Positions 1 to 64,000 of a stretch of DNA of 64,000 nucleotides are shown piece by piece. The stretch is from Lingula anatina (taxonomy: Eukaryota > Animalia > Brachiopoda): the NCBI GenBank assembly GCA_051362555.1, contig CM120648.1, positions 6,630,587 to 6,694,586 on the forward strand, given 5' to 3'. Both the position numbers and the translations under genes were made by a program. A model generated the notes under the pieces. That model saw only the letters and a program-made list of their open reading frames with translations. It did no database searches and was not told where the DNA came from. How positions within the stretch are numbered: the stretch's first letter is position 1; each line of letters begins with the position of its first letter.

Positions 1-191
1 TAGTTGCCTGCCCGTCGGAAGCTGAAGAATTGAATTATAACACGCGTGAGTTATGATACAGATGCACTTCACAATCGCAACAGGTTAAGAATCTTGTGAG
101 GCTCGAGAGGCCTTTATTTTGATTCATTTGCCAGCACTGTGAATGGGTTTGCTAGTGGCATTTCTTTTGCAAAAAAAAAAGTAATAATAAA

Positions 192-241
<50 letters not shown>

Positions 242-2189
242 AATAAATAAATAAAAAATAAGCACGTGTTAAGTTCTAGAAATGAATAACACGAAGGTTG
301 AAGATATATTTTTTATTGACGAAGTAATAGATTTTATCAAGAGGGAGTGATGGATAAAAAGGATAAAAGTGGTGACGACTGACGCCAATTATGCAGCATG
401 CAGCGAGGACCCCCCCCCTTCCCTTCCCCAACACCTTTCCAAATAAATTACCAACTCATCTCTCACTCCCTCAAAGGTAGAGAAAAATAGTGTGGTCTGA
501 CAAAATTACTGTTAAACTTTCCCAAAATGGAGCGCTGTCCTTTTCGATAGCCTGGAACTGCATGTGAACTGCCATTTATAGATTTCAGTTGTCATATTGA
601 TTTTATTAATGAATGCGTTAGATTAAGTTGGGGGGGGGTCAGTTTTCATCGGCAACAGACAACAATCAAGAGTGTATGGTTTTCATTAACTTTATTACCA
701 TCTAAAGCATCGACGCTGAGAAGATCAGGGATGATTGTTTCATGTTTATCTTTGTCTCATTCTTGCTTATTTTGTTTGGGGAAAGTTAGAACTGGAGGAT
801 ACTCGGAGTATTTAGGGGCACCATCTGGAAAATACGGCCGCTGTTTGAGCGTGGTGGCTGATTAGATTAAAAAGGGTAGTGGGTTGACACCGCAACACAC
901 AAACGATTCTGAGCATCAGAGGTTACAACACGTATCACTGACCTAGCAGCCGTTATTAACATCGTTGTATACTGTAGAGAAAATCTTCACTAGAATAAAA
1001 TAATTTCATAGTTAGAAAACAACGATGGAACTTGTGTTATTCATTCGACAAATTATATCAGCGGGAAGAAGAAAAACGGCGGTGATACAGTTACAGGATC
1101 ATTTACAGACGAGTCCAATATTGGGTCGAAGTGCTTCCTAATGGAACCCTAGTTTGACGCAGACGTTTTAATTGTACTCCAAATTGGCATTTCCTCAAAG
1201 GAAACGATGCATGTTCCAATAATACAAGAATCCATTGACTCGTATGTCTTAACATTACAAAACATGTGTTATGCTTTGAGATTCATATTTTTTTTTCAAT
1301 TTGTCGCCATTATTACATGTTGTCGTAATATGAGACAAATTGTTGCTAACAGAGCTGGGTCAAAACGTGTTTGATTTATGGGCGTCTGACAACAGTACAT
1401 TAAAAACCAATAAGAATACACGTTATTACTTTTTGTTACCACCTCATATATCCCGCAGTGAAATGTAGGGAGACGCATGAGACGCGTTTAACTTTTTGAT
1501 GCATATTTCAGAACACAGTTAACGGCCTAACGAGCGGCTTTTGTGTCTTTTATTTTCTACAGTTGTTATCTTTGATTACTTCGAGATCAATACCGGAGCA
1601 AATGTTTTACTGATGACTGTTCTGTGCGAACTGAAAACCAAGCACCATCTGTTTTTGTCATCTAAAGTAGCATTTTATCTTTTTCTTTGGATGCGTATTT
1701 GTTCGAGTCAATTTCCCTCCTTTTATGACGAAAACAATATTGTTACAAAAGTCATTGGCAGTCAAGAGTATTGGCGTCAATGGCTATCGTAGTTATCTTT
1801 AATGACCTAAAGATATTAAAACCCGGGTAATTGCCTGCTATTGCGCGAATTATTACCCGTAAACGATTAGTGGTACTTGCAGTGTATTTTTAAAGAAAAC
1901 AATCAAAATAAGATTCTACGTGGTATCATGTGTGATCAAAGTGATACGCATTATTTTAAAGCTGTAATAGTTTCATCATTATTATCGATTTCTAGTGCGT
2001 ATTTAGAGGAAGGCGAATCGTTATCACGTCAGAGAAGGAAACTGATAACACTTAACACGTAATATCTTCGTAATAAAGAAAAAACCTTCCCGTAATGAGA
2101 GCCCACAGCCTGTTTTCATTAAGAACACGATTTTTTTCTCAAAACAAGCCATTAGGAGAAACGGAGAAACATTTCCGAAACCAATAAAA

Positions 2190-2190
<1 letters not shown>

Positions 2191-2267
<77 letters not shown>
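2191..2267. repeat. (TA)n microsatellite
   Basis: Direct reading. Similar (TA)n tracts at 3933-3992 (followed by (TG)n to 4020), 16549-16600 and 57408-57473. Confidence 0.95.
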
Positions 2268-2274
<7 letters not shown>

Positions 2275-3928
2275 CTTGACATTTAATATGGAATATTTTT
2301 TTCCAAATCATTTTTCATCAGTTTTTTCCTATTTTGCTGACTGACAAATGGAAATAAGGATTAAAATCGTGTTTTAATAACTTTTAATTATCTTTTTGAT
2401 GTCATTGTGACATCAGTTCATTAATGTAATTCGCCAGAGAAGCAAACAAAAACACATTGCCTATTCTATGTCATACGACAACCATTAAAAGAGATATTTT
2501 GGATCTCCATATTTTCCAAATTATTGTCTGTAAAACAGTTACACTCTCCACAAAGGACCCTCATGTCGGTGTCTAGTCACAGTAGCGGTTGCTGTTACGC
2601 CTGACCTCTTCTGGCTGCTACTAGCGTTCTCAGGTAGCAAGGCATTCCTTGGGATAGGTTTTTAGAGTTCAATCTGGAATAACATTCCAGGCATCGGTCA
2701 AAATCTGTCCAATTTGGTCCAGTTTTGTTGTAGGACATGTAGGCCATTAATTCGGCGAATAATGACTTATCCACATATTGTGTATGTGGTTTAAATATGG
2801 CGATTTTAATGACCAAGGTAGCTGCTCATTGACTTGGTTTTGTAAGTAATCTGCTATTAAAAGTGCTCTGTGTGAACCAGCTATCTCATCGTGCGACCTA
2901 AAATTGTTCCTAAGGTGCCCCCTATCAAATGATAGTTAAGTGGTTCCCAGATTATTCCTTGATTTGATCTGGTTCAGGTTTTTGTCGATGACTACCATTG
3001 GTGTTTTGGCACCAATGTGGTATCACCTCCAAATACTGACGCTGTTAATTACCTTAGTCACTTTAGACGCGGCACACGCTTCGTCGTTGGCGTTTTCTGG
3101 ATGTCTGTAAACTCTGTTTTGACTAGTTGAGCGGTATAGGTGAAATCTGACCTCAATAAAGAAAGCCACGAAGTTTCAGTGTTCAACCCAGAAACGGTCA
3201 AGGTCCCCAATTCATTAGAGAAACATACAACGATGTTTTGCTGTTTACAGTGGGTTCCTCGGAGGTCGTCTGGTATTCTTATCTGCTAAAACCAGGTTGG
3301 TGTTCACTAAGAGCCTTGAAAATTGCGTTTTGGTGGCAATTTACCCCTCATTCTGAACGGACTGGGTGGTTTTTGTTTAGTTGCAACAGCATATCCCGAA
3401 AGGCAGTGGGTCCTGTACCCTGGTGGTAAGATTTCAATACATTGGGTGCGGCCTATGTGTAGGTACATGAGTCTGGGCATTACTCTATACAACTGTGCGG
3501 ACCGTTTCGTTTGGCGCGATTTTCTGTCTGGCAATGTCTGTCATTTTCGCGCCATTCTGCCAGAGATTAAAAAAATCTGTAAAGCACTGCATAGCTCATT
3601 TTACACAGTGCAAAACCGACCACTTGCATGCAAAATTTCAGATTCTTCTATGCAGTAGTTGCCGACAAATGGATACTTTTTTGACAGAACCATGCTTTGC
3701 CAAAGCCAAGCTTTGACCTGCCCAAAGGAGCCCTACCCAATTAAATCACTGCATATTGCATAATTCAGCAGCGCAACAAACCTGGTATTCAGTTAATTAG
3801 AAGCGATACACCTGACTTCACACTTCTCCATTTCCATTTCTTATATGAGATTTGAGTTTTTTGAAAAAAGAGCGCATTTTTACCTAGGCATACCTTCGAA
3901 ACTGAAATATTCCATATTAAATGTCAAG

Positions 3929-4025
<97 letters not shown>

Positions 4026-4984
4026 GTCATTGTCTTCAGTATGAATGGCCTGGTACATGTAAGTATTGATGGATGCATTATTCAATAAAGTCGGATATAA
4101 CCATGCTGTTGGCAAATTACCTCCTTTTGGTAGCTTGAAAGAGTATTCAGCGTATTGCTGCATATTCTGGAAATTCGACGCTTTCTAATAACGGGAATGC
4201 CTTTTAAATATTTGAGTGAGAGAGTAAGCTTAAGAAGCTTTTGCAAAAGCGCACCATCGCAGTCTTAGGTACTTTATAACGCAACGTCTTCCTGCAATTT
4301 AGCCCCTAAGTCTTGCGTGCAATTTTGCAACAGCTGAAAGACTTTAAGTGAAGAGTAAGCCTCAGTGTGCTTGCTACTTTCTTTAGTACCTGATCTTTTG
4401 GCATGGAATATCAAGTTTCTTGTATTCCCTTTTTTTTTGTTTTAAGGTTACTTTCTAAAATACGCATGTACCTTGTCTGTTTATTATTATTTTTTTAATT
4501 TCAATGTGTGACACACTTCAGCTTTTTTCGCTCTTCTTGATAAAGGCGTCGTCGAAATTGTCAGGGAATCCATGTGAACATGTAACATAGTAAACCGCCA
4601 CTGCAACGTTACTTCAGCAAATATTTTTGAAAAAAAAAGACCCCACATGCAATTTCATCTCTCCAGACAGGTTGGTGAATAAAAGATTAAAAAAACTGGG
4701 TGTAGGCTAAACATCTGCAGCTTTGTCCAAACTGCCTTGACGATGAATAAAAAGGAAAGTAGTGCTTTAAAAAGACAGTAATTAAAGAAGGTATTTCAAT
4801 ATTTACATCAGTCACTATTGTTAGTGTCACATAATCGGAGGGATTTTATCCTGAGTAAAGGACAGGTGTTCAATTTAGAATAGGATGGCTTGCAATTTAC
4901 GACCTTAGATTATACTGCTAAACGCGGAGAATTGACTGCAATGTCGCCTGATCTATATATGTTTTTTAGTATACGAGCGAGCGA

Positions 4985-5392
4985 GGCCTACACTGGTGCG
5001 CAAGATTTAGTCTTAAAGTGCAATTTCAGATCACAATCTTACATGGTCTTAAACCATGGGTAGGACCGTTACCGAACTGACTTCCAATTAAATTGTAATT
5101 GTAAATAAGTTGTAGTTGTAAGTTCCAATTAAATTGTTATTGTAATTGTTGCCATTGTCCCCGCTAACATGTTCTCCTATTGTGAGCAGAGGCGACCTCC
5201 ATTGTGAGGGGAGATAACCCCCATTGTTAGGGGAAGAAAATGCTTGACCACTTAAGTAGATGTCAGATCGTTTTTGATCTCAAAGCAGACTCAGTCCATT
5301 TTAAGACTATTGCCGTAATGATTAAGATCGTGTAAGATCATTAGTGATTTAAAATTGCACTTTAAGACCAAATCAAGAGCACAAGTGCTAGC
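4985..5392. mobile_element. MITE with ~60-bp imperfect terminal inverted repeats
   Basis: cactggtgcgcaagatttagtcttaaagtgcaattt (~4991-5026) is the reverse complement of aaattgcactttaagaccaaatcaagagcacaagtg (~5352-5387). Boundaries are approximate. Confidence 0.6.
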
Positions 5393-8300
5393 TGCCACCT
5401 CTTAGAGGGAACCATCATTTCGTAGAAAACCCCACTAAGGCCGTGGGATTCAGTTGAAAGTTGGCGTAAAGGCGAGGCATGAGATGTACAAATAAGTCGA
5501 CCTGTATATTATATTCAATTATCATGATTCAGAGTTCAATTATCATGATACAGAGTCCGTAGGACCCCTGGTTTCTGAAATAACGGGTCCCGGACTTTCT
5601 GTCATGGGGGACCTTCTGGTACATGACACCGGACTCAACGAACATTTATCTCCCCGCTACAGAGATGCGCTCATCGGGTGTTCTTAGATTTTTCAGCACC
5701 GTCCTAAACACGAATCTTCCAGTATATACCAAGGTTCAGATTGTTTAGTGACTGAACAGAGACGCATGTATCGAACATGAGGGAGCGCGAACCAAATCTA
5801 ATAACGTTTCACCTGAGCTTTTTTGAATTTGTTACGTTTACTCTCGACAGCCACATGTGATTTAATCGAAAAGAAAAAAAAAACATTTCGAAATCCCAGT
5901 TGGTCCCTCATTCAAACCTTCTTCAGAAAGCTAAGTGGGTAAAGCTGTAAAGTGTGTGCATTTTGTCACATTTCGTGGAGGTTGATTGAATTAAAAATAA
6001 CCGCTCTTGGAAGCCGCAGCCTTTTGAGTATGTGCCATTAAAGTTTCGCATCTTACTCTGTCTTTATAAATACATTAATGCACTTTACCCCACTAAATTT
6101 GGTTTGGGTTGCCTAACTCGCCTCCAACGTGAGTTTTCGCAAACATTTTTCTTCTACCTCTATTATCCTTTGGGAACCACATATGGCTTTCACGAGAAAG
6201 CCCTTGTTTTTTTAGATATACATGTAGACTTTCTTCAGTCCCTTAATTCTTTATTCGTCGGATTATTTTTTTAAAATGTATTACGTTGTTTACATATCTT
6301 TTATTCATTCATTTAGATAGTTTTCCTTCGAAGGTACTGTTCATGATATTTTCTACTTGGTTTGATTAAGGTAATGCGGATGGATTATTTCTGGAAAATG
6401 CATCAAAAGGGATTCGGACACATAATAGCCATCAAACAAGTGTACATACTCATTTTACCAGTAAAGGCCTCCTTGACGTATTCAACTTCTTTGAATATTT
6501 GAGTCTAATCAGCTTCTATGAAAGTGGGTGCTATCCTTATAGCGTCTTGCGCATCTTGTACGTCAATGTACATATCGTATGATAGCTGTGCGAAATTTGC
6601 CCTGGAAATTTACCTACAGGTGTATTTATTCAACGTAATTTACACTGGGATTTGACCTTCTTGTTCAACCTCCTCCAAGTCCACAGCATTTCTTGTCTCT
6701 CAAGTGAAGATGAAGAGAAGACCAAAACTATTTCCTTGAAGAAATAGTGATTGCAAACGGCGGCATACCAACGACCAGATTAAATAGCTATTGGAACTTA
6801 ACAATCGTGACATCACACACTTTTTTATTGTATATTTGCGTGACCATATCCAACTTCTTTGTCTATTATGCGTCTCTCTGAGCGCCCATTAGGTTCTTAA
6901 AAACTCTCCACCATGCGATCGCTTTGATGCAGACAATGCACTAGGGATAGCAAAGGTCGACGATCGTTTTCTGTGTGTTAGGTTCTAACGTTTGTAAAAA
7001 AAAAAACAAATTCCCTAGCGATTCAGTCTGCTGTACAGAAGCTTTAATTGGTTAACATCGGGTGGCATCCTCAAGTTGATAGCTGGCAATTTGTACGATG
7101 GTGTTATTCACCGAGTCTTCATATACACGTGTATGATTCCCTCAGCAAATCTTATCAATAACAAGTACCGACAGTAGTTTGGCAGGAAGTACCAAATGAT
7201 AAAACAAGTCCCAATTTATCTTCTCCACAAACTGCCAATGATAATCCAATTGAAGTGCCTCTTGTCTAAATGAAGTATTTTGAACCACTATCTATGCCGA
7301 TGATCTGCACAACTAACTCGATCTCTATCCAAATGATAGCAGTGAGTAAAATCCTTTCTTTATTGTTAATTTTTCTATAGCTATTGACAAATGAAACTTT
7401 ATTCGTTTATAAAAAAATGGCTAATATAACTTTTTGTAACATTTCATTTTTTTGCGAATAAATATACATTTATTACAATAAATATATGAAGAAAGCTGAT
7501 CTTAATCCTACCTATAGTGAATATCAATGAATGTGCGTGATAGTTTAAATTCATCATTTAAAAGAAAAATATATTGAGTGTCCATTCATTTTGAACTATG
7601 ATGAAAACGGTAAACAGTGGTTCCTATACCTGTAACACATAACTGCGTCGCCCTATTGTCGAAAAACTGATTCTTCTTATTTTAAAGAAATGTCACAGTG
7701 ACATTCAATCTTTTTTTTAATATGTTGTCTAAAATATAGAATTGTCTGGTGTGTGTTTGCGTGTGAATTTTTCATTAAAATGTGTCGAAGCGTCGCATAT
7801 TTCCGATTTTTCTAGAAAGCAGTCTTCAATGGGACGCCATGACATAAAAGCATTCTGAAAGGTTTTGTTCCCAAGAAGTCACTCTGATTGCATGTTTGTG
7901 CGGTTTTGTTGAAAGTCGCTAATAATTTGATCTTTCGATCAATCTCTTGTGACTGTCTCGCAGAACGCTAAATATTGGCAATGTAAACATATTTATATCC
8001 CTTCTATTATGTTTTCGTCTTTCTCTCTCATGTTTCACGGAAATCTTCGACCATTTTGAAGATGGCGTGGTACGAGTAGGCCCCGGCAAAGTACACGTTT
8101 ATTCCACTGGCGCTAGAGACGCGTAGCCCCCCCCCCCCCCCCCCCCCCCAAGACACATGGTACTACACGTGTTAGCATCACCGAGGAGTGTGTAGGGGTA
8201 CATGTACATCATATCAAAATGCAACTGTCTTCACACCCACGATGCGCGTGTTTAAACACTATTATTAAAAACAAACTGGATACGTGCCTCATGTAAAGAT

Positions 8301-8689
8301 GACGCTCGACGTTTTTAAAGCCCCACTGATATATACTTTGCGAAATCAGGAAGAAGCGAAGGATTACTGTGTACAGTAAACATTCTCAACGACTTCACAC
8401 TTGAATCGTCGTAAACGATAGGATACGGTCACAATTGTGAACTGACCAGTTTTATTTGCTGTGAAACATTTAAATCTATAATTTGAAAGAGATAAGTAAC
8501 CATTCATTTGAAACGACCATCAAAACGCTCAATAGTGTTTCGTATATATTTAGGGTACATGTATAACTGCGTCGCCCAATTCTTGAAACACACCATTGCG
8601 TGATGTTTGTTATTTGACAGAAATGTCACAATCCCTTTCATCCTTGTTTTTGTTAAGCATGTCTACGAAAATATAGATACATCTGGTTT

Positions 8690-9260
8690 ATGGAGCAGAT
8701 AATTCCATGATGTGAAACTGGTACTGCATAAACAATTGCGTGTATGGAAACGAACAAGGGGAACACCCACATATATTTCTGCACGACATTAGTGTTGTCA
8801 AGAGGGCCGTGCACGACATTTGTACCATCTACAGTATAAACAGCCCGACTTCCTTGCTGATGGTCTGTGTTTCTTAAAAAATCCAGATATGCCATCTGAA
8901 TTGATAACTCTAAGAGCTGTAATCGTACACTTGGTGGAAATGAAGGCAATGGCTGTTTTTGTTCAAGGATCATGTTCGTGGTCTTGACACAATGCAACGG
9001 CTGGGTAATTTTTTGTCTAAAACTCGATACTGTAATGGTCGTTATGTAAAAGGAAATTGGTGTGGTCTCCAAGATTATTTTTTCAAGCCAAAATCCCACA
9101 TGCAACCCATGGGACACATTTGTATTGAAGCTGGGAGTTCTTTGTTGATTTTTAAATAAAACGTGTAAAGAATTCTCTGCGGTCTTTGCCGCACGCAGTA
9201 ATAGCAGTGACAGCCACGCTCTATTGTTACAAGGATTATTAGTATACTGAATATCCGCAA
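8690..9260 (-). mobile_element. Possible decayed piggyBac-type transposase C-terminus
   Basis: Frameshifted fragments PPSVRL..., GCLYCRWYK, ICG/VPL, RNC/FMQY together resemble the piggyBac Cys-rich domain (C..C ... C..C.VPLC...RNCF..YH). Several frameshifts are required. Confidence 0.35.
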
Positions 9261-12200
9261 GCACCGGTAGTTTGCTTATAAAATCAACGATATTTGCTGT
9301 GGAAATTTTCATGAAACCCGGCAGTGCGGCTGGAAATCGGTGGACACGAAATTGACCTCTAGCGGTCAAATCGTTGCAGTGTGGTCTTATGTGAAAATTA
9401 TCTGAAACGAAAATGAACAAGGAAATGATTGGAAAAAGGCTAAGCGCTAAAGTGTTTTTAATAAAACAATAAATAAAAGGTTTACATCCTTTTCTACGTA
9501 GAAGTACAAGTTTAAACAAAATTGATTGTATATTTTGCGCCAGTAACTCCGTTTTCCCCTCAGAAAATCTCACACGATCACATTTTGAAAAATCAAATTA
9601 TCTATAACCCAATGAGCATCTAATAGACCAGGCGGTATCTTTTAAAAAGATCTGCACGCACCCCGGATTAACCGGAATTCGTTAACAGACAGAGTTTCAT
9701 TATTGGGGTGTAAAATATAAAAAATGCTCCCTTACTGTGAAAAGATCCGGTGACTGTCATTGTCACAAACTAGGGCCCACGAAATGAGTTCCAGCCAGAC
9801 GCAAGTCCCCGGGGAGGTTTATTGTACTAGAAAAAAATAATGTAATCAGATTAAGTCCATTGCTTGGCGTTAAGTTGATTTACTGAAATACAATCAAATT
9901 ATCCTACAGTGTTATAACTCACTCTTTTTTTTTTCTACCTCAGTGGCTGCTTCCATGGCTGCTGACGAATATCGCATTTGCAAAGGCATTCAATTAGTTG
10001 TGTGATAAACTCTGACTTTCGCGAAAATAAGGTCATATCTGTATTCTCATATTTCGTACATATTCTCATATTGCATATTTCGTATGCAGTCATTTAAAAA
10101 AATGTACATTTCACAAAATAAGCACCTGTATGGATGTGCATTGTTCAGCTTACATGATAATTGTCCAAAAAATGAGCATGTTATTTTTTTTATCGAAGTT
10201 GAATACATTCCATTAGGGTGAGATTGGCGCCGAAATTTACCCTTGGCAAAATTCAAAATGGCCGACGTTTCAAAAGATAGGGTACTTCATTGGTGTATCA
10301 TCGGAACAAAGTACCTTAAAATTTGTAGAAGGCGTCGATTCCAATAAACAAAGATAGAGAATGTATAGCCTTTCACTTAATTTTTTAATCATTAAAGGCC
10401 AAAGCCATGTTAATACGCTAATATCAAATGGAAAATAGGACCAGACCCGCTTGAGAGAGAACATCAATTTTTCTAGATTTGGACAAAATTGCAATATCTA
10501 CGACTTTGCTAACTTTATTTCATTCCGATGGGAAATTTGCTGTGCCATAGTGGGCCCCAACGAACCGACTCAGCTGAGTTAAGTAGTTGATTTACTGGAA
10601 CGCACAATGTATGGGAGTAGGCGCTGAAATTGATATGTTCATGTAAGAAGACATAACACTCTGACCCTTTCACATATAATGTGCGATAGATCAAATTCTT
10701 TAATGTCACGACTTGGGGGAAATGGGACGATACTTGTGCAAGCAAACAAAATTACTCATGTTATTTACATTGTTTGTTGAAATTAGATACTGTAAGGGTG
10801 ACACGATTGAGAACTGCTCAAAGAGAGGGAGACAGAGGGGGGGGGGGGGGAAGAGAGCAAAGGGAAATAAGTATATGTCTCTCTTCTTTTTTTTATGTTT
10901 TTTCATCAATTTGCATGTAGTTTGTCGTAATTCAATCCAGTCCGGCTCAGCAGGGGCTATTTCACAACGAAGTTATAGACCTGCTTTTACATTTTAGTCC
11001 ATTTTTTCTCCATTTTGACCATCTATAGTATGAATTAGTGTAATTAACTGAATTATTACACCTGTGTCATATCAAGCTACTATTTCAGACCAATAGTTAC
11101 TTTATTTAAGTGGACTTACAAAGATTAATCTTCACTTGACCAATTTTAAGGTCTTAAAATTTAAAGACATTTGAGCTGTAGCTTTTTGGTAAAATAGGTA
11201 CCCAGTTACTACATGCACATGTATTAGCTTACCATATGAAGTCATTAGAACGACACAGAATTAACAAGACCCTCAATCAAAGACCCTCATTCGAGCTTGT
11301 TGGCTATTTGACAGGTGGATTATAGATTAACGGTTGGTTCGTACAGAGACCTCCGGCTTACCTTGTCTGCACCCTATCTAATACGTGCTAATTTCCCCTT
11401 TCAAAGCGTGGCTATCATTGGTTTCACCGCAAAGGTTCTTAAACTAATCTGCTTTATTCGCTTTTTTTCAAAACGTGTTGTTGTTGTTGTCTTTAGTTGC
11501 TGGCAGCGAAAGACGCTTATATTAAGGGCATTGTTACATTCAAACACAGCCGTACGTTGGTACGAGCTCAGCCCCGGTATGTGCCTACTCAATCACGGTT
11601 GTTTACATGTGCTTACAACACACATTTTACACACATTACAACACACATTTTACACGTATCTTTGTCAAAAACTCAAATTTTCTAACGTAATCACAACATA
11701 CAGTATCTATTTTTTCTTTGTCTTCAACTGAATATTTCTTTGTTTTTTATTTTTATTTTTCTGCAAATTGATTCTTTATTCACACTTTAAGTCGAATGTT
11801 AATATTGGCTTTATTTTTCCAACCATAAATAATGGTCTAAGCTGAGAACATAAGTAAAAAAAAACTTTATTTGACTTTTAAAGTAAGGAATTACAAAAGC
11901 GTAAAAGATGCCGTCTAGATCATAAAAGAGACAGAATCATTGAGCCGATGCGCCATTGTTCCCAGCTGATGGTCCTTATCTCTGTTTGATGGATAAGTTG
12001 GGTCGAAAATGAACTGATTTTCTTACTATTGTGTCATGTATCTTTGACATCAGAGGAGAGGATTCTTTGAAAAAAGGATGGGCTTGCGAACATGTGATTC
12101 ATCATTTTAATTGCGAGATTATTCTTCTGTATACAAGATAAAACCCGGCGTGGTTATTGCTTATTTTGCTTGAGATGCGTTAGTAACTGGCTCGCGCTGC

Positions 12201-12730
12201 CAGTAATTACGCCGCGGGATATTCAGGGCACAGACCGTGATCATAAGACATACCGCGAATAGAAAATAGAATTTAGAAAATAGACATTGCATGTGAATGA
12301 ATCCTAACACGCCTCAACCTGGCGTTGAGAAGAAAACAGAAAAACTGGCGATTATACGAGCACATAGGGAACAAAAGGAGGTTTGTTAATCTGTTCAACT
12401 GATTGAATTCAGCGAGATTCAACGCAGAGTTGGGTCGATCTACGTAGACCGATGGTTTCAATTGAAATGAGCCCTAGGGGTCCCAGAGCGGTCACGCCAG
12501 TTTTAGTGGCACATGTTGTGCGGGATAGGGAGAGGAGAGGAGTGGAGATGTTCTCCAGCCGGTTCTCACTAAAGTTTACCATAACACCAGTTTCACGAAT
12601 CTGAAGGTCCGTGTAACAGAAAGTCCGCCCTCCATTTAGTTATAATGGTTAGGGTTAGCCTGATCTAAATGGGTCAAATTCAAGGTCGAGGCTTGCCTGT
12701 ACAAATGAATGGGTAGCAGACTCTCTGTCA

Positions 12731-12731
<1 letters not shown>

Positions 12732-12770
<39 letters not shown>
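12732..12770 (+). repeat. Poly-G tract inside a short repeat element (ctctctgtcacg duplicated on both sides; ggttagggttag upstream)
   Basis: Direct reading. The element family is not confidently assigned. Confidence 0.7.
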
Positions 12771-14283
12771 CTCTCTGTCACGTTACACGGGATCTGGCAT
12801 ATTCTTTGATGGCATGAAGGCAAGACGACTGTCGTGGCACTGGTTCATTATGGAATCATGGTGCACTAAGGGGGGGTGCGATCACCGTTCAGCGGTTCCT
12901 CCACCACTCTGTGGCCCTACAGTACCACCTACCAGAGAGCATTTCTGGCAGTGAGTGTGCTTGCTTCACTATTTTTCAAATAATCGCATGTGTGTTGGTT
13001 TGTCTCCTTTAATCTCATGCCGGTAGATACAAGGGAACAAGCAAGTCGAATGCCTATACTACATGTATGTCAGGCGGTTTTGACAGCCATACTACTGGAA
13101 GAACTGCGTTGAAGAGTTTGCAAATTAAATTCATATTAGACGCATCCAGTCTGTGTAAAATCAAGCGAATTTTCGTGGAATTTTCGCGACAGTGCAGTCC
13201 GAAATTTAATAATCGTAGTCCACAGAATGCAGTTTGGCAACGAGCAAAAGCTGTTAATTTCTGGCTGTTTTCTCTTAAGTTTTGTAGGATTACAGTCAAA
13301 TTGCACTACAGTTCAAATTCACGAAATTTTGAATGGCACTATCGTGTAGTTTCCAGTGTAAGAATATATTTTCCAATGTGCAGAATTTCACATTTACGCT
13401 AAAAAAAAAGTTAATTACTTAGCCTCATTTGACGTCACGCGGTGGCCAGGGCCTCCTTTTAGGTTCCATCGGACGATCCCCACTATAGAGAGCCGTCTGC
13501 TTATTATCACGTGTCAGCTAAAGCGGCCTTCAACAAGCAAAAATATTTCCTCGTTTTATCGTCAATTTATGTTTATCTTGGTGGTAATAGAACGATTAAT
13601 CCTGAAAACTAAGTGCTAGCAGTGATAGATGGTTTAAATTGCGGGGCTGGTTTTGATAAATGAGTTCATTATCGAACCTTCAACGTGTTTTGATCCCGCT
13701 TTTATCTGACCAGTGCGGTGGAATAAGACGGCTAATGCCATCGGAAATAATTTTTCAGGGTACCGCAAACTATAGGATTGCCAAATAGGGCTGTTTTTTT
13801 TTCACTTCGCCCAATAATTTATATCGCCGTGCACGTTATCACTGCCATAATGTTATGAAAAGTAAGTCGAAGTTCAATACTGACAGGAAAAAAAAAAACA
13901 GGTGATTGAACATGGATCCTATTTCTTTACCTTGGAGGATTCCCGAGATCACTGTCCGCCGTATTACAAAGCATTGGTGCGATAAGTCAGCATGCCTTAA
14001 TTTGCAATTTACACAATAAAAAGAATATCTCAGCTTGAACAAAACAAATGCGATGAACGGTTTTCAAATACAGTGATATTAATCACTCCGAGGAAGATGC
14101 TGAAGTAAAAAAATAAATAAACAAATGGATAAGCGGATGAATAAATCACATTTAACCTGTATATCCTGACTGATAGGTGATTAATAACCATATTAAACTT
14201 TAATATCTTTTTGTTTCTACTATAATGTAATCAAACAGAAGCATTAGAAGAAGTCAATATTAAAATGTAACATAATAAGCTGG

Positions 14284-14286
<3 letters not shown>

Positions 14287-14338
<52 letters not shown>
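14287..14338. repeat. (TAT)n microsatellite
   Basis: Direct reading. Similar tracts at 15871-15921 and (AAT)n at 20197-20256. Confidence 0.95.
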
Positions 14339-14491
14339 TAATGACTGAATAAATACAAAAACGTAGAAATAAGCTTTTAGCATGTGGTATCTGTTTGAAT
14401 ATACAGTAGTAATTAGTAATTACTATAAACTTTCCAGACAGTCGTTTACAGTAGATTTGTTGTCTGTGTTAATTTTCTTTTTTTTTTTTAG

Positions 14492-15870
14492 ATAAAAAAC
14501 TCACATCAGCCGTCAGCAAGTACAGGGAAAAATTCATCAGGAAAATTTAGCAGGCGAAAACGAAAACGTCAGACAAAGATGCTCAAAATGATCATTGCCA
14601 TGACCGGTAAGTGCTCTCTCTCTCTCTCTCTCTCTCCTGAAGTGTCTGCTGCATTGTCAAAAACAATGACAAATTTTCTGAACAGCTAGTTAAGCCTTAA
14701 ATACTTTAAACCCACTCGACGAACAAAGTCAGGGGCTCTAAGTAACAAGTGGTAAATTGGTGTGCAGGCCTCTTCAATCAGGGGTCCCTAACATAGTATA
14801 CAAAGTTACACTGTGGGCAACAACATTTTTATGTCAGTCTATACTAATGCTTTCTGTGGCCAGAGAGGAGTGTAAGGGCGTATTCCCAGAGCTTTTAGAT
14901 CGATCTATCCCCGCGGGGAGTCTCACTAGGTTACTGTCAGATAATCCGGCTTAAATGTCCGTCCCGCCTACCACAAACTGTAAGGGGGTAATTAACTTTC
15001 GTGACAGCTATTTAGTGTGAACCCCCAGGGAGTTAGGTCGATCTAAAGTAGATCGATCTAATGTCTGGGAATGGGGTCTAAAGGTCTGGGTATGGCGTCT
15101 TCGATAAATGCAGTTATGAAACGTCAACTCTGGCAGCGTTTTGCTTCTAAAATTCTTCGATCTACCAGTTCCAGTATCAGCCGAAAATTCAATCATTTTC
15201 TTTCAATCCCCCCCCCCCCCCCCCCCCCCCCCACAAACACACACAAACAAACAAAGCGAAAAAAATGACCAACATCTAAATCCCTGTGCTATATTTGAAC
15301 CACTTTAAACAAGACAAAACAAGTGGGAGGCAGGACCTTAGGAAATTGACTCAAATACCACGAGACATTTAGATAAGATGTAAGGAAATTAAATCTAAAG
15401 ATTTCGGTATCACTGCCTACCAACGGAAATTACCTGTGCCTCTTTAAACTGCTAATACGCGTACAACAGATTATTACGTATTATTAAGTTGTTGCGCTTT
15501 TGGCAAGGAGGCTTTGTAGAGTGTTACATATTCTGAAGGGGGTTTAAAATTAATTTGTATTTCCTTACCGATGTCTTCACACAGACAGAAATTGTCGGGG
15601 TACTTTCCTTGGAGATTTTACCTCTACGAATTTTGTCGCGCAATGGCCAATTTCTCAAGTCTTCAGAGGCGAGTATTCGAGGCAAGAATCAAGTTTAGAG
15701 TCTCGAGAGATCGTCCGTTTCCAAAATGAATACCGCTGATTGGCACTTTACTTTGTAAACGTTAAAGTACTTATGTTGCTTTTGTAGTGACAAAATGTCG
15801 AGACTCGAGATAACTTAGAGGTGAGGTGGGTAAAAGAACTGCAGCCTTTTTGTTGACATCCCTCTTCCTC

Positions 15871-15923
<53 letters not shown>

Positions 15924-16544
15924 TTTTGGAGGGGGGAGCATTCTGAATCCAACAATGAATAAAGGTTCCTTAGGCAGCAGAGCAAAAACAACATTCAAAT
16001 ATTTCGAAGTCTTACATATTCTCCCTAATTTTTGGTCTTCCTTGATTTCTGATCAGAAAGTGTATTATATTATCTATAGCTTGACGTTCGTCTATCATTT
16101 CGCGAATTGCTGCAGAGATTAGTAGTACGTTCATTTCCGCTCGTTAATAAAATTGGTAGGAAGTGTGTCATCTGTAATTGTTTTCTTTTTATTAAGGGTG
16201 TCATCACTTTAGGTGTACTGAACACATTTGTTAATGCTTCAGTGTCATATTCGTATTTCTCAATATCCTACAAAGCCGTTAATATCCCAGACCTTCAGAT
16301 CTTAATCGATAACACTCCCTTACGTAAAAGTATCTGAGGTAGATATTTCCTTCTAAAATGCCCCCAAAAAAATCCAATGGTCCAAATGTCTGGTCAGCAT
16401 TGAGATTTAAATCATTAATTTAACAATTGTATAATTAAACCATCGAATCCAAATGCGGGACGGTGATGATCCTTGTGTATTTAGAAGAAGAATGCTTTTT
16501 ACTGAGGCTTATTCAATTTGGCGCGAAATCCAAGACAGAATACC

Positions 16545-16602
<58 letters not shown>

Positions 16603-16986
16603 ACACTAGCACCAAGATATTTTATGTACAAAATAATGATAAGATACATTTCCTTGCTTTTGTGTCTTAATTCGCTATCATTTTTTTTAGTTGCATTCCT
16701 ACTTTCATGGTCACCGTACGCCATAGTCTCGCTTTGGGCTGCGTTCGACGATCTTCGGCACATTCCGCCCACTTCCGATGTCATCCCGGCATTACTCGCC
16801 AAGGCTTCGGTGATTTGGAATCCAATCATTTACGTTGCCATGAACCAGCAGTTTAGAGAAGGGTTTTTACAGTTTATAGGACGTGATATCGGCAGAAGAC
16901 AGCACGTGGCTGCAGCGACACGAAGTTCGAGACCTAGGCCAACTATTTTAAATAGCAATGGACAAAGTACGACGATATCCTGTTAG
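14492..16986 (+). CDS. Opsin (xenopsin-like), 3' partial: last two coding exons (ICL3-TM6-TM7-C-tail)
   Basis: Exons 14492-14606 (IKNSHQPSASTGKNSSGKFSRRKRKRQTKMLKMIIAMT, phase-1 GT donor) and 16691-16986 (VAFLLSWSPYAIVSLWAAF...PALLAKASVIWNPIIYVAMNQQFR...stop) join in frame across a GT-AG intron. TM6 WxPY, the TM7 retinal-binding Lys, NPxxY and NxQFR are present. TM1-5 exons were not found in the window. Confidence 0.9.
14876..15078. mobile_element. PIF/Harbinger (Tourist)-like MITE in opsin intron
   Basis: Termini gggcgtattcccagag / ctgggaatggggtc flanked by TAA on both sides (14873-75, 15079-81). Near-identical to the copies at 26391-26835. Confidence 0.75.
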
Positions 16987-18439
16987 CTAGCATGGGGAGA
17001 CAGTTTTAGACGTGTAACTGTGGTGCTTACTGGTACATTCAAAACATGGAATCTACCTTTTAATGCAATTAGCCTATTTTTCATTTAGTTTTGGCACCGA
17101 TGAACAACCTTCATGTAATCTGATTAGTCGTTTTTAAGTGTGTTTATTTGATTTGAGCACTGTTATGCAAAAAAGAAAAAAATGACGTAAGGAACAAAGA
17201 CGCTTACTGAATTAAGAATTGAGTTTAATTGAATTTTCACCTTATAACTGTCAGAGTTACAAGTTTCTAAAAGTGACTTATTTGAACATTGTCCTCAGAC
17301 AAAAAGGATTTTTGTGTTTTTTTCTTCAAAGTAAAATGATGTGCACCACTTGAACGTGTAAGTTACATTTGAATTATTTGTAGGAATATCATTTCTGTCT
17401 GTCAATTTAATGTACGCTAACCCGGTGCAAAGATAATGCTCTTTTAATATGATTCAATGTCAAACTCCACCAGTAAATCATAATCAACTCTGATTTGCTC
17501 TTCTGTTTTTTACGTCAAACTGTACACATTAGATATAACCGACAGTTATTTTCTCTTGTAATTTTTTTCCATGCAATACCATGAAAGATGGGACCTTTTG
17601 CAACACATAATTCTATACAAGCATACTCCACCAGTACTGTAGATGCCTGAAGAAGCTCTCGTGACTGTGCCGATTTCATCCTGATGCCCTTCACAATGAC
17701 AACTAGCCTGGGTTTCCTTGGCACGGCGTTTACTCTTATTTCAGAACTCTCCTTAAAGGTTGCATGAATTTCCTTACTTAAGAACTCCCGTAAACGTTTG
17801 CTACTGACATTCACAATGTTGAAAAAGGAGAATAGAGTTGGTTCTACTTGTATGGATTTGAAGAAAAAAAATGAAATTGCTCAATAGAGCAAGAACTTGC
17901 GAACTATAATACAACTATTGCATTTATGGGACAAATATTCCAACTGTTTTACAGTTTTAATTCATGGTTAAAATTGCTAAAAAAAATCAAACAAAAATCT
18001 CTAAAATTGTGGCTTCTGTCGTTAAACAAAACAAAACAAATGAAACAACATTAATGCCTCAAACAAACACAAACGAACAGACCGAAATACTTGCTCTTTT
18101 ATGCGAACGGCACTAACGGCATGCAGGATATTCGTGTGCGGAATAATTTAGCGCAAGTGGTGCCTTATCGTGTATTAACCCTTAAGGTGAAAAAAAAACA
18201 AATTAACTGTTCGATTAGGTTTTATGTAGAAAACCACAACACGATACTGTGAGCGGATGTTTCGGTCGCCATTTAATAAGACACATCCATCATGCAAAAA
18301 TATCTCTTAAGCAGGTGTAATATTTCATTCACAATAAAGTGGAATGGACAAATGAAACCTGGTTGTATTGCAGAGTTCGCAATTCCTCAAACACAAACTG
18401 TTTAAAGGTGTACACGATGGTCTCCCTGCCTCCACACTC

Positions 18440-18614
18440 GCCGTCGCTGCAGGGGCCTAGCAATCAAACCTCGGAGCAGAGATTTGATCCGTTTAAAGGC
18501 GCGTGTGGAGTCGGGAAGACCATCAGGAATCAGCGGCATCGCTTTTGAACTGTGGTCGGCCATATTTAGTCGGCGGATCAGTAAGTACTCGGATCATCCA
18601 TTCTGAATGGGGCC
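18440..18614. repeat. Dispersed repeat, inverted partner of 19432-19595
   Basis: ~150-170 bp of clear reverse-complement identity (e.g. atcaggaatcagcggcatcgcttttgaactgtggtcggccatatttagtcggcggatcagta). Confidence 0.8.
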
Positions 18615-18855
18615 ATAGAGACCATCGGTCTACTTAGATCGATGCAACTCCCCAGGGACATTAGCTGAATGCAAACAGCTTAACAAATTAACACGCCTCC
18701 TATTTGTGTTAAGTATAATACAGACAAACTGGGGATTATGTGCGTACGTTGGAAACATAAGGAGGCGTGTCATTCAGTTAAGCTGCACTCAGAGAGAGTC
18801 CCCGCAGATTTGGATCGGTCTTTGTACACCGATAGTGTCTATGGGGATGGGGTCA
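18615..18855. mobile_element. Diverged member of the gatcgatc-containing MITE family
   Basis: Internal inverted repeats (acacgcctcct/aggaggcgtgt), a tagatcgat motif and a tatggggatggggtc terminus like the 14.9-kb and 26.4-kb MITEs. Confidence 0.45.
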
Positions 18856-19431
18856 TAATATTCACTTATTTATTTTTTTCTATCTTATTGCATTTTTGTT
18901 GTTTTTCTTTTTTTTGTATTCTCTTGTTTTCGTGTCCATTCATTTAGTCATTTGTTCGTACATAATTTATTTATTCATTGACACAATTTTTCGTTCCGTC
19001 TTTATAGAAAACACCACAAGTCGCCAGTTTCGAAGCTGGTCACAGCTGTCACACTTTGGTTTTTTAAATGTCTACAATACAATACGAGATATTCTGACTA
19101 CAGAAGCATTTGAAAACAGGCTCGATTATCTGTTTCTATGGCCATATCATGATGCAGTCGGTGATCTGTACATTTGACAGCTTTTCTTAGTTACATAAAG
19201 CACGTGTGGCGGATATACACGTGTTGTTTTTCAGAGTGTCGATCTTGTCTATCAATTCTATGGATGATCACCAAATGACTTGGATTATATTTGGTTCGCT
19301 AGCACTGGATAAGTTAAAAAGGCCTTCATTTGTTTCCGTGACAAAAGAAAGAGTTGTCATTTTACTCGTTTTATATCTCTCATGCGTCATGCGTGTTCAG
19401 TCCCCTGGTAAAGGCGGTATCTCCTTTCTTC

Positions 19432-19595
19432 AGGCCCATTTAGAATGGATGTTCCGAGTACTGATCCGCCGACTAAATATGGCCGACCACAGTTCAAAAG
19501 CGATGCCGCTGATTCCTGATGGTCTCCCCGACTGCACACACGCCTTTAAACGGATTAAATCTCTGCTCCAATCTAGTCCCCTCGACAGCGCGCGT
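19432..19595. repeat. Dispersed repeat, inverted partner of 18440-18614
   Basis: tactgatccgccgactaaatatggccgaccacagttcaaaagcgatgccgctgattcctgat is the reverse complement of the 18.5-kb copy. Confidence 0.8.
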
Positions 19596-20195
19596 GGATT
19601 CTAAGGCGCAGTCAATGTAATTAGCTAAAATGTCTGGCATGCCCCCTCACAAAGCAACATGAACAACATCATGGATCACAAAGTTTTCCCGACTTAACCC
19701 AACTACTTTAAGTTACGAAGGGGCGTGCCAGACATTTAAGCCGCTTAAACTGAATGCAATTTAGAGGGAATCTCAGAGGAGTTAGATCGATCCGGCTGGT
19801 AAAATAGGGTTATGGGAACGCTCCCTTAAACGTCTTAAAGCGTAGTGTAGAGGTCCCGTAGACGTTCTAACACGGAGAAGAGAAGACACTGGTATCATAT
19901 AAGGAGATTGCTGTACAGTACAATTATACCTGTCACCATTTTCTTCGTTCATTTCACAACATTTGCACCTTAAGTTTTTTTTAATCATAAAATCAAGCCA
20001 GAAAAGAATTTCATTAACTGTGTCATGTCTACGTGTTAGAATGATAGTTCCTACAGACAACAGATACATATAAAAAATCACAGCTATTATGACTCTAATA
20101 TCTTACTAGCCGTTTGTAGCCTCATTTCCTGATAAAGTACCTTTTTAAACTCTGAAAATGATGATGGTAATAATGATAATGATAAAAGTCTGGCA

Positions 20196-20244
<49 letters not shown>

Positions 20245-23200
20245 TAATAATAATAATTTTTTCGCATGTAGCTGCAGTTAGATATCATTAATTTATCTCA
20301 CAGGATACTTGCCACTTGTATAGACTACTTTAGACTCTAATCTGTCGCCAAAATGGCACATGGTACACGCAAGTACAGCATTCAATTTACTTATCTATTC
20401 AATCAAATCAAACTTATTGCGAAGGTTACTTCAATTGGAAACACACGTATTATCTAATGTAAAAGGAGGCCTAATTGAATAAAACAAACCGCATACATAA
20501 AACAATTGTTACAAAACGTCAAACGAATACCGTTGCAACACCTCCGTGTTTTAGCATTGCACGCAACCTTGCGTTTTCTTTCTTTTTTCTTTTTTTTTTT
20601 TTTTTGCACTTTATGTACCTTGCACGATTCAGCGTCGCAGCTTGGCTGGTAATTGTACAGATGCCAAAAAGGCTTTTATCAAATCCAATATTTCAAATCA
20701 AATTAAGTTTCGTTATTCCACTATAAATCCTCCCAGGATTTCTCTCTCGTAAAGCTTCGGAACTTTTGTACAGGGAGCGATATCCAATGAAGAAATGAGG
20801 AAATAAAAGATGAATTATAGAGTGCAAAAAGTTTCGCCAGTTAGCGTAAAATCTAACAAGATGTTTTCCATTTCTTTCACTCCAGTATACAGGAGTTCAC
20901 ACAGGCCCGTAGCTAAGGGGGGGGGGGGGGGGGGGGGGGTCCGGGGAAGTTCGAACGAGCCTCCTGTTTGTCGGGTAAAATTTTCAGCAAAGTACACGAG
21001 GTTTCATGGTAGAAGGTATACTTTTTCGGAAAAAGCCCCCCCCTTTGAAAATCCTGACACATTAGCATTAAGCTTTGAAAAAGACACACAATATCGTCCT
21101 CTTTTATATGTCTCTTCCGTCATATTTAATTGGGGTACGTTGTTACATGTCTCCATTTTGTGTTTAATTTTAACCGTTGAGGAAGTTAAAATACCTGTCG
21201 CAACCTCGAGTACAAATGACATTTTGACAAGCAAACTTATAAAACCCATTTACAAATTAATTATCTACAATGCTATGATAAACGCAATCGACACTCTTTT
21301 TAAAATACATTTGAACCAATGAATCTATTACAGCTCCTTGGTTTGAACCGACAAAAAAAAAAAGAATGATAAAATTCTTCTTTTTGTAACGTAGAATTGC
21401 GTGACACAGGGAGCGGCTCATACACGCGAATTAATATTACCGGAAATCCGAACTCAGGAGCACCTTTTGTAAACACGCGCATCACGTTTATCGCTCTAGC
21501 CGCAAGGCGCGTTTTACATAAACCGTACCCACAATGGACAATAGAAGTGTCACCCCTACTGAACCAATACTTTGGGGGAGATAAATGACTGTGGAATGAT
21601 ATGCTCCTGGTATCATTTTATTAACATCAAATTTCACAAAAAAAAAAAAAAAATGTAGACCAGGCATTATAACTATTCAAGATTTGCCTACTTTGATTAT
21701 TGATTACTTGCTTATTGTCTGATTACTCTGATTAAGGTGGTGACACTTCTATTGTCCGTTGGTTGCAGCACATACCATAAAACACCCAAATATATTTAGA
21801 TATGGCTATAACAGATTGCAGACATGCAAAAATTCCACAAGACAACGATTAATAGCCCATCGGGAATTTTTTTCCCTTGACGCTCTTTGTCCCGCTGGCG
21901 GTTGATGCAGCATATATTCAAAACAAATTGACTGCAATTTTTCACCGTTAAAGTCCGTGGCACGTTTTCATGCTCCAATTATTTCTACAAATATTCTCTG
22001 TCCCAAATGCATAAAGATAAATTATTATCTTACCGTGTTGTTAGAAAAACTTTTTTCTCCAAGTCAACGTCTTTACTCCCGTTAACCTCCAGCTAAAAAT
22101 GACCACTCAGCTTCGCGTCTTACACCACTACACGTCACTTCCAGCACAATTCTGATCAATTCTCGTCTCCTCCGGTACCCCTTATTCAATTACTATTTCA
22201 CATCACTTCAAATGTAATTGCAATATTAGAAGCCAAATTTGTAATCCCGTGATTTACGAGTCTGTCAACATAATTCTGAATTAATAAGAGTAGGATCCTT
22301 TTTATTAAGTTACTTACGATAGAACGCTGTGGGATTTAATGCCTATGAGAATCCTATGCTGTGTAATGCCAAGTCATATAATATCATAGCTTCATAGCAT
22401 ACTTATTTATAATTGCATTTTTATTGAAAATTTTCATCTACCTATGTACGTTTAGCTACAATAAAGCATATGTATGTATGTTATATGTATGCTTAATTGC
22501 TCTCGAATCCTCTTCTTTCCAGGACTGTTAAATCTTGGAAAAATGTGTTAAGATGGTTCATTTTCAAGTGTCTCACGACAAACAGCCTGTGCACAAGGAA
22601 ATTACCAAAAAACATAAATGAATAGATAAATAGATAAAAAGAAAAAATTAAGCATAAAGTAATCGTTGAACAATCAATTTAATCTAAAAAGTTTGAATTT
22701 GATCGGTATCTTTTCCACGCCAATTTTACACCATTTGTTCTTAAGATTAATATGTGTACTATCATTCTTCGATCAGTGCGAATTAGGATCCAACGAACAT
22801 ATGATAGATCCTAGATGCCAATTATTCTTTGGAGCATTTGGTCGATGAAAAAAGTAGAATTTTATCAATAGTTTTTTTTATACAGAGGTTAAATGTGACC
22901 ACACTTTCCGTTCCAACTTTCGAATATTGGTCACAAAAAAAAAAATGTCAGTGCAATTGATCAGTACCTACATGTTGGTGTTATGAAGATTCCAGATGAA
23001 TATTATGTCTCATTTCTTAATCTAGTTATAAAGTGTATTTCATAGAAACAATTCATTTAGATGTCACAGGACAATCATAGAAAAAGTTTGTTTTTTTTTT
23101 TTTTTTTTTTTTTTTTTGTCAAAAATATCATTGAAAACACAACTTCATTGAAGAGCCATCTCGTTTATCGCTGTGAATATAATACAATGATTCCGAGTGA

Positions 23201-25419
23201 TTTCCTTGAATTTATGTCATAAGAGAGTACCAGAGATAGGTATTTTATCAAAAAAAATAAAGGTGGGAAATAAGACTTAATCTATTTCTTAATTTCACTC
23301 AAGATCGTTTAAGGTAAATGTTTTGATAATTCATTGTGTCGCTTTAGTTCTACGCATTTATCACCTGTTGAATTTGTTCCCTTTTGCTTAGATATAATGT
23401 GTTCTCTGTGTTCTTTGACAGTGAATTAGGGACGGAGTTATAGTGCTGTTCTGTGTTTTTTTTTTAATCGTCACTCGATACGTGCACATTTGATCCCTAT
23501 TCACAGTTCAGCACGAAAGAAACTTATTTCCAGACTGTGTAGATGTCGTGGCCTCAATTGCCATCTCAGCATCATATCAATGCAAGAACAAATGTACGTG
23601 TATAAAGAGGGGCGGATTGAGACCGTCTTCTGGGTCTTCCGGAAGACGGCAAGATTTTAAAGTTTGCATTGACGGGTATCTATTTTTATTCTGTCGGAAG
23701 ACAGTCAAAAATAAAGGATGGATCAACAAAGATAATTTGGAAGACTGTCAGAAAATATCTCTGGATCCGTTCTTATTTGGCTTTGTCCTCCTTTCTTCTT
23801 TTTCCAGCTCTTTATATATCTTGTATATATCTTGCCTTTTAGCCCAAAAACCATTGATTTCCTCACTTTCATCAAAATAGTGAATGGCTTATAAGATCAG
23901 TCAGGGATCCAATTGATATGTTCGCTAACAATGCGAAGTCTCCTGAGGGCGAGACAAAGGTCGGCTTTAATGTACCTTGCAAGCATTTGCCTAAGGAATG
24001 GTTTATTGTTACAATTTTTCACTAATTAAATAACTCTTCTTGGCCACACACTGTGCTTTTAACCAAATTTAATAGATAAATGAACTTAGATTAAACGAAA
24101 GGAATGTTCAGGTTGGCAAGGCAACCATACCCTAGGTTCTAGATTCCGGTATTGCCAGCTCGATCTTGATTCCATATATAACCCATATCAGCAATACCAG
24201 TAAAAGTGATCCCTTAGTTAACAAGCTAGCTTTTACTGTCCTCTGACACTCAGGGTTGCCTAACCAAAGCCAAAGCAAAAAATTCTTTTTTTAAAAAATA
24301 GTCTTAACCCCAAGGGTACGTCTTAATAAAAAAATGTTGGTGGAAAATCTCTGTTAAAGTGTCCAAAAATTAATACCATGTCAATTTTCACTTCTGGGCT
24401 TTTTACCTCCTTTCAACTTTCCCACCTTCAAGTTGACCTCCATATTCAACCATGCACGTAACGGAAAATGACAGTTCACCGGCCGTGACGCTGTTAGTCA
24501 CGACTTTATTCCAACTTTTGATGTCGATCTCGGGAAGAAAAACGGTACCAGGGGTGAAAGAAAGATTAGACCCATCACTTAATTCTAGCTTAAAGGTTAA
24601 TATCTGCGTCACCAGTGCGAGATGCTCATGTACACGAATAAGGGTGAACAGAGGTTTTTGAACTAATTAACTAGTGCAACTACAGACATCACAGTTCAAT
24701 CTTGAAATCTGACGATTCTGATAAAGCCTGTTTATTTCAGTGCGCAAAGGTTACAATAAAGTCTGAAAAAATAATAAAACACCGGAACTAAATTCATGGT
24801 ACTCGCACGAGGCAATTCATGTTATCTAAACCCCTGTTGTATTTTAAAAAATAAAAGCATCCGATTTCAGTGTTTGTATCAAATATAAATTCTATTTTCA
24901 GCCTGCTTCTGTTCGTCAAATTGACGTGTGTTGTCATTTTACTTTCCATTCTCAAACTTGTGCAAAAAGTAATAAATAAATAAATGAATAAATAAATAAA
25001 TAAATAAATATCTAGGACTTTCGCCTAGATAGAACAGGTGCACAGTATCTTCACTGATAGTCTGAGTCATGACTCGTACGTGGTAATTACGGACATAAAT
25101 TGGGTCCCAAATTTAAAAGAAAGATTAAGTATATCTGATTTAAAATAACTTGCCGGGTAATTGTACCCACTAGATCTCCTATTTAAGATGTAGGATCCAA
25201 TATAATGGATATATGGATCCGAGTTAAGACGGACAGTGAAAAAAGGCCTACTGGTACATGTACGTCTAGATACACTGCGAGCAAAGTGTGAGACAAGCAA
25301 TCAGAAACGGGTTAACTCTTGCTGAAAGGTTGGGGAATATTTTCGTTTATTATACAAATTAGAGACAGAGAAACATTTGCTGACCCCGAAAGACGCAAAG
25401 AAATTTGAAGACTGTCAGT

Positions 25420-28400
25420 ATGGTGAAAGTCCAAGTACAAATTGCAGCATTGCTGGGTAAGTATAAAAATGAGTTTTAATTTTTACATTTTACACATTAA
25501 TTACCGATTGTGAGCTTCCGCAGTCTTGGTCATTTTTCATTAAAGACTGGTATCGACCGTTCATTTTCCCCGTCCATTGAAACTTGGACAGTTGACTCAC
25601 AAATAAGCCCTTAAGACATCTATTTTCTTTTCTTTTCGATTTCGATCCGCCAAAATATTTTGCTACCTTGTGTTTTCTATCTTGCATTAAAGCGCTGCCT
25701 TCAAAATTAATCCGTGGGTTTTTCGTTTGAAACGAATAATCTCTTACAAATCATCTTTATCTCGACACAAACACTATTAATAATGTAGCTTTAATGAGAT
25801 CGGCGGCCATAACTCTGTTTCATCTAAAAACACAATAAAAAACAAAAACAAAACTTTCAACCACTGAGACGGTTTATCACTTCAGGACGGGGTGCCGGTA
25901 TGTTTAAAGACCATACTTCGTCGCTTGTCGTCCCTCTCATGGGCTAACTCTCATTCTTCTGCCCTGGTTTGCTCTCTCTTTCCCTCTCCTCTTCCATCAT
26001 GGTCAAGTTATACGGACACATGGCCCTAGCTGTTGCACTGTCCATATTTCTAACCTTCATCTCCTGAATACAACACGATCGAACTGCTCGCCTTATTTCC
26101 TGATGGGAGCTAACAGAAGCCTTATGTGTTATGGGATATCAATTCATAACTTCAAGTGTTTTGCTGTTTGCTTTTTTTGTTAGAATTAAAAAATCTTAAA
26201 GGGCTATATGATAAAGTAGAGTCTCGGCTTAAAATTTGTATTGTGCTTTTTTTAGGTCGATTTTCCTTTTTAGTCACTGATTGTCTTTTTTCCCGTAAAT
26301 GAGGCTGCCGTAGCAATTTAGAATACGGTTTCGCAATTTTATTACAATTATGTTAATCTCTTCCCCGTGGTCTTGGAATACTGTATACTACACCCCATTT
26401 CCATAGATTTTTAGATCGATCTATCCCTGTGGGGAGTCTCACTAGATTACTGTCAGCTTGACCGGCTTTTAGCGTCTGTCCCGCCTACTAAAAGCTGCAA
26501 GGGGGTAATTAACTATGGTGCTCGCTCGGCTGACTGCAATTTAGCGTGAACCCCCAGGGAGTTAGGTCGATCTAAATCTTAATCTCTAGATCGATCTAAG
26601 ACCCCATTTCCAGAGATTAGATCGATCTACTTTAGATCGACCTAACTCCCTGGGGGTTCACGCTAAATAGCTGTCGGCCGGGCGGACACAAAAGTTAATT
26701 ACCCCCTTACAGCTTGTAGTAGGCGGGACGGACATTTAAGCCGGATTATCTGACAGTAATCTAGTGAGACTCCCCACGGGGATAGATCGATCTAAAAGCT
26801 CTGGGAATACAGCCTAAATCTCTGGGAAAGCACCCCTAGAGTGGACCAGCTGAGTGATGCAATAAATTCCATGGAAAAAATCTCGCCACATTCGAAAAAA
26901 AATTGTCAAAAATAACCCAGAGACATATTCACATATGCATATAAATCCGGGATTATCCAGTGGAAAATTAATCCGTGGCCCTGGTTATGGCAGTTTTGAC
27001 CTTAGTTGCATAATTAGGATGAAATCTATTAAGTCACCACAATGCATCAATACCTGTAAGTCTTTGCGGATTAGTCTGTAAAAATAGCTCCCAACAGGAA
27101 AAAGTAGATTAGCCATGGGAAATTAAACAACTGGTATATAATAGGGGCTGTTGTTGGGATATAGCTGTAAGGTATGTCTACAAAATATGAAGAGAATTTT
27201 GCCGTTGAGTTAATTTTTGCCTAGGGGCAAAATGACTGAATAAATAAACAAGCATTGTGACTTTTCTTGTTCAAATCCTCAAAGAAAACTGTGTGCAGAA
27301 TTCTCCTCTCGGAGGGAAAATAGTGAATCTTGTGTTTCGTTGTTAAACAAGAATCAGCAATTTTCGAAAACGGGCGACAATAATTTGACGCCAGTCCCAC
27401 ATTCTTTATCAGAAATGAAAGTGAAGAATTCCTCTTTCCTGACCTCAAAAATGGCAAAATTGCATGTTAAACAAGTAACATTTCCTGAATTATCTTTTAC
27501 GTTATCGGAGATGCCTAAATGTGATAATCGCGTGACAGACTGTAGTTGGTACAATGGGCGATGAATTTGAGCTGATAAAAACATAGGAAAACACTTTGAC
27601 AACTGTCTAACAAGACAATAATGACGCCATGAGCTCTTCCATTGATGTATTCAAACAGTGATCTTGACGCTTTTCTTGCATCTCCATTACTCCTTCCTAG
27701 TTTGAGTTAATACATGTATTAACTGTTTTGCACTGTCAAACCATACCCCTCCCCTGTGGCCTAAATGACCCTTTTCAGTCTAATGGAAACTATTTATTTC
27801 CGATCGTTTTCGCTGCTCTTTTAAAGCCTACAAAGACAAGGGCGGATCCAAGGTTATTTGAAAGGGGTACGGTTTTGAAGAATGACAGGCCGCAGATGCA
27901 AAGCCGACCCTGCCTCCCCCCTTGGCGTGGGATTCAGGGCCCGTTTAAGGGCCCCGAAACTTTTTTTGTATTTTAGAGGGCGAACGGTGCCATTTGGTAC
28001 GGCTTAGAACTATGATTCAGATAGTCAAAAATCTAATTTTAAGAAGGGGCGATTGGTGAGATTTTTTTCATAAATCCAAGGGGGGGGGGGGTCAGGACCC
28101 CTCTGACACCCTCCTCCCTAAATTCGCCACTGAAAGAACACTGCTTCGCGTGGCATAGCATGTTAAAATCTCCATAACCACATTATTTAAGTCAAAATTA
28201 TTCACCACGGCATTCCACCATAAAGCCACTTTTTTTAATCTCTCAAATAACCAACCTTTATTCGTAATTTTGTTCTTGTTTTGACAGAAATCTCTCGAGC
28301 GTAAACGGAAATGATGGGACGAATGTAAGTCTGCATTGTGATTAAAATACAAGTGCGTGTGCCCACGTGTGTGTGTGTGTGTGTGTGTTTGTTTTACTCC

Positions 28401-31400
28401 CTTTTAATGGGAGTTTAATTCCAGTACCTGTATTGGGTATTTTGGTTTATACAGACTCTTCAATTAACAGCATAACATTTAATGAATATAAAATAGTTTT
28501 TTTGTTTCATTTTTATCTTGTTTGAGCACGGTTGCAAGTGTCGGTGTCATGTTAAATTACGTGCAGTGTAGTGCGTCTGTCAGAACAAGTAGGTCTTGTG
28601 ATTATCAAGGAAGAAAAGCTGCTTCTTATGTGTTTTTTTTTCAGCAAAGTTGTATTTCAAAATATATATCACTAATTGATGTATATGTATCTAGAAATAA
28701 CCGCATTGGTGTTGTTTTAGGGGAGGTTGAGATACAAACGATTTAAGCGTTACGTTCACACAAATAGCAAATTGTCGATTCCACTGAGAGACATCAAATA
28801 GTACCTTGTAAATCATTATATTCTCATATTCATGTTTTGAATTGCATATAAGTAATTTGGTGTCCTTCTTGACAATAAATTATAATGAACTCTCATTTTA
28901 TTTGAAATCAGTAGAGTATACATCTAAAAAGTGCCTATTTTGACAATGTACGTATTTTGGCAAGACGTCGGAACCCAGCGGACGGTTTGAAAATACAGCA
29001 TGCTGCCCCAGAAAATTATCCACAGGCAATGTGGCAATGTGGAGCCGATCGACCTACATGTTACAAAACAGTGAAGCAGTTAACATATACCAAATAATTA
29101 ACTATTTTTATACAGACTACTGTTTAACTAAAATGAAAGGGAAACGGCGTGTAACAGTTGTAATGACCCAAGCGTTACATGCATATCGGTAACGATATAT
29201 TTGAATGCAAGGGCAAGCTGTAGCGATCGCGAACATGAACGTGCGCTACCAAAAGGAAGCCTTCCGCACCCGTGTATTCAGCTTTTATTGCTTGTTCTTA
29301 TTTGGCTTTATCCTCTTTTCTTCTTTTTCCAGCTCTTTGCCTTGCTGGTGAACGACCAGCTGAGGGCCGCGCTATGTGGGTGCTATCAGGACCACGACCA
29401 GCTTCGCCACCTAGTGGCAATAATGGATTTAAAAGTGGAAAACCTAGTGAAAAGTCATTTGCGCCTCAAACAATGGGAAGCCGATTTCTCCCGAACCCCT
29501 TTGGTAATATGGCACCGAAACCGTTTGGACCAAAAGTGAATAATGGTATGTTTATTTAAACACTGCCTTTCGGTTATAAATGTTTCATTCAATAATTTTT
29601 TATCATATTAATACATATCCTTTTGAAGGGACGGATTGCGTTGACAGATCTAGCCTTATGTGATGTCTCACTTCCCTTCACCAGGAGTTGGAAGGACGCT
29701 GCCTCCTATGAAACCACTGACGGACATTTGTGAGACGCTCCCCGATAAGTGCCCCGTTTTTCCGCCAGAGGCCCCAACGATCTGCGCCTCGGATGGGAAC
29801 GAATACCCGTCCACGTGAGTAAAAGGCTTTGGTCAACAAGTGCTTATTGGGTGTCAGTAGTTCTCTTCTTGCGCTTAGTCTGGAGGAAACAATAAACCAG
29901 ATTGGATCGTCAAAAGGTCTTGGATCGACATAAGATTGCACAAAAAGTTTACTGGTTATATTTCAATTCTTTGTTTTCCCCTCAATTTTGAAAAACTGGA
30001 TGAGCATTCTACACTCATTTTCACCAAAAAGCACTTCATTGTGAAATGCAATATATATATTTAATATGTTAATAAATACTTTAATAATCGTTTCAACTCA
30101 TCCGGATCCAAAACTCAAGTATTGCATCATTCTCTGCAGACAATATAAGTTACTACTATATTTAATTCTTTACACCTAGATGCGACCTGCTAAAAGCAAA
30201 CTGTGATTCTGAAGACGACGTGTACCGCGTTCCCTGCAAAGACGAAGCACCCTTCTTCAAACCAAGCGTGACGCTGTTTGGCGGCAAAAAGCCTTTCAGC
30301 AACGGCGGACCGCCACCTTTTAGCGGCGGTTCTCCAGGCTTTGCTCTTAGCGTGGTAACAGATTTCAGGCCAAGCGTAGAGATCGAGTGTGGCTCGCTGC
30401 CTGAGTGTCCCCTAGCAAAGGAAGGGACGCCTGAGTTGTGTGCGTCAGATGGCAAGACGTACACTTCCCAGTAAGTTGGGTGATTGCATGGGTAGAGAAG
30501 GTGGCACAGGAATGGTATTCAGCCATTAACCGTAGTCCTTTTCCCAGTTCTCGTTCAATTGACTTTCGCCCGATTAAGGCCCCTACTTTAGCTCACTCTC
30601 ACCTGTACTAATTATAGGCCTATGGACCCTGGGCTTCCATTCTCAGGACTACAGTTCGCCACACAGGCTTGGCATGGAACAACCGCTCTTAACATACTCT
30701 TTGTACTTGACAAATATTCAATAAAAAATAATAATAATTGAGCATTTATGAAATCAAAATGAAATACTGACAATTTTGGTCGACACAATTCATTCGACAA
30801 AATGAATTACAAAAAATAACCACGCGTCGCTGTCTCATTTCAGATGTGAACTGGAGAAAGCGAACTGTGCCTCGGACACGAAGATATGGCCCGTCCGTTG
30901 TGCAGGCACCGCGTCATCTAGCGGTTTTGGGCAGCCTGGTCCCGTCCCTCCGCCAAGATGGCCGGCTCCAGGCGACAGGTGTGAGATGTTACCGGAAGTG
31001 TGCCCAGAGTTCCCGGATGGACTTCCGGAAATCTGTGGATCTGACGGGAACACGTACTCTTCACCGTGAGTATTTTCCGTAAATAGATGTTGACCATTAG
31101 AAAAAGGACTCCATATTTGTGTCATACATGCACGCCCCATTCATCCACCCTACCACTATCACTTTGTAGTACTGATTACGGGAAACATGTCTCCGTTGGA
31201 ATCCTTAGAAGCACTAAATGTACATGTATATGGGGAGGCAAGACCCCGCCCTACCAGACTCCCCTTCCCCCTGACAACATTATTTATTATACTACTTTTT
31301 GGAACTTTCTGTAAAAATTTTCGCTTTTTTATTCTATTTTTAGTTGTGAACTGGAGAAAGCAAACTGCGCCTCCGATACAAAAATATGGCCGGTCCGTTG

Positions 31401-34400
31401 TGAGGGCGATGATGAGACATTCCCACCTGGACTCTTTCCTCCTCCTGTGAGACCGCCAATGGAAGACATATGTGAGATGTTACCGGAAGTGTGCCCAGAG
31501 GCACTGGATGGACTTCCGGAACTGTGCGGATCTGACGGAAGGACATATTCCTCGCCGTAAGTGTTATATACGTCACTGGCAAATGTGGTACGACCCCACA
31601 GTCAATCCCATTCAGCACAACTGAGTCCATTAAACACATGCTTCTGATGATGACCTTTGAGAGCATTCACACCGAGAAGAGCTGAGATCTAGCAAGGCCG
31701 AGACCTAAATATGGCGGACCTACATGAAAGGAAGACTGCGTAATCCTTTAATGGTCTCTCAATGACATGTTGTTTGCCGATAATGACATTCATTGAGAGA
31801 CCATTACAGGATTATGCGGTCTTCCTTTCATGTACGTCCGCCATACTTAGCTAGGTCTCGGCCTTGCTAGACCTCGGCTCTTCTCGATGTGATTGCTCTC
31901 TTTGAGAGCCTTTTCCCTTTTTGGAAAGAGATTTGTGGGAGTGAGAAAATTTGTCATTTCATACCTGTATAAGTAACAATGACAAACTCTCTTCTTTCTT
32001 GATGTGTTGAGCAGCTTACAACCTTGAGCCAACATATGATACTGCATTTGTTTAGGAAACTTTGGAACCAGATGTGATGTGCGAAACTTTTCTTTTTTCA
32101 ACATTCAGATGTGAACTGCAGAAGGCGAACTGTGCCTCCGATACAGGAATATGGCCGGTCCGTTGTGAGGGCGACGATGAGCCATTCCCACCCGGACTCT
32201 TTCCTCCCCCTCTGAGACCGCCAATGGAAGACATATGTGATATGTTACCGGAAGTGTGCCCAGAAGCAAGGGATGGACTTCCGGAACTGTGTGGATCTGA
32301 CGGGAAGACATATTCCTCGCCGTAAGTGTTATGTATCACTGGCGCAGTCAACCCTATTTTGAACAACAGAGACCTTTAAACACATGCTTCTGATGGCCTC
32401 TGAGAGTCTTTCCCCTCTTTGGAAATAGATTGATGGGAGATAGAAAATCTGTCATTTCAAATTGGAAACAGCGACACACACCCTTTTTCTCTTGTTGTGT
32501 TGAGCAGCTTACAACCTGAAACCAACCTATGATACTGCATGCATTAGTTTTGAAAATTTTGGAACCATTAAATGTGATGCGCAGAACCTTTTCTTTTTTA
32601 AACTTTTAGATGTGAAATGCAAAAAGCCAACTGTGCCTCAGACATAAAGATAAGGCCCGTCCGTTGTGAGGGCGACGATGATGCATTCCCACCCGGACTC
32701 TTTCCTCCCCCTCTGAAACCGCCTATGGAAGACATATGTGAGATGTTACCGGAAGTGTGCCCAGAGGCGCCGGATAGACTTCCGGAACTGTGTGGATCTG
32801 ACGGAAAAACATATTCCTCACCGTAAGTACTTTATACAGCACCTACATTGACCCTATTGAGAATGTCCTCATTCTTAAGTCACTTTTAATCGCGTGTTGC
32901 GATATGTAACTTTAAAGTTACAATATATGGAAACGACCGTCACGCCACACACAGATGGTACCTAAAACGGCTGATTCTATTTTATATGAACTTCCTTAAC
33001 ATTGCGTCTTCTTCTGCGCATTCTTCTGCGCATTATATTGAGTAATAGGACGACCAGCCTGCAGCAAATGGAAGATGCATTACTTTACTTACAGGTGTGA
33101 ATTCCAAAAGGCAGGGTGCGCCTCGGATGTCAAAATATTCCTGGTCCCATGCGAGGGTTCTGACCCGTTCAAGGGACGCCCCCCTCCCCCTTATCCCGGT
33201 GATGGCTTTAAACCGCCCTTTTCGGAAGAACTCTGTGCCACTCTCCCTGAAAGTTGCCCTCTGGCACCGGAAGGGGCTCCGGAAGTATGTGGTTCGGATG
33301 GAAACAAATATGAATCTCGGTGTGTAATTTTGTATTTTTTTTTATTACCATTGTGATAATTATGCTTTTACAAGAGTCTGTGTTTTCGAGAGAGAGAGAG
33401 AGAGAGAGAGAGATTTTGAAACATTATTCACAACCATGTAAATTAGATACTGATACAGAAACTAAATTATTTTTTCTTGTAATCTGACCGTGCACCTCTT
33501 ACGTAAAAATTATGCTACTCACCGTAATTTTCAATAATCTTAACATTAAACCCTCTCCCCTTCAAATGCGCTATTGCTCCCCTTTTTGGACGTCTTGATT
33601 AATAAAAACTGTACATTTTTCTTTTCCTTTCTTTTGCTAAAGGTGTGACCTGATGAAAGCAGTCTGTGCCTCTGAGGGCGATATCTACCCAGTGCCTTGC
33701 GACACGGACTTGCCAATCTTACAGCCACGCCCCAGGCCACGCCCTATGCTACGCCCCATGCCTCGCCCCTTTTTCTTAAACGGACCTCCTTCAGTCCCGG
33801 GGGGAGACGGTAAGTGTTCTTTATGCTGTCTTTTCTATCGCAGGAACGGATCAAAATTCTTTATATTCCTTTTTTTTCATTATTTCAGTTACGTAGCCTG
33901 TGTCAAATGCACCATTCCATACTTTCAAATTCTGAATTTTTAACTTTAACATATTTTGCAACACAGTTTTCTTTCATTAATATTTGTTACACGTACACAA
34001 ATGTTCCACGATATAAAATTTATTCTGCTAATTTATTCTGAATATATATTTCTTTTGAAGGTCCTGCTATCGAGATCTTGCCAGAGGATAAGTCACCAAA
34101 CGCTGCTTCCCGGGTAACAGGCGGCATCATCGCTCCGTTCGGTCGCATTGGACAAAAATCAACTTTAGCAGGAGGACCGACTGGCCGATTTGGTTTTCTC
34201 CCATCAGCAGTTCAAACGCTCCAAAATCGTCCTAGAGGTCCGGCTTACGGTTTGGCGTCCAGTGGAAGCCAAAGTTCACGACAGTTTCCTGCGGGTATTT
34301 TTCCGTCTTCCGCTGGTGGGAAATATGGCCTGCCCAAGTCCATGCAGGGCTACGGGGCTGGCGGGAATTCCGCTCCAAAGCCACAACCTCGTTTTGGAGT

Positions 34401-34524
34401 TCCTCCGGGAATGGGGTCAAAGGGTATCCCGTTGTTTGGTGGCCCTCTGGGACGAATGTCGGCATTAGCTAAGTACGGCAAGCCCAACGTCTATGGAAGC
34501 CCTTCAGCATATGAGAGTGACTAA
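25420..34524 (+). CDS. Secreted Pro/Gly-rich protein with 7 atypical Kazal-like repeats (~795 aa, 11 exons)
   Basis: Exons 25420-25456, 29333-29545, 29685-29814, 30180-30470, 30844-31065, 31344-31556, 32109-32321, 32610-32822, 33095-33319, 33643-33809, 34061-34524. All introns are GT-AG and phase-compatible (2388 nt total). Signal-peptide-like start MVKVQVQIAALLALCLAG. Repeated C-x5/6-C-x10-C(G/A)SDG..Y.S.-C-x6-C-x10-C units. AATAAA near 34731. Exon 1 is the least certain assignment. Confidence 0.85.
26391..26835. mobile_element. Nested Harbinger-like MITEs (inner copy 26600-26814 inverted inside outer copy)
   Basis: The outer element is flanked by CTA/CTA and the inner element by TAA/TAA (26597-99, 26815-17). 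The inner copy is the reverse complement of the family sequence. Confidence 0.8.
27838..28131. mobile_element. Short non-autonomous DNA element (aggggcggatcc ... aattcgccactg termini)
   Basis: Imperfect inverted termini and internal G/C runs typical of invertebrate MITEs. A looser GC-terminated element lies at ~20903-21058. Confidence 0.45.
31659..31900. mobile_element. Palindromic MITE (242 bp) in Kazal-gene intron 6
   Basis: Near-full-length hairpin (gagagcattcacaccgagaagagc ... gctcttctcgatgtgattgctctc) flanked by TTT/TTT. The homologous intron 7 shows the empty site (cctctgagagtc). Confidence 0.8.
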
Positions 34525-36808
34525 GCTTTGAGGATTGTTTCCTGGGTTTCTTTTTGGGAAGAACCTTCAGATAGAGGTGTTTCTGGCTGGCCAGTTACAT
34601 TCCAAACGACGTGGAATCGATTATGATACATATCTATTTCAAGAAGTATAAATTTGTAATAGTATTTAAATTTTGATTTTTCAGACAGTTTTTATTTTTG
34701 TAGTTATATTCACTACCTCAAATGTACCAAAAATAAACACACTTTAACTATATTTGATGCTTTTCTTACTGTTTCTCAAGTTTGAAAGTTAAAGTTACAA
34801 TGTTGGGTTGAGGGACTTCAAATTGCAATTTTTAAGGTATCACGCCATTTATTTTTTTTGTTAACCATGAAAAGTCATGGTTAAAATCGCAGTGAAGTCA
34901 AATTTAATCAAATTTAAGACAGGAAAAATTTGAATAACGTGAATTTGAAGTGAAAAAAAAATCATAAAAATATAAAGATTGTCTGTAGGCAAATGTATGC
35001 AATTTCAAACAAAATATTCCCCACTTATTTCCTACAAGGGATTGATGAGGGAATGGTCAAAATCGGTTGCGACCAGCACCCAGTGTTTTCCTACAGCAGG
35101 CTTCTCTAACACAATGCCACTTGCCAAATCCTCAACACTCTGCAAACACACCATATTTTCTATTTTGACGTTTCTTATACTTACTAGAAAAACTAGTATC
35201 TCCAACAAAAACAAATATTGGGTAATAGATTTTTTCTTTGGTTAAACATTTGAAATATTGTACAAAAAAATTCCACCCGTCTCGTTGATTCAAAATTATG
35301 TGAAGTGCCCTAGATATAAGTACTGTGAGAAAAAGCCGCTCGTATCATAAGTACATGTCCCTGATTTTAATTTCTTTCATTGCCAAGAAATGGTATTTAA
35401 TTATTACAATTACCACCTCACATCGAGCATTCAGCTGGATTTTACTACCGACCACAACTTCTCCACAAGTTCATGCCCTGCTGTTAAACTGTGCCGAACG
35501 CTGCGTCTCTGTTTGGGCGACTTTTACTTTAAAACTACTTGTCAACCTCTCAAAGCAAACCGGTCCGATTACATACCGCACAATCATAACTTGGCTTTCG
35601 CCGTTTTGTACCAGTAGACTTTTGAGTATACGTTGATGTGGAAAAAAAATCAACAGTGATTTGATAGTGATATTATATCACTTTGATAGTGATATTATAT
35701 TAAAAGTAAATACTTGGGAAAATATCAAACAAAATGTGCGTCACTGACGTGACTAAAATGGTTCATTTTTAAGCTAGTCTGATCCTGAAAGCTTCCAAAA
35801 AAGACCAAAAACTAGTTCATAGTGACTTCATTTTATTGTACATCACGTCAATCTTCTAGACATCATTATCTATGATTTCTTCTACATACTTTGACATAAT
35901 ATAACTGCTCTGTATAGGACCTTACTTCAATGTTACATGTCATAACAACAGGCTCTACACAGAGACCTCCTTAGCACAAACATCCACTGATGTATAAACA
36001 ATTAAATGGTTTGAATTAGTTTAGTGTCATTATTACAGCCATATAGTAAACCTATAATATATGTGGAAGTCAATTCTCTTCTTAAAAATGCTGTTTTACT
36101 CTACATCTGCACTCAAGTTGGCAAAAAGATTCCATAAATAGACCTCTAATTTGACAAAATTGAAGAATTCTTGTTACAATTATCACCAAAGATAAAGTGC
36201 TAATGACCAAGTACAGCAGATATGATATTTCAGTTTTACATCCTAAAACACAGATCTGAAAGTTAAACAGACGTTGAACCATTGCAACAATACAGCCACT
36301 GCCTCTGACACTGATGACAATACAACAATAAACATGTGCAGACACAATGATATTCATAGAAATGAAATTTGCAGCTGTGGAAAGGGCTCCTCTTGATACT
36401 GCTCTGAGTGCTGCCCCCTGTACATAATTCCCCCCTTCACGCTTTTTTTTACGACTTGAGTTAACTATACCAATTTTAACTTCAGATTTGAACTATTTCT
36501 TCTGTACAAACTTCAGGAACAAAGCCTTTTTTCATTGCAGCATTTAACTTTTGTCAAAATAACAGAGTTTTATAACACTCTATAGACCTCTTATGCACTA
36601 TTGAATGCAATGCAGTTGAATGTCAATGACATGGAACTAAAGTACTTAAGTTTTTTCTCAAGGCAAAATATCATCTCATTTCCATTTTTCTCAGGCATAA
36701 CACGCATCTTTGAGTTATCAAAAAAGTAATTCTGCTACCAGGTTACAAGGTTGACAAATTTCCAAAGAAGAAATGTAATAAAGTCATCTCATCCAATCAC
36801 CTCAAAGG

Positions 36809-44338
<7,530 letters not shown>

Positions 44339-44959
44339 TCATGGTAATCTTAAAAGAGAAAATGTTTTATAAATCATGTGCTATGTAAATAGGTATGGTA
44401 TACTGTGAGAAAAGTATTGAGAGTAAAATGAAACAATACAAAGTGACTAAAATGGCAAAGGCACATAAAGAAAGAATATCTGCTCTTCTCAATAATTTAC
44501 ACGTCATGTAGAACATATATAAAACTTCTTCATGCTGCCATGTAAATCATACCATGTTATGACTCAGTGCAAACAACAGGAAGAGTGAGAGCAAGGTACA
44601 GTGATTACTGATACACTGCACTATGAAATATACAGCATGCAATATATCATATTTACATTCCGCTTCATTTACGGAAATCAAGGTTATATCAGTAAATGAA
44701 TAACAACGATATTCCGTGTCTCGTGCAGAGGTCACGGTTCTACACACGAAGTGTTTCAATTTCAAGTCTGAATGAAATGGAGATCATATCAATTTTGTCA
44801 TCGACCGGTTGAAGTTTGCACAGACCTGTTATGGGGCGATTAAGAGTGTATGTTTGCAAAATCTGACACAACAACGGCACATATTAAGTATGAGAAGGCA
44901 TGCTTCCAGTGATTGCAATGGAAAGTGCCATTCGGAAGAAATTTGACAGAGTTTCACTC

Positions 44960-45253
44960 ACATTACTACTTGCCGGCTAAAGTGGGAGTTTCTCCTTCCT
45001 GTAAAAATGGCGGAAATTACCCACAGTTCATTTCGACAATTTTCGTTAGTGTCCGGCATTGTGCACTGATTCTTCTATGTACGTTTCCCTCAAACAGTGA
45101 CATAACTTATATGTTAAACTGAAATAAACAGAACATTCGTTTTTATGAATTGTTAGTTAAAAGAGTAAGTCTGAAAATAAAAGTTAAAAAGCAGAGTTAC
45201 GAAGATTCCCGAAGAATTAGCGCATGCGCTTCCTCTCACACTCTGCCGCCATC
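44960..45253. promoter_or_regulatory. Bidirectional promoter AP2M1/RPL22 with YY1-like, NRF1-like and TCT/TOP elements
   Basis: AAAATGGCGG at 45004-45013, GCGCATGCGC at 45220-45229, then a pyrimidine tract (cttcctctc) typical of ribosomal-protein TCT starts. A minus-strand donor gtgagt near 44956-44961 is the putative end of the AP2M1 non-coding exon 1. Confidence 0.6.
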
Positions 45254-46883
45254 ATGCCTGCTGTAAGTGGCAAAGTCCTCTCAAAATTTTGTCTAATTCT
45301 CTAATGAAAACTCATTATACAACCTTTTGCCCACTGTTTTATAAAACCTAAACTAGTTTTGTAAATGATTCAAAAGAGTTTTGAGTCCAAAACAGCTTGC
45401 TTTATTACGTAATTTTGACTGAATGAGCAGACACGTGTTCATATGGCTGTTCCTGTTGAACATATTTTCAGTGAGATTACGTGCCGATTCTTTTGTTTTA
45501 TTCCATAACATCATTGTCGCTCTACATTTGTAATCCATGATTAGCATGTTGTTAATTAAATATGCAACTTCATGTTGTAATAAATTAAAAAATCTAGACT
45601 TGACTGGTCTTGTAAGTTCTGTGTGTGTTTGTGTGTGCGGGGGAAGGGGGTGGTGAAAGGAGAGATGGGCTAAGGAAAGGCATATTGGTACAGGCTCTCA
45701 AATGCCTTACTGAGGTTAAATATCTTTAAAGTGAAAGTTGAAATTGAAAAATAATGTCATTGCATTTCTTGTCTTTTCTTTTTCAGACAGCAAAAAAGGG
45801 CCAGCAGAAAAACCCCAAGGGTGGTAAGAAGAAGAAGTCGATAATCAGGTATTATCTGGACTGCACGCACCCCGTAGAAGATGGCATCATGGACATCACA
45901 AACTTTGTAAGTTGATTGCTAAAATCTTGGATTTTTTTGGGGGTAAGACATATAAATGTTGTGAATTATAATTAATAGAAACCGAAAAAAAAAACTGTTT
46001 AAAAAGGGGGATTTTGTCATGTCGTCGGCCAGTGTATCTCATTGTTTTGTTATCTATGGAGACTAATATGCCAAAGTGGGCTAGGGTCACATTCCCTAGT
46101 CCTGATACCTCTAGGGCTCCATTCCCTAGAGTCTGGGTTAGGGCCCTCTTCCCTAATCCCTTTTTTCTTTTGCTCCATCCCAACAGGACAAGTACCTGCA
46201 GGAAAGGATCAAAGTGAACGGCAAGACTGGCAACCTGGGCCAGAACATCTCCATGGAAAGGCAGAAAAATAAAGTTGTTGTCACCAGTGATATCCCACTG
46301 TCTAAGAGGTAATGCATCCATGGACCTTTGTAGTATCTCTTCCTCTTTTTCTCCATAGTTGTATACTTTTTAATAGTAATATTTTTTTTCTTTTGTTTTT
46401 ACTATAACAATAATTACTATTATCTTGCACATTAGACATAAGAAGTTAGCATTTTCCCCCTCAGATATTCCAAAGATAGATATTTCTTTTTAATGTTTAT
46501 TATGTCTAAAAAATAACTTGATAATCTCTTGTTATATAAGTCTGCTTGTGGAAAAGCCTCAAATTTTAGATTCCGAGAAACCAAGACCTACATAGTAATA
46601 TTTTAATGTGCTTAAATTTCCAGAGTATTTGGTGAAAGGAAGAGAAGCATGGGTTTAAGTTGTGTATTATGTTTTAACTGCTAATCAAGCCTTTTAAACT
46701 TCTAAATGTTTGGATTTTTTTCTTTTGTTCAGGTACATGAAGTATCTCACCAAGAAGTACCTGAAGAAGAACAACCTCCGTGATTGGTTGAGAGTTGTCG
46801 CCAGTAGCAAGGACACTTACGAGCTGCGCTACTTCCAGATCAACAATGAAGAGGAGGAAGAAGAGGAGGCGGAAGACGCATAA
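45254..46883 (+). CDS. RPL22: 60S ribosomal protein L22 (eL22), 133 aa, 4 exons
   Basis: Exons 45254-45262, 45787-45906, 46187-46308, 46733-46883. Motifs [62 protein letters not shown] and an acidic tail. Confidence 0.97.
46078..46159 (+). promoter_or_regulatory. Three tandem RNA hairpins in RPL22 intron 2 (candidate eL22-binding splicing element)
   Basis: ctaggg-tcacatt-ccctag, ctctaggg-ctccatt-ccctagag and gggttaggg-ccctctt-ccctaatcc. Each has a G-C closing pair and a 7-nt loop ending in U. Confidence 0.6.
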
Positions 46884-48613
46884 ATTACAATATGGCATCT
46901 ATGACATGAACGCCATCTGTTGAAGGTTGCCAATAACTATAACAATGATCGTCACTGTGATGATTGAAAAAAGGAGAATAATTTGAATGCGGATACCTCA
47001 TTTGTTGTGTTAATATGCCTCAGAATTGGGGTGCTAAAGAACTGGAGTGTTGAATGGAAAAGTGAACTTTCAAGTTGAAAGGAATAAAAACTCTGTCGAA
47101 TAAGAGAAGTTATTCTTGTGCCACAGTGATGTAAATACCTATTTATTTTCAACTGTAACATCTATTGCTCCTTTTTCAATATCGTGAAGGCAGATGGTTA
47201 ATAAACAGATGGTTTTTGTGAATGAAAGAAATAACGGTTTTCTTCTTTTTAACCTTTGACTAAATTTGTTGTGTGAGTTTGGAATGTCCAGACATCTGAA
47301 TGGACCGTTTGAAAAAAAATACTTCATAATAATGATAAAGATTTATTCAGTCATTGTACATATGTTTAGTAATATGTGATATAAATATACACGGAAATTA
47401 TATAACCATGTAGGGTTAAAAAAGAGGATGACTGCAAAAGTTGATGGGTTTAAAAACTAAGTTCACTATTAAGGAGAGAAACGGCATTTACATAACAATC
47501 CTCTTATAAAATCTTTTGCTTTCTCTGGCAGTTGAAAGAAACGACTATTGAATTTGCCTGGAAGGCGCATAAATAGTGCGTAGGCAGTGTTCGTTGTATA
47601 TCATATTTTTCGGGTGTCGAACCTGTGCCTCTGACCGAGTTGTGTTGCCAAGTCGCTCCCACACTCGGACTTGCATACTGTAAAATGTAAGGAAAATCTG
47701 ATCCCGTTACGTTGAAACAGTGTACCTATTTACACAGGGAAGGGGAGAGGCTGATTTGGAAATGCATATATTATTTATTTAAATTACAGAGACATTTATT
47801 ATAACAATAATAATAAATAAAAGTGCCTCACGTTATAATTATATATGTCTAAACCAATATATCCCCGTCGCAATTAAACCATTCTTGTTAAACCACAATG
47901 GCATTTATAAATAAAACTTGAAATAAATACTTGGACCATATTCTATCACGATAAGCAGCAAGATTATAAATCTGACCATGTTTTTCATACATTATGTAAA
48001 AATAAAGCAATATGCCTGGGTGAATATTCCAATATTTACAATAAAAAATACGAAAAAAAACATAGGCCTATGCGTAAACATTTCATGCTGCAGTGTCGCT
48101 GTATCAGAGAGAGTTTGTCCTTATATCGTCCTTTGAAAACGGGATCGTAGTCATGGCTCATCTGTTTGAATTTTAATAGTGAGAAGTGGTGATGGTAATT
48201 CAATCGAACACAAAATCGATTACAGCAAAGCTGGGATTCGATTATTATAGACTTTGCCAGGATCGTTACTGAATGGTTGAGCCTCCACCATCTTATTTAT
48301 TTATTTATTTATTTTTGAAAATTCCTATGTACCCGTATAAACATAAAATCGTGTAAAAATGCGACAAAATTAATTTTATAATTGCTATTTTTCCTTACAT
48401 CAAATCAGCTTTCATAAAAGATTGAGAACAGTAGGAATGACGGTCTCATCACGGAACGCTAGCGTTTGGTTTTGAAAAAAAAAAAAAAACTCGTATATTG
48501 GTAATGTCCAAGTTCTAAACAATGCATTCTCGAGTTCCATATGGCTGGATTGAAGAACTGTACGTGCCTGAGTCAAGATTGTTCGAACGCTTTCCATTAG
48601 CCTAGATCAATGA

Positions 48614-51600
48614 TCACAGCATCCACGTGGGAGAGGGACGCAGTATTCTCCGCGTTGTGACAGAAGCCACCTTTTTGAAGAGCTGCGGACAATCGTTGAT
48701 AAATATCTGAAAAAAAAATAAGAATCCATTGTTTATAGTTTTCCTTCTTTATTTCTAAATGGGTGTCGTATGGTAAATTTTGTACACCAAGATCAACCAG
48801 AAAACCAGCCGCGCAACCACATGTATAGCAATGGATCAATCGAGAAATTTGACGTGGATCTAAAGACGCTAGACGGACACTCTAAAGAAAATATCTGGCG
48901 ACAACAAGATCTGCGGTGACTTTTATAATTTTGTTTATTTAATAAAAGAATTTGGTTAAGGTCCAGTGGTTCAAAGTTAATGTATCGCCTACCTTTTCCA
49001 TTTCGGAGGGTTTTAGATGCGCAGACTCCAAGACGTCACGTGGCACAGAGAGCTCCCTCAGTTCCTCTGGTTCGATGTTGATCAAACCGAACACCCTTGA
49101 TGTGACCTCCTCCAGCGCTGAAGTGTTTGTAGGTTATATTAATTGGAGAAATAAAAAACTTAATGCAGTGTTTTGGTGAAAACTGTTTATTAATATTTTC
49201 TTCGAATTCTGATAATTGTTTTCAAAAGGGACGTAAACAATACGTTCTAGATGTAGGCCTAAATTTACTTTTTGAAAATTGATTGGCAAATACAAAATAA
49301 CATATAAAACGGGATATGGCACAGAAAAAAAATCAAAATAACTTCTAGAGATTGCTCAAAGCATATTTAACCAAGCTCTTATTTGTGACTCAAATGTAAC
49401 CATGGTAGCGTTATGATTGTGAAAAACTGTGAAAAGCTGAGCTTACCTGGATTAGCAGGGTTAGGTCGAACATCCAGTATTAGTGACAGTGAGGAAATCA
49501 TATCACCCTAGAAATAATAATAACAATAATAATAGCAATATATATATCTATCGAAACAAACTCTGGACCTTAGGCTATTTACAACACAACAAAGAGAAGA
49601 GAAGATCAAGAGAAAGAGGTGGCCGGTTGATACACGTAGCACGTAGACCAGTAACTACCTATAGGCCTATACATGTACCACTTTCATGGATACTACAACG
49701 ATTTAAAAATTCTCTCACCATGGCAACCCTATTTATATTCTTGGCCTCCAGGATCTCTTCATATAAGACATATCCATAGTCCAGGCCGGTGTTGGAGAGA
49801 GAGGCCGCGGTCACCAGGGGCCCGGGGACCAGCAAGTCTGTCGCTGAAAACTGAAAGAGAATTTGAATATTATTAACGCACTTGGCAGTGAGTTAGGGAT
49901 GTGACTGAATTTGTATACAAAAGACTAAAATTTCGACGAGATCAAATGCACCAGGAGTCTGGAGGAATACTGGATGAATACATAAAAAAGAACTTCTGTA
50001 AAATTTAATTTGTAACTGTGATTAATGACCGATTTTTCTTGGGTCAAAATTGTATAATTATATTTAATAATAGACTGGTTAAAAAAAAAGCAATTACAAA
50101 CTATAACTTTGATCAAACCAGGCCAAAATGTGTTGATTAACAACCTTATATGATTAATATCATCATCAACGTGTACGTTTTATCTATAAGTCAACACTTA
50201 AATAATAAAAATAACTATTGTTATGCAACCTGTTTATATATACCTTCATGCTGTTAAGATGATGTTCATTTGTAATCCAGAACTGATGACAGAAGGCTCT
50301 CGATTCGTAACTTTCCACCACCTTCACAAGACGATGAACGTACAGCTGAAATGTGAAATAATTTATATATGTGCATTAAGCGGGTATACATATTCCCTGT
50401 GACACCTTCGATATTAAATTTTAGGCAGAATAACTACGCGAGTAAGTCTGATTGATCGTCTCACTTCGATTCCAAAAATCGATGTCTGAACAGATAGGTA
50501 TTAAGAAAGAGTATTTCTTGTTATTAAATCCTAAATGGTTTGCAGTAGGTGAAAAATATCATCTACAAGGATTCAAAACTTTGAGACGTTTGAATGCAAA
50601 AGGTTCACAAAATTTAGTTGTCTTAGAGCCCATTCCCATAGACACCATCTATCTATGTGGATCGACCCAACTCTGTGGGAACTCTCGCTAAGTGCAATCA
50701 CGCTTCACGCTTCCTCTTGTTTTCAACATACTCGCACAATCACCAGCTTTTCTGTATTTACTGAATGCCAGGCAGACCGATATGGTATCTGTGGGAGAGG
50801 GCCTTAGCGCCCCCCCCCCCCCAACTACCCTATAATGCCTACAACGGTTACCTCTGATTGTTCCAGCGGCTCAACACCGTCAGTGATGTGGCTGCGGAGT
50901 TGGTGCTGCGTCTCAACCATTTCCTGAAATGATGAAGGCATGTAACCCAATCGCCAAAGTTAAATGGATTATTTATTATGCGTAATAAAGTAAAATTATT
51001 ACAACATTAATCATAAGGCTAAAAAAGGAAAGAAAGACAAAACTGAAGGTGAGAAAACATTTTACGCACATCCCAATGCCATAAATAAAATTATTAATTT
51101 ACCTCAGTAGACGTAAGATCGCCAGCTCAAATAAAATTACGTACGTCATTTAAGACGTATGTAGTTATTCTAAGCAGAGACGCATACCATAGTTGTACAG
51201 TAAATGCGTATTAGCTATTAGACAAAAACGCAAACCTGCATTGGGTTTTTCGTCGTTGGCTTTCTGTCTTCCTCCGGGAAACGTCCAATATGTGGAAACA
51301 TACCAGCCGGAAACATGGACTTCTTCCCGACGGTGAAAAGAACGTTTCCATGGCAATCTTCCAGCTCGTGCTTAGACGTTACGACGTCGTACCTCCCGCC
51401 ACTTGTCGGACGTACGTCAACCACGCGTACCGTCGCTGTGACAGTTTCTCCGCCTTTGATTGGTCGAAGTTGTTGAGCATTTTGGAAACCCAAATGATAC
51501 CTGCAGTGCTCTGTAAAACTGAAATAAAAAATCAACATAAAATTTTACAGTCTATGACTTCTAGGCTAAAAAGCAACATGTTCAAATATCTATATGACTT

Positions 51601-53323
51601 AAACCGCAGTTTAAAGTATATCCCAGTTTAGTGTGCTGTAAGCCTGTAACAAATGTACCTGTATTTGATTGATGTGAGGCACACATGAAAATGAGGCCAC
51701 CCTTACAAAAACAAGGTTAAACAAATGGAGATTGTAATCAATTCACCTGCTAACCGCCATAGCAATGGTTGCCGTCATCAGCAGTTGCAGCGGCGGCTGA
51801 GTTTCTTCCATCCCACAGTCAAGGGCAAACTGTCGACTGCTTGCAAGTAGCGAGTTGCAATAAAAAGAAGAATTCCAAAGCTTCGAAATAGCCGGGTCAA
51901 TGGTCAATTCATGCGGGGTTCTGATTGGTTCATCTCGTCTCCATCGTTTGAATTTTGATTGGTTGCCTGGAGCCCAGCGTGCACGTGCCATGTCGTCATC
52001 AAAAAATAGTTCTGGTTTTGATGCCAAACTAGCTGTGGCAAACGCAGCCTGAGGTTGAAGGTGCTCTCCATCGTAGTCTGCTTTTGATAGAAAAGACGAA
52101 AGATCGGGTGTGGTTCGAAACAGTGGTTGGCCACTTGTTTGCTGGGGAAGCGATATTTGCTGGAAGCCAGGAGATTTGTTCTTTAATGAAACAGTTCTTG
52201 TTTCATTAGTGGCCTCTTCTAAAGGCAGAGCAACCGTTTCTTGAACAGGTGCGGATTTGTGCGGGCCTTGAGCCTTCACCTGATCGTATTCAGTCTCTAG
52301 GCTGGCCATCCTCAGGATATTTTCTGCTTTTTTGAACAACGGTGGTCCAAGCATAACTCCACTTTGTTGGTGATGCGGATAATACATGTTGATACCGCCA
52401 TTTTCTTTCATGTGAACAATGTCGCGACTGTGGTTCATCTCACGGAACGACCGAGAGAAGACTCGGTTGAGGATCACCGCCTGGGCAGGCGTCAAAGCAA
52501 ACCCGCCGCTGCAGCCGATTTCTTTAGCCTTTTGAGATAATTTTTCTAGGCCAGAAAAGTCACCAAGTAGAACGTAAATACCCCATATCATCGGCAAGGA
52601 TGCAGCTCTGGTCGCCAAGAGAACATCTTTCATGGCGTGAAACATTGTTTCTCCAACAAAATCTGCTTGGACATCATTCCCAAAATCATAAGTCCCCAGC
52701 GAAATAATTGCATGTCTCGTGACTCCTGATTGGACGAGTTCATGGCAGTTAGCCACGCCCTGTGCTGTCTCAAGAATAGGGAAGAAACGAAAGTGGTTTT
52801 CGGGGAGGTTTTTCTGTGTTTCTTGGCATGCTGCTAGGCGGGTATACTCTTGCAACTCGACCTTGTACGATAACTTCGGCAGCACGTATCCGGTTAGGTT
52901 TTGGTGGGAGAGGGACTCGAAATCCTTCACCGTTTCCTCGTGAGCTTCTCCAATCGAGCTCGTGCGCACGTAGAGAGGCTGAGGAAGGTTCCACTGCTGG
53001 ATGAACCTGGCGGCTGCCTCTCTCGTGGCGTCTTTTTCGTCAATTGGTACGCTGTCCTCCATATCGAGGATGTAGACGTCAGCGTTCTGAAACTTCACCT
53101 TTCCTGACGTCACGGTTTTTCTGTCCATGAACATGACGCTCCTGCAGGGGGCGTGGTTCCGGTTGTGAGCGGCTGAGGTCTTAGATGTTCCAAGCGGCCC
53201 AGGTGGCCCTGTGCCCGCGCTGTTAGAACGGTGGTATCGGGCATGGTCGTTGTACCTCCTGACGGCCGCGTTGACACACCTCAAATGCAGCCCACTTCGA
53301 ACTTTGGACGTCGCTGCAAGCAT
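48614..53323 (-). CDS. Fusion of CitE/HpcH-HpaI (malyl/methylmalyl/citramalyl-CoA lyase-type) domain and double hot-dog MaoC-like (mesaconyl-CoA hydratase-like) domain, probable mitochondrial presequence (~814 aa, 8 exons)
   Basis: Exons 51747-53323, 51236-51518, 50852-50923, 50244-50345, 49719-49850, 49447-49507, 48993-49117, 48614-48706. All introns are GT-AG and phase-consistent (2445 nt). Lyase motifs: RSVMF, ILDMEDSVP, LYVR, VLPK, PILETAQG, LGTYD, ALTPAQ. Hot-dog motifs: SSRQFALDCG, LGFQNAQQLRPIKGGETV, TNEHHLN, LLVPGPLV, GDMI. Arg/Ala/Ser-rich N-terminus with almost no acidic residues. Confidence 0.88.
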
Positions 53324-54034
53324 TTTCACACTTTAACTGGAGCTTCTTTCGGGGTTGTATGTACTCTTCTTTACTCCGGTATACTTATACTGGTACCTTA
53401 AAAAGAAAACATTCGAACACTCTTTCTAAACATGGCGGAAAATCTTACAGGACATCACTCCTCATTCCAACATATATCAGGCCAAATATGGAAAAATATT
53501 ATATTCAGTCAGTTCTGCTTAAAGTTCAGAATACTTTACTCATAGGACTACCTTATACATAAGTTATTTCACGCCTGAGGAAGAGGCACGCTAAGACCAG
53601 GAGCTCAGGGTATTCGTCAGAAAGTTAAGTTTCAGAAACCTTGTGAACTTCAATCTATATAATCTAAAATCAAGCAAGACTCCATGGGATTAAGAGGAGA
53701 GCAGAGTCAAAAATACCGGCCGTCTGGGTTACCTTTATGCTGACAACTGACCATTGATTTATTTTACGTTATTTAAGAGGCATTCACTGGCAGCTCATGG
53801 CAGCTACTAGCACATGTTGACAGCAGTTTGTATGATAAGGCAATTTAATAGTAGTAGTAGTAGTACATGTAAATATATTTCTACTATGCTTATTCACTCT
53901 TGTGTCCTGGTATTACTGCTATGCTATATAATAATAATAATAATAATAATTTTATTAACGTCTCACGTTTTAAATAAATAAAACCCACCCTGCTAAGGGT
54001 TATGAGAGACTATATATGACTGGGTTTCCACTTA

Positions 54035-54232
54035 CGTACCATCTCCAAGGGCTTAGAGCGGCTTAGATGTCTGGCACGCTTCTGAAGCTGCTAAACGATA
54101 ATTAATTATCCCCTAGCAGCTTCAGTAGGCGTGACAGACATCTAAGCCGCTCAAGTTGATTGCAATTAAGCGAGAATCCCCTTGGAGATAGGCCGATCCA
54201 CAGTTAGTATGATAGAGTATGGGAATGGTCCC
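54035..54232. mobile_element. Palindromic MITE related to the 14.9/19.7/26.4-kb family
   Basis: gagcggcttagatgtctggcacgcttctgaagctgcta / tagcagcttcagtaggcgtgacagacatctaagccgctc inverted repeat, and a tatgggaatggtccc terminus. Confidence 0.55.
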
Positions 54233-56715
54233 TTTGTTTTAAATTTCCAACAGGACTGTAACGGACGCTGTAGCAAGGACCTAGGTCGTACTCACATACT
54301 TTCTGGCCACGGGACTTTCTACCTAGACGTACGACCAATTGTAGTCTACTGTATCATCCCTTTAAAGGTATAACAACTCTTCATATGAGACCTATATTTC
54401 ACTATAAATACATTGTAAACAACTCATATTCATATAATACATTCTATTTTGCCACAAAAACGACAGTCATAGCAATAAATCTGAAATATGTGCTTGCCAT
54501 CCGAGCATGTGACCTACATAGAAAGCTATACTCTGTAATAATCTCTTATGAGATTATTACAAAAGAAAAAAAAACTTTTTAGAAAAAAAAAAAAAAAAAA
54601 AAAAACAGGTAGGCCCTACTAACTTTGAATGTAGAAATGGATTCATTGACCATTGGTTAGTATGGGAAATTGCTTTTTACCCCAGGAAAATTCATTTTTT
54701 TTTTGCCAAAATGAACAGTTGTTATCCCTTTAATTTTATGTCCGCCACAAAATAACTTCGCTGAAGAACACATGCGCACTGCAAGTTTCAAACAAGCCCT
54801 GTCATTTTAAGCGCATGAAATGAAAAAAAAAAGTAGCAAACATAAAATATATATTATAACTGCACTTATTCATCCTAATATACGTATTATATGTTGTTCC
54901 TATGCTATGTTTTAATTCCCACGAGTATTGGTAAGTTTTATTTTGACTTAATGAAATGTACACTTGTTGTTTTTAATTAAAGAATGGGATATTTTCGTTC
55001 ATTTAGGCATGCGGCAGATGCAAACCTGTTCCAGTTAACAAAGACGTCGTACACTTTAATGGAGCTCCGGACCGCTCCCGACAAGGCCACTTAACCGGAT
55101 TTTAATTTCAATTTCAGTGTAATATTGATTTGTCAATCGGGGTTTGAGAAAAGGACGCCCCCCCCCCCCCCCTCCCTCGCTTAACGTTATTCAATGTTCG
55201 TGCCAGTTAAATGTGTGATACAACACAAGTGTACCGCACAATGTCACGACGACCTAGTATACGCACGTACTTTCAGGCTACAGGGGCCTCTGTTGTCAAG
55301 CCGGTTATAATTTAATTTGGACTCACATGTACGACTACTGAGTCACCGGTTTTACGTCATACTTTCATTTTTATGCCCAAAAAGAACCCATTGCCAATTT
55401 CAAACACTCCCTGTGTTAATTAAGTGTTCCTTGTGTTCTAAAAAAAAATCTAAGATATTTGACTTGCTAATACAACTGAATTTAGAATTAGCAGGCACTT
55501 TCTTGTTTCCAAGACCTTGTTATTGGAAATAATTTTTGATGATTCAAAGATTTTCAAAAGCAGAATGCCGTAATGTGGTTAAGCGTCACAATTTGTCTCA
55601 CCTGAAAAATGCCGCGTTCAAGAAAAGCAATAACTGCAGAAAAGTGAACCTTGCAGAAGTGTATAACAGTGCCTGTCAGCCTTTCGTTCCCAGGTTTTAA
55701 CTGTTAACTTCTCGTCGGTTTTCTTGAACGTCTTCTGCATCCACTTTAACTCTCCCTCTCTTTCTCTCTGCCTCCCCCTTTTCCGTTCGGCTGTGATGCC
55801 TGAGTAACAGTGAATAAGAGCAAGAAGTTGTTCGGTTTTTATATGCAAAGTCGCAGCTTATGAAGGCCATGACCTATGACCTATGACGTAGCTACGTCCT
55901 CGCACTCTCTGCACTCGGATGTCATGATCATCTGTACGGTGTTTCTGCGCAAATTTCTTCTAGTGGCGACAAAAATAGAGGATCTTCAGTTGAACATCTT
56001 TTAGTTTCTTTAGTTGAACATCTTTTAGTTTATAAACACCTTTCTGTTTTCTCTCTATCATGCACTCCTAGGGCCTACTACGCACATCGAAAATATATAG
56101 TATGACGTCCGTAAGTATAAAAGGGGTAACGTAAATTGATTTTAAAAAATTAGTTAAGACATGCAAGAGGTCATGCAACTGAGGTCTAACTGGGCACGTG
56201 TCTAGACACGGTTTGTATTTCTAGTAAAAATACAACGAAAAGACAAATCACGGGGGAGGGGGCAGTCCTTAATCTTTGTATTATTTATTTATTTATTTAT
56301 TAATTTTGTTAAGAAAGCAATTTCACACCGATTAGACACGAGTAAGTTAACGGGGCTAGGCAAACAACGGTTTAAACGGACACATTTCTGTAGGTAATTG
56401 TACGTACGTCCGCTTTCGATTTCCAGCCTAGCCAAAGTATGCGCTTAAGCTTGTGATTTTGTTAGAATTTCTGGGGAAATTCACAGTGTGTTTAATGAAA
56501 CTAGAAGTCCCCAACCGGTCTATTAATTATATAGTGGTGACACAGTCAGCCAACATCGTGCATCCGCCCATTACGTTATACACATTGAGTCGGTTTGGGA
56601 AACAACTGCGCTGACTATTTTCTATTCATGACTATTTGATTGGAAGACACCTTTGGATGCTTTTTTTCCTCTAAGGAAAACAATGGCATGCACTTCACTT
56701 ACTTCAACTTGCCAA

Positions 56716-56750
<35 letters not shown>

Positions 56751-56868
56751 ACTACAGCAATCCTCTTATTCCATTTCCAGTCAGGACATATGAAATAGAA
56801 AGAAACTATGTGAAAGATACGCCCATCGATTGGTTATAATGTGTCGTGTGCTAGTCAAAATTAAAGAT

Positions 56869-56909
<41 letters not shown>

Positions 56910-57407
56910 CTTTGTACAGTATGTGTTTCTCGGTTCACACGGTCACCAGAGCTTCACTGTTGATGCCTAACGAAACAGAGCTTAATTCCCATGAATTAAT
57001 CATTTGGTCAACATTTGCACAAGTTAGAGTTATCTTTCAGAAATATCTAAAAATTGCGACTGCCTTTACCTTTGGATAAAATTGTCGTATATTCGATGTT
57101 GACAATGATAAGGGCGATTTCACCTCATTCATACAGCCGACGTTTGGGGGACTTTGTTCACCAAGTTTTGACACTGTTTTTTAACTAGCACTTTTTGTTT
57201 CATTCATCACTCTACCATTTTGTGTGTGTGTGTGTGTGTTGCAAGTATGACTTATAATGACTTCAATTTTTTTGTCTGATTCACCTTGGACATCGGTGTC
57301 CTAAGTCCTAGGATCCACTTATCACCACTTGACCATGCGTTGTCAGAAGGTTCTTGTCACGGTCACCAAAGGTTCAGTGTCACACAAAGTTGACGGGGAG
57401 AACAGGG

Positions 57408-57478
<71 letters not shown>

Positions 57479-57559
57479 GATATTTTGATTGAAATAAGCA
57501 ATCCAAGTTCTTGCCTGAAATCGAATGTTATAATAACATTTCTTATTAAACAGAGACAA

Positions 57560-60400
57560 CCCAGACAGCCTCAGTGATCTGGCCCACGTCTGGCCCAGAT
57601 CTGGCAACGTCTGGCAAAAGGTATGGCCCACGTACGGCTTGCCACATGTGGGCCAGATGTGGCAATGTTTGGGCCAGATCTGGCCCAGACATTGCCACAT
57701 CTGGCCCAGTCCACATTTGCTCATATGGCCAGATGTCGGCCCAGATCTGGCAATATCTGGCAAAGGTATGGCATGCCAGATGTGGGCCAGATGTGGGCCA
57801 GATCATATTCAAATGGGCCAGATTAGGGCCAGACATGGACCACATATGGCCCAGAATGTTTTTTTTCTCTTTTTTTTAAATTATTTTTAATTATTCAATA
57901 AGATTACTATAAACAAAGACATACAAGATTCAAGATTCAAGTATTTATTCTGTGCTAAAACCCTTAACAAAGTTATTACACATTATATAACCTTGCTGGC
58001 AACTAACATGTAACAAATTAAGGGTCACTCCTTGTCTTTTTGTACAAAACAATGTATATATGAAAAAAAAAAATACACTGCAAAAAGGCAAATATACAGA
58101 CACAGGAGGAAATGTCACTTACATACATGTAAAGAAAACAGTTATAACAACAATTTTTTTTCAACACAAAGCTGCTCATCGAATCTGAATTAACACAAAT
58201 TACAAAAATTGTAATTAATTATGCATGTACATGGGGGAGGGGTTTGAGGGGGAAATATTTTTGCACACCTCAACCTAAATAATATTATACATTGTCATTT
58301 TTAAACTAATTCAAACATATCATTAATAATAATAATCACTAATGAATATAGTTTTGTAATGAATAAATCTTGAATAATGAATGAAAAAACATTGTTTTTT
58401 TTAGATGATGGCGAGTTATAACAAAATTATAAATAACCATGCAGTAACTGTTTCAATTCAACTTGCATGCTGGCTACAGTACTGTACATACATGTAAATT
58501 CTGAAAAAAAAATATGTATACTCCAGCACAGATATAGATGTACAATTAAAAGAGAATTACATGTGCACAAAAACAAACCCCAGTATCAATGCTTTTGAAT
58601 TAAATCACATCATGAATCAAATCACTCAATGAATTGAACCAGTTTGCAATGTTTGCGCTTTTTTCAAATCCATAACACTAAGAAATGATACATCCGGCTC
58701 CTTTACACGCTTATAATTATTAAAGGAATCAACAATATGAAACAAGTAACTCTACCAAGTTAACAACAGTTCATTCAAATGTCAAGTCAAAACACAACTT
58801 CCCTTCCTTTCTTGGAGAGAAATGGCCCTTTCAAAACATGTTTATTGACAGTTCAGTCTTTAAAATGTCCTTTCAAACATTTGAAGAATAGCATATGAAC
58901 TCCAACTTTTATTCCTTAAACCACACTGAAAATTCTCAAAACTTATCAACTCATATCAAATCCCATGTCCTTTCACTACTACTGGTCTCTTCCTTTACGT
59001 CACATTCAAATGTTCCCTTCACTTTTAAAGGTTTCTCAGACGTGTATGAATAATACTGTTTGTTTTCTAGTCCTCCACGAGAGCCACATTTATTTTTCTT
59101 GGATTTCAGCATTCTCCATGTATTTTCATCAATGATATTACAATATGCACCTGAATCTGGTAATACACTGAGATTAACACCGCCTCTATTTCCTCCATGT
59201 CTTCTGTGTATATTGCATTGGTTCCCACACCAAATGTATATGCACTCCTGGATTATCATGTTCAAAGCTGTCATTTACATGAATAATAGTTTCAGTTTTG
59301 CAGACTTTTGCAAAGTGATCCAACGTTCCATGTTTTCTCAGTCAGGGAGTTTCTACTTCGTTTTTCATGTCTAAACTCGTAATGTTTAGACTGGCTTGGT
59401 TTGTCAAATGACTTCGGTTTCATCATACTCACAGTTTCTGGTGTTCCAATTTCATTCAAAGCGTTAACTGTCTAATGTATATTCATGTTTCTAACCTGTG
59501 TTTGGGAGAGTCCTGAAAATATCTTGTACACCTGTCCCTGCTGAATACAACATTAGCGCGTGTCTCCTCTGACATGTATTTTTAATTTTCTATCTTTGTT
59601 CATTATTCATGCCGTCCGTTGGTTTTGAAAAGATCCATCTTTTCCGTCAGCGAAGAGGTTTAAACTGTCTAGCCATCGCGTCGAGCGTGACCCTAATGTC
59701 TCCGGACTTCTGTACGGTTCGAATTCCGTAATTTCACATTTTTCCTCCATTTTTTCAAAGAAAGTTGGCTCACAGTTTTGCACTAGTGTTAATACTCGTC
59801 TCCAGTGTTGATGCCTTCGAAATAAATCGCATCACGAATCAAATCACTCAACCAAATGTATCAGTTTGATACGCTTGTGCTTTTTTCATATCCATAACTC
59901 TAAGAAACGCTACATCCGGGTCCTTGACCGGCTTAGCATAAAAAGCGGAATCTTACAACAGCGGAACGAGTAGTTCAAAAAAGTTTTAGAACAGTGAATT
60001 CATTCAAATGTCAAGTCAAATTAAACAAATAGCACACTTATGAGGGGACTTTGAAGAAAAGAGAGAGAGATAAATTAAATCAAAATTTATCAAATGACGT
60101 CAGTTCAATGCATTCAGTTCACTGGTCAATAAAAAATAAATAAATAGAAAATAAAAATTGAAAATGAAAGTACCATATCTGGCCCAAGTCTGGGCAGCAT
60201 CTGGCAAAATGTGGCATAAATGCCAGACTTTGCCAGACTTTGCCCAGATCTGGCAAGTGTCTGGCAAAATGTGGCATAAATGCCAGACTTTGCCAGACTT
60301 GGCCCAGATCTGGCAAGTGTCTGGCAAAATCTGGCAAAGATATTGCCAGACGTTGCCAGATCTGGGCCAGACGTGGGCCAGATTACTGAGGCTGTCTGGG
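57560..60400. mobile_element. Non-autonomous CACTA/EnSpm-like DNA transposon (CCCAG termini, 2-bp AA TSD)
   Basis: 58-bp TIRs with one mismatch (cccagacagcctcagt(g/a)atctggcccacgtctggcccagatctggcaacgtctggcaa). Arrays of ~10-11-bp subterminal repeats (ggcccagatct-like) at 57575-57855 and 60172-60385. AA on both flanks. Confidence 0.8.
58584..60027 (-). mobile_element. Internally deleted, decayed Gypsy-type LTR retrotransposon
   Basis: Diverged direct repeats ~59806-60027 and ~58584-58796 (LTRs). PBS-like TGGAGACGAG at 59795-59804. Gag remnants (ATG 59750; LGSRSTRWLDSLNLFADGK, QRRHALMLYSAGTGVQDIFRTL). Protease remnant VLPDSGAYCNII...PLKVKGTF. Polypurine tract AAGAAAGGAAGGGAAG at ~58798-58813. 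Confidence 0.8.
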
Positions 60401-60651
60401 AAGTTTTGAAGCATACCTAAGCCTGTCTATACGTAGGCATTGAAAGTGGGGGTCGGAGAGCTCGAAAACCCCGCCGCTCTTTTGGCCGGAAAATCGCCCA
60501 TCTGAACCCAAATTTGAATTAAGATGCATCTCATTTCTCAGGTTGGGTGAAGGCATAAAAAGTTTACATTTTCAGAAAAAGAACCCACCTTTCTGGCTGC
60601 TGGCCTGATATATGTGATCCGAGCGCAGAGACTGTCTTGTTGCGTCTGGAT

Positions 60652-60698
<47 letters not shown>

Positions 60699-63274
60699 TT
60701 ATTTTTCTGTGCTCTAGAACATTTCCATGACAAAGGGTTTCTTTTTCAGTTAAACTGACTGAATTTAGGCTTTCAAGCTACAGCCTTATTCTGAGAATAA
60801 GGGCAATTTCTGTTACGTTAAGTGTTACGTTCGAGGCGACCTCTAACAGTTCGGGGTAATGGAATAGTTGGATACTGTAATGTGACACACACTCGTACAC
60901 GGACATTTTTTAATGAATGTTATTACTTCGCAACAAAACATCAGAACACAAAGCTGTCTTTAATCAAAACTAGGCACTATTTCATTCGTGAAAGTAAAAT
61001 TGAAGATTATGGATCGTGGGAAATTTCTATGTTCAATTTTAAAGGTGTTTCTCACGAAATTTTATCTAATTGCACTCTTATGAATGACATTTCGCACTGT
61101 GACGTCTAAAAACACCCCAAGTTTCAAGTCACCTGTAACTTTTAATTTTTCCAATCCTAAATTCCATATAAGGGCCAGTAATGTCCAATGTTCCAAATGA
61201 GTATCTAAATTGCAGGGTACGCAAAGCTTTATCATTGGACATTTGAGACAAATCCCGCCATAGTTTAAAAGCAAATAGAAAATTGCGACATGTACCGGGG
61301 AGCAAACAGAAAATTGCGAAGTCTCCAACTCCACAAACACAGAATTGCGAGTCTATCAGAAGACTGATAAACGTAATCTCGTTCTCTAACGTTATCTGAC
61401 GTTATCTGACGATGTCGGTAAATGATTCCACTACTGTTTACACTTGTTATCACTGATGCGATGTGAAAGTGCCTAAATCGGTTGTACTATTGCGAAATAA
61501 CGCCAGTCCCATTACGTGATCATCAGTTACGGTTACCGGCAGGGTGCGCTGAGAAGGGGGGGGGGGGAGTATTAAATAAACTATCGCCTTCATTTGTATG
61601 AGAGAGAGCAGAGAGAAAGAGAGTTTTATATAAAAAGTGTCTGACACAATCACATAAGAATGTTATCAGTCTAATTAAAAACGTTGCTTACTGAAACGTA
61701 GGTCTACTTTCGTTATCATATTTCCTTCCAAGAAGAACGTCTTCTTACAAGTGCCCTAAATTCGTAACACATCCTGCTTAACAAAAAATAGAAACCGTGA
61801 AAAATCATACAATTATCTACAGGATACAATACTGTACCTCGCCTAGTTAAAAGATAAATAATACATTTTAGCACGTGTTCACGACAAGACTAAACAAACC
61901 GACTAAACTACACTGAGTGCACTCTGAAATGTGTCCAGTATCGTTCTATTAAAAGCTTGGACGATCTCAAGAAAGCGTTCCGTTGAATATACGTCCTTGA
62001 TATGATACATTTTAAACCTGTGAAAAAGGCACTTTCTGAGCACAGGGGTCGCCAACTAGTCTATTACAAAATTGTTGCCTGTTCTTAAATTTTGTAAAAA
62101 GCTGTACTCACTAGTACTAGAGGACTACCCTCTGATATCAGGGCCCCACTAAAATACTATACTTTAGCAGTCTGGGATAAAGTGACTGCCCCACCCTCAC
62201 CCGCTCCTTTGACAGTGGCTCAGTAGGTGAGGAAGGGGGGGGGGCGGTAATCGGGGGTTCTGTGAAATTACTCACATGTAACCACTTTGATGTAAATAAG
62301 CCTATGTTTCAGATGCTTATTTTGACTTGCAAAACGTTACATAGACAGGGATATGCGCTGTTAAGCACCAGCTCACACTTAGCTTAGATTCAGTTCTCGT
62401 TCAACAAAAAAAAAAAAAAAAAAAGGCCAACATGGGAACAGCTTAAAGACAGAGGAATCCTTGGGCTGAATGATCAAAAAGGCACACAGTTGTCAGTTGA
62501 TTTTTTATTTTATTTCAGTCTCAGACTGATCATTTGATCTTTATTAAACTATTTAAGGCACCATTTGTCTACAGAATATGGCAATTTAACTATCAATAAT
62601 AATTATAAAAATTAAAAAAAAAAACACAAATAAAGAATGATAAATATTTAAAACATGACACATGTTTTGTAAGATCTTTCAGACTTAACACGAACATTCT
62701 TGAAATAATTAACCTGTGGCACTGTGTATGTAAAATGCTTGCATATCATTCAATCACAAGTTACACTTATAAAATGACAAGACCACTTTCTCTAAATTAC
62801 AGTACCTGTAGTCCATTGCTAATTCTCAGAATAAATCACACGATGAAAGAGTCTTAGATATTAAGGAAAATGGCACATAAATACTAGTAATCAAGTACTT
62901 TTTATCTATCAATTGACAATTCATTTTATTTTCTTAATTTCTTTTCTTCTAAACCCTCATCTTTATCTATTTTTTTTCAGGGGCAGGTCCAGAGATATTT
63001 TGAGAGATATATATTGACAGTCTTTTCAAATTATCTTTGTTGATCCATCCTCTGCTTTTGACCCTCTTTTGACAGAAAAAAAATTACATGCCAAACCATG
63101 TAAACTTTAAATAATTCTGACTGTCTTCTGGAAGACCCAGAAAATGGCCTCCGTCTGCCCCTTTATTTCTACTTCAAAAACTTAAATATGTTTCACAACC
63201 CAGCCTTTTCTTTTTAATAAACACCATTTAAAATGGAAAGAAAAAAAATTAAAACAAAATGTCCATAAAGTAAA

Positions 63275-64000
63275 TTACTTTTTACTCTTGGGCCCTTTCT
63301 TTTCATCTTTTTCCTTGATATAACCATGCTGTTGGAGGATAGTTCTGGCACAGTTGTTGATATGTTTGAACCTGTCAGGGCCCAGGTGAACACCACCATA
63401 CCACCTCGTGACAACAACCATAACATTTAACGCATTAATAATCTGCATGATATGCAGCATACGGGACCCCGCATGTGTTTCACCATCGTCCTTACAGTTC
63501 TGTGCAATCACATTATGTGGACCATCCTTGCGAATTCGATAGGCAAGAATGTTGTGTGTGGCACTGGCAATCTTTTTATTCTCCAGTAGTTTCTCCATTA
63601 CAAGCTGCACCTCTTCCTCGCTGTTCACGGCTGCCAGGTGGGCCTGGAATGTACTTTTACGGTCCTTCACAGGATCGCCATGGTGAATCACCGGACACTG
63701 AATTTTCTCCACAAGGTCTGGTTTGTGAAACGTCTGGGGCAAAACTTCAAGTGACTTCACCTCTTCTGAGAGGTCACTCAGGTCAAGGTCAGGCTCAGGG
63801 TGAAGGTCACCAGTAGCCTCATCACCCACATCTTGCATTTTCAGGTTCACATTCATTTCATCACTGCAGGCTTCAGCCTCACTAGAACTCAGCTCTGCAT
63901 CATCCTTTTTCTTGCTAAGGTAGTCCCTGATTTTCTCTACCCATAAATATACAATGCTCTCCCCTGCATTCTCAACATAAACTTCCTCAAGGGTGTTTTG
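63275..64000 (-). CDS. IMPACT: Protein IMPACT (RWD C-terminal part + UPF0029/ancient domain), 5' truncated by window edge
   Basis: Continuous frame from 64000 to the stop at 63275: GESIVYLWVEKIRDYL (end of RWD), DRKSTFQAH, KIASATHNILAYRI, DDGETHAG, VMVVVTRWYGGVHLGPDRFKHINNCAR. Confidence 0.95.
   Translation of the reverse strand, partial: QNTLEEVYVENAGESIVYLWVEKIRDYLSKKKDDAELSSSEAEACSDEMNVNLKMQDVGDEATGDLHPEPDLDLSDLSEEVKSLEVLPQTFHKPDLVEKIQCPVIHHGDPVKDRKSTFQAHLAAVNSEEEVQLVMEKLLENKKIASATHNILAYRIRKDGPHNVIAQNCKDDGETHAGSRMLHIMQIINALNVMVVVTRWYGGVHLGPDRFKHINNCARTILQQHGYIKEKDEKKGPKSKK

What the first reader, a model, noticed from the sequence alone, without database searches (positions are those of the whole stretch)
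46078..46186. Three eL22-type hairpins occluding the predicted branch point in RPL22's own intron: candidate splicing autoregulation
Seen: three consecutive stem-loops with (c/t)taggg/cccta(g/a) stems and 7-nt loops (ucacauu, cuccauu, cccucuu), ending ~27 nt before the intron-2 acceptor at 46185-86. The 3' arm of hairpin 3 contains a branch-point-like CCUAAU (46152-57). The loops vary in sequence, but stems, loop length and terminal UU are retained. Known: eL22 binds hairpins with a G-C closing pair and a U at the 3' end of the loop (EBER1/SELEX consensus), inhibits splicing of its own introns in yeast and regulates RPL22L1 in mammals. Inference: excess eL22 stabilises these hairpins, blocks U2 access and causes intron retention or upstream acceptor use followed by NMD. 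This would be a multivalent feedback switch that I am not aware of being described in spiralians.
Basis: partly seen in the sequence, partly recalled or inferred. Interest (0 to 1): 0.8.

Follow-up and report, generated by a model that had tools for sequence, protein, structure and literature searches.

The report
Ancient eL22 self-limiting splice switch
An intron of this brachiopod's ribosomal protein L22 gene carries three small RNA hairpins, also found at the same spot in other animal-like L22 genes and resembling one in human RPL22L1, and a few transcripts keep this region or splice into it, so surplus L22 protein likely binds the hairpins and diverts its own message into a dead-end form.

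Summary
Real and conserved. The three G-C-closed, U-ended 7-nt-loop hairpins are present as described in intron 2 of the RPL22/eL22 gene (Lingula anatina, a spiralian). A motif-only metagenome scan returned 118 loci; 6 lie in RPL22 intron 2, just upstream of exon 3, with compensatory stem changes. One library's contig splices exon 2 to a poison acceptor inside hairpin 1 (46085; stop at 46097); raw reads show low intron-2 retention, while introns 1 and 3 show none. New detail: two branch-point-like motifs recur, one in the last hairpin's 3' arm (7 of 7 genes) and one 17-20 nt upstream of the poison AG (6 of 7). A human RPL22L1 intron-2 primer carries the same hairpin core; there RPL22 binds and promotes an upstream, unproductive acceptor. 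Best reading (0.75): the ancestral, self-regulating form of that switch. eL22 binding, dose response and NMD are untested here. The mechanism is known in mammals; I found no paper on invertebrates in five searches. This scan reported the same element earlier on other DNA (annelid, arthropod-like, vertebrate).

The parts
45241..45262 (+). RPL22 exon 1 (short pyrimidine-rich leader; ATG at 45254)
   Evidence: read ends pile up at 45241-45245 and the joint 45262>45787 is seen in 4 of 4 runs
45787..45906 (+). RPL22 exon 2 (phase-0 end)
45907..46186 (+). intron 2; retention would give a stop at 45913-15; 5' half differs by indels between haplotypes
46061..46067 (+). upstream branch-point-like GACUAAU (A at 46066, 19 nt before the poison exon start)
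   Evidence: YURAY 17-20 nt upstream in 6 of 7 genes; use as a branch point is inferred
46078..46102 (+). hairpin 1 (9 bp, G-C closed, loop UCACAUU)
46083..46084 (+). poison 3' splice site AG in the 5' arm of hairpin 1; 102-nt extension from 46085
   Evidence: X1 contig 2 joins the exon-2 end to 46085 (tables 5, 5c, 8); read-start arithmetic in X8 and X10 fits
46097..46099 (+). in-frame UAG in the 3' arm of hairpin 1, 209 nt before the last exon junction
46109..46131 (+). hairpin 2 (8 bp, loop CUCCAUU)
46135..46159 (+). hairpin 3 (9 bp, loop CCCUCUU); its 3' arm holds CUAAU 46153-57, branch-like A 46156
   Evidence: 5-mer predicted unpaired with P = 0.002
46160..46186 (+). pyrimidine tract and canonical acceptor CAG
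46187..46308 (+). RPL22 exon 3
46733..46883 (+). RPL22 exon 4, coding part (3' UTR reads run to about 47230)

Best explanation
The three hairpins at the 3' end of RPL22 intron 2 are a conserved element that likely binds free eL22 protein and would thereby divert the gene's own pre-mRNA into stop-codon-bearing forms predicted to be removed by NMD. Shown: the structure (fold plus covariation), its fixed position in 7 genes, a transcript spliced to an AG inside hairpin 1 that stops after 4 codons, and low intron-2 retention. Inferred: when eL22 is scarce, U2 opens hairpin 3 and branches at A46156, giving the normal mRNA (the large majority of reads). Surplus eL22 locks the hairpins and hides that branch point. 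The spliceosome then either stalls (retention) or branches at A46066 and takes the first AG (46083-84). Because each 5' arm is YUAG/GG and the loop is 7 nt, the complementary 3' arm supplies UAG/UAA/UGA in frame. This is likely the ancestral, self-directed form of the mammalian RPL22-to-RPL22L1 switch.
For: Motif-only scan: 6 of 118 loci are RPL22 intron-2 ends, sense strand, with exon 3 only 45-70% identical to the window; the L021 exon hits eL22 in the PDB at E = 1.9e-15. 17 hairpin units: 92.4% of cells paired versus 81.6% shuffled; 5 of 9 pairs change on both sides; covariation score 0.36, 0 of 500 shuffles as high. Outer pairs not fixed by the pattern: 39 of 48 paired in RPL22 loci versus 416 of 896 in other loci. 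Three further hairpins outside the pattern match also fit the L22 consensus. Branch A in 7 of 7 last hairpins versus 3 of 11 others (Fisher p = 0.004; 0.011 without the near-duplicate L058), kept even where unpaired (L048, L058, L105). Upstream YURAY in 5 of 6 independent genes (p = 0.02 for a 15-40 nt window, 5e-4 for 15-25). RNA: poison joint in X1; depth just before exon 3 is 6.8%, 0.3%, 1.1% and 0.9% of exon depth in X2, X3, X8 and X10; introns 1 and 3 have zero depth in 4 of 4 runs. Haplotype variants in the element: 4 in 30 loop or linker positions, 1 in 52 stem positions and that one keeps the pair as U-G (p = 0.057), while the intron's 5' half no longer aligns in X8 and X10. Human: an RPL22L1 intron-2 primer reads GGG + 7-nt loop ending UU + CCCUAG; RPL22 CLIP peak and two stem loops at the variant-3 site; L22 depletion lowers the non-coding isoform; the zebrafish rpl22l1 NMD isoform rises in upf1 mutants.
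Against: No binding, perturbation or NMD data in any invertebrate. The poison joint is listed in one contig of one small library only; no raw-read run (X2, X3, X5, X8, X10: 0 of 5) lists it as a joint, and X3 has almost no reads over the hairpins. The poison AG is itself predicted paired (P unpaired 0.009), so locking hairpin 1 should hinder its use; local melting must be assumed. The search was motif-first, so the inner 4 pairs, the loop length and UU are fixed by selection in 12 of the 14 non-window units, and there is no denominator (how many animal RPL22 genes lack it). The human product is reported as 63-64 aa with a frameshift, so its acceptor is not placed as here (47 aa). One CLIP study saw no RPL22 peak on RPL22L1. 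Gene copy number in this genome is unknown, so 'self' versus 'paralog' is assumed. Zero depth in introns 1 and 3 is informative only for runs carrying the window-like allele (X2, X5).
Confidence: 0.75

Rival explanations
1. Loop-out model: the upstream branch point (A46066) serves the productive acceptor; folded hairpins hide the internal AGs and shorten the distance to the real one, and the poison AG is used when hairpin 1 opens. eL22 would then be neutral or favour productive splicing.
For: The upstream YURAY is conserved and more accessible (P unpaired 0.09-0.64 versus at most 0.04 for the last-arm motif); all internal AGs are predicted paired.
Against: It does not explain the selective retention of A in the last hairpin's arm at -28 to -39 (7 of 7); in human cells RPL22 promotes the proximal, unproductive acceptor.
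Confidence: 0.12
2. The hairpins are a conserved structural damper of splicing, or are read by another RNA-binding protein; the fit to the loose L22 consensus is incidental.
For: The L22 consensus (G-C closing pair, 5-9 nt loop, 3' U) is loose; yeast Rpl22 uses an unrelated element whose loop is irrelevant; no binding was tested here.
Against: The element sits in the gene of the very protein whose consensus it matches, in 7 of 7 cases found, and the human look-alike is RPL22-bound and RPL22-responsive.
Confidence: 0.09
3. Chance local duplication, a mobile-element end, a telomere-like or G-quadruplex tract, or an intronic small RNA.
For: The stems resemble TTAGGG/CCCTAA; five GGG runs in the window; 112 of 118 scan hits are unrelated, many of them tandem repeats; no genome-wide count was possible.
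Against: Same intron position in distant genes with compensatory changes; only 2 GGG runs in L048, L058 and L105, too few for a quadruplex; no Rfam match; no other copy in 64 kb.
Confidence: 0.03

Closest known systems
Human RPL22L1 intron-2 switch (variant 3 / exon 3A / RPL22L1b / non-coding variant), controlled by RPL22 (bioRxiv 2024.08.15.608201; bioRxiv 2023.12.29.573614; PMC12035866; PMC11057873)
   Same: Same intron number, tandem L22-consensus hairpins at an upstream alternative acceptor, premature stop. The one human stretch I could see (a primer) has the same GGG-N5UU-CCCUAG core, with a loop identical to that of L105 hairpin 2.
   Different: There it is cross-regulation of a paralog with two reported stem loops and a 63-64 aa frameshifted product; here three hairpins sit in the (presumed single) RPL22 gene and the stop comes after 4 codons (47 aa). 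The full human intron was not available, so positional homology of acceptor and branch points is untested.
MDM4 intron-6 cluster of three L22 stem-loops (bioRxiv 2023.12.29.573614)
   Same: Three juxtaposed consensus hairpins; binding and splice effect shown by deletion, mutation and RIP.
   Different: Downstream of a 5' splice site, causes exon skipping in an unrelated gene; not feedback.
L10ARE autoregulation of RPL10A/rpl-1 (PMC4937301)
   Same: A ribosomal protein binds a cross-phylum conserved intronic element in its own pre-mRNA and switches to an NMD isoform.
   Different: Different protein, a 39-nt element between alternative 5' splice sites; here tandem hairpins and alternative 3' sites.
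Yeast RPL22A/B intronic splicing inhibition (PMC4838235; PMC13630204)
   Same: Rpl22 limits splicing of its own family's introns.
   Different: Long stem with internal loop, loop sequence irrelevant, branch point still recognised; no apparent structural homology.

Membership tests
eL22-binding hairpin (EBER1/SELEX consensus) | Stem closed by 5' G - 3' C | tested here: met
   3 of 3 window hairpins; definition as quoted
eL22-binding hairpin (EBER1/SELEX consensus) | Loop of 5-9 nt with a 3'-terminal U | tested here: met
   7-nt loops ending UU; 3 of 3 unselected extra hairpins in L021, L040 and L060 also fit
eL22-binding hairpin (EBER1/SELEX consensus) | Binds eL22 | not testable with these tools
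   needs EMSA or CLIP
RPL22L1-type intron-2 splice switch | Tandem consensus hairpins at the 3' end of intron 2 of an eL22-family gene | tested here: met
   window plus 6 loci
RPL22L1-type intron-2 splice switch | Upstream acceptor overlapping the hairpins, giving a premature stop | tested here: met
   X1 contig joint to 46085, stop at 46097; one library only, raw-read support indirect
RPL22L1-type intron-2 splice switch | Same acceptor register as in human | tested here: inconclusive
   human product 63-64 aa with frameshift versus 47 aa here; human intron sequence not seen
RPL22L1-type intron-2 splice switch | Isoform ratio depends on eL22 level | not testable with these tools
   no perturbation data
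Ribosomal-protein AS-NMD autoregulation (L10ARE type) | Unproductive isoform stabilised by loss of NMD | not testable with these tools
   stop lies 209 nt before the last junction; shown only for zebrafish rpl22l1
Ribosomal-protein AS-NMD autoregulation (L10ARE type) | Regulator is the gene's own product (no paralog in between) | not tested
   no genome held
Intronic snoRNA/miRNA or other Rfam family | Match to a family model | tested here: not met
   7 weak matches, all far below gathering scores

The most novel reading that the evidence does not exclude
A single ~17-nt hairpin unit, kept across bilaterians since before the vertebrate RPL22/RPL22L1 duplication, does four jobs at once: it is the eL22 landing site, its 5' arm is a poison acceptor, its 3' arm is the in-frame stop fixed by the 7-nt loop, and in the last copy that arm is the productive branch point. 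eL22 thus chooses between two branch points, and the cancer-relevant RPL22-to-RPL22L1 control is an inherited autoregulatory loop.
Probability: 0.5. Interest if true: 0.75.

Novelty: new variant of a known kind. Interest (0 to 1): 0.62.

Why it matters
Gabunilas and Chanfreau (PMC4838235) left open whether Rpl22 paralog repression is conserved or convergent. A conserved element in the pre-duplication gene of a brachiopod and other animals would show that the mammalian RPL22/RPL22L1 switch, which matters for RPL22-mutant cancers and Pol I inhibitor response, descends from self-regulation. It also supplies a much sharper natural eL22 motif (YAGGG-N5UU-CCCUR) than the SELEX consensus, and a testable two-branch-point mechanism for how eL22 moves a 3' splice site.

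Tried and rejected
No whole genome is held, so no genome-wide repeat count and no paralog check. Rfam: nothing. The look-up of sequencing runs listed no indexed RNA holder; raw-read runs were laid instead. The spliced window protein was not searched against a protein database, so its name rests on its translation agreeing with motifs and primers quoted in PMC3750023 and on its 70% exon-3 identity to L021, which hits eL22. I asked whether L048/L058 might be non-bilaterian: the best hit is a bryozoan eL22 at 76% (2 hits among 14 candidates, weak), so no claim beyond Bilateria; the other four loci are unassigned. The human intron-2 sequence could not be obtained: three papers were not held, the Weinstein supplement has no sequence, and bioRxiv supplements and figure images (Fan Fig. 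S6A, Jansen Fig. 4E,F) were not seen and bear on the homology claim. G-quadruplex, telomere-like and mobile-element readings were rejected. A sequence look-up in earlier findings gave nothing. A search on cryptic species in Lingula gave nothing usable. The AGs in the 3' arms (46098-99, 46128-29) and the donor-like site at 45943 were not seen used.

Full report
OBSERVATION. The gene has four exons (ATG 45254-62, 45787-45906, 46187-46308, 46733-46883; 133 codons), and all three joints are seen in RNA. It is RPL22/eL22: the translation agrees with the lysine-rich RNA-binding motif and primer-encoded stretches quoted in PMC3750023, and exon 3 is 70% identical to that of locus L021, which hits eL22 in the PDB at E = 1.9e-15. 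A neighbouring ORF is 99% identical to a Lingula anatina protein, so the window is from a brachiopod, a spiralian. The three hairpins (46078-46102, 46109-46131, 46135-46159) fold as described (z = -2.66, 2 of 200 shuffles). The motif occurs 3 times in 64 kb against 0.19 expected. Rfam has no match.

Each 5' arm is YUAG/GG, an acceptor consensus. Intron 2 is phase 0 and the loop is 7 nt, so splicing to any of these AGs reads four codons and then meets the stop formed by the 3' arm (47 aa in all three cases). A second branch-point-like motif, GACUAAU (46061-67), lies 19 nt before the exon start that hairpin 1's AG would give.

RNA EVIDENCE. Six of the 10 listed runs were laid (X1, X2, X5, X8; X2, X3, X8, X10). 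In X1 one contig (word depth 5.8 against 16.3 for the normal joint; a poor measure of level) carries 30 nt of exon 2 joined to the intron: joint 45907>46088 with two letters between, which reads as 45906>46085 with a variant at 46087. That is the AG in hairpin 1. None of the 5 raw-read runs lists this joint. Depth steps do fit reads starting exactly at 46085 in three columns (X8+ 3 reads, X10+ 3, X10- 1; chance about 1%, 1% and 7% each if starts were uniform), but not exactly in X8- or X2-; I treat this as indirect. Reads continuing from exon 2 or from upstream intron show retention (loose ends in X3 and X10). Depth just before exon 3 is 6.8% (X2), 0.3% (X3), 1.1% (X8) and 0.9% (X10) of exon depth, and about 0.3% over the hairpins in X5. 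Introns 1 and 3 have zero depth in 4 of 4 runs, which is informative for the runs with window-like alleles. X3 has retention reads at the 5' border but none over the hairpins, which I cannot explain beyond small numbers. X8 and X10 carry a diverged haplotype: the intron's 5' half does not align, while 46024-46186 does. Of 5 variants seen in the element, 3 are in loops, 1 in a linker and 1 turns U-A into U-G (p = 0.057).

CONSERVATION. All 118 were tested against the exons; 6 (L021, L040, L048, L058, L060, L105) encode RPL22, and in each the hairpins lie on the sense strand within 140 nt of the exon-3 acceptor. L048 and L058 are near-identical, leaving 5 independent genes, 45-70% identical to the window in exon 3. 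L058's best hit is a bryozoan eL22 (weak); the others are unassigned. The pattern fixed the inner 4 pairs, the loop length and UU in 12 units, so only the rest is evidence. Outer pairs 5-8: 39 of 48 paired versus 416 of 896 in the other loci. Across 17 aligned units (16 distinct; the 6-nt-loop hairpin of L040 was left out), 5 of 9 pairs change on both sides and the covariation score exceeds 500 of 500 shuffles and all slid controls (relatedness inflates such counts). Three extra hairpins outside the match also fit the L22 consensus. All 17 hairpins with an AG in the 5' arm give a stop within 5 codons, partly by construction of the pattern. The scan is motif-first and says nothing on how many RPL22 genes lack the element.

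TWO BRANCH POINTS. The last hairpin's 3' arm has CURAN with its A at -28 to -39 in 7 of 7 genes; first and middle hairpins have that A in 3 of 11 (p = 0.004; 0.011 without L058). In L048, L058 and L105 a U-A to C-G change keeps both the stem and a CUGAY motif, with the A left unpaired, so the A is not kept for pairing. A YURAY lies 17-20 nt upstream of the first poison AG in 5 of 6 independent genes (L040 lacks it there); chance is 0.02 for a 15-40 nt window, smaller for narrower windows chosen after the fact. The last-arm motif is predicted buried (P unpaired at most 0.04), the upstream one more open (0.09-0.64). That either is a real branch point is inference.

MECHANISM. Likely: low free eL22 lets U2 open the modest hairpin 3 (-11.6 kcal/mol) and splice normally. 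Surplus eL22 binds the loops and locks them; the intron is retained or branches upstream and uses the first AG; both products carry early stops well before the last junction and would be NMD targets. The weak point is that the poison AG is itself in a stem (P unpaired 0.009); a loop-out rival with the opposite sign follows from this, but conflicts with the human direction of effect.

COMPARISON. [quoted passage not shown] Passages of bioRxiv 2023.12.29.573614 show L22 depletion lowering the non-coding isoform and three L22 hairpins working in MDM4. PMC12035866 passages confirm RPL22-dependent exon 3A but found no CLIP peak. PMC7354994 passages show the zebrafish rpl22l1 NMD isoform rising without upf1. 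PMC4838235 and PMC13630204 passages describe an unrelated yeast element; PMC4937301 passages give the L10a precedent; PMC3750023 passages describe an exon-2 hairpin in zebrafish. The 1995 SELEX paper was not read; its consensus is taken from these quotations. Figures and preprint supplements with the human sequence were not seen.

NOVELTY. It works like the human switch and meets the sequence-level membership tests; binding, dose response and NMD are untested. Five full-text searches (listings and abstracts only, open-access library) returned no paper on this element in invertebrate RPL22. This scan has noted it before on other DNA (e1-7276603, e1-7500687, e1-9994503, AI notes, seen after my own scan and lays). 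Verdict: new variant of a known kind, interest 0.62.

Noticed in passing
window 51743-53332 (-): Uninterrupted 529-codon frame with an HpcH/HpaI aldolase/citrate lyase domain; 99% identical to Lingula anatina LOC106166744, and the only other hits were a Lingula paralog (36%) and one unnamed 294-aa protein. A bacterial-type enzyme in a long exon: possible horizontal origin, untested.
   Followed up: partly
window 16435-16986 (+): Exon-like stretch matching 7tm_1 (E = 5e-5, below the curated cut-off); looks opsin-like by eye (recalled motif, not tested).
   Followed up: partly
window 45231-45253 (+): Pyrimidine-rich, 5'TOP-like leader; read ends cluster at 45241-45245.
   Followed up: no
window 45940-45948 (+): Donor-like GGG/GTAAGA inside intron 2; no joint from it was seen.
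   Followed up: partly
window 45918-46024: Other haplotypes (X3, X10) carry different, longer sequence in the 5' half of intron 2; X8 and X10 reads are mostly 90-99% alike in exons under the same species label, suggesting a diverged population or cryptic species.
   Followed up: no
window 57639-57781, 60230-60350 and about 31004-32761: Recurring short palindromic units (TTGCCAGA...TCTGGCAA type) and a second recurring unit with roughly 500-nt spacing; long TA microsatellites at 2190, 3933, 16549 and 57408.
   Followed up: no
L021 (oriented, between hairpins 2 and 4): A fourth, non-consensus hairpin with a 12-nt loop sits among the three consensus ones.
   Followed up: no
L003, L027, L042, L043, L067, L072, L113, L117 and others: Many non-RPL22 scan hits share a repeated AAGGGGACGCTTCCCT-like palindromic unit in bacterial-looking contigs, REP-like.
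   Followed up: no

What the first reader, a model, noticed from the sequence alone, without database searches (positions are those of the whole stretch)
48614..53323. Animal mitochondrial-type fusion of an acyl-CoA lyase and a mesaconyl-CoA-hydratase-like double hot-dog domain
Seen: one spliced ~814-aa ORF made of a presequence-like N-terminus, a CitE-family TIM barrel, a linker and two hot-dog repeats. Known: CitE-family lyases (Mcl, Ccl/RipC, animal CLYBL) act in consecutive steps with MaoC-type hydratases in bacterial and archaeal C5-dicarboxylate routes: the ethylmalonyl-CoA pathway, 3-hydroxypropionate bicycle, methylaspartate cycle and itaconate degradation. From memory, the first hot-dog segment (SSRQFALDCGM...YHLGFQNAQQLRPIKGGETV...VVDVRPTSGGRYDVV) lines up with bacterial mesaconyl-C1-CoA hydratase (SSxxFAxxCG...NLGY....xPVxxGDT). 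Vertebrate CLYBL is a stand-alone lyase. Inference: a bifunctional enzyme converting mesaconyl-CoA via beta-methylmalyl-CoA to propionyl-CoA + glyoxylate, or itaconyl-CoA via citramalyl-CoA to acetyl-CoA + pyruvate. This would be a prokaryote-style C5 module in an invertebrate mitochondrion, possibly horizontally acquired. I know of no description of it in animals.
Basis: partly seen in the sequence, partly recalled or inferred. Interest (0 to 1): 0.9.

Follow-up and report, generated by a model that had tools for sequence, protein, structure and literature searches.

The report
Ancient animal lyase–hydratase fusion enzyme
This is a real, spliced, expressed brachiopod gene, shared with sponges, sea anemones, ribbon worms, amphioxus and marine bacteria, that joins two bacterial-style enzyme domains; it likely works in mitochondria, likely hydrating and then splitting a small dicarboxylic acyl-CoA, even though its splitting domain lacks the catalytic aspartate of all studied relatives.

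Summary
The gene has eight exons and seven GT-AG introns and encodes 814 aa. RNA reads cross 6 of 7 junctions, including the disputed 51747/51518. It matches an uncharacterised Lingula anatina RefSeq protein. Its predicted structure is a CitE barrel (human CLYBL, Z 33.6) plus a double hot-dog closest to mesaconyl-CoA hydratase (Z 33).

The fusion is not Lingula-specific and is not a recent transfer. The same fusion occurs in Oscarella, Nematostella, Tubulanus, Branchiostoma and scattered bacteria, and the Lingula copies group with the nemertean.

The magnesium/arginine site is intact, but the lid aspartate (CLYBL D320, Mcl D299) is absent in 74 of 74 fused proteins (Gly326 here). The hydratase Asn–His dyad has shifted register. 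None of 5 bacterial carriers tested scored for crotonyl-CoA carboxylase/reductase, so this is not the ethylmalonyl-CoA pathway.

Best guess: coupled mesaconyl-CoA hydration and β-methylmalyl-CoA cleavage with a non-standard proton donor (about 0.4). No activity was tested. The scan earlier noted a lyase-type/hydratase fusion in SAR11, on other DNA. Ten paper searches listed no description in animals.

The parts
51747..53323 (-). Exon 1 (codons 1-525 plus 2 nt): presequence-like N-terminus, whole CitE barrel, linker and start of hot-dog repeat 1
   Evidence: RNA depth
53234..53323 (-). Presequence-like N-terminus (aa 1-30), predicted mitochondrial targeting
   Evidence: 6 R/K, 1 D/E, hydrophobic moment 0.57 (top 1% of 30-mers); all 6 named animal proteins have 3-6 R/K and 0-1 D/E; inference
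52289..53152 (-). CitE/HpcH-family TIM barrel and lid (aa 58-345); Mg/Arg site D87, E89, D90, R120, E185, D213 intact
   Evidence: Pfam 62.3 bits; VIA Z 33.6, rmsd 1.7 A over 281 aa to 5VXC; conservation
52346..52348 (-). Gly326, at the position of the catalytic lid Asp (CLYBL D320, R. sphaeroides Mcl D299)
   Evidence: alignments; register 55-346 vs 40-340; family counts
52049..52252 (-). Disordered, variable linker (aa 358-425)
   Evidence: pLDDT <50; largely absent in the paralog; RNA differences in aa 351-459: 1 synonymous, 4 non-synonymous
51236..51518 (-). Exon 2: hot-dog repeat 1, with T528 (MeaC Ser79), H534 (Asn85) and K591 (Arg142)
   Evidence: joints 51518/51747 and 50922/51235; profile alignment to 8HGN
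50852..50923 (-). Exon 3: bridge between the hot-dog repeats
   Evidence: joints
50244..50345 (-). Exon 4: invariant H648 and hydratase motif ITNEHH (I668 = MeaC Asn226 column, N670, H672, H673 = MeaC His231)
   Evidence: joints
49719..49850 (-). Exon 5: hot-dog repeat 2 (P687-G688 = MeaC Tyr248-Gly249)
   Evidence: upstream joint seen; downstream joint not listed; present in P0001
49447..49507 (-). Exon 6: hot-dog repeat 2
   Evidence: joint 49117/49447
48993..49117 (-). Exon 7
   Evidence: both joints seen
48614..48706 (-). Exon 8 coding part to the TGA stop; last strand of hot-dog repeat 2
   Evidence: joint 48706/48993

Best explanation
This is an expressed, conserved animal gene fusing a CitE-type magnesium barrel to a mesaconyl-CoA-hydratase-type double hot-dog; it was likely inherited from early animals, and its likely mitochondrial product likely hydrates mesaconyl-C1-CoA to beta-methylmalyl-CoA and would then cleave it to propionyl-CoA and glyoxylate, using a proton donor other than the usual lid aspartate. 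Shown: gene structure, expression, purifying selection, predicted folds, the intact Mg/Arg site, loss of the lid Asp, the shifted hydratase motif, and occurrence in five animal phyla and in bacteria. Inferred steps: (1) the hot-dog binds the free carboxylate of a dicarboxylic enoyl-CoA with T528/K591 (MeaC Ser79/Arg142) and adds water through H673 with N670/H672 in place of Asn226; (2) the hydroxyacyl-CoA passes to the barrel, where Mg (E185, D213) and R120 promote retro-aldol cleavage; (3) the enolate is protonated by solvent in the space left by Gly326, or by a residue supplied in trans; (4) because carriers share no neighbours and lack Ccr, the role is likely stand-alone salvage of a C5 acyl-CoA side product, not a full assimilation pathway. 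The reactions are reversible, so the direction in vivo is open. The deep origin is likely bacterial, before or near the base of animals.
For: Nearest solved folds of the C-terminal half are Mch: 4E3E Z 33.2 (329 aa, rmsd 3.0) and 8HGN Z 32.5, against 29.9 for the next hot-dog, 2BI0. The hot-dog tree places the fusion family as one side of a 100/100 branch against Myxococcota Mch, whose loci carry mutase, lyase, acyl-CoA dehydrogenase, epimerase-like and Ccr-like genes. MeaC pocket residues map as S79=T528 (S/T in 45 of 47), R142=K591 (K/R in 46 of 47), H231=H673 (45 of 47) and G249=G688 (45 of 47). D87, D90, R120, E185 and D213 are invariant in 47 of 47. RNA-versus-window differences are mostly silent in the lyase domain (15 syn, 4 non) and the hot-dog (8, 1), against 77% non-synonymous expected by chance. 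Both domains give broadly congruent trees. The Mcl-type Ala before the Mg-binding Asp is the commonest residue in the family (26 of 47). Stand-alone Gly-lid lyases are also tied to hot-dog hydratases: 8 of the 8 best loci have one within about 1.5 kb.
Against: The lid Asp, described as conserved in the whole CitE superfamily and as the enolate proton donor (PMC3832036), is missing, and CLYBL D320A is called catalytically null (bioRxiv 10.1101/2024.09.25.614871). No conserved substitute was found: His329 is in 27 of 47 but is Leu in both Lingula copies. In this protein the Mcl Ala position is Tyr212, a bulky residue of the kind PMC3832036 expects to hinder beta-methylmalyl-CoA binding. MeaC Asn226 (I668), Tyr248 (P687) and Phe71 (I520) are changed. 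Identity to solved Mch is only 15-17% and Pfam MC_hydratase is below cut-off. No dedicated source of mesaconyl-CoA is known in animals (own knowledge), and gene neighbourhoods give no substrate clue. Monophyly of all animal sequences is weakly supported (67/75), and only 5 of the 20 relatives looked up carry a taxon name.
Confidence: 0.4

Rival explanations
1. Only the hot-dog is a hydratase; the Gly-lid barrel binds Mg and a hydroxy-acid or 2-oxo-acid ligand but does no acyl-CoA aldol cleavage (different chemistry, or a binding or regulatory role).
For: No lid Asp in 74 of 74 fused hits; D320A is null in CLYBL; some bacterial versions carry extra cNMP-binding or Sua5/YrdC-like domains; the hot-dog half is better conserved between the Lingula paralogs (48% vs 36%).
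Against: The full Mg/Arg catalytic set is invariant from bacteria to animals, which is unusual for a dead enzyme; stand-alone Gly-lid lyases persist in biosynthetic gene clusters.
Confidence: 0.2
2. Itaconate/mesaconate disposal: itaconyl-CoA or mesaconyl-C4-CoA is hydrated to (S)-citramalyl-CoA and cleaved to acetyl-CoA and pyruvate.
For: Nearest barrel folds include CLYBL and citramalyl-CoA lyases; paralog P0002 has a weak RipB/Ich hit (E 5e-4); lophotrochozoans and amphioxus have mitochondrial IRG1 (bioRxiv 10.1101/2022.06.17.496652); bulky Tyr212 would suit an acetyl rather than a propionyl unit.
Against: The hot-dog is of Mch type by fold and tree; the fusion is in sponges and cnidarians, which lack IRG1; RipC/Ccl score is 66.6 against a cut-off of 375; the missing lid Asp is a problem here too.
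Confidence: 0.15
3. C4 metabolite repair: it interconverts fumaryl-CoA and malyl-CoA and removes malyl-CoA (to glyoxylate and acetyl-CoA, or to malate and CoA), protecting B12-dependent mutase as proposed for CLYBL.
For: MeaC crystals bind malate in this pocket; CLYBL is a better malyl-CoA thioesterase than citramalyl-CoA lyase; lack of conserved neighbours fits a repair enzyme.
Against: Malyl-CoA clearance by CLYBL needs D320; the thioesterase subgroup has Glu, not Gly, at the lid.
Confidence: 0.12
4. Biosynthetic direction: condensation of an acyl-CoA with a 2-oxo acid and dehydration make an unusual acyl-CoA donor, as the separate Gly-lid lyase and MaoC genes appear to do in bacterial polysaccharide clusters.
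For: The 8 best stand-alone Gly-lid loci all have a MaoC gene; 7 of 8 have a hexapeptide-repeat acyltransferase and 5 of 8 a second CitE-like gene within about 1.5 kb.
Against: Fused genes show no such neighbours in 28 loci examined; their hot-dog is the double Mch type; a mitochondrial location fits catabolism better.
Confidence: 0.08
5. Origin rival: a recent horizontal transfer into Lingula, or a contaminant contig.
For: Word-based searches found only the two Lingula proteins; the lyase domain has no intron; nearest non-animal relatives include bacteria.
Against: Seven spliceosomal introns and RNA joints; an animal-type window (7TM exon, microsatellites); homologs in four other phyla; Lingula+Tubulanus 95/98; AU p 0.033.
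Confidence: 0.03

Closest known systems
Mesaconyl-C1-CoA hydratase (Mch/MeaC; PDB 8HGN, 4E3E; Pfam PF19315)
   Same: Double hot-dog fold with bridge (Z 32.5-33.2); catalytic His, Gly249 and the carboxylate-binding Ser/Arg pair (as Thr/Lys) kept.
   Different: 15-17% identity; below the Pfam cut-off; Asn226 column is Ile with Asn two residues later; Tyr248 is Pro; fused to a lyase; carriers tested lack Ccr.
Malyl-CoA/beta-methylmalyl-CoA lyase (Mcl; PDB 4L9Y, 4L80, 5UGR)
   Same: TIM barrel plus lid hairpin; Mg ligands, water ligands and Arg conserved.
   Different: Lid Asp299/318 is Gly; the conserved Ala before the Mg Asp is Tyr here; fused; 22-24% identity.
Human CLYBL (PDB 5VXC)
   Same: Top structural match of the barrel (Z 33.6); mitochondrial-type N-terminus; the amphioxus homolog is auto-annotated CLYBL.
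   Different: CLYBL is stand-alone and needs Asp320; fused Gly-lid lyases fall on the other side of the tree from Asp-lid lyases (SH 91; CLYBL itself was not in the tree).
Itaconate degradation Ich/RipB + Ccl/RipC
   Same: Hot-dog hydratase coupled to a CitE-family lyase.
   Different: Separate genes there; NCBIfam scores far below cut-offs; no conserved CoA-transferase neighbour here.
Uncharacterised bacterial and eukaryotic lyase + hot-dog fusions (ESM Atlas clusters of 684, 697, 605, 528 and 508 aa; GTDB loci L001-L035)
   Same: Same architecture; the GTDB fusions share the Gly lid. This is the protein's own family.
   Different: Deeper bacterial members keep the NTHPxH motif; the clade with animals has [IV]TNxHH. 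The 508/528-aa clusters carry canonical MC_hydratase and are probably a separate fusion (not tested).

Membership tests
CitE/HpcH superfamily | TIM barrel with C-terminal lid; Pfam PF03328 | tested here: met
   62.3 bits vs cut-off 25; Z 33.6 to 5VXC
CitE/HpcH superfamily | Mg-binding Glu and Asp, water-binding Glu-Asp, catalytic Arg | tested here: met
   E185, D213, E89-D90, R120, D87 (features)
CitE-type acyl-CoA lyases (Mcl, Ccl, CLYBL) | Catalytic Asp in the lid hairpin | tested here: not met
   G326; 65 G, 8 A, 1 P and 0 D in 74 fused hits, against 23 D of 38 stand-alone hits; register
CitE-type acyl-CoA lyases (Mcl, Ccl, CLYBL) | Trimer/hexamer with the lid closing the neighbouring site | not tested
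CitE-type acyl-CoA lyases (Mcl, Ccl, CLYBL) | Mg-dependent C-C cleavage of a hydroxyacyl-CoA | not testable with these tools
   needs an assay
Mcl | Ala before the Mg-binding Asp (Ala167/183) | tested here: not met
   Tyr212 here; Ala in 26 of 47 family members (feature)
Ccl/RipC and CitE equivalogs | NCBIfam cut-off | tested here: not met
   RipC 66.6 vs 375; citE 69.9 vs 443.4
CLYBL orthologs | Groups with vertebrate CLYBL in a tree | tested here: inconclusive
   CLYBL was not in the tree; Gly-lid and Asp-lid lyases separate at SH 91 in a quick tree
Mch/MeaC | Double hot-dog fold with bridge | tested here: met
Mch/MeaC | Pfam PF19315 cut-off | tested here: not met
   12.7 (P0001) and 20.8 (P0002) vs 26.5; 11 of 47 family members hit at E<=0.01
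Mch/MeaC | Catalytic His231 | tested here: met
   H673, 45 of 47
Mch/MeaC | Catalytic Asn226, five residues before the His | tested here: not met
   I668; Asn at 670 instead; patterns xNHH 44, NHxH 21 of 102 segments
Mch/MeaC | Carboxylate-binding Ser79/Arg142 | tested here: met
   conservatively, as T528/K591, by profile alignment
Mch/MeaC | Hydration of mesaconyl-C1-CoA | not testable with these tools
   needs an assay
Ethylmalonyl-CoA pathway module | Ccr in the genome; clustering with mutase and dehydrogenase | tested here: not met
   TIGR01751 over cut-off in 0 of 5 carrier MAGs, completeness unknown; no conserved neighbours of fused genes
Ich/RipB | NCBIfam NF038241 cut-off | tested here: not met
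   no hit for P0001; 20 bits vs 340 for P0002
Mitochondrial matrix protein | Cleavable amphipathic presequence | tested here: inconclusive
   composition and moment fit, but a Chlamydiia-labelled homolog looks similar; no TargetP/MitoFates available

The most novel reading that the evidence does not exclude
The last common ancestor of animals had a bacterium-derived, two-step mitochondrial C5 acyl-CoA enzyme, since lost in many lineages, that cleaves C-C bonds without the lid aspartate thought universal in the CitE/malate-synthase superfamily. The acid would come from solvent or from the fused hydratase, coupling hydration and cleavage and defining an unrecognised mesaconate route in animal mitochondria.
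Probability: 0.3. Interest if true: 0.82.

Novelty: new variant of a known kind. Interest (0 to 1): 0.6.

Why it matters
Mesaconyl-CoA hydratases are known as prokaryotic enzymes of carbon fixation and acetate assimilation. A conserved animal version would add an unrecognised branch to mitochondrial acyl-CoA metabolism in sponges, cnidarians, lophotrochozoans and amphioxus, and it can be tested in Nematostella. The family also defines a CitE subgroup lacking a residue reported as conserved throughout the superfamily, which makes the role of that aspartate directly testable. A one-chain hydratase-lyase would interest builders of synthetic CO2-fixing cycles that use Mch and Mcl. Databases label it uncharacterised or CLYBL, which hides it.

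Tried and rejected
- No genome was held for the window, so synteny, the paralog's locus and a separate canonical CLYBL or IRG1 in this species were not tested.
- Three word-based protein searches returned only the two Lingula proteins and one lyase. Read alone they suggest a Lingula-only gene; the full HMMER search overturned that.
- No RNA holder was listed; runs came by species label only.
- A possible 48-nt mini-exon at 50485-50438 was rejected: the 50345/50852 joint skips it.
- P0004 (an Arf-like sequence joined to the paralog) was taken as a likely gene-model artefact and not followed.
- Scans with P0009 of genome and metagenome contigs found nothing, so the bacteria-like rows nearest the animals have no neighbourhood data.
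- Plasmid and phage searches gave only distant separate lyase and MaoC genes, or nothing.
- The hot-dog profile found no new carrier in 400 other Pseudomonadota genomes.
- The idea that the second CitE of polysaccharide loci is a dead barrel lending its Glu lid was checked: its barrel residues are intact, so there is no support.
- Shen et al. 2017 (CLYBL structure) was not held.
- A DMSP link (one locus near a DMSP lyase, one near a BCCT transporter) rests on single cases and was dropped.


Full report
**Gene.** The minus strand holds a 526-codon first exon and seven short exons. Joined by coordinates they give 2445 nt, 814 aa and a stop, with seven GT-AG introns. The best database match is RefSeq XP_013400844.1 of Lingula anatina (P0001, 814 aa, 'uncharacterized'), differing at 8 residues. 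A paralog P0002 (731 aa) has the same two domains with a shorter linker.

**Expression and selection.** RNA reads from six runs under the same species label cover the exons. They show 5 joints at 95% likeness and 6 of 7 at 88%. The lyase-to-hot-dog joint 51518/51747 has 4 reads in two runs; those two runs were laid in both calls. The unseen joint abuts a skipped repeat. One search printed 40 difference rows (43 more were not shown). I dropped 7 non-coding rows; of the other 33, 24 are synonymous and 9 not (lyase 15/4, hot-dog 8/1, linker 1/4), against 77% non-synonymous expected (p 2e-9). Both domains are therefore under purifying selection. The window is ordinary animal DNA.

**Domains.** Pfam HpcH_HpaI passes its cut-off; MC_hydratase does not. 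A 47-sequence family profile hits the two solved mesaconyl-CoA hydratases over about 310 residues (E 1e-25 and 5e-23). The AF2 model (pLDDT 82, pTM 0.79, disordered 358-425) gives 8HGN and 4E3E as top Foldseek hits. VIA-align gives 5VXC Z 33.6, 4E3E 33.2 and 8HGN 32.5.

**Distribution.** Word-based searches saw only Lingula. HMMER over 1.84 billion representatives gave 96 hits at E<=1e-30; among the 150 listed, at least 74 carry both domains. I looked up 20 of these hits; 5 gave a taxon: Branchiostoma lanceolatum, Tubulanus polymorphus, Nematostella vectensis, Oscarella lobularis (through a cluster member) and a Chlamydiia MAG. A GTDB scan gave 43 loci, most of them fused genes, in Myxococcota, Bacteroidota, Planctomycetota, Alphaproteobacteria and others. 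The Atlas shows mixed bacterial and non-bacterial clusters of the same architecture. Absence from vertebrates and ecdysozoans was not tested; that human CLYBL is stand-alone is seen in 5VXC.

**History.** In the hot-dog tree (60 rows, rooted on Myxococcota Mch) all named animals lie in a 36-row clade at 100/100. Within it are a bilaterian group (94/83) and a cnidarian-plus-sponge group (99/96). The lyase tree (quick search only) is broadly congruent and separates Gly-lid from Asp-lid lyases at SH 91. The concatenated tree (37 rows) gives Lingula+Tubulanus 95/98 and animals plus two unnamed presequence-bearing proteins 83/91. The 17-row animal group is in the best tree but weak (67/75). Forcing the Lingula pair into the bacteria-like group is rejected (p-AU 0.033; group chosen after seeing the tree; its rows are mostly unnamed). 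Vertical descent is well supported within lophotrochozoans and likely from the animal ancestor. The family nests in bacterial diversity, so an ancient bacterial source is likely; its date is open. Fragments, most stand-alone hits and most GTDB loci were left out of the trees, which used LG+G4 without a mixture model.

**Lyase site.** D87, D90, R120, E185 and D213 are invariant and E89 is E/Q. They match the Mg, water and Arg residues described for Mtb Rv2498c and Mcl. The lid Asp is not kept. The alignment to CLYBL puts MLGPPL on MIDMPL. Counting back from the chain end makes that Asp D320, and the same column is D299 of R. sphaeroides Mcl (my count). The structural register agrees. Among fused hits with this column, 65 have G, 8 A, 1 P and none D; among 38 stand-alone hits, 23 have D and 11 G. 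PMC3832036 calls this Asp conserved across the superfamily, except Glu in thioesterases, and assigns it enolate protonation. CLYBL D320A is described as null. Standard lyase chemistry therefore cannot be assumed. The Mcl-specific Ala is Tyr212 here and Ala in 26 of 47.

**Hydratase site.** Mapping MeaC (PMC10164722) through the profile alignment (my count) gives F71=I520, S79=T528, N85=H534, R142=K591, N226=I668, H231=H673, Y248=P687 and G249=G688. The carboxylate pair and the His survive, which points to a dicarboxylic acyl-CoA. The Asn has moved two places in the clade holding the animals (xNHH 44, NHxH 21 of 102 segments), which looks like a compensating change (inference).

**Context.** I examined 28 of the 43 GTDB loci. 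Fused genes share no neighbours beyond close relatives, whereas the distant stand-alone Mch loci carry ethylmalonyl-CoA-type genes. Of 5 carrier MAGs, none passes the Ccr cut-off, two have a separate canonical Mch near a second lyase, and in two the fusion is the only HpcH_HpaI hit. Completeness of these MAGs is unknown. Stand-alone Gly-lid lyases were sought in 401 Bacteroidota genomes (40 with a match). The 8 best loci are all Gly-lid and all sit beside a MaoC hydratase in polysaccharide-type clusters. Loss of the lid Asp thus travels with a hot-dog partner, fused or not.

**Mechanism.** I favour coupled hydration of mesaconyl-C1-CoA and cleavage of beta-methylmalyl-CoA with a non-standard proton donor (0.4). 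Rivals are hydratase only (0.2), the itaconyl/citramalyl route (0.15), malyl/fumaryl repair (0.12) and acyl-donor synthesis (0.08). IRG1 is reported only from lophotrochozoans and deuterostomes among animals, so self-made itaconate cannot be the ancestral reason. No activity, location or oligomer was tested.

**Literature.** Ten searches listed no paper on this fusion in animals. I judged them from listings, abstract starts and term counts only, and subscription journals are mostly missing. I read: PMC10164722, part 2 of 4 of the text; PMC3832036, passages and the first part of section 14; passages of bioRxiv 10.1101/322404, 10.1101/2024.09.25.614871 and 10.1101/2022.06.17.496652. No supplements were seen; a genome paper's supplementary gene lists could mention the gene. 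Shen et al. 2017 was not held. Searches of earlier notes by sequence found nothing.

**Verdict.** The gene is real, expressed and uncharacterised. It is an old animal and microbial family rather than a Lingula novelty. It works like Mch plus a CitE lyase but fails membership of both at catalytic positions. New variant of a known kind; interest 0.6.

Noticed in passing
L044-L051 (Bacteroidota loci): A recurring polysaccharide-cluster module: Gly-lid CitE, single hot-dog MaoC, often a second CitE with a Glu lid (Ser in one), and a NeuD-like acyltransferase. It probably makes an unusual acyl-CoA donor for sugar acylation; one paper search found nothing.
   Followed up: partly
P0027, P0048, P0053, P0061; P0066, P0101, P0126; L019:6724-9786: Some fusions carry an extra N-terminal Sua5/YrdC-like domain or cNMP-binding domains; L019 has about 380 extra residues with no Pfam hit.
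   Followed up: no
P0031, P0037, P0042: The clade with the Chlamydiia-labelled protein has presequence-like N-termini: possibly mis-binned eukaryotic contigs, or exported proteins of an intracellular bacterium.
   Followed up: no
P0068-P0133 (stand-alone hot-dog hits): Many stand-alone hot-dog relatives have basic, acid-poor N-terminal extensions and lack the His673 column, suggesting a eukaryotic group with changed or lost hydratase activity.
   Followed up: no
P0012 and P0019 clusters (ENA contigs up to 4.2 Mb): Full-length members are called on long ENA contigs in the sponge/cnidarian group, hinting that the gene is intronless there; here all 7 introns lie in the hot-dog half.
   Followed up: no
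window 50617-50758 and 54080-54198: Transcribed dispersed repeats with many loose-ended and strand-switching reads; the second belongs to a family with copies near 15000, 19720 and 26500.
   Followed up: no
window 48561: Eight reads of run X4 leave the 3' UTR here into other sequence: an alternative 3' end or an allele difference.
   Followed up: no
window 16435-16986 (+): Exon of a rhodopsin-family 7TM gene (E 5e-5); the Lys-bearing last helix looks opsin-like (recalled motif).
   Followed up: partly
window 29723-33330: Five or six direct copies of 100-250 nt spaced about 500 nt apart, probably repeated cysteine-rich exons.
   Followed up: no
L036-L043: Myxococcota-type ethylmalonyl-CoA loci with divergent Mch; L040 has hot-dog and lyase in adjacent frames, and L041 an 862-aa ORF ending in Mch.
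   Followed up: partly
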